The translations under genes and the position numbers were made by a program. The notes beneath the pieces are model-generated. The model was given only the letters and a program-made list of their open reading frames with translations, was not told where the DNA came from and did no database searches. 64,000 bases of DNA, from the NCBI GenBank assembly GCA_035561095.1, contig DATMYE010000054.1:35202-99201 (forward strand), given 5' to 3'. Below are positions 1 through 64,000 of this stretch, in pieces (position 1 is the first letter of the stretch; each line of letters starts with the position of its first letter). Source of the DNA: Clostridia bacterium. Its GTDB lineage: Bacteria; Bacillota; Clostridia; Christensenellales; CAG-138.

Positions 1-758
1 GTGAGCCCGTTGCCGACGGATTTCACCTGCTGCTGGTCGTCCGTCGGCATCACGGGCGCGATGTCCAGTCCGTTTGCGAACGCGTGCAGCATGGTGCCCG
101 CCTTGCCGAACTGCGCGCGCAGAAACGGCTCCGGTGTGTTCGCGAGGTCTCCGATGGTGACGATGCCGTATTTGAGCAGCTTTGTTTCCGTCGCTCTGCC
201 GACGTACAGCAGATCCCGCGCGGGCAGCGGCCACGCGACAGATTGATAGTTGTCCGGCGAAACCAGCGTCACCGCGTCCGGCTTTTTGATGTCCGAACCC
301 AGCTTTGCAAACACCTTGTTGTCCGCAACGCCCACGGAAACCGTGATGCCGAGCTCTTCGCGGACGCGGTTTTTGATCACCTCCGCGAGGCGGTGCGCAT
401 CCGCCATGTCGCTTGTGGAGCCGGTGACGTCGATCCAGTTTTCGTCGAGGCCGAAGGCCTCCACCCGGTCGGAATACTCGCCGTAGATCGAGCGTCCCAG
501 CGCGGAAAACTTCTGATATTGTGCAAAATCCGGCTTGACGGTGATCAAAAGCGGGCACTTCTGCTTGGCTTCCCAGATCGCCTCGCCCGTCTGCACGCCG
601 AACTTCTTGGCGAGCTGGTTTTTGGCGAGTATGATGCCGTGCCGCGCCTCGGGATTGCCCGCGACGGCGACGGGGTGCGACCTGAGCGCGGGGTCGAGAA
701 AGCACGCCACGGAGGCATAGAAGCTGTTGAAATCCGCGTGGAGAATCCTGCGTCCCAT
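1..758 (-). CDS. dinB: DNA polymerase IV (Y-family), 5' part; runs off the window start
   Basis: Minus-strand translation from ATG at 758: MGRRILHADFNSFYASVACFLDPALRSHPVAVAGNPEARHGIILAKNQLAKKFGVQTGEAIWEAKQKCP...FGLDENWIDVT, matching DinB catalytic motifs. Absent from the ORF track, probably because its stop lies outside the window. Confidence 0.93.
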   Translation of the reverse strand, partial: MGRRILHADFNSFYASVACFLDPALRSHPVAVAGNPEARHGIILAKNQLAKKFGVQTGEAIWEAKQKCPLLITVKPDFAQYQKFSALGRSIYGEYSDRVEAFGLDENWIDVTGSTSDMADAHRLAEVIKNRVREELGITVSVGVADNKVFAKLGSDIKKPDAVTLVSPDNYQSVAWPLPARDLLYVGRATETKLLKYGIVTIGDLANTPEPFLRAQFGKAGTMLHAFANGLDIAPVMPTDDQQQVKSVGNGL

Positions 759-808
759 CGGCGCGCCCTTTCCGCCGCGGAGAAGCACGATGCGGCAAAC
801 TCGATATA

Positions 809-822
809 CGAACTAATGTTCG
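809..822. promoter_or_regulatory. LexA/DinR SOS box
   Basis: CGAACTAATGTTCG is a perfect Firmicute CGAAC-N4-GTTCG box, lying between the dinB promoter and start codon. Confidence 0.9.
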
Positions 823-829
823 CATCTAT

Positions 830-857
830 AGTATACCCCGTATTTTCGGGTTGTCAA
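830..857 (-). promoter_or_regulatory. sigmaA-type promoter of dinB
   Basis: Minus strand TTGACA (857-852), 16 nt spacer, TATACT (835-830). Confidence 0.7.
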
Positions 858-1051
858 GTGAGGCGCTGCGCGTACAAACGCGTAAAAAAGCGGGGCAATA
901 GGAGCCGAAGTTTCGCGGCAACGGTCGATTTTATGCAATGCGATATGTTATACTGAACAGGTATATGCAACAACTGCGCGTGTTTGCGGCAAACAGGGAG
1001 CGAGCCTGCCGCGCGCACGATAGAATCAAGCAATGAAAGGGAAGAACCGCC

Positions 1052-2827
1052 ATGAACACCAGAGATCAGATCGCAGATTCGCTGAAATGGAACCTGAACG
1101 ATATCTACGCCACCGAAGCGCTTTGGGAGACGGACTTTTCCGCGGCGCAGGCGCTGGTCGCGGATTTTCCGTCGCACGCGGGCAAACTTTCGGCGAGCGC
1201 GGACGCTTTGTATGCGGCGCTTTGCGACGACAGCAGCGTCTGGCTGCTGGTCGAGCGCGTCTACACCTACGCCCATCTGCACAAGGACGAGGACAACGGC
1301 AACACGAAGTATCAGGGCATGACCGACCGCGCGATGCAGCTCTATGTCTCCGCGCAGGCGGCGTCCTCCTTCCTCGAGCCGGAGATTTTGACGATTCCCG
1401 AAGACACCCTGCTTTCGTGGGCGGCTGAGGAGCGCTTCGCGCGCTTCCGCTTCCGCATCGCGGATATCGACCGCCGCCGCGCGCACACGCTCTCCACCGA
1501 AGAGGAGCGCCTCATGGCGATGGCGCAAGAGCCGCTCTCCGGCGCGGATAACATCTTCACGATGCTTTCGGACGTCGACCTCGACTACGGCACCGTGGTC
1601 AACGAAACCGGCGAGACGGTCAAGCTCACCCACGGCAGCTATAATATGTTTATCGTCAGCCCCGACCGCCGCGTGCGCCGGGATGCGTACGAGACGTTCT
1701 ACAAAGCCTACCGCAGCATGAAGAACACCCTCAACGCAACCTACTCCACCTCGGTCAAGGGAGATGTGTTCCAGGCGCGTGCGCATAAGTTTGAGGGAGC
1801 GATGGAAGCCGCGCTGGACAGCAACGGCGTGCCGGTCGCGGTGTACGAGCAGCTCATCGAAGCCGTGCACGAGATGTTGCCGGTGCTGAAGAAATACCTC
1901 GGCATCCGCAAGCGCGTGATGAAGGTCGATCAGCTGGAGATGTACGATCTGTATGTGCCCATCACGCCGGACGCGGATGACGACATGCCTTATGAAGCGG
2001 CGAAGGCGCTCGTCAAGGAGGCGCTCAAGCCCCTCGGCGAGGAGTATCAGCAGCTGTTAGACAAGTCCTATACCGAAGGCTGGATCGACGTATACGAAAC
2101 GCCGGGCAAGACCAGCGGCGCGTTCTGCGCGGAGACCTACGGCGTGCATCCCTATGTGCTGCTAAACTTCCAGGGCAAGACGGACGACGCCTTCACCCTT
2201 GGCCACGAGCTCGGCCACGCGATGCATTCGCACTATTCCGCAGAAGCGCAGCCGTTTGAAACCTCGCACTACCGCATCCTTGCGGCGGAGGTTGCCTCCA
2301 CTGTCAACGAAACGCTGATGACGCACCACCTGCTCAAAGGCGAGACGGACCGCGTCAAGCGCGCCTACTATATCACGCAATTCCTCGAATCCTTCCGCAC
2401 GACGTGCTTTAGGCAGACCATGTTCGCGGAGTTTGAGATGAAGGCGCACCGCATGGCGGAGAGCGGCGAGCCGCTGACCGTCGACAGCCTGTCGGCGATG
2501 TACCGCGCGCTCAACGAGCTGTATTATGATGGCGCGCATGTGGACGACAACATTGCTCTTGAGTGGATGCGCATCCCGCATTTTTACAATGCGTTCTATG
2601 TCTACCAGTACGCGACAGGACTCTGCTCCGCGGTCAAGCTCGCGGACGACATCCTCCACGGCGGCGCGGTGGAGCGCTACATCAACTTCCTCAAGAGCGG
2701 CGGCAGCGATTATCCGATCGAGGAGCTGAAGGCTGCCGGCGTCGACCTGACCAAGAAGGAGAGCATCCTTGCGTCCCTCCGCGTGTTCGCGCAGTATGTG
2801 GACGAGCTGGACGCCCTGATGCAATAA
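1052..2827 (+). CDS. pepF: Oligoendopeptidase F (M3B)
   Basis: 591 aa; KWNLNDIY N-terminus, HPYVLLN, HELGHAMHS zinc motif, AEVAST, WMRIPHFY..FYVYQYATG. Confidence 0.95.
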   Translation: MNTRDQIADSLKWNLNDIYATEALWETDFSAAQALVADFPSHAGKLSASADALYAALCDDSSVWLLVERVYTYAHLHKDEDNGNTKYQGMTDRAMQLYVSAQAASSFLEPEILTIPEDTLLSWAAEERFARFRFRIADIDRRRAHTLSTEEERLMAMAQEPLSGADNIFTMLSDVDLDYGTVVNETGETVKLTHGSYNMFIVSPDRRVRRDAYETFYKAYRSMKNTLNATYSTSVKGDVFQARAHKFEGAMEAALDSNGVPVAVYEQLIEAVHEMLPVLKKYLGIRKRVMKVDQLEMYDLYVPITPDADDDMPYEAAKALVKEALKPLGEEYQQLLDKSYTEGWIDVYETPGKTSGAFCAETYGVHPYVLLNFQGKTDDAFTLGHELGHAMHSHYSAEAQPFETSHYRILAAEVASTVNETLMTHHLLKGETDRVKRAYYITQFLESFRTTCFRQTMFAEFEMKAHRMAESGEPLTVDSLSAMYRALNELYYDGAHVDDNIALEWMRIPHFYNAFYVYQYATGLCSAVKLADDILHGGAVERYINFLKSGGSDYPIEELKAAGVDLTKKESILASLRVFAQYVDELDALMQ

Positions 2828-2873
2828 GCATTTACGAAAAACCAAGTAATTTAGAAATAAGGAGAGCTTTTTT

Positions 2874-3200
2874 ATGGAGAGCAAGGAATATAACGAGCAG
2901 GACGCGAAAGCGTATATCCTCAACTGCTTCCGCGAGCAGGGCGATTTTGCCGAGATCACGGACGAGAAGACGCTGGATGCGATGGTGACCGCCGTGATGG
3001 CGCACGACGCCGCATATATGAAACAGAGCGGCGCGGACGAGGGCGAGGTCTATGACGACGACGCGGCCTACGACTACATGCACGAGAAGATGAGCGAGCA
3101 GTTTGCCGATCTCAAGATGTACATGCTCCGCCTCGTCGAGGACTACATGGACTACAACGAGCGCTACCTTGACAGCCTCGGGCTGATCGACTGGGAGTAA
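2874..3200 (+). CDS. Hypothetical acidic protein (108 aa)
   Basis: AAGGAG RBS, genome-typical GC3-rich codons, directly follows pepF. Confidence 0.8.
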   Translation: MESKEYNEQDAKAYILNCFREQGDFAEITDEKTLDAMVTAVMAHDAAYMKQSGADEGEVYDDDAAYDYMHEKMSEQFADLKMYMLRLVEDYMDYNERYLDSLGLIDWE

Positions 3201-3577
3201 AACAACACGCGGGCGGAACGCGTTGCGGAAGAAATCTTCTTCCGCAGTGCGACGAACCAGGCAAATGATGTAAAAAAGCGCGCAGTTCGGCTGAATTTGC
3301 GCGTTTTTTTCTTGGTTTTGGTTGAGGAAAGAGTTCGCGGCGTGGTAGAATAAATCCGTCTGAAAAAAATAGATGGAGCAAAACGAATTTTTTAAGCCTC
3401 GCTCCAGACTGCATTTCTGAATTACTTCGATCGCAGGTATATAAAATTAATATCGATATTATGATACTGATAGCTTTTCTTTTGCGGATGACCGCAGTAT
3501 AATAGGCAACGTAATTTGAAAGAGCCACTCAAAACATCTTTCATCGCAACCTGGTAGCAGCATCGAAAGGAGACCCT

Positions 3578-4441
3578 ATGTACCGAATCGTAACCAAACG
3601 CCCGCTGCATGAAACGGTCACGCTCATGGAGGTGGAGGCGCCCTACATCGCGAAGAAAGCGAAGCCGGGGCAGTTCATCATCCTGCGCGTGGACGACAAC
3701 GGAGAGCGCGTTCCGCTGACCGTCGCGGGGACGGACCCCGTGCGCGGCACGGTGACCATCATCTACCAGAAGGTCGGCTACACGACCAAAAGGCTGGACG
3801 TGCTGAACGAAGGCGACAGCATTCTGGACTTCGTAGGTCCCCTGGGCGTGGCGAGTCACTTGGGCGGCATGAAGAAGGTCGCGGTCATCGGCGGCGGCTT
3901 GGGCGTCGCCATCGCATATCCGCAGGCGAAAGCGCTGCACGATATGGGCGCGGAAGTGGACGTCATCGTGGGGTTCCGCAATACCGACCTCATGATCCTC
4001 ATGGACGAGCTGAAAGAGGCGAGCACGAACCTGTATGTCATGACGGACGACGGATCAAACGGACACAAGGGTTTCGTGACCTCCGCGCTGGAGGAACTGC
4101 TCAATTCGGGTAAAGAATACGACCACGTGATCGCCATCGGCCCCTTGGTCATGATGCGCGCGGTTGTGAATATCACCAAGCCCCGCAATATCCCCACCGT
4201 GATCTCGATGAACCCCATCATGATCGACGGCACGGGCATGTGCGGCTGCTGCCGCGTCACCGTCGGCGGCGAGATGAAGTTTGCCTGTGTGGACGGACCC
4301 GATTTCGACGGCTTTTTGATCGACTGGGACGAGGCCATCGCCCGCGGCAGGATGTATCGCAAAGAAGAGGCGCAGAGCCTCGAATGCAAGGCCTGCAACC
4401 TGACCAATCTGGAATTGCAGACCAAGCGGGGAGGGAACTGA
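3578..4441 (+). CDS. nfnA: NfnA-like / sulfide-dihydroorotate dehydrogenase-like FAD/NAD-binding [2Fe-2S] subunit
   Basis: AKPGQFIILR, GERVPLT, GPLG, GGGLG, MIDGTGMCGCCRV..KFACVDGPDF; AAAGGAG RBS. Confidence 0.88.
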   Translation: MYRIVTKRPLHETVTLMEVEAPYIAKKAKPGQFIILRVDDNGERVPLTVAGTDPVRGTVTIIYQKVGYTTKRLDVLNEGDSILDFVGPLGVASHLGGMKKVAVIGGGLGVAIAYPQAKALHDMGAEVDVIVGFRNTDLMILMDELKEASTNLYVMTDDGSNGHKGFVTSALEELLNSGKEYDHVIAIGPLVMMRAVVNITKPRNIPTVISMNPIMIDGTGMCGCCRVTVGGEMKFACVDGPDFDGFLIDWDEAIARGRMYRKEEAQSLECKACNLTNLELQTKRGGN

Positions 4442-4444
4442 GCC

Positions 4445-5839
4445 ATGCCGAATATGAGTTTGACCAAACTGCCCGCACGCGAGCAGGAACCGGATATCCG
4501 CAACTGTAACTTCGAAGAGGTTTCGCAGGGCTACGACGAGGCGATGGCCATCGAAGAAGCGACGCGCTGCCTCAACTGCAAGCATAAGCCATGCGTGGCT
4601 GGCTGCCCCGTCAACGTCCGTATCCCGGAATTCATTCAGCTGGTGATTGCGGGCAAGTTCATGGAAGCCAACGACGTCATCCGCTCCACAAACGCCTTGC
4701 CCGCCGTCTGCGGACGTGTCTGCCCGCAGGAGACCCAGTGCGAGGAGAAGTGCGTGCGCGGCATCAAGGGCGAGCCAGTCGGCATCGGTCGTCTTGAGCG
4801 CTTCGTCGCGGACTACGCGATGACGCACGGCATGGAGACGCCTGTACCCCTGCCCGACAACGGCAAGAAGGTCGCCATCGTCGGCAGCGGCCCTGCGGGA
4901 CTGACCTGCGCGGGAGACCTCCGCAAGCTTGGATACGAAGTCACTATCTTTGAGGCGCTCCATACCCCTGGCGGCGTTCTCGTATATGGCATCCCCGAAT
5001 TTCGCCTGCCCAAGCAGCTGGTGCGGGACGAGATCAAAATCCTCGAAGACATGGGTGTGAAGATCGAGACCAACATGGTCGTCGGTCGCAGCATCACGCT
5101 CGACGAGCTTTTAAACGAAGAAGGCTACAGCGCGGTCTTCGTCGGCAGTGGCGCGGGCTTGCCGCGCTTCCAGGGAATCCCCGGCGAAAACCTCAACGGC
5201 GTGTATTCCGCCAACGAATTCTTGACGCGCATCAACCTCATGAAGGCGTACAGCTTCCCGAATTCGGACACGCCCGTGCAGGTCGGCAAAAACGCGGCGG
5301 TCGTCGGCGGCGGAAACGTCGCGATGGACGCGGCGAGAAGCGCAAAGCGTCTGGGCGCGGAGAACGTCTACATCGTCTATCGACGCGGCGAGGCGGAGAT
5401 GCCCGCGCGTGTCGAGGAAGTGCACCACGCGAAGGAAGAGGGCATCATCTTCAAGATGCTGACCAATCCCACCGAGATTCTCGGCGACGAGAATGGCTAC
5501 GTCAAGGGCATGACCTGCGTGGAGATGGAATTGGGCGAACCCGACTCCTCCGGACGCAGGCGTCCCGTCGTCAAGCCGGGCAGCGAGCACACGATCGATG
5601 TCGACACCGTCGTGATCGCGATCGGAAACAGCCCGAACCCGCTGATCAAGAACACCACGCCGGGTCTCGCCACCGAAAAGTGGGGCGGCATCATCGTGGA
5701 CGAATGCACGGGCAAGACCAGCCGCGACCACGTCTACGCGGGCGGCGACACGGTTACGGGAGCCGCGACTGTCATCCTCGCGATGGGCGCAGGAAAAACC
5801 GCCGCAGCCGCAATCCATGAGGAACTGAGTAAGGCATAA
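4445..5839 (+). CDS. nfnB: NfnB / GltD-like NADPH-dependent oxidoreductase large subunit (often annotated as homotetrameric glutamate synthase)
   Basis: RCLNCKHKPCVAGCP and CGRVCPQETQCE Fe-S motifs, GSGPAG, YGIPEFRLP, GGGNVAMD, GGDTVTGAATV; paired with nfnA. Confidence 0.88.
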   Translation: MPNMSLTKLPAREQEPDIRNCNFEEVSQGYDEAMAIEEATRCLNCKHKPCVAGCPVNVRIPEFIQLVIAGKFMEANDVIRSTNALPAVCGRVCPQETQCEEKCVRGIKGEPVGIGRLERFVADYAMTHGMETPVPLPDNGKKVAIVGSGPAGLTCAGDLRKLGYEVTIFEALHTPGGVLVYGIPEFRLPKQLVRDEIKILEDMGVKIETNMVVGRSITLDELLNEEGYSAVFVGSGAGLPRFQGIPGENLNGVYSANEFLTRINLMKAYSFPNSDTPVQVGKNAAVVGGGNVAMDAARSAKRLGAENVYIVYRRGEAEMPARVEEVHHAKEEGIIFKMLTNPTEILGDENGYVKGMTCVEMELGEPDSSGRRRPVVKPGSEHTIDVDTVVIAIGNSPNPLIKNTTPGLATEKWGGIIVDECTGKTSRDHVYAGGDTVTGAATVILAMGAGKTAAAAIHEELSKA

Positions 5840-5840
5840 T

Positions 5841-5949
5841 CTTCTTTTCTAAAAAAAAAAAGAAGCAAAAGAATTCTCCTTTGTTGTACAATAAAGCGTA
5901 TAACAGAGGAGTTTCTTTTTGTTTCTTTTTCTTTTCAAAGAAAAAGAAG
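5841..5949. repeat. Inverted pair of AT-rich REP-like palindromic elements (copies A and B)
   Basis: CTTCTTTTCT-A-run-GAAGCAAAAGAATTCTCCT (5841-5880) followed by a near reverse complement AGGAGTTTCTTTTTGTTTCTTTTTCTTTTCAAAGAAAAAGAAG (5907-5949). Confidence 0.75.
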
Positions 5950-5965
5950 AAAAGAAAAGTATTTT

Positions 5966-7336
5966 ATGAAAATCTCAATCCCCGAAAACCTTCTGCCCTT
6001 GGCGGAGGCGTTTGCAAAAGAACATACAGAAGCATTTGCCGTCGGCGGGTTGGTGCGCAACGCGCTATTAAACCTGCCGCCGTCGGATATCGACGTCTGC
6101 TCGCAGCTCAGTCCGCAGGAGATTGTGGAACGTATGCCGCGGCACGGTATCCGCGTGATCGAGAAAGCCGCCGAGATGGGCACCGTGGAACTGCATTTTG
6201 ACGGCGTGATCGTCGAGCACACGACCTTCCGGCGGGAGGCGTATGCAGACGGCGGCGAGCACCGCCCGCGCATGGTTGCGTTCGGCGAGAGCCTTACGGA
6301 CGACGCGTGGCGGCGGGACTTCTCCGTCAACGCGCTGTATGCAAATCTGCACACAGGCGAGGTCAGCGACCCCACGGACGGCATCCCCGATCTGCAACAA
6401 CGCATCATCCGCACGACCAGTGCCGATCCGGACGACATCCTGCGTTCCGACGCCTTACGTGTGCTGCGGCTGGTTCGCTTTGCCTGTGAGCTGGGGTTTG
6501 CAATCGACGAAAACACATGGCAGGCCGCGAAACGAAACGCGCCGAAGCTTGCGGATATCGCAGCGGAGCGCAGGCGGCAGGAGTTTGTAAAGATTCTGCT
6601 CACTGACGCGCGCTACCCCGAACTGGGCAGAGACGAGCTGCGTTCACCCATGCGCGGGTTGCGCTTGCTGGACGAACTGGACGTTTGGGCGTTCCTCGTG
6701 CCGGAGTTTGATCTTGCGCGCGGCATGGCGCAGCGGCCGGATCACCACCGCTATGATGTGCTGGAGCACAGCTTTCGCGTTGCGGCGGCGGCACCGGCCA
6801 CGGAGAAGCTGCGGCTTGCGGGTCTGCTGCACGACGTCGGCAAGCCCGACTGCAAGCGTGAGACGGGCGTGCAGTACGCGCACGACAAATACGGCGAGCG
6901 GATATCAAAGCGCGTGCTGGGAGACCTGCGCTTCCCGACGAAGACCATCACCGAGGTGAGCCAGCTCGTCGAAGGGCACATGTACGACATTCAGCACATG
7001 GCGAAGACGGATACACTCCGCGTGAAGTTTGCGACGTGGGGCAGGGAGCGCACGTGGGATCAGATTCTCCTGCGAGAGGCGGATGTCCGCGGCTGCGGGT
7101 ACGATGTGGACTATGTGGCCGAGGATTGGCGCGCGCTGTATGACACCATGCTGCACGACGGCACGCCGTTTTCCGAACGCGAGCTTGCCATCACGGGACA
7201 GCAGCTGATGGAGGCCTCAGGCCTCCCCGAAGGCAAAGAACTCGGCGAACTCAAGAAAAAGCTCTTTCTCCACTGCGTGAAGCATCCGCAGGATAATAAT
7301 TTGGCGCGGCTGACACAGCTGGCGAAAAAGAGATAG
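5966..7336 (+). CDS. cca: CCA tRNA nucleotidyltransferase with HD domain
   Basis: AVGGLVRN..DIDV, EHTTFRRE, DAWRRDFSVNA, SDALRVLRLVRF, LLHDVGKP. Confidence 0.9.
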   Translation: MKISIPENLLPLAEAFAKEHTEAFAVGGLVRNALLNLPPSDIDVCSQLSPQEIVERMPRHGIRVIEKAAEMGTVELHFDGVIVEHTTFRREAYADGGEHRPRMVAFGESLTDDAWRRDFSVNALYANLHTGEVSDPTDGIPDLQQRIIRTTSADPDDILRSDALRVLRLVRFACELGFAIDENTWQAAKRNAPKLADIAAERRRQEFVKILLTDARYPELGRDELRSPMRGLRLLDELDVWAFLVPEFDLARGMAQRPDHHRYDVLEHSFRVAAAAPATEKLRLAGLLHDVGKPDCKRETGVQYAHDKYGERISKRVLGDLRFPTKTITEVSQLVEGHMYDIQHMAKTDTLRVKFATWGRERTWDQILLREADVRGCGYDVDYVAEDWRALYDTMLHDGTPFSERELAITGQQLMEASGLPEGKELGELKKKLFLHCVKHPQDNNLARLTQLAKKR

Positions 7337-7376
7337 CGTAAAAATTCTTTTGCTACTTTTCTTTTAAGAAAAGTAG
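7337..7376. repeat. REP-like palindromic element (copy C)
   Basis: CGTAAAAATTCTTTTG-CTACTTTTCT-TTTA-AGAAAAGTAG, starting right after the cca stop codon. Confidence 0.75.
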
Positions 7377-7395
7377 AGTAGCCATCTCCCTTTAA

Positions 7396-7424
7396 TTGAC
7401 ATTTTCGGGCGGTTACCCGATAAT
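7396..7424 (+). promoter_or_regulatory. sigmaA-type promoter of glnS
   Basis: TTGACA (7396-7401), 17 nt spacer, GATAAT (7419-7424). Confidence 0.65.
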
Positions 7425-7453
7425 GTATGAAGTAAATTTGGAGGCAAACGGCA

Positions 7454-9121
7454 ATGGAAGAGGTAAAACGCCCAAAGAACTTCATCGAGGAGTTCATCGA
7501 AGAGGATATGCGCACGAAAGAGCCGCGCGTGCAGACCCGGTTCCCGCCCGAACCGAACGGATACCTGCACATCGGCCACGCGAAAGCCCTCGCGATTGAT
7601 TTTGGCATGGCGGAGCGCTTCGGCGGCATCTGCAACCTGCGCTACGACGACACGAATCCCGCAAAGGAGGACGTGGAATACGTCGACGCAATTCAGGCGG
7701 ATATCCAGTGGCTTGGTTTCCGCTGGAACGAGATCCTGTTTGGCTCCTCTTACTTTGACCAGTGCTACGACCTCGCCGTCAAGCTCATCAAAAAAGGCGT
7801 CGCCTATGTGGACGAACTGACAAAGGACGAAATGCGTGCCTATCGCGGCACGCTGACGCAGCCGGGCAAAAACAGCCCGTACCGCGACCGCCCTGTGGCC
7901 GAGAGCCTTGATCTCTTCGAGCGGATGCGCGCGGGCGAGTTCGAAGACGGAACAAAAACTCTCCGCGCGAAGATCGATATGGCGTCGCCGAACATCAACA
8001 TGCGCGATCCCGCGCTGTACCGCATCAAGCATGTGAGCCATCATCAGACGGGCGATAAGTGGTGCATCTATCCAATGTACGACTACGCGCACCCGATTCA
8101 GGACGCCATCGAGGGCGTGACGCACTCGCTCTGCTCGCTGGAATACGAGGCGCACCGACCGTTGTACGACTGGGTGATCGACCAGTGTGAGTTTTCGCCC
8201 AAGCCCCGCCAGATCGAGTTTGCGCGCCTGAACATCACGGACACGATCATGAGCAAGCGGTACCTCCGCCGCCTCGTGGAGGAAGGGTTCGTCTCCGGTT
8301 GGGACGACCCGCGGATGCCGACGCTCTGCGGTATGCGCCGCCGCGGCTACACCGCGCTAGCAATTCGCGACTTCCTCGATCGCATCGGCGTCTCCAAGGC
8401 GGACAGCGTCGTGGACGCCGCCATGCTGGAGCACTGCGTGCGCGAAGATCTCAACGACCACGCCGCCCGCAGGATGGCTGTGCTCGATCCGGTGCTCGTG
8501 GAAATTGAGAACTGGGACGAAGGCAAAATCGAGGAGATCGAGCTGGAGAACCACCCGAACCATCCCGAGATGGGCACGCGCAAGGTGCAGCTCGGCAAGC
8601 GCGTCTATATCGAGCGCGACGATTTTGCCGAGGTGCCGCCGAACAAGTTCTTCCGCCTCAAGCCGGATGGCGAAGTGCGCCTCAAGAGCGCGTACATCAT
8701 CAAGTGCGTGCGCTGGGAAAAGGACGAAGCGGGCAACATCACGAAGATCATCTGCAGCTACGATCCCATGAGCCACAGCGGCGAAGAAGCGCGCAAGGTC
8801 AAGGGCACGCTGCACTGGGTCAATGCGGACGACGCGGTCGCGGCCGAATTCCGGCTTTATGACACGCTCATGAAGAGCGAAGTGGCGGCGGACGACGCGG
8901 AGGATGAGGAAGAAGCGGTCGAGAAGGATTTTGTCGACAAGCTCAACCCCGACTCGCTCGTGATCCTGCGCGGCTTTGTCGAACCTGCGCTGAAAAATGC
9001 CCCGGCTGGCGAGCACTATCAGTTCCTGCGCGAAGGGTATTTCTGCGCGGATCTGACGAGCACGCCCGAAGCTCCGGTCTTCAACCGCACGGTTGGCCTC
9101 AAAGACAGCTACAAAGCATAA
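7454..9121 (+). CDS. glnS: Glutamine--tRNA ligase
   Basis: TRFPPEPNGYLHIGHAK, WCIYPMYDYAH, IMSKR, GWDDPRMPT, KVKGTLHWV, FNRTVGLKD. Confidence 0.96.
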   Translation: MEEVKRPKNFIEEFIEEDMRTKEPRVQTRFPPEPNGYLHIGHAKALAIDFGMAERFGGICNLRYDDTNPAKEDVEYVDAIQADIQWLGFRWNEILFGSSYFDQCYDLAVKLIKKGVAYVDELTKDEMRAYRGTLTQPGKNSPYRDRPVAESLDLFERMRAGEFEDGTKTLRAKIDMASPNINMRDPALYRIKHVSHHQTGDKWCIYPMYDYAHPIQDAIEGVTHSLCSLEYEAHRPLYDWVIDQCEFSPKPRQIEFARLNITDTIMSKRYLRRLVEEGFVSGWDDPRMPTLCGMRRRGYTALAIRDFLDRIGVSKADSVVDAAMLEHCVREDLNDHAARRMAVLDPVLVEIENWDEGKIEEIELENHPNHPEMGTRKVQLGKRVYIERDDFAEVPPNKFFRLKPDGEVRLKSAYIIKCVRWEKDEAGNITKIICSYDPMSHSGEEARKVKGTLHWVNADDAVAAEFRLYDTLMKSEVAADDAEDEEEAVEKDFVDKLNPDSLVILRGFVEPALKNAPAGEHYQFLREGYFCADLTSTPEAPVFNRTVGLKDSYKA

Positions 9122-9161
9122 TTCTTTTCTTAAAAGAAAAGAATCAAAAGAATTTTTTACG
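9122..9161. repeat. REP-like palindromic element (copy D, opposite orientation to C)
   Basis: TTCTTTTCT-TAAA-AGAAAAGAA-TCAAAAGAATTTTTTACG; its reverse complement nearly matches copy C. Confidence 0.75.
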
Positions 9162-9197
9162 ATATGTTCCCTTCGGGGAATAAAGGAGTAACCCAAC

Positions 9198-10634
9198 ATG
9201 GTTCGAACCCGATTTGCCCCGTCTCCGACGGGCTACATGCATCTGGGCAATCTGCGCAGTGCGCTGTATACCTATCTCTATGCAAAAAAGCACAACGGCA
9301 CGTTCATCCTTCGCATCGAGGACACCGACCAGAGCCGTTATGTCGAGGGTGCGGTGGACGTCATCTACAATACCCTGCGCGACATCGGCATGCACTGGGA
9401 CGAAGGCCCGGATGTCGGCGGCGACTACGGCCCGTATGTCCAGAGCGAGCGCAAGAGTATGTATCTGCCGTATGCCGAGCAGCTGGTGAAATCCGGCAAG
9501 GCGTACTATTGCTTCTGCACCAACGAGGAGTTGGACGAGCGCAGAGAGAAGGCCTCCGCACAGGGCGAAGTCTGGAAATATGACAAGCATTGCCTCCATC
9601 TTTCACCCGACGAGGTGCAGAAACGCCTTGCCGCGGGCGAACCCTACGTGATCCGCCAGAACGTGCCGCTCACGGGCGAGGCGTCATTTGACGACGTGCT
9701 CTACGGGCACATCAGCGTGGACTGCGCGGAGCTCGACGACATGGTGCTCATCAAGGCGGACGGCATGCCGACGTATAACTTCGCAAACGTCATCGACGAC
9801 CACACGATGGCGATCACGCACGTCATGCGCGGCAACGAATATCTTTCCAGCACGCCGAAATACAACCTCTTGTATGACGCGTTTGGCTGGGAGAAGCCTG
9901 TCTATATCCACATGACGCCGATCATGCGCGACGCGAGCCACAAGCTCAGCAAGCGCGACGGCGACGCGTATTTTGAGGATTATCTGAAGAAGGGCTACCT
10001 CAAGGAAGCGATTGTCAACTACGTTTCGCTGCTTGGCTGGAATCCCGGCGACGAGCGCGAGTTTTTCACGCTGGATGAGCTCAAGGAAGCGTTCGACGTC
10101 ACGGGAATGTCCAAATCTCCCGCGATCTTCGACGTGAACAAGCTTACGTGGATGAACGCGGAATACGTTCGGAGGCTCTCGCCGGAGCAGTTCACGCGCC
10201 ATGCCCTGCCGTACTATGAGCATGCGGGCGTAGCAGCGATGGACAAGGACATCCTCTGCCGCATCCTCCAGCCGCGCACGGAGATCTTCTCGCAGATTCC
10301 GGAGGTCGTGGATTTCTTAGCAGCGTTGCCGGAATACGACGCGGAGCTCTTCACCAACAAAAAGAGCAAGACGGATTCCGTCGTGTCCGCCGAGGTGCTG
10401 GATTTTGTGATTCCCGCGCTGACCGCGCTGCCGGAATGGACGGAAGCAGCGCTGCACGAAACTCTGCTCGGCATGGCGGAAGCGCGCGGCATGAAGAACG
10501 GAACGCTGCTCTGGCCGGTGCGCATCTCGCTTGCTGGAAAACTTGTGACCCCGGGCGGCGCCATCGAGATCGCGGCTCTGCTCGGCAGAGAAGAGTCTTT
10601 GAGAAGATTGAATTTTGGAAGAAGTAAGATATAA
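9198..10634 (+). CDS. gltX: Glutamate--tRNA ligase
   Basis: VRTRFAPSPTGYMHLGN, LRIEDTD, YYCFC, KLSKRDG, WPVR..TPGGA. Confidence 0.96.
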   Translation: MVRTRFAPSPTGYMHLGNLRSALYTYLYAKKHNGTFILRIEDTDQSRYVEGAVDVIYNTLRDIGMHWDEGPDVGGDYGPYVQSERKSMYLPYAEQLVKSGKAYYCFCTNEELDERREKASAQGEVWKYDKHCLHLSPDEVQKRLAAGEPYVIRQNVPLTGEASFDDVLYGHISVDCAELDDMVLIKADGMPTYNFANVIDDHTMAITHVMRGNEYLSSTPKYNLLYDAFGWEKPVYIHMTPIMRDASHKLSKRDGDAYFEDYLKKGYLKEAIVNYVSLLGWNPGDEREFFTLDELKEAFDVTGMSKSPAIFDVNKLTWMNAEYVRRLSPEQFTRHALPYYEHAGVAAMDKDILCRILQPRTEIFSQIPEVVDFLAALPEYDAELFTNKKSKTDSVVSAEVLDFVIPALTALPEWTEAALHETLLGMAEARGMKNGTLLWPVRISLAGKLVTPGGAIEIAALLGREESLRRLNFGRSKI

Positions 10635-10669
10635 TTTCTTTTGTTTCTTTTCTTTTGAAAGAAAAGAAA
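10633..10669. repeat. REP-like palindromic element (copy E)
   Basis: AATTTCTTTTG-TTTCTTTTCTT-TTGA-AAGAAAAGAAA between the gltX stop and the ychF RBS. Confidence 0.7.
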
Positions 10670-10685
10670 AAGGAGGTACCCTTTT

Positions 10686-11777
10686 ATGAAACTTGGAGTG
10701 ATCGGCCTGCCGAATGTCGGCAAGAGCACGCTCTTTAACGCAATCACACAGGCGGGCGCACAGGCCGCGAACTATCCGTTCTGCACCATCGAGCCGAATG
10801 TCGGCGTCGTGGCGGTGCCGGATGAGCGGCTGGACGTGCTGGCCAAGATGTACAATCCCGAAAAATACACGCCCACGACGATCGAGTTCGTCGATATCGC
10901 GGGGCTTGTACGCGGCGCGAGCCGTGGCGAAGGCCTCGGCAACAAGTTCCTCTCGCATATCCGCGAGGTGGACGCGGTCGTGCACGTCGTGCGCTGCTTT
11001 GAGGACGAGAACATCGTGCATGTCGATGGCTCCGTCAACCCCGCGCGGGACGTGGAGACAATCTCGCTGGAGCTGATCTTTGCAGACATGGAGACGGTGG
11101 AAAAACGCCTCGACCGCACACGCAAGCAGCAGAAGGCGGGGGACAAGAAGACGCTCGCGGAGACAGAGCTCTTAGAGCGCATCCAGAAGGCGCTGGAGAG
11201 CGGCAAGCCCGCGCGCAGCGTCGACACAACCGACGAGGAAGCGGAGCTCATGCGCGGCTTCTTCCTGCTCACCAGCAAGCCCATCATCTACGTCGCCAAC
11301 GTCAGCGAGGACGAGGTCGGTGCGGAGCCGAACGCGCATGTCAAAGCACTGTACGAGATCGCAAAGAGCGAAAAAGCCGAAGCGCTGACCATCTGCTGTA
11401 AGCTCGAGGAGGAAATTGCGGAGCTCGATCCCGCCGAAAAGGGCGCGTTCTTGGCTGAACTCGGCATCAAGGAATCGGGTCTCGACCAGCTCGTCAAGGC
11501 GTGCTATCGCCTGCTTGGGCTGATCAGCTATCTCACCGCTGGACCCAAAGAGGTTCGCGCGTGGACGATCACCCGCGGCACGAAGGCGCCACAGGCGGCG
11601 GGCAAGATCCACACGGACTTTGAGCGCGGCTTCATCCGCGCGGAGATCGTGCCGTTTACCACGCTGCAGGAGCTGGGTTCCATGACCGCCTGCAAGGAAA
11701 AAGGCCTCGTCCGCAGCGAGGGCAAGGAGTATGTCATGCAGGACGGCGACGTGACGCTGTTTCGGATTAACGTGTAA
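10686..11777 (+). CDS. ychF: Redox-regulated ATPase YchF (Obg family)
   Basis: GLPNVGKSTLFNA, NYPFCTIEPN, DIAGLV, GEGLGNKFL, AGKIHTDFERGFIRAE. Confidence 0.97.
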   Translation: MKLGVIGLPNVGKSTLFNAITQAGAQAANYPFCTIEPNVGVVAVPDERLDVLAKMYNPEKYTPTTIEFVDIAGLVRGASRGEGLGNKFLSHIREVDAVVHVVRCFEDENIVHVDGSVNPARDVETISLELIFADMETVEKRLDRTRKQQKAGDKKTLAETELLERIQKALESGKPARSVDTTDEEAELMRGFFLLTSKPIIYVANVSEDEVGAEPNAHVKALYEIAKSEKAEALTICCKLEEEIAELDPAEKGAFLAELGIKESGLDQLVKACYRLLGLISYLTAGPKEVRAWTITRGTKAPQAAGKIHTDFERGFIRAEIVPFTTLQELGSMTACKEKGLVRSEGKEYVMQDGDVTLFRINV

Positions 11778-11792
11778 AGCAAGAATGCACAC

Positions 11793-11824
11793 AAAAAGAG
11801 AGCCGAAAGGCTCTCTTTTTTTTG
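11793..11824. terminator. Bidirectional intrinsic terminator
   Basis: AAAAAGAGAGCC-GAAA-GGCTCTCTTTTT+T between convergent ychF and the response regulator gene. Confidence 0.85.
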
Positions 11825-11840
11825 CAAACAAAGCGGGAGG

Positions 11841-12638
11841 TTACGACAATCCCTTCTTCTCGCACATGCGGTAGATGGCGGACTCCGCCCAGGCGTAGTC
11901 GCTCATGAACCTGCCGTCAAAGCGGGAGAGGGCATCCGCCTTGCCCGCCCAGAAGTCGTAATAGTCGCAGGAGACGAGCTCGCGGCGGATGCGGCAGCTG
12001 CCGCGCTCGCGCACGAAGATCTCCTCGGCATTGCAGTTTTTGAGCGTGTCCGTGAGCTCCTTGATCGTCCTGCGATAGCCGGTGTTCTCGGCGGTCTTGT
12101 TCTCGCTGCCCTCGCAGAGGTGCTCGATGATGTCGTAGATGCCGACATTGCGCCCCTCGTAAAACACGCAGAGCGCCATGAGCTCCTTTGCCTTGGCGGA
12201 GACGAAGCGCACGGGTTTGCCATCCACCAGCATCTCAAAATTGCCGAACGTGTGGAACTCCACGCGCTTTTTCTGGCGGGTGTGCAGCAGGCGCGCGCGT
12301 TCCAAAACGTCTTGAATATCGTCGCGGTCAAAGGGCTTGAAGACCATGTAGTCCGCCTTCATCTGGAATGCTTCGACCGCAAAGCGCGGGTGCGCGGTGA
12401 TGAAGACGATGATGATATCCCGCCGGATCTCGCGAAGCCGCATTGCAAGCTCGATGCCGTTCATGCCCGGCATGTCGATATCCAGCATCGCAAACTCGAC
12501 TTCGTGCGCATTTGCATAGGCGATGGCATCCTCCGGCCGCGTGAATTTGCCGACGATCTCAATCTCCGGCATATCCGCGCATTTCAGCTCCAGCAGCTGC
12601 ATATCCAGCGCCATATCGTCGACCAGTATCGTTTTCAT
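11841..12638 (-). CDS. Response regulator (REC plus SARP-like/winged-helix output)
   Basis: ILVDD..MLDIDMPGMNG..FITAH..KP receiver domain; FHTFGNFE..DGKP..F.SAKAKELMA output domain. Confidence 0.85.
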   Translation of the reverse strand: MKTILVDDMALDMQLLELKCADMPEIEIVGKFTRPEDAIAYANAHEVEFAMLDIDMPGMNGIELAMRLREIRRDIIIVFITAHPRFAVEAFQMKADYMVFKPFDRDDIQDVLERARLLHTRQKKRVEFHTFGNFEMLVDGKPVRFVSAKAKELMALCVFYEGRNVGIYDIIEHLCEGSENKTAENTGYRRTIKELTDTLKNCNAEEIFVRERGSCRIRRELVSCDYYDFWAGKADALSRFDGRFMSDYAWAESAIYRMCEKKGLS

Positions 12639-12657
12639 GTGTCCTCCTTGCGCCGCG

Positions 12658-14133
12658 CTATGCAGGCTTGTGGGTCAGGTTGGCGTCATAGATCAGATCG
12701 ACCGTGGTGCCGCGCCCGGGCCAGCTTGTGACCTCCATCGAACACCCGGGGAACTGCTCCATGCGTATGCGGATGTTCTGTATGCCCACAGAATGAACGC
12801 TTGCTTCTTCGCCGGGCGTGTAGCCCACGCCGTCGTCCTCCACGCGTACCACATATTTTCCGTACCCGCGACTGAGGGTGACGCGAACCGTGCCGCCGCC
12901 AACCTTGGGCTTGATGCCGTGTATGATCGCGTTTTCGACCACGGGCTGAATCGTCAGCACGGGGATGAGAAAGTCCGCGTCAAACACGTCGTATTCCACG
13001 TTGAGGCGCCCTTGCAGTTGGACCTTGTTGATCTCCGCGTAGGCGCGCACGGTGCGCAGTTCCTCTCGGAACGGCACAAGCCCGTCGGTCGCGCTGACGC
13101 TGTCTACCTTAAAGCGCAGGAACCGCGAGAAATCCTCGGTCATCTTGTAGGCGGCATCGGGATCGAGCACGATCAGCGCCTGAATCGCGTTGAGCGTGTG
13201 ATAGAAAAAATGCGAGCTGATCTGCGCGAGCAGCACGTTGGTGCGGTCGAATTCCAGCTGCCGTTGCAGCGAGGTGATGCGGTTTTGCGCCGCCTCCTGC
13301 TCCATGCGGCGGATGGTGCCGCGGCTTGCGACCGCGGTCGCAACCGAGAGGCTGAGCAGCACGCTCACGAGCGCGGAATAGATCACGCTGTCGTTTGTAT
13401 ACCAGGGCAGCACGGGCGAAACGGTTACGTGCCACTCGGAGTTATAGATTGGAAACGCGTAGTCAAACGCGCGGCTTTGTATGCCGCTGCCGCTCTCAAA
13501 GATGGTCTGCTCAATGCCCGTGTCGGGGTTGATGCGCCAGATGCGGCAGGCAAAGCCCTGCGCCGCAACGGAACCGGGCGCGGTGAGCCCGCCGATGGCT
13601 TCGGGGTAGTTCAGCGTCACGGAGACGATGCCCCAGAACGAGCCGCCCAGATAGACGGGCAGCCTGCCCGCGATGCCGAGGCCGCCCTGCACGAGCGTGA
13701 ACGGACCCGCCATGATCATATCCCCGCGGTCGATGGCGGCCTGCGCCTCCTTGTCTCCCGCTTTCTCTCCGGTGAGGTCGTGCCCCAGCACGCTCTCGTT
13801 GCCCTTGAGCGGGTAGACGTCGCTGACGATGCCGCCGGGAGCCAACAGCACGTTTCGCACCGTGCTGTCGGTGACCAACAGCCTTGCCACGCGCTCAAAG
13901 CCCTCCGTACCGCCGTCGTTTTGCACGACGAAGGCCTCCAGCGTCTTTGCCTTGTTGAGCTGCGCGGAGAGCACCTCATAGGTCTGCGCGCTGACGGTGC
14001 CCGCGATGAACTTCATCTGGTCGTCCTCGCGCTGCCGCCTGCCGTATTCGATATAGGCAGAGAGCGCCAGGCAGAGAATCAGCGCCGCGAAAAACGCCGC
14101 GACGACGGTCTTTGTGATAGGCCGCTTTTTCAT
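12658..14133 (-). CDS. Sensor histidine kinase, LytS/YehU type, with CHASE-like extracellular domain
   Basis: Two TM segments flank APGG..VYPL.GNE...GPFTLVQGG (CHASE-like); QISSHFFYHTLN H-box, QPVVENAIIHG, EDDGVG, GIQNIRIR. Start moved to ATG 14133 (MKKRPIT). Confidence 0.87.
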   Translation of the reverse strand: MKKRPITKTVVAAFFAALILCLALSAYIEYGRRQREDDQMKFIAGTVSAQTYEVLSAQLNKAKTLEAFVVQNDGGTEGFERVARLLVTDSTVRNVLLAPGGIVSDVYPLKGNESVLGHDLTGEKAGDKEAQAAIDRGDMIMAGPFTLVQGGLGIAGRLPVYLGGSFWGIVSVTLNYPEAIGGLTAPGSVAAQGFACRIWRINPDTGIEQTIFESGSGIQSRAFDYAFPIYNSEWHVTVSPVLPWYTNDSVIYSALVSVLLSLSVATAVASRGTIRRMEQEAAQNRITSLQRQLEFDRTNVLLAQISSHFFYHTLNAIQALIVLDPDAAYKMTEDFSRFLRFKVDSVSATDGLVPFREELRTVRAYAEINKVQLQGRLNVEYDVFDADFLIPVLTIQPVVENAIIHGIKPKVGGGTVRVTLSRGYGKYVVRVEDDGVGYTPGEEASVHSVGIQNIRIRMEQFPGCSMEVTSWPGRGTTVDLIYDANLTHKPA

Positions 14134-14272
14134 GCACGCTGCCTCGCTTTCCTCAAATGCTTTGTCAATCGCGTTGCCGACTGGTTTTATTATATGAAAA
14201 GCTGCGGCGCGGCGCAATCCAAAACAAAACCGCGCCCCGCATCAACGGAGCGCGCTTGTGTCGGAAACATCG

Positions 14273-14692
14273 TTATTTCGAGGACATGGACTTGATCTTG
14301 CGCCGCGTCATGGCGCGCATGAGCGCAACCTTGGTGTGTCCCATGGTGCCGAGGTCTTCGCCGCGTTCCTGCGCAAGGCGCTCCTGTGCGCGGAGTTCCG
14401 CCTCCAGCGCTCGCTTTTCGTCGATCTCCTCCGGCCATTCACAGGCCTGCGAGAGGATATAGACGCACTCGGGACGCACCTCGATGAATCCTTCGGAGTG
14501 AAACGCCGTGCGGCTCGTGTGTTCGTCCGTCTGGATGACGAGCGCGCCGACATCCAGCGCAGAGACCATCGGCACATGGCCTGCCATTACACCGAGTGAG
14601 CCCGCGATGGACTGCACGCTGACATAGATCGCCTCGCCGTTGTAGAACTCGCGCTCCGGCGTGACTACCATCAGGTAAAAAGGCTTTGCCAT
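14273..14692 (-). CDS. atpC: ATP synthase F1 epsilon subunit
   Basis: VVTPER, GSLGVMAGHVPMV, EWPEEID..RA; last gene of the atp operon. Confidence 0.92.
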   Translation of the reverse strand: MAKPFYLMVVTPEREFYNGEAIYVSVQSIAGSLGVMAGHVPMVSALDVGALVIQTDEHTSRTAFHSEGFIEVRPECVYILSQACEWPEEIDEKRALEAELRAQERLAQERGEDLGTMGHTKVALMRAMTRRKIKSMSSK

Positions 14693-14728
14693 GGTCTGCT
14701 CCTTTCCAAAGCGGTCGGGCGCAACGGT

Positions 14729-17067
<2,339 letters not shown>

Positions 17068-17136
17068 GCGGCGGGGTCTCCTTTCGGAAAGCATTGCGCG
17101 TTTGCCGCGATTGGGCGGCTCAGCGCGGGAAATTTT

Positions 17137-18930
<1,794 letters not shown>

Positions 18931-19017
18931 GCTGAGCTCACTTTCCTGAAGTCTAACTCTGTAAAATGCCGATTGCGGCACGAAACAAGCGCGGATAAGG
19001 AGCGCGCTTGACCGATC

Positions 19018-19494
19018 TTAACCGATCTTATCGAAGAAGCTGTCGATGATGCGCTGATGATCCACCCGGGTAACCTCGCGCTCGAGAATTTTTCCCGCAA
19101 TGCTCAGCGCGAGCTCGGCGGTTTGCTCCTTCATCTCGCTGAGCATTCCTTCGCGCTCCGCGGTCGCCTGATTCATCGCATCCGTGAGGATATTCTGCGC
19201 ATCCTGTCTGGCTTTTTTGCGGAGTTCTTCCGCCTCGCGCTCCGCGGAGAGGCGGCGCTCCTCGGCGATATGCTCTGCGTCGAGACGCGCGTTTTTCATC
19301 GCGGTATCATACTGCGCCTTCAGGATGTTTGCCTCGTTGCGAATCTCGTCGATCTGCTGACGCTCGTTTTCAAACGCGGTCTCGCGTTCCTTCATGTACT
19401 TGCGCACCGGCTTATACAGGAAGTAACGCAGCACGAGAAACAGAACGAGTATGTTGAGCAAATGCTCTATGAAATCGATCAGTTGAAAATCCAT
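19018..19494 (-). CDS. atpF: ATP synthase F0 b subunit
   Basis: N-terminal TM with LYKPV..YM.ER, then a long charged coiled coil. Confidence 0.92.
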   Translation of the reverse strand: MDFQLIDFIEHLLNILVLFLVLRYFLYKPVRKYMKERETAFENERQQIDEIRNEANILKAQYDTAMKNARLDAEHIAEERRLSAEREAEELRKKARQDAQNILTDAMNQATAEREGMLSEMKEQTAELALSIAGKILEREVTRVDHQRIIDSFFDKIG

Positions 19495-19551
19495 GGGTAC
19501 CCCTCTTTGGCGCGTGTTTGTTTCTTCGCGATGAACGGATCCGCGCGGAAA

Positions 19552-19812
<261 letters not shown>

Positions 19813-19862
19813 TTAAAATATTTTCCGGCCTGCCGGTGTGTATGGATGGTTTGCGCGGCTTG

Positions 19863-20780
19863 TTACTCCGTGTCTTCAACAACCTCGACCGCTTCGCCGA
19901 TAAACGTCAGCGAGAGGTTGATGAAGATAAAGTACTGAATCAGCGGGTGGAAGGCGTTGAAGTAGATGCCCAGCAGTGCCGGAACGCCGACCGAAAATGC
20001 CCCGAGTGCGTAGTAGATCAGCTCGACTACGATCATGCCGCCGAGCATGTTGCCAAAGAGTCGGCAGGCGAGCGAAATCGGAACCGCGAGATCCGAGAGC
20101 AGCTTGAACGGCGCGATGATCGGATTCGGCGTCACAAGGCTCTGCAATCTTCCGTAGATGCCCTTTCTGCGGATGCCGTAGTAGTTGATCAGAACAAACG
20201 TGACCAACGCATACGAAAACGTCATGCTCAGATCCGTCGTCGGAGGACGGACGCCGAACAGCTCCACAAACGCAGACCCCAGCAAAAGCGCCGCCAGCGA
20301 GAAGAAATAGGAGGAAAGCCCGGGGTTATCGCGCCCGTATTTCTCCTTTGTCAACTTGTCGATAGAGCCGACCGCAGTCTCCAGCATGAGCTGTATGCCG
20401 TGCGGAACCTCGGTAAAGCGCGGGATCACGGTATAGCGCAGCACGATCGCCGTCAGCGACAGCACGGCCACGACGATCCACGCCGAGAACACCGTGGAGC
20501 TGACCGTAAACCCGAGCACGTTCATGCGCGTCGGGCTGATGGCTACCTCAAACGAGCGGGTTCCGAGATGGACGCTGCCAAACACGAGACCCAGGAAGAA
20601 CCAGAGCGCGAGCACGCCCGCAACCATCAGGTATGTGCGTTTTCTCTTGGTGGATTTAAAATTCTCTGTGCCTTTTACCGGCTCCGGGATCCGCTTGCGC
20701 AGCAAAAACGCCGCTATCCCGATGGCCAGCGACAATACGATCGCGATCCATTTGCCCACGCTCGGCATGACGAACTGCAT
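19863..20780 (-). CDS. atpB: ATP synthase F0 a subunit (N-terminally extended)
   Basis: PPTTDL, PISLACRLFGNM (conserved Arg), IQYFIF. Confidence 0.93.
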   Translation of the reverse strand: MQFVMPSVGKWIAIVLSLAIGIAAFLLRKRIPEPVKGTENFKSTKRKRTYLMVAGVLALWFFLGLVFGSVHLGTRSFEVAISPTRMNVLGFTVSSTVFSAWIVVAVLSLTAIVLRYTVIPRFTEVPHGIQLMLETAVGSIDKLTKEKYGRDNPGLSSYFFSLAALLLGSAFVELFGVRPPTTDLSMTFSYALVTFVLINYYGIRRKGIYGRLQSLVTPNPIIAPFKLLSDLAVPISLACRLFGNMLGGMIVVELIYYALGAFSVGVPALLGIYFNAFHPLIQYFIFINLSLTFIGEAVEVVEDTE

Positions 20781-21049
20781 CAGCGATCTCCTTTCACGCG
20801 TTTCCGCGCAACGATATTGATGATGAAGGCGCCGATCACGAGTACGGAGGCAACCCCCGTGCCGAACCAGACCAGATCATGACGGAAGAACAGCGTGACG
20901 ACGACCAAACCTGCGGCAAGCAGAACGATCTTTCCCGTGACGAACATGAGGGTTTTGAATGTGTCGCCGCCCAGCAGCGCCTTTGTCAGCCGCGTGAGCA
21001 GGAAGAGCTCTCCCGCGCCGCACGCAAGGCCAATCAACAACCCGGTCAT
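20780..21049 (-). CDS. atpI: AtpI-like small membrane protein
   Basis: Hydrophobic ~89 aa protein; first gene of the atp operon; GGGAGG RBS before ATG 21049. Assigned mainly by position. Confidence 0.65.
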   Translation of the reverse strand: MTGLLIGLACGAGELFLLTRLTKALLGGDTFKTLMFVTGKIVLLAAGLVVVTLFFRHDLVWFGTGVASVLVIGAFIINIVARKRVKGDR

Positions 21050-21614
21050 CCGCCCGTACCTCCCGCAATCGTTCCGGGACGTTTGATTCAACGTCCCCCA
21101 ATCATGATAAAAATCCTGCTCAGCGAAGGTGCGCCCGTGATCCGCGAACTGCTGCGCGAATTCGGCTGCGACGCCAAGGACAGGATATTAATAACAACAT
21201 TTTACAACTTTGGTGTCTGGTTGTAAAGGCTTTCACGCGCCGGGTTCCGCTCTGCGGATGTGCCGTCAACGGCATTGTATCGATAAGCCATTATTGTTAT
21301 ATACGTTTTTGCGGAAATGTCAAGCGCATGGGGGATGCTTATTTTCGCGTCGAGCTATGCCAAATCGGAATCATGCCGCGTTTCGGCGGACGACAGGCAG
21401 CGCGTGCGGCGTTAAAAAATGAACCGCTCTGCGTGGATCGATCAGGCGAAACTTACCGGAAAAACGTGGTATGATGGCGGCAAAAAACGGCACTTTATAT
21501 TGTGCGCCACTTGAAAAATTGCGCCAAATACCTTACAATCACTAGGTTTGTGAAAAAAAGATCGAATGGAATCGACCAGACGGAATCGCGCAACAGAAGG
21601 AATACCGAAGAGAA

Positions 21615-22976
21615 TTGGAACGAGATTTTAACAGAGAATTTGACAGCCAGGTACAATACCTGAAATATCGCACCCTTTGCGAGGTTGCACGCAGAGCCTT
21701 TGACGACTCGCTGCACGAGACCCTGCTGGATATCCCGAAGACCATCGTCCCCGGCAGGAACCCCACCATGCGCTGCTGCGTCTATAAGGAGCGCGCAATC
21801 CTCGGCGAGCGCGTCAAGCTCGCGATGGGCGGCAACCGCAAGAACGCGAACATCATCGAAACGCTCGATATCGCGTGCGACGAGTGCCCCGTCTCCGGCT
21901 ACGACGTGACCGCCGTCTGCCGCGGCTGCATTGCGCACCGCTGCAAGGAGGCCTGCAAAAGCGACGCGATCTATCTGGATTCGCACCAAAAAGCGCACAT
22001 CGATCAGGACAAGTGCATCGAATGCGGCCTCTGCGCAAAGGCCTGCCCGTACCACGCGATCATACAGACCAAGCGTCCGTGCGAGAGCGCCTGCCTGCCG
22101 CGCGCCATCACGATGGACGAACACAAGGCAGCTCTGATCCACGAAAACAAGTGCACCGCCTGCGGCGCCTGCGTCACGCAGTGCCCGTTCGGCGCGATCA
22201 TGGATAAATCCGAAATCCTGAAGGCTGTTTCTCTGCTGAAAAACAAGCAGCCTGGAACGAAGCTCTACGCGATGGTCGCGCCCGCGATCACGACGCAGTT
22301 TACCTACGCCTGGCCGGGTCAGGTCAACGCGGGTCTTCGTGCGCTGGGCTTTGACGCGGCCACGGAGGCCGCGCGCGGCGCGGATATGGTCGCAAAGGAG
22401 GAGAGCGGCGAGCTGCTGGAAAAAGGCTTTGTGATGAGCTCCTGCTGTCCCGCGTTTGTCAGCTATGTCGAGCAGAATTTCCCGAAGCTCACACACCACC
22501 TCTCGCACTGCCTCTCGCCGATGGCGACCCTCGGCAAATGGATCAAGGAGCGGGAGCCGGAAGCAAAGATTATCTTTGTCGGTCCCTGCACCGCGAAGAA
22601 GGCGGAGTCCCACAAGGAGCGCGTTTCGCCGTATATCGATTGCGTGATCACATTCGAGGAGCTGCAGGCGCTATTCGACAGCCGCAGGATCGATATCTCG
22701 TCTCTCCCGATTGAGGAAGTCGACGAGGCGACGAGCTTCGGGCGCGGGTTTGCGCGCTCCGGCGGCGTGACGGAAGCCATCAAGCAGGCAGTGAAGGAGC
22801 GCGGCAACGACACCTTCAAGCTTGTCGCAACCAAGTGCAACGGCCTCGAGGAGTGCCGCGTGGCGCTCTTGAAGCTCTCAAAAGGCCTGGACGTCGGCAA
22901 CTTTGTTGAGGGCATGGCTTGCGTCGGCGGCTGCGTCGGCGGCGCGGGCTGCATCAACACCGTGAAAAAGAGATAA
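21615..22976 (+). CDS. Monomeric [FeFe]-hydrogenase (group B-like) with ferredoxin domains
   Basis: Several CxxCxxCxxxCP clusters; H-cluster motifs SSCCPAF, GPCTAKKAE, EGMACVGGCVGGAG; N-terminal MRCCVYKER. TTG start is uncertain. Confidence 0.88.
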   Translation: MERDFNREFDSQVQYLKYRTLCEVARRAFDDSLHETLLDIPKTIVPGRNPTMRCCVYKERAILGERVKLAMGGNRKNANIIETLDIACDECPVSGYDVTAVCRGCIAHRCKEACKSDAIYLDSHQKAHIDQDKCIECGLCAKACPYHAIIQTKRPCESACLPRAITMDEHKAALIHENKCTACGACVTQCPFGAIMDKSEILKAVSLLKNKQPGTKLYAMVAPAITTQFTYAWPGQVNAGLRALGFDAATEAARGADMVAKEESGELLEKGFVMSSCCPAFVSYVEQNFPKLTHHLSHCLSPMATLGKWIKEREPEAKIIFVGPCTAKKAESHKERVSPYIDCVITFEELQALFDSRRIDISSLPIEEVDEATSFGRGFARSGGVTEAIKQAVKERGNDTFKLVATKCNGLEECRVALLKLSKGLDVGNFVEGMACVGGCVGGAGCINTVKKR

Positions 22977-22990
22977 CACAATGAAAAAAC

Positions 22991-23022
22991 AAAACCGCAT
23001 GCCGGATGGCATGCGGTTTTTT
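22991..23022. terminator. Bidirectional intrinsic terminator
   Basis: AAAACCGCATGCC-GGAT-GGCATGCGGTTTTTT. Confidence 0.85.
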
Positions 23023-23038
23023 GTGTGCGGAGAGATTC

Positions 23039-24082
23039 TTACAGGTCGTCCACCAGCGCGCCGCTCTTGGCATAGGCGGTGCTGCGTGCCTCGAAGAAGT
23101 CCGTCTTGATCGTATTTGCGTTGCTGTACTGGCTCACCCAGCTGAGGTTTTCCGGCTCCGCGTCGTGTCCTTCGTAGAGCTTCTCGAAGCCGAGGTTCGT
23201 GCAGCGGAGGTTCCCCAGATACTGCACATAGTCCGTGATCATCTCGCGCGTGAGCCCCGCGACGCCGTCGCCGATGGCATAGTGCCCCCAGGCGATCTCC
23301 TGTTCGCAGCCCTCGCGGATCATGTCGCGGTAGAGCTCCACCTTCTCCGAGGTGAACAGCTCCGGGTTCTCCTGCTTGAGCTCGAGAAGGATGCTCCGAA
23401 ACAGCCAGAGGTGCGTGTTCTCGTCGCGGTTGATATAGCGGATGACCTGCACCGAACCGGGCATGAGGTTGTTACGGCCGAGGTTATAGAAGAACATAAA
23501 CCCGCTGTAGAAGTACACGCCTTCCAGAATATAGTTCGCGACGATGGTGCGCATGAGGTTTTCTGCCGTGCGCTCTTTGTAAAAATGATTGTACGCGTCG
23601 CCGATGAAGGTGTTGCGTTTGAGGAGATACTCGTCGTTCTTCCATTGATAGAGCACCTCGTCGCGACCGTGCGGATCGCAGATCGTGTCCAGCATATAGC
23701 TGTAGCTCTGGCTGTGGATGGCCTCCTGATAGGTCTGAATCGCGAGGCAGAGGTTGACCTCGTTTGCCGTGATGTACTCGCCGACGGCGGGCAGGTTCGC
23801 GGTCTGGATGCTGTCTAAAAAGATTAAGAACGAAAGAATCTTATCATAGGCGCGGCGTTCCGCTGCGGGAAGGTTCGGGTAATCCTTCACATCCGTGGAG
23901 AGATTGACCTCCTCCGGCACCCAGAAGTTGTTCATCGCCTGCCGGTACCAGTCGTGTGACCAGCCGTATTTGAGGTTGTTGAAGTCGTTGAGGTTCGTGG
24001 TTTCGCCCGCGATCATGCGGCGGTCGGCCAAATCGAGACTTCCGTCGGGGTTAAACAGCGGCTTTTGTTTCAATACTTCCAT
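23039..24082 (-). CDS. nrdB: Class I ribonucleotide reductase beta subunit
   Basis: FWVPEE, FLDSIQ, EAIHSQSY, LEGVYFYSGF, RDENTH, TDFFE: all di-metal ligands and the radical Tyr are present. Confidence 0.94.
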   Translation of the reverse strand: MEVLKQKPLFNPDGSLDLADRRMIAGETTNLNDFNNLKYGWSHDWYRQAMNNFWVPEEVNLSTDVKDYPNLPAAERRAYDKILSFLIFLDSIQTANLPAVGEYITANEVNLCLAIQTYQEAIHSQSYSYMLDTICDPHGRDEVLYQWKNDEYLLKRNTFIGDAYNHFYKERTAENLMRTIVANYILEGVYFYSGFMFFYNLGRNNLMPGSVQVIRYINRDENTHLWLFRSILLELKQENPELFTSEKVELYRDMIREGCEQEIAWGHYAIGDGVAGLTREMITDYVQYLGNLRCTNLGFEKLYEGHDAEPENLSWVSQYSNANTIKTDFFEARSTAYAKSGALVDDL

Positions 24083-24123
24083 ATATATGTGCTCCCATCT
24101 TGCGATCAGTCATCAAATTGATA

Positions 24124-26646
24124 TCAGGACGAACAGGCAGAGCAGTCCTCTACTTCAAGACTCTTGCTGCGGACATAGTAGATGGTCTTGACGCCCTGCT
24201 CAAAGGCGAGAATGTAAAGCCCCAGCACCTTTCGGAACGTGAACTCGTTGGTGATGTAGAAGTTCATGCTCTGGCTCTGGTCAATGTGCCGCTGCCGGAC
24301 GCCCGCAGCGCGGATCGACCACGTCTGGTCGATCAGGTGCGCGCTCTTGTAATACCAGAACGTCTCCGGCGAAAGATCGGGCGCGACGCGCGGGATCAGC
24401 CCGTTCTTCTTTTCTTCTAAGAAATAGCGATTCATCACGGGATCGATGCCCGCGGTGGTTCCCGCGATGATGCTCGTGCTGCTGGTGGGCGCAATCGCGA
24501 GCAGCCAGCCGTTGCGAAGGCCTGTGGAGGCCACGCGTTTGGACAGCTGTTTCCAGCGCTCGCTCGTGTAGCCGCGCTTGGTGAAGTACGCGCCCGTCTG
24601 CCAGTCGCTGCCCTCGAAGAACTCATATGTTCCCTTGTCGGCGGCAACATCGCAGCTTGCCGAGATCGCGGCATAGTTGATCCGCTCAAAGAGCTTGTCC
24701 ACGAACTTCAGGTGATCTTCCGTCTCCCAGCCTATATGGTTTTTCGCCAGCATGTGGTGGTATCCGCTGACGCCGAGGCCGATCGGGCGATAGCGTAGGT
24801 TATTCACCTTTGCGTACGGCACGGGGAAGAAGTTGAGGTCGATGACGTTGTCTAGCGCGCGAACGACATACCTCGTGATGTTCTCCAGCTCGTCGCCTTC
24901 CAGATTGATATGCCCCAGCGACAGGCTCGCGAGGTTGCAGACCACGAAGTCGCCGGGCTTGGTGATATTCACGATGACGGTCTCGCCGTTTTGTTCTACG
25001 ATCTCCTGGCTGACGTCGGAGATGCCGCTCATGTTCTGCGCAATCTCCGTGCAGAGGTTGCTGCAATAGATCATGCCCTTGTGGTGGTTCGGGTTTGCGC
25101 GATTGACCGCGTCGCGGTTGAAGACAAACGGTGTGCCCGTCTCCACCGCGCTCTTAAGGATCATGCGCACCAGCTCCTTGATCGGGATTACGCGCTTTTC
25201 GATGCGGTTGTCCGCAACGCAGTCGCGGTATTTTTCCTCCCACTCGTCTCCCCAGAAGTCCTCGAGACTGTAGCCCTTGGCGGCGAGGATATCGTGCGGG
25301 CACATGAGGTACCAGTTGGCCTCGATGTTGTCGCGCACGGTTTTCCAGAAGAGATCGGGATAGCACACCGCGGGGAAGACGTCGTGCGCCTTCATGCGGT
25401 CATCTCCGTTGTTGGTGCGAATCTGTAAAAACTCCGGCAAATCCTTGTGCCAGACGTCGAGGTAGACCGCGACCGCACCCTGCCGCACGCCGAGCTGATC
25501 GACCGCGACCGCAGTGTCGTTCGCGAGACGGATCCAGCGGATGACGCCGCCCGCCGCGCCTTCAAAGCCGCGGATGCTACCGCCCTTGCTGCGTACTTTG
25601 CCGAAATAAAGGCCCATACCGCCGCCGTATTTGCTGACCTGCGCAAAGTTGTTGATGCTGCGGTAGATGCCCGTGAGGCTGTCCGGCACGGTGTCGATGA
25701 AGCAGCTGGAGAGTTGATGGAACGGCTTTCTCGCGTTTGCAAGCGTGGGCGTCGCCATCGTGACCTTCAGCGAGCTGAGCATATCGTAAAAATGTTTGAC
25801 CCACGTGAGACGGCCCTGTTTTTCCGGCAGGGCGAGATGCAGCGCGATGCCGAGGTACATCTCCTGCGGGGTCTCCAGCGGCTGACCCTTGTGGCTGCGG
25901 ATCACGTAGCGGCGCAGCAGCAGCTCCAGACCCGAATAGGTGAGCAGCTCGTCGTGCGCGGGGCACAGGAAGGTCTCCGCCTCGTCGAGCTCTTCTTTTG
26001 TATAGCCTTCGAGGATGTAGGAGCCGTAGAGTCCGCGATCGCAGAGATAACGAACTTTTTCGTAATAGCTGTGCAGCGATAGCTCGTCCAGCGCACGGCT
26101 CAGATCGGCGGCAAAATCGTGCATGAGGATGCGCGCCGCGATGAACTCCCAGTGCGGTGCTTCCTGCGTGGTGAGCTCGGCTGCGGCGCGTGTCAGCGCC
26201 GCGCGCTTCGCGCTCTCGCCCATCTCGGGCTTGAGGAAGCTGCGGAACTTCTCGTCCAGTCGGGAGAGCTCATACATCTCCTGCGGGAAATCATTCTGCG
26301 CCTTGTCGAGGATCTTCTCCAGCGCGCTGCCGTCGGCAAACAGAGAGGCGATGCTCTTTCTCTGTGCGCGCATGCGCGTGCGCTCACTCCGGTAGAGGAT
26401 GTAGCTCTTGCTCTGGGCAAAATAGCCCTTGAGCATCAGCGTCTCTTCCACGAGATCCTGAATCTGCTCCACCGAAACGGGCGGAGGCAGCAGGGGAATC
26501 CGCGCCTCGACCGCCTGTGTAATCGCCTCCAGCGCCGCCTCGGAAATCTCCGTCTGCGTGCTGAGAAACGCTTTTCGTACGGCGTTGGTGATCTTGTCGC
26601 GGTCATATGCCTCGGCAAATCCGCTTCGCTTGATGATCTCCATCAT
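24124..26646 (-). CDS. nrdA: Class I ribonucleotide reductase alpha subunit with ATP cone
   Basis: IIKRSG ATP cone, ATPTL, QLSSCF, SNLCTE, VCNLAS, APTSSTS, KTIYY, C-terminal CSAC. Confidence 0.95.
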   Translation of the reverse strand: MMEIIKRSGFAEAYDRDKITNAVRKAFLSTQTEISEAALEAITQAVEARIPLLPPPVSVEQIQDLVEETLMLKGYFAQSKSYILYRSERTRMRAQRKSIASLFADGSALEKILDKAQNDFPQEMYELSRLDEKFRSFLKPEMGESAKRAALTRAAAELTTQEAPHWEFIAARILMHDFAADLSRALDELSLHSYYEKVRYLCDRGLYGSYILEGYTKEELDEAETFLCPAHDELLTYSGLELLLRRYVIRSHKGQPLETPQEMYLGIALHLALPEKQGRLTWVKHFYDMLSSLKVTMATPTLANARKPFHQLSSCFIDTVPDSLTGIYRSINNFAQVSKYGGGMGLYFGKVRSKGGSIRGFEGAAGGVIRWIRLANDTAVAVDQLGVRQGAVAVYLDVWHKDLPEFLQIRTNNGDDRMKAHDVFPAVCYPDLFWKTVRDNIEANWYLMCPHDILAAKGYSLEDFWGDEWEEKYRDCVADNRIEKRVIPIKELVRMILKSAVETGTPFVFNRDAVNRANPNHHKGMIYCSNLCTEIAQNMSGISDVSQEIVEQNGETVIVNITKPGDFVVCNLASLSLGHINLEGDELENITRYVVRALDNVIDLNFFPVPYAKVNNLRYRPIGLGVSGYHHMLAKNHIGWETEDHLKFVDKLFERINYAAISASCDVAADKGTYEFFEGSDWQTGAYFTKRGYTSERWKQLSKRVASTGLRNGWLLAIAPTSSTSIIAGTTAGIDPVMNRYFLEEKKNGLIPRVAPDLSPETFWYYKSAHLIDQTWSIRAAGVRQRHIDQSQSMNFYITNEFTFRKVLGLYILAFEQGVKTIYYVRSKSLEVEDCSACSS

Positions 26647-26741
26647 ATTTCTTGCCCCTTATCTGGTTGGTCAGTGAGAATAGCCGCGGTACTTTTTGCG
26701 GATATTTCAGCGTGTATTGTGATGTTGTGAACATGCAAGAT

Positions 26742-26786
26742 CGCAACAGGTTGTGTATCAAATTCATACTAGCACAATATATGGTC
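26742..26786. promoter_or_regulatory. Tandem NrdR boxes upstream of nrdA
   Basis: CGCAACAGGTTGTG (26742) and CACAATATATGGTC (26773) resemble the consensus CACwAtATaTwGTG and are 31 bp apart. Confidence 0.75.
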
Positions 26787-26959
26787 TCCCGCAATGCCGC
26801 CCGCCTGACCAAAAAAATCGGGTGCGCATCCGAGGAACAAAGAAAAACAGCCACGTTGTCGGGCTGTTTGGAACATCTTGCAATTAGGGTAAACTTTCCT
26901 GACCCATGAGCGGAAAAAAGTTTACAAAAGCGCGGACAGCGCAGCAGAAAAAGAGCGGA

Positions 26960-27403
26960 TTACAGCAACGAGGAAAGATCATCCTTCTCGCTGAGCACGG
27001 TCAGTCCCGCCTGCTTGAGCAGCGCCGCGGTCATGCCGTCGCCGGGGATGAGCCTGCCGCGAAAGCAGCCGTCGTAGATCTGTCCGCTGCCGCAGGAGGG
27101 GCTGTTTGCCTTGAGAATCGCGATCCGGCAGGAGAAGAGCTTCGCAAGCCGGAGCGTCTCCTCTGCGCCGCGGACAAACGCCGCGGTGAAGTCCCGCTCG
27201 TCCCGCGAGAGCACGCGCGTGTCGTGCCGCTCCGCAGGCGGGCGCGGCGTGGGCAAGCCGCCGATCTGCTCCGGGCAGACGGGGATGAGATGATACTTTT
27301 TTGCGAGCGCGAGGATGCGCTCGTCTGCTTTTCCCGTGCCGTCATACCGGCAGGGCACGCCGAGCAGGCACGCGCTGACGAGAATCGGGGAAGAATCGTC
27401 CAT
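26960..27403 (-). CDS. DUF523 family protein (2-thiouracil desulfurase-like)
   Basis: ILVSACLLGVPCRYDG, PVCPEQ.GGLPTPR, LKANSPSCG, GDGMTA. Confidence 0.9.
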   Translation of the reverse strand: MDDSSPILVSACLLGVPCRYDGTGKADERILALAKKYHLIPVCPEQIGGLPTPRPPAERHDTRVLSRDERDFTAAFVRGAEETLRLAKLFSCRIAILKANSPSCGSGQIYDGCFRGRLIPGDGMTAALLKQAGLTVLSEKDDLSSLL

Positions 27404-27682
27404 AACAAACTCCTTTCAAAAAAGAGAGTGCGACTTCATTATAGCATACGGACAATTGCGAGCTTCCGATTCGAAATAATATAAGAAATGATGGACAGAA
27501 TTAATAAGTTACCACAAGTGGTAATTTCTGAATCTAAAAAGTCTGACTTTTCTGGCTGTTTTTCTGTAAAACACGATTTACCATGCAAGGTAAATTCAGT
27601 GTCCAAAATTGCCTATCGCAGACAAATCCCAAAACAAACACCCCGCCGGAGGCGGGGCACAGACGCGGACGCAAGTCCGCAA

Positions 27683-27877
27683 CTATTTTTCTTTCTTGTT
27701 TTGGTAGACCTTCGTGAATTCTCCGCCGATGACCTTTCCGGTGTACGCGCCGTGGGTCGTGATGCCGACGATGCCGTCGATACTCTGCAGGCGCTTCTTC
27801 AGCCGGAGGCGGACGACGACCAGCGCGATCAGGATCAGCGCGAGCACGCCGATCAAGATATTGAGTACCCAGCTCAT
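27683..27877 (-). CDS. Small single-pass membrane protein (64 aa)
   Basis: MSWVLNILIGVLALILIALVVVRLRLKKR...; ATGA overlap with the upstream gene and AGGAGG RBS. Confidence 0.7.
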   Translation of the reverse strand: MSWVLNILIGVLALILIALVVVRLRLKKRLQSIDGIVGITTHGAYTGKVIGGEFTKVYQNKKEK

Positions 27878-29091
27878 ACGCGCGCCCTCCTTGCCGCCTT
27901 CTTCGCGTTGTACCACTTGAGCACCTTGAGGTCGGAGGCGACGGCAAACACCTGCGTGGCGATCAGCGCGGTTAAAACAGTTGCGACTACCATCTTTGCA
28001 CTTCCTCCTTCTGCGGTGTTGGCTGCCGGTGTCTGCGCGGCGGAGACCTGCTCCTCCGGCGCTGCGGGCGGCGGATTCGGCGGGCTGGTTACAAGTGCGG
28101 CTGCCGCCGGTGTATCGGTCGGGGTTGGGGTCACGTTCGGCGTTGCGGTTGCATTCGCGGTCGGTGCCGGGTCACTTTTTTCGTGCCAGCGCCACACGCC
28201 CGTGAACAGCACATCGCCGCCAGCGACCGTCCTGCTGACGCTGTCCCAGCCGGAGAAGCGCCAGGTGCCCTGCGTCATGTGGAACGCGCGGAAGTTGGCG
28301 GGTGCGGTGACGGTGTCTCCCTGCAGTGCAATGGTCGGCGCGGGCAGCTTCGCGAGCACGCCGTCCGGCAGCGCGCGTCCGGGGCTTCCGCTGACGAACG
28401 TGTAGCTGACGTGGTAGACGGGCAATGCCGTCCAGACCCATGTTCCAGTGAACAAAACATCGGAATCCGACAGCGTGACGCTGCCCGGCGTCCAGCCGGA
28501 AAACGTCCATTGGCCGACGCCGTCCCGAGCGGGCGAAAACGCACCAGCGGGTGTGACCGTCGTGCCGGAGAGCATGCTTTCCTCCGCGGGTAGCTGTGCT
28601 GTGACGTCCGCAGGTAACACGTGGTCTGCTGTGCCGCTGACAAACTCGTAGCGTATGACTCTCGGTTGCGGCAGATCGTCCGTGACGAACACCCGGAAAT
28701 GGATGCGAGAAGGTTCCGAAAGCGTGATCGCGGGAAGGGTCACGGTGACCGTGTAGCCGCTGCTGCTGGCAGCCTCCGTCAGGTTGGAAAAATCGACCGA
28801 GAAGCCGGAGGACACGGGGACAAAAGTTCCGGTCTCGTTCGCGGTATCGCGGATTAAAAATGTAAACGCGGAGGCGGAGACGATGTCGCTCTCCAGCTCC
28901 GCGCGGGACTTGCTCTGAAATTCGCTGAGGCCGATTGTGACGTCGTGCGCGCGGAGGCAATAGTCCGCGGTGTCGGTGTGGTTGTCGTTGGAGGTGCCGC
29001 TTGCGGCAAAGGCGGAGGAGGGCAGCAGAAAGCAGACCAGCAGGATTGCCGGCAGGGCAAGTGTGAACAAGAGGGATCGTTTCTGTTTCAT
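27874..29091 (-). CDS. Membrane-anchored surface protein with two SHIRT-like repeats
   Basis: Signal peptide MKQKRSLL...SSAFA; two repeats of Y.FVSG....LP..V...LP...G.TVT...G.W.FSGW......DVLFTG.W.W; Pro/Thr linker; C-terminal TM and basic tail. Confidence 0.8.
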   Translation of the reverse strand: MKQKRSLLFTLALPAILLVCFLLPSSAFAASGTSNDNHTDTADYCLRAHDVTIGLSEFQSKSRAELESDIVSASAFTFLIRDTANETGTFVPVSSGFSVDFSNLTEAASSSGYTVTVTLPAITLSEPSRIHFRVFVTDDLPQPRVIRYEFVSGTADHVLPADVTAQLPAEESMLSGTTVTPAGAFSPARDGVGQWTFSGWTPGSVTLSDSDVLFTGTWVWTALPVYHVSYTFVSGSPGRALPDGVLAKLPAPTIALQGDTVTAPANFRAFHMTQGTWRFSGWDSVSRTVAGGDVLFTGVWRWHEKSDPAPTANATATPNVTPTPTDTPAAAALVTSPPNPPPAAPEEQVSAAQTPAANTAEGGSAKMVVATVLTALIATQVFAVASDLKVLKWYNAKKAARRARV

Positions 29092-29137
29092 GCTCGCGTT
29101 CCTCGCGTTGTGTTCCGTTCGTGTGGTTGCGGGGTGT

Positions 29138-29845
29138 TTAGCTCGCGGCGCCGATGCTCGCGAGGCTGTCGGCATAATATCGCTTGCCGACGGGCAGCTC
29201 CTCGCCTGAGTCGAGCAGTACGCGCGTGCTGTCGATGCTGCGGATATAGCGCTTGCCGACGAGGAAGGATTTGTGCGTGCGCACAAAACCCTTGTCGAAG
29301 AGCTGCTCCTCCAGCCGCATCATGGTGGAGTAAAACTCAAACGATTCGCCGCCGTAGTACACGGTGACGATGCGCTGCTGAATCTCAAAATAGCGGATGT
29401 TCTCGACCGGCACGCAGCGGCTCTCGCCCGCGCAGGAGAGCACCAGCACCTCGCTCTCACGCCGGGTCTTCCGCTCGCAGGCGCGGAGGAAGATCTCCTC
29501 AAACTTTTCCGGCGTCGTCTTGTCCTTGACCACGTAGTGAAGGGCACTCACGTCGTAGCCGTCGATGGCGAAGTCCGGCGTGTAGGTGAAAAACACGATG
29601 TCGCCGAGGTAGCCGATCTCGCGGAGTCGCTTGGCGGTCGCAATTCCATCCAGACCCGGCATACGGATATCCAGATAGATCAGATCCAGCGTTACATAAG
29701 CGTCCTCCGCCTCAAACAACAGCGCTTCTCCCGAAGGAAACGTTTTGATCGATGCGTGGATGCCGTGCCGGTTTGCCAGTTGCGCCAGCGTCTTTTTGCA
29801 GAGCGAGATATGCTCCGCGCTGTCGTCGCAGATGAAGATATTCAT
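29138..29845 (-). CDS. LytTR-family response regulator
   Basis: ICDD..YLDIRMPGLDG..YVVK receiver domain; IRYFE...FVRTHKSFLV...LPVGKRY LytTR domain. Confidence 0.92.
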   Translation of the reverse strand: MNIFICDDSAEHISLCKKTLAQLANRHGIHASIKTFPSGEALLFEAEDAYVTLDLIYLDIRMPGLDGIATAKRLREIGYLGDIVFFTYTPDFAIDGYDVSALHYVVKDKTTPEKFEEIFLRACERKTRRESEVLVLSCAGESRCVPVENIRYFEIQQRIVTVYYGGESFEFYSTMMRLEEQLFDKGFVRTHKSFLVGKRYIRSIDSTRVLLDSGEELPVGKRYYADSLASIGAAS

Positions 29846-30326
29846 CGTTTCCTCAACGCCATCCCTTCCGTTTTTGTGCAGGATTGCGTTGTGCTGCCTT
29901 TCGCCCTCATTGGTTCGATTACCCCTGTCTGCATGATACCTCTTTTTGCACCCGTCTGCGGGCGCATGTCATAAAATGCGGTTTTGATGTCAAGAACGCA
30001 GGATTGCGCAGGGGCAATCTCGCGCCCGCGCGACCCGTTTTTTAACGTTGCGTCGCATCGTTTGATTCTATTATACATGGCAGACGATGGAAGTTTGAAC
30101 AATTTACGGAAAAAATCGGACGGCGGGAGGGGAAATCACACGCGGCTCGGCAAGGGGCTTGGCCGGGTTTGCGTGAACATCCGTGCAGCTTTCGCATCAT
30201 TTTACCGGAGTTTTATGACATGCGCGCGCAAAGCGTAAGCCGCACAGGATATGATACGCCAAGAGACAGAGAAACGCTGTCCGCCTGCCGCGAAACCGCT
30301 GCGGGTGTGATTGCTCCGGAGGAAAC

Positions 30327-31112
30327 GTGATGCTGCAGTTTGAACATCTGGAAGAAGCGGTGCTCAAGACCGCGCTTTTTCTGGAGTTTTGCTCCGGCGT
30401 GCGCATCATCCGGCTTTCAGACGGCGCGGTGCTGCACACGTCTGCGCCGAACTTCACGGCGCAAGCACTGCGGGATGTCTCCCGTGTGCCGATGAAGGTC
30501 TGCGGCGAAGGCTGTATGCTCGAGATCATCCAACCAAACCGCCGCGCGATCTCCGAAGTACTCGGGGAACCGAGCGGTGACGATACCACGCAGAGTGTCT
30601 CCGGCGCAGTCGGCAGCCTGATCTGCAAGGACGCGCTGACGGGGCTTTACAACCGGCGATACATTGACGAGACGCTGCCGGCTGCATTGAGCGCGGCTTG
30701 TGATCGCGGCCTGCCGCTGTCGCTGATCTTTGCGGATATCGACCGCTTCAAGCAGGTCAACGACGAGCACGGCCATCTCGCGGGGGATCTCGTGCTGCAG
30801 CACATCGCGCAGCTGCTGCAAAAGAAGATTCGCCGCGCGAACAGCTGGGTTGCGCGCTACGGCGGGGATGAGTTCATCATCTGCCTGCCGGGCGTACAGA
30901 ACGCAGCGGCTAAGCGGATTGCAAACCAGCTGCGCCTCGCGATCATGAGCGAGCGGTTCCCGATGGGAAACGGCACCATCCGGCTGACGTGCAGTTTCGG
31001 CGTGCAGAGCGTGGAGCAGAGCGATTTTCAGCTTTCCGCGCTGATGCTGCTGCACCGCGCGGATGAGAAGCTCTATCAGGCCAAGCACGCGGGCAGAAAC
31101 GCGGTGGTCTGA
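30327..31112 (+). CDS. Diguanylate cyclase (GGDEF)
   Basis: DALTGLYNRR, DIDRFKQVND.HGH..GD, RYGGDEF, ADEKLYQAK..GRN. Confidence 0.92.
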   Translation: MMLQFEHLEEAVLKTALFLEFCSGVRIIRLSDGAVLHTSAPNFTAQALRDVSRVPMKVCGEGCMLEIIQPNRRAISEVLGEPSGDDTTQSVSGAVGSLICKDALTGLYNRRYIDETLPAALSAACDRGLPLSLIFADIDRFKQVNDEHGHLAGDLVLQHIAQLLQKKIRRANSWVARYGGDEFIICLPGVQNAAAKRIANQLRLAIMSERFPMGNGTIRLTCSFGVQSVEQSDFQLSALMLLHRADEKLYQAKHAGRNAVV

Positions 31113-31179
31113 CTTTTTTGGCTCAACAGCAGTTGCTTTTGAGATACCTGTTTTCCTCCTCCATGTCGATCCCCCTAAT

Positions 31180-31211
31180 CAAAACCGCCCTCCTGGTAGA
31201 GGGCGGTTTTG
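31180..31211. terminator. Bidirectional intrinsic terminator
   Basis: CAAAACCGCCCTC-CTGGTA-GAGGGCGGTTTTG. Confidence 0.8.
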
Positions 31212-31261
31212 GTTTTATATTTATTTCCAGCCTGCCCCGCAGGGGCAAAAAATCCTTCCCC

Positions 31262-31603
31262 TTACCCGGGGAAAACCACCGTCAGCAGCATCTTAAACGG
31301 TTCCACCGCCTCCAACGCGTGCGGCACGCCCGCGGGCATGACCACGGTTTCGCCCGCGGAGAGGAAATAGGTTCCGTCGCCGATCGTGATCTTCGCCTTG
31401 CCGTCGAGAATCTGCACCATCGCGTCGCCCTTGGATTCGTGGGAGCTGATCTCTTCGCCCGTGTCAAAGGCAAACAGCGTCAGGCTCACGCCGTGGTTCT
31501 GCACCAGCGTGCGACTCACGATCTGGCCTGTCTGATAGGTGACCAGTGCGGTCAGCGAAAGCGGGTTTGCCTTGTCAATATTCTTCATAATTTGATTCGC
31601 CAC
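31262..31603 (-). CDS. Cupin domain protein
   Basis: SRTL..TLFAFD.GEEISSH..GDA..MPAGVPHAL; GTG start at 31603 after AGGAGG. Confidence 0.88.
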   Translation of the reverse strand: MANQIMKNIDKANPLSLTALVTYQTGQIVSRTLVQNHGVSLTLFAFDTGEEISSHESKGDAMVQILDGKAKITIGDGTYFLSAGETVVMPAGVPHALEAVEPFKMLLTVVFPG

Positions 31604-31674
31604 AGTTTGATCCTCCTGTTTTGCGGTCGGTTTTGCTTTGTTAAGGGTGATACTCGTCAATCCAACTGGTTTCT

Positions 31675-32883
31675 TCATGCGAGCGACACCAGCCGTTTCT
31701 CGCCCTCGATGGCCTGGATGGGCTTGATGTCCTGCGTGACTTCGAGAACGCCGAGATACGTGCCCGCTTCGTCCCGCACCGCGAAATAGCGGATGTAGAC
31801 GAACTTATCTCCGAGCATAATCCAGAAATCCTCGTGATCCTTCTTGCCGCTCTTAAAGTCCGCGACGATGCCCTCGACGATGTGCACGCTGGCCGGCGGA
31901 TGGCAGTTTTTCACGTTGCGCCCGATGATCGCCTTGGTGCGGGGGAACACGCGCTCGCTGCCCTGCGAAAAGTAGCGTACGGTGTCGTCCGCGCCGACGA
32001 ACGTGATGTCGAGCGGCAGGGTGTCGAGCAAGCGGGAGAGCTCCGGCACGGAGAGAAACCCGGTCGGGAGCAGGATGGAACCGTTGACGAGCGCTGCGGC
32101 AGGGGTCGCCTCTGCCGCGGGCGCGGCTTTCGCGCGCCAGACAGGCGGGGTCTCGATCATGCAGTAGCCAATCTCGCCGCTTTCTTCCGCGACAGCCGAC
32201 CATTCCTCGGCGGAGAGCGTGTCGATCAGCATCGGGATGAGGATGTTCTCTTCCTTGAAGATCATCTCCTCCACGCGGGTGAGGCCTTCGGTGAGTTTAT
32301 CGGCGGTTTGATCGCTGCCCTGCGCCGCGAGCTTCGCGGAATCCTTCAGCAGCGCGCGGATTTCGTCGTCCACGCCCCACATGACCTTCGGTGGCGCGGT
32401 AATGCCGTGCTGCTCGAGGTAGGGGAACAGCAGGTTCTCCTTGCGGGAGTAGTGCTGGTCAATGGCGAGAAGCGCGCCGATCTCCGGCAGCATCGCCTGA
32501 CTGGCGAGCTTGCCCTCCGCAACGCGGGATAGCAGCGGGCGGATGCGTTTGTTTATGTGCGCTGTGATCGCGGCGTTTTCCGCCTTGATCGTGTGTGCGG
32601 GGTGACCGGGGATTTTGCTCACGTCCGAAGGTGCGTGAATCTCCTCGATGCTGCCCTTGAACACGGCGGAGTGCACATCGCACAGCCGCTGCACCTCGGA
32701 AACCGGCAGTCCTTCGTTGATGAGCGCCTGCTCCGCCGCGGAGATTTCGCTGGCTTCGACGCCGTCAAATGCGTCCCGGAAGATGCTCTGCACTTCCTCG
32801 ACGCTCTTTCCTTCGTGCAGAAGGCGCAGCGTGTCCTTGATCGCCTGTTTGCGTTTTTCGCGGTTGTTGATTTCCTGACTCAT
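31675..32883 (-). CDS. DUF438 / hemerythrin-like / PAS domain protein
   Basis: EIS.AEQ.L..LCDVH; GHP..EN; HYSRKENLLFP..VMWGVDD..EMIFKEE; DITFV..RNVKNCHP. Confidence 0.88.
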   Translation of the reverse strand: MSQEINNREKRKQAIKDTLRLLHEGKSVEEVQSIFRDAFDGVEASEISAAEQALINEGLPVSEVQRLCDVHSAVFKGSIEEIHAPSDVSKIPGHPAHTIKAENAAITAHINKRIRPLLSRVAEGKLASQAMLPEIGALLAIDQHYSRKENLLFPYLEQHGITAPPKVMWGVDDEIRALLKDSAKLAAQGSDQTADKLTEGLTRVEEMIFKEENILIPMLIDTLSAEEWSAVAEESGEIGYCMIETPPVWRAKAAPAAEATPAAALVNGSILLPTGFLSVPELSRLLDTLPLDITFVGADDTVRYFSQGSERVFPRTKAIIGRNVKNCHPPASVHIVEGIVADFKSGKKDHEDFWIMLGDKFVYIRYFAVRDEAGTYLGVLEVTQDIKPIQAIEGEKRLVSLA

Positions 32884-32915
32884 ATGCTTGCCTCCTGTTG
32901 GCTTGTCGATGTTTG

Positions 32916-33146
32916 TTATACTTCTGCCGTGTATCCGTGCTCTGCGAGGGTTTGCACGATCTGTTCAAGCGGGATGTGCTTGAGCGACGCACCCTTGACG
33001 GGAGTCATAAACCTGCCCGCGGTCTGCAGCATGCCGGGCTTGGTGATATCCGTAAAGCCGAGGCCGCTGAGAACGTCGATCAGGTCGGGGTACTTGGTAC
33101 ACAGCGTGTAGACGGTTTCGTTGAGGTCAATCCGGATCATGTCCAT
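32916..33146 (-). CDS. DUF1858 domain protein
   Basis: IDLNETVY.L...YP.L...L..LGF..I..PGMLQTAGRFMT; usual partner of DUF438. Confidence 0.82.
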   Translation of the reverse strand: MDMIRIDLNETVYTLCTKYPDLIDVLSGLGFTDITKPGMLQTAGRFMTPVKGASLKHIPLEQIVQTLAEHGYTAEV

Positions 33147-33256
33147 GATTGTTCTCCTCCTTTTGGTGCAATGGTTGGCTGCCCGCTTGGATTTTTAATC
33201 ACAAGTGTTTTAGTAGCCTTTCTGATGTGAGTATAGGGGATGAGAGCAAGTTAATA

Positions 33257-33272
33257 TGTTGTAATAACAACA
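33257..33272. promoter_or_regulatory. Crp/Fnr-family (HcpR-like) palindromic site
   Basis: TGTTG-TAATAA-CAACA, centred about 41 bp upstream of the start predicted from -10 TATACT (33235-33230). Confidence 0.65.
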
Positions 33273-33319
33273 AACACAAAAGAAATACGACGAATATCCG
33301 TTGGAAAGCACGCGAAAAC

Positions 33320-33343
33320 AAAAAACCGTGCTTTTGCACGGTT
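33320..33343 (-). terminator. Intrinsic terminator of the pyr operon
   Basis: Minus strand AACCGTGC-AAAA-GCACGGTTTTTT downstream of pyrE. Confidence 0.75.
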
Positions 33344-33377
33344 GATTGCTTGTTTGAATTTGATGATTTGAAATCGG

Positions 33378-33959
33378 TTATTTCACAACCGGCAGCTCTC
33401 TGCTGCCCGGCTTTTCCAATTTGATCTTACCCTCTTTACAGATCGGGCATTCGTCCGGCTCGTAGGAGTCGATGGCGAGCTTCAGCGCGGCGTAGACCGG
33501 CAGCGCAAAGTCGCAATCGTCCGCGCGGCGATCCGCGATGCACGCGGCGCCGATCACCTCCGCGCCCATGTCCTCCAGTGCTTTGACTGTTTCCATCGTG
33601 GATTTTCCGGTGGTGATCACGTCCTCCGCGATCAGGATTTTGTCGCCTTTGCCGACGGTGAAGCCGCGGCGCAGCTGCATCTCGCCGTCCTTACGCTCGG
33701 TGAAGATGCTCTCGACGCCCAGCTGCCGCGCGAGCTCGTAGGAGACGATGATGCCGCCCATCGCAGGCCCGCAGACCTTCGTGATCGGCAGGTTCTTGAC
33801 CTGCTCGGTGACGGTGGAGAGAACCTCCGCCGAAAGCTCAGGGAAGCGGAGCAGCTTTGCGCACTGGCAATAGCCGCCGCTGTGCCGCCCGGAGGAGAGG
33901 AGGAAGTGCCCTTCTAAAAATGCTTCGCAGCTTTTCATGATGGAAAGATTGTCTTTCAT
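33378..33959 (-). CDS. pyrE: Orotate phosphoribosyltransferase
   Basis: GHFLLSSGRHS, GPAMGG, LRRGF, EDVITTGKS, KPGSR. Confidence 0.95.
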   Translation of the reverse strand: MKDNLSIMKSCEAFLEGHFLLSSGRHSGGYCQCAKLLRFPELSAEVLSTVTEQVKNLPITKVCGPAMGGIIVSYELARQLGVESIFTERKDGEMQLRRGFTVGKGDKILIAEDVITTGKSTMETVKALEDMGAEVIGAACIADRRADDCDFALPVYAALKLAIDSYEPDECPICKEGKIKLEKPGSRELPVVK

Positions 33960-33986
33960 ATAGTCGCTCCTAACAATATTTTCTAT

Positions 33987-34895
33987 TTAAATGATACCGA
34001 CGATTTCCTGCAGGTTGCTTAAGCCTTCGCTTTCGCAATAGTCGTTGAGACCTGTGATGATGGCGAGCATCGCGCCGGGATCGGCAAACGTCATGGTACC
34101 GACCTGTATGGCGACCGCACCCGCCATCAGAAACTTAAGCGCGTCCTCCGCGGAGGTGATGCCGCCCATGCCGATCACGGGGATGTTCACCGCGTGCGCG
34201 ACCTGATGCACCATCCTGAGTGCGATAGGCAGGATCGCAGGGCCCGAAAGCCCCGCGTAGACGTTTTCAAACACCGGACGCTTCTTTTTTATGTCGATCG
34301 CCATGCCGAGGAACGTGTTCACGAGGCTCAGCGCATCCGCGCCCGCGTCTTCACAGGCGCGCGCGACGGCGACGAGCTCCGGCGCGTTGGGCGAGAGCTT
34401 TACCATCACGGGATGCTGCGAGACTGCCTTGATCTTTCGCGTAATGTCCGCCGCCGTGTCGGGCAGCATGCCGAACGCCATTCCGCCCGCCTTGACGTTC
34501 GGGCAGGAGATGTTGAGTTCGAGGATGTCGATGTCTGCGCTGTTGAGCAGGCGCGCGCCTTCGAGATAATCCTCCTCGCAATGTCCGCCGAGGTTCGCGA
34601 TCACCGCGGGACCAAGCGTGCGCATATATGCTGCTTCGCTTTCCACAAAGTGCAGTACACCGGGATTCTCCAGACCGATGCTGTTGAGCATGCCGGACGG
34701 GGTTTCGTAGACGCGCATACCCTTATTGCCCGCGCTGCCGTTGAGCGTCAGCCCTTTTCCGCTGATGCCGCCGAGGCGGGAGACGTCCATGTGCTCCGCG
34801 TATTCGTGCCCGAAGCCGAACGTGCCGCTGGCCGCGATTACAGGGTTCTTTAACGAAACACCACACAGGGTAAGTTCGAGCGGGTTAGATTGCAT
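33987..34895 (-). CDS. pyrD: Dihydroorotate dehydrogenase B, catalytic subunit
   Basis: KNPVIAASGTFG, NSIGLENPG, ELNISCPN, KLSPN, GLSGPA; start ATG 34895. Confidence 0.95.
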   Translation of the reverse strand: MQSNPLELTLCGVSLKNPVIAASGTFGFGHEYAEHMDVSRLGGISGKGLTLNGSAGNKGMRVYETPSGMLNSIGLENPGVLHFVESEAAYMRTLGPAVIANLGGHCEEDYLEGARLLNSADIDILELNISCPNVKAGGMAFGMLPDTAADITRKIKAVSQHPVMVKLSPNAPELVAVARACEDAGADALSLVNTFLGMAIDIKKKRPVFENVYAGLSGPAILPIALRMVHQVAHAVNIPVIGMGGITSAEDALKFLMAGAVAIQVGTMTFADPGAMLAIITGLNDYCESEGLSNLQEIVGII

Positions 34896-35601
34896 GGAGC
34901 ACCTCCCGATAGTCGAACACGGGTCCGTCTTTGCAGACGCGCTTTCTGCCGTGCTCGGTCTGGCAGGTGCAGCCGAGGCACGCGCCCACGCCGCACGCCA
35001 TGTGTTTTTCGAGCGAGACAAACAGGCTTGCGTTCGCGGTGTCCGCAGCAGCTGCCGCCGCGCGGAGCATCGGTGCAGGCCCGCAGGCATAGTAGGCCGC
35101 ATCCAGCGAGAAATCCACATCGTTGACGACATAACCGCCGATGTTCAGCGTGACGCTGTCGGCGTACCGTTCGAATTCCTTCACCAGATATGCTTCCTCG
35201 CGGAAGCCGAGATACACGTCGATCTTCCGCGTAGGATCGCTTGCGCGCAGCTCATTTGCGAGCTGGAGCATGGGCGCCGTTCCGATGCCGCCGCCGATGA
35301 GCACGGCGCGGCCTTCCTTCAGCGGGAAGCCGTTGCCGTAAGGCCCTTGCGCGTCGATCCGCTGACCGGGCAGGAGCTTGGCAAACTGTGCGGTTCCGCG
35401 TCCGACGGTCTGATACACAAACGTGGTCGTGTCCCTGCTCTCGTCGATCTCGCAGATGCTGATGGGTCTGCCGAGCAGAGGATCGAGCGCGCCCGGCACG
35501 CGCAGCATGAAAAACTGCCCCGCGCGGCCAAGCGGCGCGCCGGAAACGGTCATGCGGCAGATGCCGCTTGCGATGGGTTCGTTTCGGATGATTACAGCCA
35601 T
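34885..35601 (-). CDS. pyrK: Dihydroorotate dehydrogenase electron transfer subunit
   Basis: GQFF, RPIS, GPYGNGF, GGGIG, MACGVGACLGC...VCKDGPVF. Confidence 0.94.
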   Translation of the reverse strand: MAVIIRNEPIASGICRMTVSGAPLGRAGQFFMLRVPGALDPLLGRPISICEIDESRDTTTFVYQTVGRGTAQFAKLLPGQRIDAQGPYGNGFPLKEGRAVLIGGGIGTAPMLQLANELRASDPTRKIDVYLGFREEAYLVKEFERYADSVTLNIGGYVVNDVDFSLDAAYYACGPAPMLRAAAAAADTANASLFVSLEKHMACGVGACLGCTCQTEHGRKRVCKDGPVFDYREVLHAI

Positions 35602-36437
35602 TGCAGGATATCCTGTTTCATGTCGAGCACCGCTTTTCTCGTGTGGTCGGTGAAGCGCGCGTCCTCGCTCTTGCCCTTGTGTGCGGTCAGGATGCCGCGG
35701 GAGTTGTTGACGACTCCGCGCACTCCATCGCGGAAAAAGCCCGCGATGTCCTTGCCCGTGCCGCCCTGCGCGCCGTAGCCGGGGATCAGCAGAAAGGTGT
35801 GCGGCAGCAGCGGGCGGATGTGCTCGAATTCTTCGGGGTAGGTGAGCCCTGTCACCGCGCCGATGGCGGAGAAGCCGCTCGCGCCGATGAACTGTTCACC
35901 CCACGCGGAGACCTTGCGCGCCGTGCGCTCGTAGAGCGTTTCGCCGTCCACGATCAAATCCTGAAAGTCCTTGCCGCTGGGGTTGCTGGTCTTGACCAGA
36001 GCGAAGACGCCCTTGCCCGCTTCGAGGAAGGGATAGTAGGGAGAGACCGCGTCCTCGCCCATAAAGACGTTGATGGTCATCACGTCGGTCTCAAAGTCGC
36101 CGGAGAAGTGCGCGAGAGCGTACTGCGCCGCGGTGGAGGAGATGTCCCCGCGCTTTGCGTCGGTGATGGTCACGTTGCCGCGGTGTCTCGCGTATTGCAG
36201 TGTCTTTGCAAAGGCCTGCATGCCGTCGAGTCCGAGCGCCTCATAGCAGGCGATCTGGAGCTTGAAGCAGCCCGCGATGTCCTCCGTCGCGTCGATGATC
36301 GCGCGGTTGTATTCGAGTATTTTTTCGCCTTCCGTACCGCTCTTTTGCTTGATGTAGTCCGGCAGGAAGGAATATTGTGTGTCCAGGCCCACGCAGACGG
36401 GGCCTTTTTTCTGTACAGCTTCAACTAATTTCTGCAT
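35592..36437 (-). CDS. pyrF: Orotidine-5'-phosphate decarboxylase (long type)
   Basis: CVGLD, DAKRGDISST, VKTSNP, LIPGYGAQG, NNSRGI. Confidence 0.94.
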   Translation of the reverse strand: MQKLVEAVQKKGPVCVGLDTQYSFLPDYIKQKSGTEGEKILEYNRAIIDATEDIAGCFKLQIACYEALGLDGMQAFAKTLQYARHRGNVTITDAKRGDISSTAAQYALAHFSGDFETDVMTINVFMGEDAVSPYYPFLEAGKGVFALVKTSNPSGKDFQDLIVDGETLYERTARKVSAWGEQFIGASGFSAIGAVTGLTYPEEFEHIRPLLPHTFLLIPGYGAQGGTGKDIAGFFRDGVRGVVNNSRGILTAHKGKSEDARFTDHTRKAVLDMKQDILQWL

Positions 36438-36502
36438 TTCTCTCTCCTAGTCTTTCTATTAAACTGATGCTGAACTGGTGTTCTTTCGTTGCACTAAATT
36501 TG

Positions 36503-37663
36503 TTAGATCGCTGTGCTGTATTCGTATCTGGTTTCGCCGTCGATCACCGTGCGGAGCACCCGTCCCATCACCTTGCGTCCGTGGAAGGGCGTGTTGTGCG
36601 AGCGGGAGATCATGCTCATCGTGTCGATTTCGCTCTCCTCCTCGACCGAGAGCGCGGTGACGTCCGCGGCGTAACCCGGCAGGAAGAGGCCAGCCTTGAT
36701 CCCGAGTCTCTTTGCGGGGTTGTGCGAGAGCATCTCCGAGAGCCTTGTCAGCGGAATCCCGTTCTCCTGAAACACCTTCAGGTAGATCTGGAAGGCGTGC
36801 TCGATGTTGGAGATGCCCGCCATGCCGCTTGCCTTGTCGGCGGGCGTGTGCGGCGCGTGGTCGGTGGCGAGGCAGTCGATCGTGCCGTCCTTGATTCCCG
36901 CGATCAACGCATCCACATCCGCGCGTGTGCGCAGCGGGGGATTCACCTTGTAGTCGCTGTCCCAGCCGAAGAGGTGGTGCGGCGTGACCTCGCAGGTGAG
37001 CTGCAATCCCTCGGCCTTTGCGCGGCGCACCATCTCCACCGTCTCTGCTCTGCTGATGTGGCCGATGTGCAGGTTGCCGCCGACCTCACGCAGTAGGTCG
37101 AGGTCGCGTTCGACGATCTTGCGCTCCGGCTGGCAGTGCGTGCTGATCAAGAAGCCGTATTTGCTTGAATCCAGCAGGAGCTTTTTCATAAACTCGTCGG
37201 AGAAGATCGTCTTTCCGTCGTTAGAGAGCACCTTTGTCACGCGGCTGAGGTTCGCGCGGTCCGTTGCCTGCTCGTCGCCGAGGGCTTCGCCCGCGGCGGC
37301 TGCCTGCGTGAGGCGACAGAGGCGCAGGTGATTCGCCTTCTCGTGATTTGCCTTGACCAGTTCCGTCGTCGCCATCACGGGATTGGTGTTCGCCATCGCG
37401 ATCAGGTGTGCATAGCCGCCCTTGAGCGCCGCGCGCATGCCCGTCTCCATGGTCTCTTTTTCCGGATAGCCGGGATCGCGCAGGTGGCAGTGCAGGTCGA
37501 TGAACGCCGGCATGAGCGCGTTTCGCCGCATGTCGATGACGCGATCCGCCTTTTGCCAGCAGAGCGGCGCGCAGGCGGTGATGACGCCGTCCTCCGTGCA
37601 GAGGTCTCCGTAGCGTTCGCCGTTTGCGTCGATGAGTCTTGCGTTTCGATAAAGCGTGATCAT
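36503..37663 (-). CDS. pyrC: Dihydroorotase
   Basis: DLHCHLRDPG, MANTNP, CEVTPHHL, KVNPPLR, ATDHAPH. Confidence 0.94.
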   Translation of the reverse strand: MITLYRNARLIDANGERYGDLCTEDGVITACAPLCWQKADRVIDMRRNALMPAFIDLHCHLRDPGYPEKETMETGMRAALKGGYAHLIAMANTNPVMATTELVKANHEKANHLRLCRLTQAAAAGEALGDEQATDRANLSRVTKVLSNDGKTIFSDEFMKKLLLDSSKYGFLISTHCQPERKIVERDLDLLREVGGNLHIGHISRAETVEMVRRAKAEGLQLTCEVTPHHLFGWDSDYKVNPPLRTRADVDALIAGIKDGTIDCLATDHAPHTPADKASGMAGISNIEHAFQIYLKVFQENGIPLTRLSEMLSHNPAKRLGIKAGLFLPGYAADVTALSVEEESEIDTMSMISRSHNTPFHGRKVMGRVLRTVIDGETRYEYSTAI

Positions 37664-37705
37664 ACCGGTGCTCCTTTCGCGTTCAGGGGGTCGTGTTCGC
37701 TGTCC

Positions 37706-38128
37706 TTACAGGCGCGTGCGCGCGTCGCAGTATTCGCAGGCGTACTGGTTGGTAGCGGTGTCCACAAGGTGGAACTTCACGTCGTTAATGTGCTCCTGGT
37801 TCGTGATGCAGCGCGGGTTTCTGCAGGTGAGTATGCCCGTGACCGTCTGCGGCGGCGTGAGGCTGACTTTTTTGACCCGCTCGCCGTCCTTGATGTAGGA
37901 GATGGTTGCGCCCGGGTCGATGAGGCCGAGCACGTCGAGGTTGATATCGAGGTTGGATTCGACCTTGATCAGGTCCTTATGCCCCATCTTTTCGCTGTCT
38001 ACGTTGCGCATCAGCACGACCACGTCGTCGAGGCGGTCGAGGCCCAACTGCTGAAAGATTTTATATCCGTGACCTGCCCGGATGTGGTCGATCACGATGC
38101 CTTCTTTGATTTTGGATACGTTGACCAT
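37706..38128 (-). CDS. pyrI: Aspartate carbamoyltransferase regulatory subunit
   Basis: GIVIDHI, KDLIK, CRNPRCIT...CEYC zinc motif. Confidence 0.93.
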   Translation of the reverse strand: MVNVSKIKEGIVIDHIRAGHGYKIFQQLGLDRLDDVVVLMRNVDSEKMGHKDLIKVESNLDINLDVLGLIDPGATISYIKDGERVKKVSLTPPQTVTGILTCRNPRCITNQEHINDVKFHLVDTATNQYACEYCDARTRL

Positions 38129-38199
38129 TTTATTTTCCTCCGTCTTCTATTGATCGGGTTTGAACATGCCGGATGATTCTCGAAGCTTCCGTCGATTTT

Positions 38200-39129
38200 T
38201 TACGCGGGTTCCTGTGCGCCGAGCAGTTTTAGGATGAGCGCCATGCGCACGAACATGCCGTAGCGCACCTGCTCAAAGTAAGCCGCGCGCGGGTCATCGT
38301 CCACCTCGGTGGCGATTTCGTTGATGCGCGGCAGCGGATGCATGACGATCATGTCCGCTTTGGCGAGCGCCATCTTGTCCGCGGTGAGGACGAAGAAGTC
38401 CTTGAGCCGCAGGTATTCCTCCTCGCTGATGAATCGCTCGCGCTGCACGCGGGACATATAGAGCACGTCGAGGTCCTTGATCGTGCCCTCGAGGTCGGTG
38501 GTCTCGGTGTAGGGCACGCCTTTGGCGTTCAGCTCCTCCTTCACGAAGGCGGGCATGGTCAGCTCCTCCGGCGAGATAAAGCGGAAGCTCACGTTTTCAT
38601 ACCGCGCAAGGCAGGTGACAAGCGAGTGGATCGTGCGCCCGAACTTAAGGTCTCCGCAAACCCCGACCGTCAGGCCGTTGAAATCGCCTTTGTAATGGCG
38701 GATGGTCAAGAGGTCGGTGAGCGTCTGCGTCGGGTGGTGGTGACCGCCGTCGCCCGCGTTGATCACCGGGATTCCGGCGTAGCGGCTCATGAGCTTGGCC
38801 GTGCCCTCCTTCGGGTGCCGCACCACGATCAGGTCGGTGTATTTGCCGATCGTCCGCGCGCTGTCCGCGATGGTCTCGCCCTTTGCCGCACTGCTGGTGT
38901 TCGGGTCGGAAAAGCCCAGCGTGCTGCCCCCGAGGCGGGTCATCGCCGCGTCGAAGGAAAATTTGGTGCGGGTGGAAGGCTCGTAGAACAGGCTCGCCAT
39001 GAGTTTTCCGCGGCAGCAGTCGGCGTAGCGTTCGGGGGTCTGGATGATGCGCTCCGCGAGCATGAGCAGTTCTTCGATCTCCTCAAGGGTAAAGTCGCTC
39101 GGGGCAATCAGGCTTTTGTTTGTCAGCAT
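38200..39129 (-). CDS. pyrB: Aspartate carbamoyltransferase catalytic subunit
   Basis: FYEPSTRT, KGET, NAGDG.HHHPTQ, GDLKFGRT, HPLPR; start ATG 39129 after AAAGGAG. Confidence 0.96.
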   Translation of the reverse strand: MLTNKSLIAPSDFTLEEIEELLMLAERIIQTPERYADCCRGKLMASLFYEPSTRTKFSFDAAMTRLGGSTLGFSDPNTSSAAKGETIADSARTIGKYTDLIVVRHPKEGTAKLMSRYAGIPVINAGDGGHHHPTQTLTDLLTIRHYKGDFNGLTVGVCGDLKFGRTIHSLVTCLARYENVSFRFISPEELTMPAFVKEELNAKGVPYTETTDLEGTIKDLDVLYMSRVQRERFISEEEYLRLKDFFVLTADKMALAKADMIVMHPLPRINEIATEVDDDPRAAYFEQVRYGMFVRMALILKLLGAQEPA

Positions 39130-39180
39130 TTCTTTGTTCTCTCCTTTTTCGCTCCTCCGCGCGCGGGCGGGGCGGGTCAT

Positions 39181-39209
39181 AAAAAAACACCGGTTAAAAA
39201 ACCGATGTT
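39181..39209 (-). terminator. pyr leader terminator T3
   Basis: AACATCGGTT-TTTT-AACCGGTGTT followed by a U-run. Confidence 0.8.
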
Positions 39210-39484
39210 GGAAAACAAATATAGAATTGAGGGGAAACAATTCTCAGAAGCAAATGCTTCAATTGGAAAAGTCTAATAAAAAAGCCTTGATCAAAAAGAA
39301 AATCTCTTTTCCCGATCAAAGCCGAAATAGGGGACCCGTTTCTGGCAATAAAAAAGCCTTGAATGAAAAGGGAAACACTTTTCATCAAGGCCTTATCGAA
39401 CAATTCAAATTGGAAAAGAAGAGAAGGAATACGGGGAGTGCGGAGGCGTTTTTGAACTTTGTCTGCTTGCACCCGCGGGCTCAT
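39194..39484 (-). CDS. Putative pyr leader peptide (PyrL-like, 96 aa)
   Basis: AGGAG RBS and ATG about 35 nt after the predicted transcription start; frame stays open through AT-rich DNA and across two terminators, stopping inside the third. Confidence 0.65.
   Translation of the reverse strand: MSPRVQADKVQKRLRTPRIPSLLFQFELFDKALMKSVSLFIQGFFIARNGSPISALIGKRDFLFDQGFFIRLFQLKHLLLRIVSPQFYICFPTSVF
39278..39322 (-). terminator. pyr leader terminator T2
   Basis: GCTTTGATCGGGAAAAGAGATTTTCTTTTTGATCAAGGC followed by TTTTTT. Confidence 0.8.
39350..39391 (-). terminator. pyr leader terminator T1
   Basis: GCCTTGATGAAAAG-TGTTTCC-CTTTTCATTCAAGGC followed by TTTTTT. Confidence 0.82.
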
Positions 39485-39525
39485 CCTTGCTCCTGCCTTT
39501 CCTTCAGATTTTACTCATTTTGAGC

Positions 39526-39554
39526 AGTATATAAGATGCAACCTCACTTGTCAA
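39526..39554 (-). promoter_or_regulatory. sigmaA-type promoter of the pyr operon
   Basis: TTGACA (39554-39549), 17 nt spacer, TATACT (39531-39526). Confidence 0.8.
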
Positions 39555-39825
39555 GTAAGATTTCAGATTCCCGCAAGAAGAAATTTTATACATACTGAAC
39601 GCTAGGTACAAATGTAAAACACAGTCATTTGTTCCATATATATTCATGCAAACAAACATTTTTTCTGCCGCAGGACAACCTGCACAATTCCGCCAAAGAG
39701 ACCAAATGTACCATACGAAAACGCAATCATTGCGCGATTTGAAGCTCTTCCTGCAGAATCTCCGGCAATGGAACATATTCGGTGCCGCGAAAATTATATA
39801 TTGCATACGGAGTGAATAGATAGGG

Positions 39826-39854
39826 TTGCGCTACCTGTCATTCGAGTTTATAAT
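39826..39854 (+). promoter_or_regulatory. Candidate sigmaA promoter of liv operon 1
   Basis: TTGCGC, 17 nt spacer, TATAAT. Confidence 0.55.
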
Positions 39855-39930
39855 TTTTGCTAGATGTCGGCCAAAGCTCCGGCATCGATTGGCATTCACA
39901 AGCTGAAAGAAAAAATGGAGGAAAGAGTCA

Positions 39931-41136
39931 ATGAAGAAGTTAGTAGCGATTCTACTGGCGCTCGTTCTCGTCGCGTCTGTTGCTGCCTGCGCAGCGCCCG
40001 CCGCGACCACCGACACCGCTGCTGCGGCAGAACCCGCTTCCGGCAATCCTGTCGTGAAGATCGGTATCTACGAACCCGCATCCGGCGATAACGGCGCGGG
40101 CGGCAAGCAGGAGACCCTTGGCATCGAGTACGCGCACTCCGTCAGCCCGACCGTTGAAATCAACGGAAAGACGTATGATGTCGAACTCGTCAAGGTCGAC
40201 AACGAAAGCTCCAACGACAAAGCGGCCTCCGCCGCGGCCACGCTGGTTTCGGCGGGCGTGTCGGTTGTGCTCGGCTCCTACGGCTCGGGCGTGTCCATCG
40301 CAGCTTCTCCGACGTTTGAAGCAGCCGGCATTCCGGCCATCGGCATCACCTGCACCAACCCGCAGGTCACCGAAGGTAACAAGCACTATTTCCGCATTTG
40401 CTTCCTTGATCCCTTCCAGGGCACGGTTCTGGCAAACTATGCGTTCTCCACGCTCGGCGTGAAGACTGCCTACTGCCTCTCCAAGCTCGGCGACGACTAC
40501 TCCGGCGGTCTTGTGAACTACTTCGTCAAGGCGTTTGAAGCCCTCGGCGGCACCTGCGTGCAGGATACCTTCCCGGATGGCAACAGCGACTTCACGAGCT
40601 ACATCAACAACGCCAAGAACAGCGGATCTGCAGTCTTCTTCTCGCCGGTGTCCACCGAAGCCGCTCAGCTGATCATCGACCAGGCGCAGTCTCAGGCGCT
40701 CGGCATGCCGATTCTCGCGGGCGACACGTGGGATTCCAACGTCATCCTCCAGGCCGCGAAGGGCAAGAGCGTTGACGTCACCGTCACCACATTCTATCCC
40801 GAAGGCGCGAATGCCGAGTTCGACGCGGGCTTCAAAGCCTGGGTCAACGCGGACGCCACCCAGCTCGCCAACAACGGCGGCGACGACACCGTTGCCGCGG
40901 TCACCGCGATGGGTTACGATGCCTACTTCTTCGCCCTCGAAGCGATGAAGAAGGCCGGCAGCGTCGCTCCCGCCGACATCATGGCAGCCCTCTGGGGCAC
41001 CACCTATGAAGGCGTTTCCGGCCCGATCGCGCTCGATCAGGTCAACGGCGATGCCATCCGCAACACCGCGTACGTCAAGCACGCGAACACTGAAACCGGC
41101 GCGTGGGATGCCCTGCCCCCGGTTACGATCGGCTAA
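39931..41136 (+). CDS. livK: Branched-chain amino acid ABC transporter substrate-binding lipoprotein
   Basis: Lipobox VAAC; LGSYGS, TNP.VT, FRICFLDPFQG, YDAY. Confidence 0.88.
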   Translation: MKKLVAILLALVLVASVAACAAPAATTDTAAAAEPASGNPVVKIGIYEPASGDNGAGGKQETLGIEYAHSVSPTVEINGKTYDVELVKVDNESSNDKAASAAATLVSAGVSVVLGSYGSGVSIAASPTFEAAGIPAIGITCTNPQVTEGNKHYFRICFLDPFQGTVLANYAFSTLGVKTAYCLSKLGDDYSGGLVNYFVKAFEALGGTCVQDTFPDGNSDFTSYINNAKNSGSAVFFSPVSTEAAQLIIDQAQSQALGMPILAGDTWDSNVILQAAKGKSVDVTVTTFYPEGANAEFDAGFKAWVNADATQLANNGGDDTVAAVTAMGYDAYFFALEAMKKAGSVAPADIMAALWGTTYEGVSGPIALDQVNGDAIRNTAYVKHANTETGAWDALPPVTIG

Positions 41137-41349
41137 TCAACGCACGCTAAGATGCGGCGGGGGCTCATACCCCCGCCGCACTTCGTAGAAGCGGAAACCG
41201 TCTGCTCCCTACTTGCTCTCCCGGTATTCTACCGCGGGAAACCGGACGATTTCGCAGATCACGGGATGAAATTTTTGACAAATCGATTCAGATTGTTCTG
41301 AAACACGCGCCGCACCGTCTTAGGCTGCGGCATGGATGGAGGCTAATCA

Positions 41350-42264
41350 ATGCTCGATTTTTTACACGCCAACCTATCGTACATCCTTTCGGGCATATCG
41401 GTCGGCGGGCAGTATGCGCTCATCGCCATCGGCTACACGATGGTCTACGGCATACTGCGCCTGATCAACTTTGCCCACGGTGATGTGTTCATGGTTGCGG
41501 GTCTGATGATGGTATACCTCTCGACCGCGCTGCCCGTCACCGTCGCGATCCCGTTGGTTCTTGTGATGACCGTGGCGCTCGGCTTTTTGATCGAACGCGC
41601 GGCCTATAAGCCCCTGCGCACGGCACCGCGCATGTCCGTCATGATCAGCGCGATCGGCATTTCCTACCTATTGCAGAACGCCGCGCTGTATTTTACCGGC
41701 GGTCTTGCCAAGGTCTATCCCGCCATCCCGTGGCTGAGCCAGTCGGTGACGATCTGGGGCTCCACCACGAAGATGGTGACAGTGGTCACGCCCATTCTGA
41801 CCATCGTGCTGGTGGTGCTTCTGACGCTGCTCATCAAGTACACGAAGGTCGGTATGGCGATGCGCGCCGTCTCGAAGGATTTTGAAACCAGCCGTCTGAT
41901 GGGCATCCGCATCAACACCGTCATCTCGGTGACATTCGTGATCGGTTCCTTCCTCGCCGCGGTGGGTTCAATCCTCTACTTCACAAACTACGCGTCCGTC
42001 ACGCCCGTCTCCGGCGGCATGCCGGGGCTCAAGTGCTTCGTCGCGGCCGTGTTCGGCGGAATCGGCAGCATCCCGGGCGCGGTCATCGGCGCGTTTATCA
42101 TCGGCATCGCGGAGAACATCATCAAAGGCGGCACGTCGATCTTCGGCTTCGGCGGCAGCGGCTGGACGACGTTCTCGGATGCGTTCACCTTTGCGCTCCT
42201 GATCATCATCCTCGTGGTGAAGCCCACCGGTCTGTTTGGCGAAAAAGCCACAGACAAGGCGTAA
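41350..42264 (+). CDS. livH: Branched-chain amino acid ABC permease
   Basis: YALIAIGYTMVYGILRLINFAHG, AAVFGGIGS, KPTGLFG. Confidence 0.92.
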   Translation: MLDFLHANLSYILSGISVGGQYALIAIGYTMVYGILRLINFAHGDVFMVAGLMMVYLSTALPVTVAIPLVLVMTVALGFLIERAAYKPLRTAPRMSVMISAIGISYLLQNAALYFTGGLAKVYPAIPWLSQSVTIWGSTTKMVTVVTPILTIVLVVLLTLLIKYTKVGMAMRAVSKDFETSRLMGIRINTVISVTFVIGSFLAAVGSILYFTNYASVTPVSGGMPGLKCFVAAVFGGIGSIPGAVIGAFIIGIAENIIKGGTSIFGFGGSGWTTFSDAFTFALLIIILVVKPTGLFGEKATDKA

Positions 42265-42277
42265 GGAGGATGATTGC

Positions 42278-43399
42278 ATGAAAAAGAAAAGCAAAGCGGA
42301 ACTTTGGCTCGCGTTTGCGGCAATCGCGCTGATCTATGTGGTCGTCACGGTGCTGGAGCAGACGATGGACCCGAACAACATCATCTTCACGGTGCTCAAA
42401 AAGGGCGCGATCTACTCACTCGTCGCAGTCAGCATGAACCTGCTCAACGGCTTTACCGGCCTCTTCTCGCTGGGACAGGCGGGCTTCATGCTCATCGGCG
42501 CGTACACCTATTCGATCTTCACCATGCCGACGGCGGTCAAGCTCACCGAGTCGGTCTATAAATACTACGAAGCCGCGATCAAGTTTGACACGGGCATCTT
42601 CGTGGGTCTCATCTGCGCGGGTCTTGCCGCGGCGCTGTTTGCGTCGCTGATCGGGCTACCCGTGCTGCGCCTTAAGTCGGACTACCTCGCCATCGCCACG
42701 ATCGGTTTTGCGGAGATCATCCGCGCGATCTTCCAGTGGGATGTGCTGGGCCCTGTCACAAACGGCGCAAACGTCATGCGCAATTATCTCGATCTGACCG
42801 ATGTGAAAGTTCCGTTTACGGATATTCCGTTCCCGCCGACGCTGTATGTCTTTCTCGCTTCCGGCGTCTGCATCGGGCTGATCGTGCTCTTGATCAACAG
42901 CTCCTACGGGCGCGCGTTCAAGGCGATCCGTGACGACGAGGTCGCAGCGGAGGCCATGGGCATCAACCTCTTCAAGCACAAGGAGATGAGCTTTGTCATC
43001 AGCTCGTTCTTCGCGGGTGTCTCGGGAGCTCTCCTTGCGATGTATCAGTACACCGTGCAGGCCGCGCAGTTCAAGAGCGCGATGACGTATGAAATCCTCC
43101 TGATCGTGGTCATCGGCGGCATCGGCTCCGTTTCCGGCAGCGTGATTGCAAGCTTTCTCTATATCGCGGCGTCCGAGTGGTGGCTCCGCGGCCTCGACAT
43201 GGGCAAGTTCCTCGGCATCGAAGCCCCGAACCTCTTCCGCTCCGGCTTTAGGCGGTTCGTGTTCTCCATCATCATCATGCTGATCGTGCTGTTCTTCTCG
43301 AGAGGACTCATGGGAGATCGGGAGATCTCGTTCGCGGGACTGATCCGGCGATTCAACAAACGCGCCAAGGCGGCGAAAGGAGGCGGTATCGATGGCTGA
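42278..43399 (+). CDS. livM: Branched-chain amino acid ABC permease
   Basis: GLFSLGQAGF, LRLKSDYLAIAT, AIRDDEVAA; start ATG 42278 after AAGGAGG. Confidence 0.92.
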   Translation: MKKKSKAELWLAFAAIALIYVVVTVLEQTMDPNNIIFTVLKKGAIYSLVAVSMNLLNGFTGLFSLGQAGFMLIGAYTYSIFTMPTAVKLTESVYKYYEAAIKFDTGIFVGLICAGLAAALFASLIGLPVLRLKSDYLAIATIGFAEIIRAIFQWDVLGPVTNGANVMRNYLDLTDVKVPFTDIPFPPTLYVFLASGVCIGLIVLLINSSYGRAFKAIRDDEVAAEAMGINLFKHKEMSFVISSFFAGVSGALLAMYQYTVQAAQFKSAMTYEILLIVVIGGIGSVSGSVIASFLYIAASEWWLRGLDMGKFLGIEAPNLFRSGFRRFVFSIIIMLIVLFFSRGLMGDREISFAGLIRRFNKRAKAAKGGGIDG

Positions 43400-44234
43400 G
43401 AACGTGCTGAAACTTGAAAACGTAACCATGCAGTTCGGCGGCGTCGTCGCCGTCAATAACCTCTCGCTGGAGGTCAACAAGGGCGAGATCGTGGCGCTTA
43501 TCGGACCAAACGGCGCGGGCAAAACCACGGCGTTCAACTGCGTCACGGGCATCTACGATCCCTCCAACGGCAAGATCTCGTTCAACGGAAAAACCATCGT
43601 GGAAAACCATCCGCGCGGCAAGATGAAGAAGCTCTACGCGGGCGAAAACGCGAAGCTTTACGTGAGTTCGCGCACGGTCGATCCCACGCCGGATATGGTG
43701 ACCAAACTCGGCATCGCGCGTACGTTCCAGAACATCCGGCTCTGGAAGAGCATGACGGTGTTCGATAACGTGTTGACCGCCAAGCACATGCGTGCAAAGC
43801 AGAACGTGTTTACCGCGACGCTGCGCCTCTCCTACAAGGAAGAGAAGCGCATGCGCGAGGAGACGGCGGCGCTCTTGGAAGAGCAGAACCTGATGCAGTA
43901 CGCAAACGACCTCGCGGTGAGCCTGCCTTACGGCCTGCAGCGCCGTCTGGAGATCGCCCGCGCGCTCGCGACCGAACCGAAGCTCCTCCTGCTCGACGAA
44001 CCCGCCGCGGGCATGAACCCGCAGGAGACGCAGGAGCTGGGCGAGTTCATCGTGCAGATCAAGAACAAATACGACCTGACGGTCTTCATGATCGAGCACC
44101 ACATGGATCTGGTCATGCAGTTTTCTGATCGCATCTATGTCATCGACTTCGGCCGCCTTATCAGCAGCGGTACGCCCGCAGTCGTGCAGGCGGACCCGAA
44201 GGTCATCAACGCGTATCTGGGGGTGGCGGAATGA
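43392..44234 (+). CDS. livG: Branched-chain amino acid ABC ATP-binding protein
   Basis: GPNGAGKT, ARTFQN, LPYG.QRRLE, LDEPAAG. Confidence 0.92.
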   Translation: MAENVLKLENVTMQFGGVVAVNNLSLEVNKGEIVALIGPNGAGKTTAFNCVTGIYDPSNGKISFNGKTIVENHPRGKMKKLYAGENAKLYVSSRTVDPTPDMVTKLGIARTFQNIRLWKSMTVFDNVLTAKHMRAKQNVFTATLRLSYKEEKRMREETAALLEEQNLMQYANDLAVSLPYGLQRRLEIARALATEPKLLLLDEPAAGMNPQETQELGEFIVQIKNKYDLTVFMIEHHMDLVMQFSDRIYVIDFGRLISSGTPAVVQADPKVINAYLGVAE

Positions 44235-44941
44235 GCGACATCATTTTGAGCATCAAGGACCTTAAGGTCAACTATGGCGGTATCGAAGCCGTCAAGGGCA
44301 TCAGCTTTGACGTACCCAAGGGCGACATCGTGACGCTTATCGGCGCAAACGGTGCGGGCAAGAGCTCGACCCTGCGCGCAATTGCGGGACTCGTTAAGCT
44401 CAAGAGCGGTACGATCGAGTTTGAGGGCGACAGCCTTGCCGGCAAGGATACGACGACCATCGTCAGCCGCGGCATCACGCTTGTTCCCGAAGGACGGCGG
44501 ATTTTCCCCGACCTGACGGTGCTGGAAAACCTCCGCGTCGGCGCATATATGCGCAAAGACGACATCACGCCGGACATCAACTGGGTCTACGAGCTGTTTC
44601 CGCGGCTCAAGGAACGCTGCTGGCAGGCGGGGGGCACGCTCTCCGGCGGAGAGCAGCAGATGCTCGCGGTCGGGCGCGCGCTCATGAGCCGCCCGAAGCT
44701 GATGATGATGGACGAGCCTTCGCTGGGGTTGGCTCCGCTGATTGTTCGGGATATCTTCTCGATCATCAAGGAGATCAACAAGCGCGGCGTGACGATTCTT
44801 CTCATCGAGCAGAACGCAAACATGGCGCTCTCGACGGCGCACACGGGCTATGTCATGGAAACAGGACGCATCACGATGTCCGGCCCGGGCAAGGAACTGC
44901 TTACCAACGAGGCCGTTAAGGCGGCATACCTGGGTACCTGA
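44231..44941 (+). CDS. livF: Branched-chain amino acid ABC ATP-binding protein
   Basis: GANGAGKS, VPEGRRIF, LSGGEQQ, DEPSLGL, EQN. Confidence 0.92.
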   Translation: MSDIILSIKDLKVNYGGIEAVKGISFDVPKGDIVTLIGANGAGKSSTLRAIAGLVKLKSGTIEFEGDSLAGKDTTTIVSRGITLVPEGRRIFPDLTVLENLRVGAYMRKDDITPDINWVYELFPRLKERCWQAGGTLSGGEQQMLAVGRALMSRPKLMMMDEPSLGLAPLIVRDIFSIIKEINKRGVTILLIEQNANMALSTAHTGYVMETGRITMSGPGKELLTNEAVKAAYLGT

Positions 44942-44962
44942 TTCCGGCAAACAACACAAAAC

Positions 44963-44993
44963 GGCGGCTGCGATGAACGCAGCCGTCTTTTTT
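44963..44993 (+). terminator. Intrinsic terminator after livF
   Basis: GGCGGCTGCG-ATGAA-CGCAGCCGTC-TTTTTT. Confidence 0.8.
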
Positions 44994-45073
44994 GTGGAAG
45001 TATGCCCGTTTTCGGCATTGTTCCCTTGACAAACAAATCATATATGATAAACTAACGCTACAATTTCATAGGT

Positions 45074-45225
45074 CTGATGAGAGAGGCGCGGTTGTCAAGA
45101 GTAGCGCGAAAGCGCGAAAGGGGCTGCCGCCGAAGCATCCAAACCATCGTACAAGCGGAGGAGAGGGTGCTGGGCTGCGGGAGAATATGTCGCAGACTGT
45201 CACGAAAGTGGAGCGCTGTCATCGG
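45074..45225 (+). ncRNA. Lysine riboswitch aptamer (short-P2 variant)
   Basis: P1 GATGA/TCATC; conserved AGAGGCGC, AGTA (loop E), GAAAGG, GCCGAA, CTGGG, GAAT, ACTGTC, GGAGCGCT in order; upstream promoter TTGACA (45026-45031) with TGnTAAACT; precedes an amino acid ABC transporter. Confidence 0.88.
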
Positions 45226-45269
45226 TCAGGAGCGGACAGTAGCGTCCGCTCGCATCATCGCATGCACGA

Positions 45270-45309
45270 CCGCGCGTTTTCCATTTGACCGGAACGCGCG
45301 TTTTTATTT
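45270..45309 (+). terminator. Riboswitch expression-platform terminator
   Basis: CGCGCGTTTT...GGAACGCGCG followed by TTTTTATTT. Confidence 0.7.
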
Positions 45310-45425
45310 ACCAAAATAGGCGCGCAACACCGGAGAAAGCACCGGAAAGCGCGTTTTTTTATTTGCTCATCACTCTGAAATTGTAGAAGCCCAATAGACA
45401 AAAGTAAGAGAGGAAACCAAGTTTT

Positions 45426-46274
45426 ATGAAGAAGATCATTGCCCTCGTGTTTGCGCTGATGCTCGCCGTGTCGAGCGTTGCGTGCACCGCAAAGCCCGCC
45501 GTGACCAGCGCCGTTTCCGGTGTGGAGGACGGCATTCTGACCGTCGCGATGGAGTGCGCCTACGCGCCCTACAACTGGACGCAGCCGACCGATGCAAACG
45601 GCGCGGTGCCGATCAAGGACTCCAACGAGTTTGCCAACGGCTACGATGTCATGATGGCGAAAAAGCTTGCAGAAGCCAACGGCTGGCAGCTCGAAGTCGT
45701 CCGCCTCGACTGGGATTCGCTGATTCCCGCCGTGCAGACCAGCCAGATCGATGCGGTCATCGCGGGACAGAGCATGACGCCGGAGCGTATGGAGGTCGTC
45801 GACTTCGCAGGCCCGTACCTCTACGCCTCGATCGTCTGCGTTACGCTGAACACCAGCAGCTTTGCGTCCGCAAAGGGCATCTCCGACCTCGCGGGCGGCA
45901 CCTGCACGAGCCAGCTCGGTACCATTTGGTATGACACGTGCCTGCCGCAGATCAAAGACGCCAAAATCCAGCCCGCCGCCGAAACCGCGCCCGCGATGCT
46001 GATGGCACTGGAGACCGGCACGGTCGATTTCGTCTGCACCGATATGCCGACCGCTCAGGGCGCGCTGGCTGCCTATCCCGACATGACGATCCTCAACTTC
46101 GCAAACAGCGGTGATGATTTCGCCGTCTCCGACAGCGATGTGAATATCGGCATCTCCGTGCGCAAGGGCAACACCGTGCTGCTGGACGCGCTCAACAAGG
46201 TTCTCTCCGGCATGACGGCGGATGACTTCAACGCGATCATGGCGGATGCCATTGCCGTGCAGCCCATCGGCTGA
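45426..46274 (+). CDS. Polar amino acid ABC substrate-binding lipoprotein (likely lysine)
   Basis: Lipobox SVAC; MECAYAPYNW, GYDV, WDSLIPAVQ, AGQSMT.ER; downstream of the lysine riboswitch. Confidence 0.88.
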   Translation: MKKIIALVFALMLAVSSVACTAKPAVTSAVSGVEDGILTVAMECAYAPYNWTQPTDANGAVPIKDSNEFANGYDVMMAKKLAEANGWQLEVVRLDWDSLIPAVQTSQIDAVIAGQSMTPERMEVVDFAGPYLYASIVCVTLNTSSFASAKGISDLAGGTCTSQLGTIWYDTCLPQIKDAKIQPAAETAPAMLMALETGTVDFVCTDMPTAQGALAAYPDMTILNFANSGDDFAVSDSDVNIGISVRKGNTVLLDALNKVLSGMTADDFNAIMADAIAVQPIG

Positions 46275-46387
46275 TCGGCGTAACGAACTATTTTCGACAG
46301 ACACAGGGTCAAGGCGCGCCGCAAAGTTCGGTTCGCCTTGCCTTGTCGTTTACCAGCAGTTTGTATTTTGGTAAGGAGTGAGCGCCC

Positions 46388-47209
46388 ATGAGCATTCTCG
46401 CGCAGCTTGGCAGCGATATCGTCAAGCTCTGGAACACCTATGCGAGCATCTATCTCACCGGCATGTGGAAGACGGTGTCGCTCGCGGTCGTCTGCACGCT
46501 GGTCGGCTGCCTGATCGGCTTTCTGTGCGGCGTCTTGCAGACCATCCCCGTCGCGAAGAAGGATAACCCCCTCAAGAAGGGGTTTCTCGCCGTGTTACGC
46601 GGCATCATCCGCGCATATGTTGAAGTGTTCCGAGGGACCCCCATGATCCTGCAGGCGGTGTTCGTCTATTATGGGCTGCCGTATTTTACGAACAACGCGG
46701 TGCAGTGGAAGAGCGTTTGGCTCGCGGCGTTCGTCGTCGTCGCAGTCAACACGGGCGCCTACATGGCGGAGACCGTCCGCGGCGGCATCCTCTCGGTCGA
46801 TCCGGGACAGACGGAGGGCGCAAAGGCCATCGGCATGACGCACTGGCAGACTATGACGAGCGTGATTTTGCCGCAGGCGCTCCGCAGCATCCTTCCGCAG
46901 ATCGGCAACAACTTCATCATCAACCTAAAGGATACGTCCGTGATGTTTATCATCGGATACACGGACTTTTTTGCCACGCACAAGGCGGTCGTGGGCGCTA
47001 CGTTCCTCTATTTCCCCTCCGCGAGCATCGAGATGGCAGGCTATCTGTTCATGACGCTGGTCAGCTCGGTTCTGTTGCGCTGGTGGGAAAAGCGGATGGA
47101 CGGAGACGCGAGCTATGATCTCGCGACGACCGATACCCTGGCGCACACGAGCGGCATGGTTCGCTTTCCGCAGAAGAACGATGCGTTGCAGGATGAGAGG
47201 GGGCGTTGA
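46388..47209 (+). CDS. Polar amino acid ABC permease
   Basis: [20 protein letters not shown]...GQTEGA, ILPQA, KDTS. Confidence 0.92.
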
Positions 47210-47952
47210 GCATGGGGGAACAGATTTTATCCGTCAATCATCTGAGTAAGGCCTTCGGCGCGAATGTCGTGCTGCGGGACATCGATTTTTCGGTGGAAAA
47301 AGGAGATGTCACGAGCATCATCGGCGCGTCCGGCTCAGGCAAGAGCACGCTCTTGCGCTGCATCAACCTGCTCGAAACGCCAACTGCGGGACAGATCCTC
47401 TTCCATGAGGAGGACATCACGCGCCGGGGGTATAACGTGCCCGCCTACCGCGCGAAGGTCGGCATGGTGTTTCAGAATTTCAACCTCTTCAACAACATGA
47501 CCGTGCTCGACAACTGCATGGTGGGATTGACCCGCGTCATGCACAAAGATCGTGCATCGGCGGAGCAGACCGCACGGTTTTACCTCGACAAGGTGGGCAT
47601 GCTGCCGTATATCCACGCGAAGCCGCGCCAGATCTCCGGCGGGCAGAAGCAGCGTGTGGCCATCGCCCGCGCGCTCGCGATGGAGCCGGAGGTTCTGCTC
47701 TTTGACGAGCCGACGTCCGCGCTCGACCCGCAGATGGTGGGCGAGGTGCTGGATGTCATGAAGACGCTCGTCAAAGAAGGGTTGACTATGCTGGTGGTCA
47801 CCCATGAGATGGCGTTTGCGCGGGATGTTTCGAGCAGAACCGTCTTCATGAAGGACGGCGTCATCTGGGAGGACGGCGCGCCTGCTCAGATTTTCGGCAC
47901 GCCCACGCGCGCGGAGACGAAGGAGTTTCTCTCCCGGTTTTTCGACCGCTGA
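47206..47952 (+). CDS. Polar amino acid ABC ATP-binding protein (GlnQ-like)
   Basis: [44 protein letters not shown]; start is TTG 47206 or ATG 47212. Confidence 0.92.
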
Positions 47953-47968
47953 CGCAGCAGATTCATAC

Positions 47969-48006
47969 AGAGAAGCCATCCGTACGCGGGTGGCTTTTCT
48001 TCTTTT
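47969..48006 (+). terminator. Intrinsic terminator
   Basis: AGAAGCCATCCG..CGGGTGGCTTTT followed by a U-rich tract. Confidence 0.7.
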
Positions 48007-48152
48007 ATTCCGAAACAGGCGATGGTGAAGCGTTGATCATACAACAGGAAAGAAGGCATTGACGCGTTATTCGCAACCGCATACAATGAAAGCAACAGTA
48101 TTCCTACCAAACCTCCATTCAGCGATCGAACCGACGAAAAAAGGGAACCGGA

Positions 48153-50510
48153 ATGACACATCATACAGGCGGCAAAGGTGGTGGAGAACGGTTGAAAAAG
48201 AGACCGGCTTTGTTTTTGCTGATCATACTTTGCATCACGCTGATGGCTGCGGCGGGGTTTGTGTTACTGCGCCTGCTGAATACGCCCAAAGCGCCTCCTG
48301 CAGGCGTAGAGTCGATCTCCGTCGTGCTCGACGATAACTACCCGCCGTATATCTTCCGGGACGCGGAGGGCAGGCTGCAGGGGATTCTGGTTGATCAGTG
48401 GGCACTCTGGAGCGAGAAAACAGGTGTTCGCGCCGAGCTGTTTGCCATGGACTGGGCGGACGCGCTGGAGGGCATGCGCGCGGGTAAATACGACGTGATC
48501 GACACGGTGTTTTTCAACGAGGAGCGCGATGTTTGGCTCGATTTCACCAAGCCGAACGTGACCATCGACGTGCCGATCTTCCACCGGAACAAGATTGCGG
48601 GCATTACGGATGCCGCCTCTCTCGCCGGCTTCACGGTCGCGGTCAAGGCAGGCGATGCGTGCATTCCGATTCTGCGCGACGCGGGCGTGACGAGCATTGA
48701 GGAATATCCGAGCTATGAGGCGATCATCGACGCTGCAAAGAGCGGAGACGTCGATGTCTTTGTCGTGGATGAACCCGCGGCGCTGTATTATCTCTATCAA
48801 AAGGGCATCGCGGACGAGTTCAGCAGGAGCCAGACCCTCTATTCCGGCCAGTTTCACCGCGCGGTGAAGGAGGGCGACACGAGTATGCTCGCGCTCGTCA
48901 ACGACGGATTTTCGAAGATTTCGACAGACGCGCTGCATAAAATCGACGATAAATGGTTTGGCCGCGAAGGCACGCAGCTCTACCTGAGATACTATCTGGA
49001 AAATGTGCTGATCGCCGTGGTGGTAATCGGCGCGGTGATCCTCTGGGTTTCGCTCTGGAACCAGCGCCTGCGTAAAGAAGTCAGGCGCAAGACGGAGGAG
49101 CTCGTGCGCGAGAAGGAGCTGCTGAATATCACCTTGCAGTCCATCGGCGACGGCGTGGTTGCGACGAATGTCGACGGATCGATCACGCTCATCAACCCAA
49201 CGGCACGGCGCATGTCCGGCTGGGACGATGACGCGCTGGGCGAAAAGTTTACCACCGTGCTCAAGCTCATCAACGAAGAAACGGAGGAGCCGGTGAGCTC
49301 CCCGATCGAAAAGGTGCTTGAAACGGGCGAGATCGTGGGTCTTGCAAACCACACCGCGCTGATCAACCGGCAGGGCGCAAAGACCCCGATTGCGGACGGT
49401 GCGGCGCCGATTCGCGACGCGAACGGACAAATTTACGGCGTGGTCATGGTCTTCCGCGACGTGACGCAGGAGAAGCAGCAGCGCGAGGAGATCGAATACA
49501 TCATGTCTCACGATCCCATGACGGGACTGTTTAACCGCTGGTACATGGAGGAGCTGCTCAACCGCTATGAGCAGCGGGAATACAACACCTGCGCGCTGAT
49601 CATGGGCGATCTCAACGGCCTCAAGCTCGTCAACGACGCGTTCGGGCATTATGAGGGAGACCGGTTTATCCGCAAGATCGCGGCGATCCTCAAGGCCAGC
49701 AGCGGAGGAAGGGACGTGGTCTCCCGCTGGGGCGGAGACGAGTTTTTGATCCTGATGCCGGACGCGGGCGTCAAGGACGCGGAAGGGCTCATCGAGCGCG
49801 TGCTGGAAAAATGCAAACGCGAGAGCGACGACAAGCTCCAGCTCAGCATTGCCCTCGGTTATGCGCTCAAGACAGGCCCCGAAGAGGGCATTCAGGAGGT
49901 GCTGCGCGCGGCGGAGCAGCTGACCTACCGCCGGAAGCTGATGATCGAGAAGAGCTTCCGCAACAGCGTCATCAACGCGCTGCTCTCGACGCTCAACGCC
50001 AAGAGTGAGGAGACGGAGGAGCACGCGGAGCGGCTGCAGCACTACTGCGGCACGCTTGGGCGAATCATCGGCATCTCCAACAAGGAACTTGACGAGATGT
50101 CGCTCTTTGCGATGCTGCACGATATCGGCAAGGTAGGCATCAACGACGCGGTGCTGCAAAAGCCCGGCGCGCTCACGGAAGCGGAGTGGCTGGAGATGAG
50201 AAAGCACCCGGAGATCGGTTTCCGCATCGCGCAGAACAACGTCGACCTCGCGCCGATTTCGGAATACATCCTCTCGCACCATGAGCGCTGGGACGGCAAG
50301 GGCTATCCGCGCGGGCTGCGCGGCGAGGAGATACCGGTTCTTGCGCGCATTCTCGCGGTCGTAGACGCGTTTGACGCGATGACCAACGAACGCATCTACA
50401 GCAAGCCCAGAAGCCACGAGGCGGCCGCAGAGGAGATCCTGCGCTGCGCTGGAACCCAGTTTGATCCGGCCATCGCAAGCGCGTTCGTCAAGCAGGTGCT
50501 GCATCTGTAA
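48153..50510 (+). CDS. Membrane c-di-GMP enzyme: extracellular solute-binding (PBPb) + PAS + GGDEF + HD-GYP
   Basis: TM, NYPPY..G...D.W (PBPb), TM, SIGDGVV (PAS), RWGGDEF, LHDIGK...HHERWDGKGYP; the true start may be TTG 48192. Confidence 0.9.
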   Translation: MTHHTGGKGGGERLKKRPALFLLIILCITLMAAAGFVLLRLLNTPKAPPAGVESISVVLDDNYPPYIFRDAEGRLQGILVDQWALWSEKTGVRAELFAMDWADALEGMRAGKYDVIDTVFFNEERDVWLDFTKPNVTIDVPIFHRNKIAGITDAASLAGFTVAVKAGDACIPILRDAGVTSIEEYPSYEAIIDAAKSGDVDVFVVDEPAALYYLYQKGIADEFSRSQTLYSGQFHRAVKEGDTSMLALVNDGFSKISTDALHKIDDKWFGREGTQLYLRYYLENVLIAVVVIGAVILWVSLWNQRLRKEVRRKTEELVREKELLNITLQSIGDGVVATNVDGSITLINPTARRMSGWDDDALGEKFTTVLKLINEETEEPVSSPIEKVLETGEIVGLANHTALINRQGAKTPIADGAAPIRDANGQIYGVVMVFRDVTQEKQQREEIEYIMSHDPMTGLFNRWYMEELLNRYEQREYNTCALIMGDLNGLKLVNDAFGHYEGDRFIRKIAAILKASSGGRDVVSRWGGDEFLILMPDAGVKDAEGLIERVLEKCKRESDDKLQLSIALGYALKTGPEEGIQEVLRAAEQLTYRRKLMIEKSFRNSVINALLSTLNAKSEETEEHAERLQHYCGTLGRIIGISNKELDEMSLFAMLHDIGKVGINDAVLQKPGALTEAEWLEMRKHPEIGFRIAQNNVDLAPISEYILSHHERWDGKGYPRGLRGEEIPVLARILAVVDAFDAMTNERIYSKPRSHEAAAEEILRCAGTQFDPAIASAFVKQVLHL

Positions 50511-50530
50511 CAAACACATTCAGGAAAGCA

Positions 50531-50557
50531 AAGAACCCCGCCATCGGCGGGGTTCTT
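50531..50557. terminator. Hairpin between convergent genes
   Basis: AAGAACCCCGCC-ATC-GGCGGGGTTCTT. Confidence 0.7.
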
Positions 50558-50572
50558 GTGTGTTTCCTGCGT

Positions 50573-52462
50573 TTATTCGAGCTCAAATGCGCCGGTATAG
50601 AGCTGGTAGTATTTTCCGCCTTCGGCGATCAGGTTCGCGTGGCTGCCGCGCTCGATGATGCGGCCGTTTTCGAGCACGAGGATCACGTCGGAATTCTGCA
50701 CGGTCGAAAGCCGGTGCGCGATGACAAAGACCGTTCTGCCCTTCATCAGCGCGTCCATGCCGCGCTGGACGATCGCCTCCGTGCGCGTGTCGATGGAGGA
50801 CGTCGCCTCGTCGAGAATCATCACCGGCGGGTCGGCGACCGCCGCGCGCGCAATCGCGATCAGCTGCCGCTGTCCCTGCGAGAGATTGGTGCCGTTCGCG
50901 GTCAGATTCGTGTGATACCCCTCCGGCAGGCGCGTGATGAAGTCGTCCGCGCCCGCGAGCTTTGCCGCCGCGACGCAGGCCTCGTCCGTCGCGTCCAGCC
51001 GCCCGTAGCGGATGTTTTCCAGCACCGAACCCGTGAACAGGTTTGTGTCCTGCAGCACCATGCCGATCGCGCGCCGGAGGTCGGACTTGCGGATGCGGTT
51101 GATGTTGATGCCGTCGTAACGGATCTTGCCGTCCGCAATGTCGTAAAAGCGGTTGAGCAGGTTCGTAATCGTCGTCTTGCCCGCGCCTGTCGCGCCGACA
51201 AAGGCGACCTTCTGCCCGGGCTCTGCAAAGAGCGTGACGTCGTGCAGCACGGGCTTCTCCGCGTCGTAGCCGAAGTCGACATCCTGCAGCCGCACGTCGC
51301 CGGAGAGGCGCGTATAGCGCACGCTGCCGTCGGGAAGCGGCTGCTTCCAAGCCCAGATTCCTGTGCGATCGCTGCTCTCGACAAGCTCGCCGTCCTGTTC
51401 CGTCGCGTTGACGAGCGTGACCGTGCCTTCGTCCGCCTCGGACTGCTCGTCGAGCAGCGCGAACATCCGGCTTGCGCCCGCTAGTCCCATGATGACGGCG
51501 TTGAGCTGCTGGGACACCTGATTGATATTGCCGGAGAACTGGCGCGTCATGTTCAGAAACGGTACCACGATGCTGATGCTGAACGCGAGGCCGGAGATGC
51601 TCAGGTTATGTGCTTTCGTGAGCAGGAATGCGCCGCCCGCCATCGCAACCAGCACATAGATCAGGTTTCCGATGTTCATGATCACGGGAGGCAGGATATT
51701 GGCAAACATGTTCGCCTGCTCGGAGTCGCGGAACAGCTCGTCGTTGACCGCGTCAAAGCCCGCCTTCGCCTCCTCCTCGTGGCAGAACACCTTGATGACC
51801 TTCTGGCCCGCCATCATCTCCTCAATGAAGCCCTCGGTCTTGCCGATTGCCTTCTGCTGCCGCTGGAAATACTTCGCGGAGTTGCCGCCGATCTTCTTAA
51901 CCACAAGCAGCATGAAGCTCACGCCGAAGAGCACCACCAGCGCCATCCAGACGCTGTAGTAGAGCATGATGGAGAACAGCGTGAGCACCATCACGCCGGA
52001 GGAGAGAAACTGCGGCAGGCTCTGGGAAATCAGCTGGCGCAGGGTGTCGATGTCGTTGGTGTAGTGGCTCATGATGTCGCCGCGCTCATGCGTGTCAAAA
52101 TACTGCACGGGCAGATCCTGCATGTGCCCGAACAGCTGCTCGCGCAGCTTCTTCAGCGCGCCCTGCGAGAGAATCGCCCCCGCGCGCGCATAGGCAAACG
52201 AGAGGATGAGGGAGATCACGTAGAGCACCGCGAGCATCATCGTCAGCCGGATGACCTGCGGGCCGATCACGCTCCAGCCTGCGCCCGCGTTTTTCTCCAG
52301 CACGGCGATGATGTTCTGCGTAAACACCGCGGGAATCGCGGAGACGATGGAGGAGAGGATGATGCAGACGATCACTGCGGGCAGCGCCACGGGATAGAAC
52401 GTAAACAGCATGCGAAACAGGCGCTTCAGCGTTCCCTTTTGATAGATTTTTTTTGGCTTCAT
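50573..52462 (-). CDS. Heterodimeric ABC exporter, subunit B (TMD+NBD)
   Basis: GATGAGKT, LSQGQRQ, ILDEATSSID, IAHRLST. Confidence 0.92.
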   Translation of the reverse strand: MKPKKIYQKGTLKRLFRMLFTFYPVALPAVIVCIILSSIVSAIPAVFTQNIIAVLEKNAGAGWSVIGPQVIRLTMMLAVLYVISLILSFAYARAGAILSQGALKKLREQLFGHMQDLPVQYFDTHERGDIMSHYTNDIDTLRQLISQSLPQFLSSGVMVLTLFSIMLYYSVWMALVVLFGVSFMLLVVKKIGGNSAKYFQRQQKAIGKTEGFIEEMMAGQKVIKVFCHEEEAKAGFDAVNDELFRDSEQANMFANILPPVIMNIGNLIYVLVAMAGGAFLLTKAHNLSISGLAFSISIVVPFLNMTRQFSGNINQVSQQLNAVIMGLAGASRMFALLDEQSEADEGTVTLVNATEQDGELVESSDRTGIWAWKQPLPDGSVRYTRLSGDVRLQDVDFGYDAEKPVLHDVTLFAEPGQKVAFVGATGAGKTTITNLLNRFYDIADGKIRYDGININRIRKSDLRRAIGMVLQDTNLFTGSVLENIRYGRLDATDEACVAAAKLAGADDFITRLPEGYHTNLTANGTNLSQGQRQLIAIARAAVADPPVMILDEATSSIDTRTEAIVQRGMDALMKGRTVFVIAHRLSTVQNSDVILVLENGRIIERGSHANLIAEGGKYYQLYTGAFELE

Positions 52463-54198
52463 GCTTCTTCACCTGCCTTGTTCTGGGATTCGTAGACTTC
52501 GCGGTAGACCGCGTCCGTCTTCAGCAGCTCTTTGTGTGTGCCGGCGGCGGAGATGCCGCCGTTGTCGAGCAGCACGATGCGGTCGGCATCCATCACGGAG
52601 GCGACGCGCTGCGCGATGATGATCTTGGTGGTATCCGGAAGGAATTCCTTCAGTGCCGCGCGGATCTTCGCGTCCGTGTGCGTATCCACGGCGCTCGTAG
52701 AGTCGTCGAGGATCAGGATGCGCGGCTTTTTCAGCAGCGCGCGGGCAATGCAGAGGCGCTGCTTCTGTCCGCCGGAGACGTTAGTGCCGCCCTGCTCGAT
52801 CTTGGTTTCGTAGCCCTGCGGGAAGGAACTGATGAACTCATCCGCCTGCGCGAGTTTGCAGGCCTCCACTAGCTGTTCATCCGTCGCTTCAGGGTTACCC
52901 CAGCGGAGATTATCCGCGATGGTACCGGAGAAGAGGAGGTTATTCTGCAGCACGACCGAGACCTGATTGCGAAGCGAATCCAGGTCGTAGTCCTTCACGT
53001 TTCGTCCGCCGACGCGCACGGTGCCGCTGGTCGCGTCATAGAGCCGCGGAATCAGCTGCACGAGCGAGGTCTTGGAAGAGCCCGTGGTGCCGAGGATGCC
53101 GATGGTCTCGCCGGAGCGGATGTGCAGGTCGATGTTGGAAAGCGCCATGCGCTCCGCCTTTTCCGAATAGCGGAAGCTCACGTTGTCGAAGTCCACAGAG
53201 CCGTCCGCGACATCACGCAGCGCGTGATCCGGGCTCGTGAGCGAGCTGTCCTCGGAGAGCACTTCCACGATTCTGCGGCCGGATTCGTCCGCAATGGTGA
53301 CCATCACAAACACCATCGAGAGCATCATCAGGCTCATCAGTGTCTGGAAGCTGTAGATCATCAGCGACGAAAGCTGGCCGACGTTGAAATGGAGTCCGCC
53401 CGTGGTCGCGATCGTGTACGCGCCGAAGGTCAGGATAAAAACCATGTTGATATACAGACAAAACTGCATCATGGGCCCGTTGAACGCAAGGATCTTCTCC
53501 GCCTTGGTGAATTCCTGTCGGAGTTCCTCCGCGGCGGCGCCGAATTTCTGCTTTTCATATGCCTCGCGTACGAACGATTTCACCACGCGGATGCCCTGCA
53601 CGTTCTCCTGAATCGAGCTGTTGAGCGCGTCATATTTGCGGAACACGCGGCGGAAGATCGGGAACGCGGCGCGGATGATGAAGAAGAGACCGATGCCCAG
53701 CATCGGAATCACCACCACAAAGATCAGCGCGAGTTTTCCGCCCATGATGAACGACATCACGATTGCAAATATGAGCATGAGCGGGCTGCGGATGGCGACG
53801 CGGATGAGCATCATGAACGCGTTTTGCACATTGCTCACGTCCGTCGTCAGCCGGGTCACAAGCGAAGAGGACGAGAATCGGTCGATGTTTTCAAACGAAA
53901 AGGACTGGATGCGGTAGAAGAGGTCTTTGCGCAGGTTGCGCGCAAACCCGCTGGCTGCGGTAGCCGCGGCTTTCCCGGAAAGCCTGCCGAACGTCAGCGA
54001 CAGGCTCGCGAGCACGATCAGAACCAGACCGTAGCGCAGCACAACGTCAAATGTGCAGCCGGCCTTGATCTGGTTGACGAGCAGCGCCGTAATAAACGGG
54101 ATGATGCACTCGATGACGACCTCCAGCGACACATAGATAGGCGCCAGAATGGTGGCTTTTTGATATTCTCGAATGCTTTGAATCAGTTTTTTCCACAT
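52459..54198 (-). CDS. Heterodimeric ABC exporter, subunit A (degenerate NBD)
   Basis: GTTGSSKT, VSGGQKQR, LDDSTSAVD, IAQR (TM287/TM288-like degenerate site). Confidence 0.92.
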   Translation of the reverse strand: MWKKLIQSIREYQKATILAPIYVSLEVVIECIIPFITALLVNQIKAGCTFDVVLRYGLVLIVLASLSLTFGRLSGKAAATAASGFARNLRKDLFYRIQSFSFENIDRFSSSSLVTRLTTDVSNVQNAFMMLIRVAIRSPLMLIFAIVMSFIMGGKLALIFVVVIPMLGIGLFFIIRAAFPIFRRVFRKYDALNSSIQENVQGIRVVKSFVREAYEKQKFGAAAEELRQEFTKAEKILAFNGPMMQFCLYINMVFILTFGAYTIATTGGLHFNVGQLSSLMIYSFQTLMSLMMLSMVFVMVTIADESGRRIVEVLSEDSSLTSPDHALRDVADGSVDFDNVSFRYSEKAERMALSNIDLHIRSGETIGILGTTGSSKTSLVQLIPRLYDATSGTVRVGGRNVKDYDLDSLRNQVSVVLQNNLLFSGTIADNLRWGNPEATDEQLVEACKLAQADEFISSFPQGYETKIEQGGTNVSGGQKQRLCIARALLKKPRILILDDSTSAVDTHTDAKIRAALKEFLPDTTKIIIAQRVASVMDADRIVLLDNGGISAAGTHKELLKTDAVYREVYESQNKAGEEA

Positions 54199-54273
54199 GG
54201 AATGGTGTTCTCCTTGCTGCCCGCGCGTTGTCCTGCGGGCGGGGTCGATAGGGTCAATCGCCGTTTGGCAATC

Positions 54274-54732
54274 TTATTTGAAGCAGCAGCCTTCGAGGTT
54301 CTGCGAAAAATCAGGATCGATCCTGATCTCGTCGAGATGCGCGTTGAGGATGCCGAGAGTCGCCTCCAGCTGATCCTTTTGCTCCGCGCTCAGGCACTCA
54401 AACATGCGTGTGAGCGTGCGGTGATAGTGCTCCTCGACGAGGATCGCTTTCTCCCTGCCTTCCGGCGTGAGGGAAAGATCGACCTGCCGCTTGTCCTCCG
54501 TGCTCTTGGCGCGCAGGATCAGCCCCGCGTCCTCCATTTTTTGCAGGATCTCGCTGGTCGCTCCCGAGCTGATCTCCAGCACGTCCTGGAGCTCCTTTTG
54601 CGTCGTCTTGCCGTGCGTGTTCAGGCGCATCAAAATGCGCTGCTGACCCGCCTTGCCGCCGATCTGATAGTATAAGAACCGCCCGCAGGCCTTGAGCCGG
54701 ATGGCGATGATGTGCTCCTGCTGGTGCATCAC
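54274..54732 (-). CDS. MarR-family transcriptional regulator
   Basis: TQKELQ..ISSGATSEILQKME..GLI.R...EDKR...LT.EG; AAAGGAGG RBS before GTG 54732 or ATG 54729. Confidence 0.9.
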   Translation of the reverse strand: MMHQQEHIIAIRLKACGRFLYYQIGGKAGQQRILMRLNTHGKTTQKELQDVLEISSGATSEILQKMEDAGLILRAKSTEDKRQVDLSLTPEGREKAILVEEHYHRTLTRMFECLSAEQKDQLEATLGILNAHLDEIRIDPDFSQNLEGCCFK

Positions 54733-54768
54733 TAGCCTGCCTCCTTTGCGTTGCCGCTGGATAAAATC

Positions 54769-54829
54769 ACTTTGTACCAAGTTACTCGGTACCAAGCAAT
54801 ATTGTACCCCGTTTACGATTATTTTGCAA
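54769..54829 (-). promoter_or_regulatory. marR promoter with tandem palindromic operators
   Basis: TTGCAA (54829-54824), 17 nt spacer, TACAAT (54806-54801); palindromes ACTTTGTACCAAGT and ACTCGGTACCAAGC just downstream. Confidence 0.65.
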
Positions 54830-54871
54830 CAGGTTTGCGCATTCGGGTACCTACGGGTTGTAGAGTCAAGC

Positions 54872-54898
54872 AAAAAACACCGCCGGAAGGCGGTGTTT
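54872..54898 (-). terminator. Intrinsic terminator after the deaminase gene
   Basis: Minus strand AAACACCGCC-TTCC-GGCGGTGTTTTTT. Confidence 0.8.
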
Positions 54899-54918
54899 GT
54901 GCTGTCGGATTTGGCTTG

Positions 54919-55386
54919 TCAGCCCTTATTGTTTTTCGAAAAATAGCTTTGCAGGATTGCGAGGCTCTCGTCCCGCAGCACGCCGCCCGTGACCTGCGGC
55001 CTGTGTGCGGAGTGGGAAAAGACGATGCCGCAGCAGTCGCTGCCGGTTTCACCGAGAATTTCGCATAGATCGACGTCGCTCGCGCCGAACACCAGCCTGC
55101 CGAGCTTTGTCCAGACCATAGATCCGCAGCACATGAAGCACGGTTCGCAGCTGGAATACAGCGTGTAGTCGGTCAAATCCGTGATGCGCTCCGCGGCGCA
55201 GAAGTTGCGCAAAAGCCCAGCTTCCGCGTGGTACGTCGGGTCGGAGCAGGTGTAGATCTGGTTCTCGTTCGTGAACACGATCTCGCCGTCCTTGACCAGC
55301 ACCGCGCCGAAGGGCTCGTTGCCGTGGGCTACCGCCTGCGCGGAGAGGCGGATTGCCTCTTTCATAAAGCGTTCGTCAGTTGTCAT
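54919..55386 (-). CDS. Nucleoside/nucleobase deaminase (GuaD/TadA-like CDA fold)
   Basis: PFGAVLV, DPTYHAE, SCEPCFMC. Confidence 0.88.
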   Translation of the reverse strand: MTTDERFMKEAIRLSAQAVAHGNEPFGAVLVKDGEIVFTNENQIYTCSDPTYHAEAGLLRNFCAAERITDLTDYTLYSSCEPCFMCCGSMVWTKLGRLVFGASDVDLCEILGETGSDCCGIVFSHSAHRPQVTGGVLRDESLAILQSYFSKNNKG

Positions 55387-55507
55387 TGCTGGCGTTTCTC
55401 CTTATACAGCGCGCAGAGCTGCGCAAAAGACTTGTACTCTTTCATCTTATGTGCCGCGGTGCCGCGATGCAAGAGCGTAAGTGTGAAAAAACAGTCAAAA
55501 CCATGCA

Positions 55508-55876
55508 TTATTCCAAAATAGCATACCCCGCCTCGCCAAGCGCGGCGATCGCGCGATCAAACACATCCGCTTTCGTGAAGAGATAGTCCGTGTTGTAGGT
55601 GGAGACGGCGAATATGCTGACGCCGGCTTTGCATAGAATGCCGGAGAGCTCTGCGAGCACGCCGACGAGGGAGAACTCCAGCACACCGGAGACGCGAAAC
55701 CCGCGCCAGCCGTCCTCGCGTGCGAGGGTGTTTTGGGGTACAAACGCCGTCTCGCAGACGAGCGATAGCTCCTCATCGGTTCGGGAGAAGAAGACGAACT
55801 CGCGCGAGAAATCGACTGTTGTAACGTCGGAAATTTGGCAGACCGTAAACGCCTGCGGAAGCACCTTCAAATTCAT
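55508..55876 (-). CDS. ACT domain protein
   Basis: TDEELSLVC, G.LEFSLVGVL, SIFAVSTYNTDYL; start ATG 55876. Confidence 0.85.
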   Translation of the reverse strand: MNLKVLPQAFTVCQISDVTTVDFSREFVFFSRTDEELSLVCETAFVPQNTLAREDGWRGFRVSGVLEFSLVGVLAELSGILCKAGVSIFAVSTYNTDYLFTKADVFDRAIAALGEAGYAILE

Positions 55877-55959
55877 AAGAAACTCCTTGCAGCCAAGCAA
55901 TGGGAAACGAAATCGCCCGCGGCGCAGCCGCGGGCGTTGTGAGTCGGTTGTTACTTGCG

Positions 55960-56586
55960 TCAGCCTTTTGTGAAGACCGGCAACGCTTTGATGATGCGCT
56001 CGACGCAGCCGTCCTCGCCAAGAGCTGCGGAGTCGAGGCTGATGTCGAAGTGGCTCGCATCGCGCCAGCTTTCGCCGGTGTAGAAACGGTAGTATTCCGC
56101 GCGGTTCTCGTCCTGGTCGCAGATATACTTCCTGACCTCCGCCTCCGTCATCGCCAGCGAGTAGCTCGCGACGCGCGCGATTCTCGCCTCCATCGGCGCG
56201 TGGATGAACGTGCGCATCAGATACGGCTTCCCTTTGAGGATTTGGTCCGCACAGCGGCCGAGGATGATGCAGCTGCTGATTTCGGCAAGCTCGGTGATGA
56301 TCTTTGCCTGAAACTGGAAGAGGTTCTGCTGGCTTGTGTAGTTGTCGCTGTCCGGCGGCAACACCTCGCCCGTGTAGACCTTCTGGGCGGCACGCATCAT
56401 CTCGTGCTTGCCGAGGCGCTCGTCCACCTCTCCAAAGAGCCGCTCGTTGATGCCGCTGACATCGGATGCGATGCGTAAGAGCTTCCGGTCATAGAACGGA
56501 ATGTTCAGCTTGTCGGAGAGTTTTCTCGCGATGTCGTATCCGCCGCTGCCTTTTTCGCGTGCGATCGTGATCACATAGTGTGCCAT
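55960..56586 (-). CDS. Cytidylate kinase-like family protein
   Basis: ITIAREKGSGG, IPFYD, ILGRCAD, D..R..YY.FYTG..W. Confidence 0.85.
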   Translation of the reverse strand: MAHYVITIAREKGSGGYDIARKLSDKLNIPFYDRKLLRIASDVSGINERLFGEVDERLGKHEMMRAAQKVYTGEVLPPDSDNYTSQQNLFQFQAKIITELAEISSCIILGRCADQILKGKPYLMRTFIHAPMEARIARVASYSLAMTEAEVRKYICDQDENRAEYYRFYTGESWRDASHFDISLDSAALGEDGCVERIIKALPVFTKG

Positions 56587-56616
56587 CGAAATCCAGTCTC
56601 CTTTCCGTATTGCGCG

Positions 56617-57321
56617 TTACGCGCCGAGGTATGCCTTGCGAACCCTGTCGTCCTCTGCCAGTTCTTTTGCAGATCCGCTCATGGAGATTTTACCCGTTTC
56701 CAGCACGTAGGCGCGGTCTGCGACGGCAAGCGCCTTTTTCGCGTTCTGCTCAACCAGGAGAATCGTGATTCCGCTGTTGTGCAGCTGCTCGATGATGGTG
56801 AAAATCTCGTTGACGAGGATCGGCGAAAGACCCATCGAGGGCTCGTCCATCAGGAGAATCTTGGGGTCTGTCATCAGCGCGCGGCCGGTTGCAAGCATCT
56901 GCTGCTCGCCGCCGGAGAGCGTACCGCCGAGTTGGCGGCAGCGTTCCTTGAGCCGCGGGAAATGGTGGAACACCTTTTCCATATTATCGTTGATGCGTTT
57001 TGCGTCATTAATAATATACGCCCCCATGCGCAGGTTTTCCTCTACGGTCATGCGGGAAAATATATGCCGTCCTTCGGGAACGTGGGCAAGACCCAGGTTG
57101 ATGATGTTGTTGGCAGGCACCTTTTGCAGACTTTTGCCGTCCAGCAGGATATCGCCGGAGGTCGCGCGCAGAAGCCCCGAAATCGTATGCAGAATCGTCG
57201 TCTTGCCCGCGCCGTTCGCGCCGACGAGGGAGACCAGCTCGCCGTCGTTGACGGTGATGGTGATGCCCTTGATGGCGTGGATTGCGCCGTAAAATACGTG
57301 GATGTCTTTGATCTCTAACAT
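56617..57321 (-). CDS. livF: Branched-chain amino acid ABC ATP-binding protein
   Basis: GANGAGKT, VPEGR, LSGGEQQ, DEPSMGL; start ATG 57321. Confidence 0.92.
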   Translation of the reverse strand: MLEIKDIHVFYGAIHAIKGITITVNDGELVSLVGANGAGKTTILHTISGLLRATSGDILLDGKSLQKVPANNIINLGLAHVPEGRHIFSRMTVEENLRMGAYIINDAKRINDNMEKVFHHFPRLKERCRQLGGTLSGGEQQMLATGRALMTDPKILLMDEPSMGLSPILVNEIFTIIEQLHNSGITILLVEQNAKKALAVADRAYVLETGKISMSGSAKELAEDDRVRKAYLGA

Positions 57322-57331
57322 GCTCTGCCTC

Positions 57332-58105
57332 CTACTGTCCCAGATAGGCCGCGATGACCTTGGGATTCTTCGCGATCTCTTCGGGCAATCCTTCGGCAAT
57401 GGTGACGCCGTAGTCGATGACCTGAATGCGCTCGCAGATGTTCATCACGAGCGACATATCGTGCTCGATGAGCAGAATCGCGATGCCGAAGCGGTTGCGG
57501 ATCGCGTTGATGCAGTCCAGCAGCTCCGCGGTCTCCGTCGGGTTCATGCCGGCTGCGGGTTCGTCCAGCAGCAGCAGCTTCATGTCCGTCGCGAGCGCGC
57601 GGGCGATCTCCAGCTTGCGCTGCTGACCGTAGGGCAGGTTTGCCGCGATGTAGTCCGCCTTGTCCTCCAGATGGAAGATCGCAAGCAGATCCAGCGCCCT
57701 GGCCTTGAGCTCGCTTTCCGTCTTCCAGTAGCGCGGGGTGCGGAAGAGCGAATCGAGCATGTTGTACTTGACGTCCTTGGTGAACGCGACGAGCACGTTT
57801 TCCAGCACCGTCATCTGCTTAAAGAGGCGGATGTTCTGGAAGGTGCGCGCAACGCCCGCCGCGACGAACTGATGCGTCTTTTTACCGTTGAGCACGTGGC
57901 CTTCGAGCAGGACGGAACCTTCCGTGGGCTTGTACACGCCGGTGAGCATGTTGAACACTGTCGTCTTGCCCGCGCCGTTGGGGCCGATGAGGCCGACGAG
58001 CTCGCCGCTAAAGACCTTGATGTTGAAGTCCGAAACGGCAACGAGGCCTCCGAACGTAATGCCGAGCTTTCGGGTTTCGAGGATGGGTGTACGTTCGTCA
58101 CTCAT
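57332..58105 (-). CDS. livG: Branched-chain amino acid ABC ATP-binding protein
   Basis: GPNGAGKT, ARTFQN, LPYGQQRKLE, IEHDM. Confidence 0.92.
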   Translation of the reverse strand: MSDERTPILETRKLGITFGGLVAVSDFNIKVFSGELVGLIGPNGAGKTTVFNMLTGVYKPTEGSVLLEGHVLNGKKTHQFVAAGVARTFQNIRLFKQMTVLENVLVAFTKDVKYNMLDSLFRTPRYWKTESELKARALDLLAIFHLEDKADYIAANLPYGQQRKLEIARALATDMKLLLLDEPAAGMNPTETAELLDCINAIRNRFGIAILLIEHDMSLVMNICERIQVIDYGVTIAEGLPEEIAKNPKVIAAYLGQ

Positions 58106-59249
58106 GGCTCATCGCCTCCTTGTTGTTCTGTTTCTGCAGCAGGCGGGCTTCACGCTGCTTCTTCATATCGGAGAAGAAGTTGCGAAGCGAAAGCTCGTAG
58201 GTGCCGAAGATGCCTTTCGGGCGGAACATGATCACGATGATGAGCACAACGGCGTACACGAGCATCGGGAACGCGAACACGTTCTGCAGCCACAGCGGCA
58301 GCGCCTTGACCCAGAGGCCGTTCTTGATCTCGTAGTTGACGAAGAACATGATGATCGCGGCGACGATAGAGCCGGTCAGCGAACCCATGCCGCCGAGCAC
58401 GACCATGACGACGATGAACGTGGAGTTCAGAATGCCGCCGTTGGAGAACGCGAAAGACGCGGTGGAGAGTGTCGCGTTGGCACAGGCATAGAGCGCGCCG
58501 GCAACGCCCGCGAAGAACGCGGAGTAGGCGAACGTGAACACTTTGTAGTAGGAGGTGTTGATGCCGGAGGCGGAGGCCGCAATCTCATCGTCGCGGATGG
58601 CGCGGATGGCTCTGCCGTACTTCGAGCGGACAAACATGAACATCATCATCACGCACACAAGCGTGACGATCACGGCGACCCAGATATAGGTGACCTTCAG
58701 CGCGGTGCCGAAGCCAAGACCGTTTTTGTAAAGCGACGCGGAGGCGGAACCGTTCGCGAGGCCTTCCTGACCCGCAAAGGGCAGGTTGTTGATGATGTTG
58801 ACGATGATCATGCCAAAGCCCAGCGTGATGATCGCGAGATAGTCGCCCTTGAGGCGCAGCGCCGGAATACCGACGACGAGACCCACAATGGCGGCGAGCA
58901 CGCCCGCGATAATGATGCAGCCCGCGAGCACGAGCAGGAACGCCGTGCCGCTCTTTTCTTCAAACACGCCTGCACGCTCCGCGGCGAGCGAGAGAAGCGC
59001 TGCAGCGTAGGCGCCGATTGCCATGAATCCGCAGTGGCCGAGGGACAGCTGACCCAGAAAGCCAAGCGTCATGTTGAGCGACGCCGCGAGGATGATCAGA
59101 TAGCAGCACTGCCAGATACTGGGCGCGATGATGAGCTTGAAATCACCCGCTTTGCCGAAGCTCTCCTTGATGAAGGAGAACCCGATGAGCAGGATGGCGA
59201 TGACCAGCGTATTGAGGAGATACCCTTGAGTGGTTCTATTCTTGATCAT
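58098..59249 (-). CDS. livM: Branched-chain amino acid ABC permease
   Basis: GQLSLGH, LRLKGDYLAIITLG, AIRDDEIAA. Confidence 0.92.
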   Translation of the reverse strand: MIKNRTTQGYLLNTLVIAILLIGFSFIKESFGKAGDFKLIIAPSIWQCCYLIILAASLNMTLGFLGQLSLGHCGFMAIGAYAAALLSLAAERAGVFEEKSGTAFLLVLAGCIIIAGVLAAIVGLVVGIPALRLKGDYLAIITLGFGMIIVNIINNLPFAGQEGLANGSASASLYKNGLGFGTALKVTYIWVAVIVTLVCVMMMFMFVRSKYGRAIRAIRDDEIAASASGINTSYYKVFTFAYSAFFAGVAGALYACANATLSTASFAFSNGGILNSTFIVVMVVLGGMGSLTGSIVAAIIMFFVNYEIKNGLWVKALPLWLQNVFAFPMLVYAVVLIIVIMFRPKGIFGTYELSLRNFFSDMKKQREARLLQKQNNKEAMSHE

Positions 59250-60142
59250 ACTTTCTCACCCATATTCTTTCCGAGGATACCGGCAGGTTTGATGATCAGC
59301 ACGATGATGAGGATGAGGAACACGAACGCGTCCGCCATGCTCGAGCTGACGTAGCTGGTGGTGAAGGATTCGACAAGGCCGATGACAAAGCCGCCGAGCA
59401 TCGCGCCGGGAATGATGCCGATGCCGCCGAGAACGGCGGAGACGAAGGCCTTGAGACCCAGCATGGAACCCATGGTCGTGTAGACCTTGGGATACTGGGC
59501 GATATACATCAAAGCTGCGATCGCAGCGAGGCCGGAACCGATGGCAAACGTCACGACGATCGTGCGGTTGACGTTGATGCCCATCAGGATGGAAGCGGGC
59601 TTATCCTCGGACACGCAGCGCATCGCGCGGCCGATCTTCGTCTTCTGCGTGAACTGGTAGAGCACTACCATAACCACGACGCTTATGCAGATGGTCATCA
59701 TCGTCGTCCAGTCGAGCGTAACGTCCGCAATGCGGATGCCGCCGGCTGCAAAAATTTGATTCGCGACCTTCGGGTTCGGTCCGATCTGGGGGATCGCCTG
59801 CGCAAGGTTTTCCAGCAAGAGGCTGACCGCGATGGCCGTAATGAGCGCCGTCATCGAGGTGCCTTTTTTGCGGACGGGGCGATAGGCGATGAGTTCTGTG
59901 GACATACCGACGAGCGCGCAAACCAGAATTGCGAGGAATACGGAGACCCAAATCGGCAAACCAAGCGCAACCATCACCGGAATGGTGAAGATCATCGTAT
60001 AGCCGCCGACCATGATGAAGTCGCCGTGGGCAAAGTTGATCAAACGGATGATGCCGTAGACCATGGTGTAGCCGAGTGCGACGAGTGCATAGATGCTCCC
60101 GAGTCGAAGCCCGACAAACAGTGTTTGCAAAAATGTGCTCAC
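59246..60142 (-). CDS. livH: Branched-chain amino acid ABC permease
   Basis: YALVALGYTMVYGIIRLINFAHG, AVLGGIG. Confidence 0.92.
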   Translation of the reverse strand: MSTFLQTLFVGLRLGSIYALVALGYTMVYGIIRLINFAHGDFIMVGGYTMIFTIPVMVALGLPIWVSVFLAILVCALVGMSTELIAYRPVRKKGTSMTALITAIAVSLLLENLAQAIPQIGPNPKVANQIFAAGGIRIADVTLDWTTMMTICISVVVMVVLYQFTQKTKIGRAMRCVSEDKPASILMGINVNRTIVVTFAIGSGLAAIAALMYIAQYPKVYTTMGSMLGLKAFVSAVLGGIGIIPGAMLGGFVIGLVESFTTSYVSSSMADAFVFLILIIVLIIKPAGILGKNMGEKV

Positions 60143-60232
60143 TTGTTCGTTCCGCCTTTCGAAATTAACGGCAAAGGAGGCGCGGCGTGAGCCTCGCCTC
60201 CTTTGGCCTAGATGCTGTTTGCGAATGCTTCG

Positions 60233-61483
60233 TTATTTGAGCTCTTTGATAACGTCAACGAGCTTCGTGGTGACGGAGGTGCCGTCAGACGCGAAGGACA
60301 GGATGACCGCGCCCTTGGACGGGGTGCCGGTCACGTTGTTGAAGTTGAACGTGCCGGTGACGCCGCTGAAGGTGGTATCCGGGTTGGCAAGCGCGTCACG
60401 GACGGCTGCCGGGTCGGCGGATTTCGCGTTTTCGATCGCGAGCTTGTACATATAGACGGCGTCATATGCCAGCGCGGAGATCGCGTTCGGCGTTTCGCCC
60501 CACATTGCGGTGTAGGCTGCAACAAACGCCTGAACGGCGGGGTCCGTGTCGGTGGGATCATAGTGGTTGGTCCAGTAGACATCGTTGAAGGCGGTCAGGT
60601 CAGCGCCTTCGACCACGTAGCCGGGGGTGCCGTCGTAACCGTCAGCGCCCATGATGATGCCGGTGTAGCCAGCCGCACGAGCCTGGGTGACGATGTAGGG
60701 TCCGATGACGTCGTAGTAATACGGCGCATAGACGAACTGCACACCGGAGCTCGCCATGGCGGCAAACTGGTTGGTGTAATCCTGAACATCCAGAGAAGCG
60801 GTGGATTCAACGGCTTTGATGTTGAGACCATAGGTCGCAGCGGCAGCCGCGAAGGAGTCATACAGACCCTTGGAGTAGGTGTCAGCCGCGCAGTAGACCA
60901 CGCCGACATCGGTGTAGCCCGCGCTCTTGGCGTAGTAGGCTGCGATGGCGCCCTGGAAGCTGTCTGCATAGCAGGCACGGAACACGTAGTCATCTTCGGT
61001 GGTGATGCTGTCGGCCGTTGCGGACGGCGTGAGCAGGACGACGCCTTCCTCGTTGGCAGCTCCGGTGATCGCGGAGGTGCAGCCCGAGGTGACGGAGCCG
61101 ACGATGAGGCCAACGCCCTGCGCGACCAGCGAGTTGAACGCGTTGAGCGTTTCTGCCGGGTCGAACTGGTCATCGGTCTTGATGACGTTGATCTGCTGGC
61201 CGAGGATACCGCCCGCCGCGTTGATTTCGCTGACCGCGAGATCAACCGCGTTGGTCACGGCTGCGCCGTAGACCGCGAGGGCACCGGTGTTCGGCGAGAT
61301 GACGCCGAGGTTGATCGGTTCGCTGAGGGCTGCGGGAGCTTCCGTGGCGTCAGCCGCGGGGGCTTCGGTGGCTTCAGCTGCGGGGGCTTCGGTTGCCTCG
61401 GTGGCTGCCGGGGCGGGTGCTGCGCAGGCGACCACGCTGAACGCGAGGGCCAGGACGAGCAGCAAACTGAGAAGTTTCCTCAT
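60233..61483 (-). CDS. livK: Branched-chain amino acid ABC substrate-binding lipoprotein
   Basis: Lipobox VVAC, Ala/Glu/Pro/Thr linker, TG..A.YG, TPSAT, FRAC..D.FQG, LAYDA. Confidence 0.88.
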   Translation of the reverse strand: MRKLLSLLLVLALAFSVVACAAPAPAATEATEAPAAEATEAPAADATEAPAALSEPINLGVISPNTGALAVYGAAVTNAVDLAVSEINAAGGILGQQINVIKTDDQFDPAETLNAFNSLVAQGVGLIVGSVTSGCTSAITGAANEEGVVLLTPSATADSITTEDDYVFRACYADSFQGAIAAYYAKSAGYTDVGVVYCAADTYSKGLYDSFAAAAATYGLNIKAVESTASLDVQDYTNQFAAMASSGVQFVYAPYYYDVIGPYIVTQARAAGYTGIIMGADGYDGTPGYVVEGADLTAFNDVYWTNHYDPTDTDPAVQAFVAAYTAMWGETPNAISALAYDAVYMYKLAIENAKSADPAAVRDALANPDTTFSGVTGTFNFNNVTGTPSKGAVILSFASDGTSVTTKLVDVIKELK

Positions 61484-61562
61484 TTTGAATTCCTCCTTCG
61501 ATAATAAACAAAAATGGCTATGACTATCCTGTTAATAATCACACGCCAATGTGTTATGCATG

Positions 61563-61591
61563 ATTATAAAGAACGGCGGATGCATTGTCAA
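61563..61591 (-). promoter_or_regulatory. Consensus sigmaA promoter of liv operon 2
   Basis: TTGACA (61591-61586), 17 nt spacer, TATAAT (61568-61563). Confidence 0.82.
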
Positions 61592-62002
61592 TATATTATA
61601 TATGTTTAATTTTATATAATATACCATGTTTTTTCGGATATCCGGCGCCTTTTGACAACAGATCGGTAAACGATTGTATAAAAACAGAAAAACAGCACGA
61701 ATATGCGTTCAAAAGTTACATCGGATAAAATAAAAGTGAGATGCCGCATCTATGCCATTGAGAAAAGCGGCACGCAAAATAGTGCTTTTTTGTTGCGCTG
61801 AAACAAGATTAGGCCGTGGTTTTTCGTGAAAGAAGACTGCATAAAATGCGACCGATAGTATAAATAACCATTCCGAACAACTTCATACGCTTCCGGACAA
61901 AGATATGGCAAGAGAAAAAGAAACTTCCGATAGATTCTTCTGTTATAATGAAGCAATACCGGATGCAGCAAGAAACCCGCTGTGTAAAAAGGAGAAAACA
62001 CC

Positions 62003-62368
62003 ATGTTTCGATTCAATCACTTCAACTTCAACGTCAAAGATCTCAATGTGAGTCTCGACTTCTACAAAAGGGCGCTTGGTCTCGTCCCGCTGCGCACGGT
62101 GGACAACGACGACTTCACGCTCGTGTTTCTGGGCGACGGCAGCGGCACGTTTTCGCTCGAGCTGACCTACCTCAAGGCACGCACGGAAGCGTACGATATC
62201 GGCGAGGCGGAGTTTCACCTTGCGCTGACGGCGGGAGATATGACAGCCGCCCGCAAGCTGCATGAGGAGATGGGCTGCGTTGTGTTTGTCAACGAGAACA
62301 TGGGCATCTATTTCATCGCGGACCCGGACGGATACTGGATCGAGATCATCCCGGAAAAGAAACGGTAA
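62003..62368 (+). CDS. VOC family protein / lactoylglutathione lyase (glyoxalase I-like)
   Basis: FNHFNFNV.DL..SL.FY..ALG, LELTY, HLA, FIADPDGYWIEI. Confidence 0.88.
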   Translation: MFRFNHFNFNVKDLNVSLDFYKRALGLVPLRTVDNDDFTLVFLGDGSGTFSLELTYLKARTEAYDIGEAEFHLALTAGDMTAARKLHEEMGCVVFVNENMGIYFIADPDGYWIEIIPEKKR

Positions 62369-62408
62369 CCAGCACAATATAGAAAAAAGGCACACAACTG
62401 TGTGCCTC

Positions 62409-62442
62409 ATGCCCGCCGGAATGTCCGGCGGGTGTTTTTTTT
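62409..62442 (+). terminator. Intrinsic terminator
   Basis: ATGCCCGCCGGA-ATG-TCCGGCGGGTGT-TTTTTTT. Confidence 0.8.
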
Positions 62443-62452
62443 GCGTTGGAAC

Positions 62453-63241
62453 TTATTCCGAATACGTGTCTTTGACGAAGACAGTCCACGCAGCGTAGAC
62501 CGCAGCTTCATCCGCGCCGAACGCGGCAGGATAGTCGCCGTTCTTTGCAAGCGCCTTGACTGCGTCCCAGCCGTAGGTGTCTGCGAGATATTCGATATAG
62601 GTATAGGAATACTCGTATCCGCCGAAGTTTGCAAAGGTTACGGGCGCAAGCGGGCCGGAGACCCGCGTCTGCTCCAGTGTGGGCAGGGGAGAATACGACG
62701 CGACCGGATAGCTCGGCTTTTGACCGGAGAGATAGCCCGCAAGTCCGTTGTCCACCCAGTAGGTCATATCCGGATTGAGCAGGCTGTTGTAGGCGTGCAC
62801 AAGCTCGTGGAGTGCGGCGGTGCGGTTGTCATCATATGTGTGAGCTGGACCGGGATTCGCGGGCGAGGTCAGAAGAACCTTTGCGCCGATGTTGTCACCG
62901 ATGTACCAGTCGAGGTGCAACAGTGGCGCGATCAGGCCGTATTTCTTCGTCTGCATCACGCTCTGCTGGTCGTAGACGAAAATCTCCACGGATTTCGTCT
63001 GCTGCAATCCAAGTAGATCTGCGAGTTCGCCGCCGCGCGCTTCTGCAAGCGCGAAGACATCCTTCGCCGCAGCTTGCTCGTGTTCGTAAAACACGGTTAC
63101 ATGCGTGCCGGAAAGCTCCCGCATACCTGCCGTTTTGAGCGAGAATGTCGGGACGAAGTTGACGAGCGCAAGCAGCGCAAGCGCCGCAAGCACGAATGCT
63201 GCGGCGCGCAGAATCCTGGAGCATACGGATCGTTTTTTCAT
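62453..63241 (-). CDS. Membrane-anchored peptidase MA-like (HExxH) protein
   Basis: N-terminal TM; ALHELVHAY...WVDNGLAGY...Y..SY..IEYL...YG; start ATG 63241. Confidence 0.7.
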   Translation of the reverse strand: MKKRSVCSRILRAAAFVLAALALLALVNFVPTFSLKTAGMRELSGTHVTVFYEHEQAAAKDVFALAEARGGELADLLGLQQTKSVEIFVYDQQSVMQTKKYGLIAPLLHLDWYIGDNIGAKVLLTSPANPGPAHTYDDNRTAALHELVHAYNSLLNPDMTYWVDNGLAGYLSGQKPSYPVASYSPLPTLEQTRVSGPLAPVTFANFGGYEYSYTYIEYLADTYGWDAVKALAKNGDYPAAFGADEAAVYAAWTVFVKDTYSE

Positions 63242-63260
63242 CGATCTCTCCCGAACCAAT

Positions 63261-64000
63261 TTATTCAAACGAACGGAAATACGTTCTGTCCTTGAGCATG
63301 ACGTCGTGCGCGCCGCCTTCGGCGAGCGTCGCCGCGGAGACGAGCGTTAAGCGCGCTTTTTCGCGCAGTTCGGGGATCGAGAGCGCGCCGCAGTTTGCCA
63401 TCGTGGAACGCACCTTGCTCAGCGTCTGCTCGACATTGTGGTGCAGCGTGCCCGCGTAGGGCACATAGCTGTCCACACCCTCTTCGAAGGTGAGCTTCGC
63501 CTCGCCGCCGCTGTCATAGCGCTGCCAGTTGCGCGCGCGGGCGCTGCCCTCGCCCCAGTATTCCTTCATGTAGCTGCCGTTGATGAAGACCTTGCTCGTC
63601 GGGCTCTCATCGCAGCGGGCGAAATAGCGGCCCAGCATGCAGAAGTCTGCGCCCATCGCGAGCGCGAGCGTGACATGATAGTCCAGCACGATGCCGCCGT
63701 CGGAACAGACGGGCACGTAGATGCCGGTCTCCCTGGCGTATTGATCGCGCGCGGCTGCCACATCCTGCACGGCGGTCGCCTGTCCTCTACCGATGCCCTT
63801 TGCCTCGCGCGTGATGCAGATGCTGCCGCCGCCGATGCCGACCTTGACGAAGTCCGCGCCTGCGTCCGCCAGATAGCGGAAGCCGTCCGCGTCGACGACG
63901 TTGCCCGCGCCGACCTTGACCTTGTCGCCATAGCGGGAGCGGATGAACGCGATCGTGCGCGCCTGCCACTCGGTAAAGCCTTCCGAGGAGTCGATGCAGA
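63261..64000 (-). CDS. guaB: IMP dehydrogenase, 3' part; runs off the window end
   Basis: [50 protein letters not shown]. Confidence 0.93.

Follow-up and report, generated by a model that had tools for sequence, protein, structure and literature searches.

A probable pyrL-like, translation-coupled attenuator with in-frame tandem terminators ahead of a clostridial pyr operon

Members of the Bacillota are expected to regulate their pyr genes through PyrR, and the PyrR attenuators of B. subtilis and many clostridia act on these genes by premature intrinsic termination, three attenuators serving the B. subtilis pyr operon. In the rph-pyrE attenuator of E. coli, a ribosome at the stop codon beside a hairpin blocks that hairpin, and the upstream frame is a real gene. 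Attenuation at E. coli pyrL-pyrBI is UTP-sensitive and coupled to translation (PMC4824070). The 44-codon pyrL ORF, ahead of pyrB-pyrI, runs into an intrinsic terminator, with a U/C run at +60 and the terminator U tract at +108 both inside the ORF. Transcription of pyrBI starts at AATTTG and involves reiterative transcription (PMC6524683). Several translation-linked checkpoints share one leader in the tandem attenuators of Salmonella mgtCBR (PMC3641672), and pyrimidine-linked attenuation with a leader peptide is reported in P. aeruginosa at carA, at the junction of arginine and pyrimidine synthesis (PMC4997734). Attenuators of the trp and his type combine control codons with a terminator and an antiterminator. 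Their terminator lies more than 20 nt past the leader stop (PMC4824070).

The window, that is the whole 64,000-nt stretch of DNA analysed here, comes from a clostridial genome that is 93.6% complete and carries a leader on the minus strand ahead of pyrB-pyrI-pyrC-pyrF-pyrK-pyrD-pyrE (Table 1). Pfam matches back pyrB, pyrI, pyrC, pyrF, pyrK and pyrE, while pyrD, outside the Pfam scan, was identified by sequence and position. We consider that this leader is probably a pyrL-like, translation-coupled attenuator that senses UTP. A first-pass annotation of the sequence had described a promoter, an AGGAG, an ATG at 39484, a frame of 96 codons, three terminators and a TAA within T3, and all of these were found where it had placed them.

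Table 1. Features of the pyr leader region, in window coordinates
Feature	Position	Strand	Remarks
Sigma-A-type promoter, TTGACA-17-TATACT	39526..39554	-	11/12 consensus
Shine-Dalgarno (SD) of leader ORF, GGCAGGAG	39490..39498	-	AGGAG at 39494-39490; GGAGG in other relatives
Leader ORF	39194..39484	-	ATG 39484, 96 codons, TAA 39196-39194
U-poor, purine-rich 5' segment	39447..39521	-	Holds Arg4 and the start of Arg13
First C/U-rich tract	39407..39446	-	Predicted UTP/CTP-sensitive slow zone; CGTRTT at 39433
T1 terminator	39347..39391	-	Hairpin 39391-39356, -15.8 kcal/mol, then U6-ATT
T2 terminator, second cassette copy	39275..39322	-	Hairpin 39322-39284, -15.0 kcal/mol, U6
U-rich tract before T3	39206..39274	-	By composition
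T3 terminator	39181..39207	-	Hairpin 39207-39188, -9.1 kcal/mol, U7 tail
pyrB, first operon gene	38200..39129	-	Operon continues to 33378

Transcription is predicted to start near 39521-39519. T1 has a purine-rich 5' arm and a U/C-rich loop and 3' arm, and T2 is a copy of the same 72-nt cassette, the two being marked by direct repeats of 16 nt at 39362 and 39290, a separation of 72 nt or 24 codons. A simple terminator scanner detects T3 only; T1 and T2 have bulges. The T3 loop is U-rich, and the leader stop falls at the junction of this loop with the 3' arm. The 3' arm of T1 can pair with the 5' arm of T2 (-16.1 for the fragment alone), although the complete T2 wins; this cross-pairing may simply follow from duplication. 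A near-leaderless ORF of 4 codons (MSKI) begins in the AAAATG at the predicted start (39518-39504, minus strand); its ATG is kept in 24 of 27 leaders, its length and frame are not. A GC-rich hairpin at about 39176-39150 (minus strand), between T3 and the pyrB SD, is predicted in most relatives with varying sequence; members of the L019-L024/L130 clade show only a weak one or none. A periplasmic-binding-protein ABC operon diverges from the leader, and a TGCATGAATATATATGGA block at about 39650-39632 (minus strand), kept in relatives with the same upstream region (approximately L002-L013), probably belongs to the promoter of this transporter; it resembles an ArgR box. Elsewhere in the window, a Lysine riboswitch (RF00168, 74.8 bits, 45073-45226, plus strand) precedes a polar amino-acid ABC operon starting at 45426.

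When the leader of the window is dinucleotide-shuffled, 2.8% of the shuffles leave its frame open; in the real sequence, the two alternative frames contain 6 and 4 stops. For a single sequence this is only suggestive, and the case therefore rests on relatives. From the 40 genomes of the genus we recovered 31 leaders. The start was assigned to the earliest ATG that lies 28 nt or more downstream of the -10 box and is accompanied by an SD-like word; this rule was fixed when the first 27 leaders had already been seen. The promoter is present in 27/27 leaders of this first set and in all 31, as are the SD and ATG. In all 31 leaders the frame is open from the ATG to the last terminator, against 7.5 expected by shuffling, with 0 stops in frame across the set and 101 and 54 in the other two frames, counts which overstate independence because the leaders are kin. 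This openness is retained over ORFs of 30-123 codons with 17 distinct ATG-to-terminator lengths. The stop lies inside the loop of the last terminator in 29/31 leaders, and the remaining two (L023 and L131) read through; in L131 the leader stop overlaps the pyrB start, a possible variant with translational coupling. The peptide itself is weakly constrained, with pN/pS of 0.80 over codons 2-20 and 0.90 over codons 21-30, and the motif CGTRTT is found at ATG+51 in 28/31 leaders and at ATG+52, in another frame, in 3/31. The low constraint on the peptide and the preservation of CGTRTT across a change of frame suggest that it is translation itself that is kept, more than its product. As regards RBS and frame, the comparison of related pyrB upstream regions proposed in the first-pass annotation came out in its favour, the SD, ATG and open frame being kept in 31/31 and the stop in the last loop in 29/31 while the peptide drifts.

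The number of terminators, in contrast to the T3-type terminator that is present in 31/31 leaders, is not fixed: 11 of the 31 have one, 13 have two, six have three and one has four. Extra terminators are in-frame cassettes of 69 or 72 nt, and every one of the 11 repeat spacings (51, 69 or 72 nt) is divisible by 3. In leader L011, the region from T1 to T3 corresponds to that of the window leader minus one 72-nt unit bounded by the 16-nt direct repeats; the only other differences are a single substitution and, in the T3 loop, a single base. Exchanges between C-G and T-A occur in both stem types, and the third pair of the T1 outer stem varies between T-A, C-G and T-G. In L129, three in-frame 51-nt repeats correspond to the 3' half of the cassette alone and have broken U tails; lacking a 5' arm, they were not counted as terminators and are read as U-rich spacers. 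On a midpoint-rooted pyrB tree of 40 rows, which omits L129-L131 because of their short pyrB, each of the 12 rows from outside the genus has a single-terminator leader, as does a clade of five members within it. A second single-terminator clade shares an unresolved fork (87/70) with multi-terminator rows. Well-supported sisters differ in number, with two terminators in L009 and three in L010, and three in L004 and four in L005. This pattern suggests that copy number is labile and that a single terminator, of the T3 type, is likely to be ancestral. The 'three checkpoints in series' of the first-pass annotation are thus not the core design, while its central proposal of translation coupling in the manner of pyrL is supported by the 31/31 open frames and by the lack of a competing fold described below.

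The base composition of the leader changes sharply along its length. In the window leader, the U content of the segment reaching from the start site to codon 14 is 0.12; it rises to 0.47 over the 45 nt ahead of T1 and stands at 0.45 over the 40 nt ahead of T3. The corresponding means over the 31 leaders, with the latter two stretches taken ahead of the first and the last terminator, are 0.13, 0.47 and 0.45. Further U/C tracts had been claimed before both T2 and T3; the tracts before T1 and T3 are borne out, but the T1-T2 spacer (~35 nt) is not a marked U tract. NusG-type TTNTTT motifs number 0-9 per leader and are absent from 7/31, indicating no shared requirement for them. In B. subtilis pyrG, reiterative transcription depends on a G3 run at the start. 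The start predicted here, AAAATG, contains neither a G3 run nor a run of three or more T.

Leaders of a similar kind are found in other genera. Among 44 further loci, 28 have a called promoter and terminator, nine a promoter only and seven neither. Under a loose SD rule, with the main start chosen by eye and with one hairpin (L118) mispicked by the script, 27 of the 28 carry an SD-led ORF, mostly of 12-36 codons, whose end lies inside or beyond the hairpin or no more than 11 nt short of it; the exception, L074, has its stop 21 nt before the hairpin. The U-rich tract between start codon and terminator, found throughout the genus, is missing from 15 of these 28 short leaders, in which U is at most 0.17 in the last 30 nt before the hairpin, and a U tract ahead of the hairpin is therefore not universal. 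In such U-poor short leaders, only the U-rich loop and the long U tail could sense UTP. The first-pass annotation's naming of UTP/CTP as the signal is consequently not supported as it was put, being a step that we infer and one for which many short relatives lack the U tract. By eye, SD-ATG, U-rich leaders with a terminator also occur in L203, from another family and perhaps with two hairpins, and in L132, from a distant pyrB clade.

Based on these features, we propose the following sequence of events. The first ~80 nt, which are U-poor and hold the SD and ATG, are predicted to be transcribed fast and to allow a ribosome to load, and the U/C-rich stretches before T1, in the cassette loops and 3' arms, and before T3 would then be the sites at which the nucleotide supply is felt. 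With ample UTP, by analogy with E. coli pyrBI, the polymerase would cross these tracts before the newly loaded ribosome catches up, so that a hairpin folds and transcription ends. With low UTP (and CTP), the polymerase would slow and the ribosome would close up, covering each 5' arm in turn until it halts on the T3 loop, and pyrBICFKDE would be transcribed. That the frame is kept open across one to four terminators in relatives makes it likely that a trailing ribosome keeps the genes on when UTP is low. Each cassette would be a self-contained sensor and terminator, gained or lost via the 16-nt direct repeats, and cassette number would set the tightness of repression. Transcripts ending at T1 or T2 would be without a stop codon, as for pyrL; tmRNA is present in the genome. 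Four RNA runs from one study share 9-11% of words, derived from relatives, and their contigs also cover DNA upstream of the promoter; two contigs end at 39344, near T1, but a joint there points to strain variation, and the runs were set aside as evidence on transcript ends and expression.

The resemblance to pyrL-pyrBI thus lies in the position ahead of pyrB-pyrI, in a leader ORF that runs into an intrinsic terminator behind a U/C run, and in the lack of an antiterminator among the predicted folds. The two differ in that the leader peptide studied here matched no Pfam family at E<=0.01, and so shows no PyrL homology by this search, in that there are one to four terminators instead of one, and in that the stop falls within the hairpin loop, whereas that of pyrL lies ~24 nt past the point at which the U tract begins. 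They also differ from each other in transcription start, predicted as AAAATG here in place of AATTTG (PMC6524683), and in that the leader serves a seven-gene operon in a member of the Bacillota. The window leader likely works like pyrL-pyrBI without being homologous to it, having been built independently. Short relatives with the stop 4-11 nt before the stem recall rph-pyrE, although here the leader is a dedicated one. Unlike PyrR attenuators, the locus has no PyrR, binding loop or antiterminator, and its three terminators lie within one ORF. By comparison, mgtCBR has two separate short ORFs with alternative stem-loops, not cassettes duplicated in one frame (PMC3641672), and the Pseudomonas leader controls carAB with a single terminator, arginine acting at the transcriptional level (PMC4997734). 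A trp/his-type attenuator does not fit, given the stop inside the terminator and the lack of an antiterminator. We found no description of the tandem form in the mostly open-access literature searched.

The strongest alternative retains the ribosome-gated terminators but takes ribosome speed, set by arginine supply or general translation capacity, as the main signal in place of UTP, with stalling at Arg codons letting the polymerase escape and terminate. Given the geometry of the leader, pyr would be turned off whenever the ribosome stalls, and carbamoyl phosphate would be saved for arginine synthesis. The genome has one CarA gene that we could find, along with argG, argF and an arg operon, and the U-poverty of many short relatives suits such a signal. 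Arg occupies 136 of 527 codons (26%, codons 2-18) in frame, compared with 46 and 39 in the two other frames and with 67 in shuffles. Among 23 hand-picked lineage representatives there are 65 Arg codons against 41.1±5.8 expected, with 17/23 above expectation, whereas the Arg ratio for the first 20 codons of 1096 ordinary genes is 0.51. R4, R13, R15 and R18, which include an R-x-R, are invariant in 20/20 multi-terminator leaders, three of these residues with synonymous changes, and a conserved Arg-Leu-Arg has been described in stalling leaders (PMC8632094). However, the Arg codons are scattered with no run, most single-terminator members have lost R13 and R15, and in 3/31 leaders R18 falls in a different frame. 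The leaders also come from related lineages, and Arg was one of 20 amino acids tested. Codons slow enough to set the lag of the ribosome would explain the enrichment too. This alternative leaves the strong switch from U-poor to U-rich in 31/31 leaders unexplained, and we consider it unlikely as the main signal. The enrichment is not needed by a pure nucleotide sensor, hinting at a second input. We tentatively raise, as a possibility that we ourselves would bet against, a two-input kinetic AND gate, in which the operon would be on only when low UTP slows the polymerase while arginyl-tRNA, available at the four conserved Arg codons, lets the ribosome run fast; this reading further includes a Bacillota lineage that has kept or regained coupling and an evolutionary stringency dial of one to four in-frame cassettes, gained and lost through direct repeats.

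Two further explanations fare worse. In the first, translation would set a fixed leak through the terminators, unregulated, and copy number would drift. Copy number does change freely between sister species, the terminator patterns match only the pyr leader and one unrelated hairpin, and no such leader was seen by eye before pyrG, upp, the permease or carA (for carA, in the only ~120 nt before the contig end). A weaker promoter would be simpler for reaching a fixed level, yet the promoter is near consensus, and both the U-poor/U-rich layout and the position before pyrB fit a sensor, making a mere damper quite improbable. The second is an RNA-only switch, in which a riboswitch or an antiterminator with an unknown protein acts and the ORF is incidental, or else Rho acting on the C/U tract. 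Pairing between the first tract and the purine-rich 5' end is possible, with an energy of about -20 kcal/mol, but this is no better than in local shuffles (median z 0.03; p<0.05 in 1/31), and cognate pairings have no advantage over cross-species ones. For the same reasons we rejected, as a selected feature, a timer in which the first C/U tract pairs with the SD of the leader, though this anti-SD pairing may still form. No Rfam family reached its gathering score, which leaves no conserved riboswitch or T-box aptamer among the families searched, and at E<=10 there were only 11 sub-threshold chance matches. In the predicted folds, forbidding the outer stem of the first terminator costs 7.5-15.8 kcal/mol in 31/31 leaders, so that no competing fold is evident. 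As for Rho, the gene is present, and the richest 150 nt of the leader ORF, at 43% T, lie above the 99th percentile for genes. In B. subtilis, Rho has a preference for RNA rich in C and U (PMC13323073). Neither an RNA-only switch nor Rho can explain the retention of the frame, and we hold this pair of explanations to be very unlikely.

The expectation of PyrR was addressed in both the genome and the leaders. A PyrR-HMM search of the genome found no pyrR (best match 30 bits against a cut-off of 138, a protein which reads as Hpt by sequence and by its tilS neighbour), extending the earlier remark that no pyrR lies beside the operon. Within the genus, pyrR occurs in 1/40 genomes (G004, without a close pyrB match) and in 0/21 of the high-quality ones. 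The Rfam PyrR model gave no match in the leader, but it is insensitive, with 0 matches in 20 loci of which five carry the site pattern; because it missed these control sites, we used a site pattern with controls. This pattern, drawn from the control loci themselves, is found in 14/17 controls, 0/31 genus leaders and 0/28 other leaders, in agreement with the absence of a PyrR binding loop noted at first. PyrR-type control is therefore largely excluded, and action through a divergent site, for which one could cite the incompleteness of the genome, the insensitive model and the 94/240 family genomes with pyrR, some of them with the same leader type, has a negligible chance of being correct. Such coexistence (G161 with L118 and, by coordinate match, G152, G159, G150, G117 and G075) shows that the leader is not simply a replacement for a lost PyrR.

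Translation-coupled attenuation would require the ribosome to keep up with the polymerase. It has been reported for E. coli that a terminator is repressed when a stop codon lies within a few bases of it and that this repression disappears once translation is removed (PMC4824070), and Bacillota are classed as 'runaway' at the phylum level (PMC13323073). By one home-made gene and terminator pipeline applied throughout, with small controls and with GC content as a possible confounder, 37/364 terminators (10%) lie within 12 nt of a stop codon in this genome (median 21 nt), compared with 5/20 in 300 kb of E. coli (median 23.5), 20/35 (57%) in 234 kb of Paraclostridium and Terrisporobacter (median 10). 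The count is 4/8 for Anaerofustis, and three members of the family give 3/13, 2/8 and 0/7. Gene purine content is 51.6% in this genome and 51.5% in E. coli, as against 58.6% in the low-GC clostridia. Ordinary genes of this genome hold terminators away from their stop codons, and the pyr leader has its stop inside the hairpin. Judged by this indirect proxy, with its home-made calls and small controls, the spacing fits a signature of coupled transcription that would be unexpected in Bacillota.

The E. coli-like spacing between stop codons and terminators makes the phylum-level 'runaway' rule testable in a named group. Likewise, the natural series of one to four in-frame terminators provides a ready-made test of whether stacking would steepen attenuation or only tighten it, and stacking of this kind is a design idea for tunable nucleotide sensors. 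If the two-input gate were true, one leader would apportion the carbamoyl phosphate made by a single CarAB to the pyrimidine and arginine pathways. Overall, this clostridial lineage appears to control its pyr genes by the distance between ribosome and polymerase instead of by PyrR.
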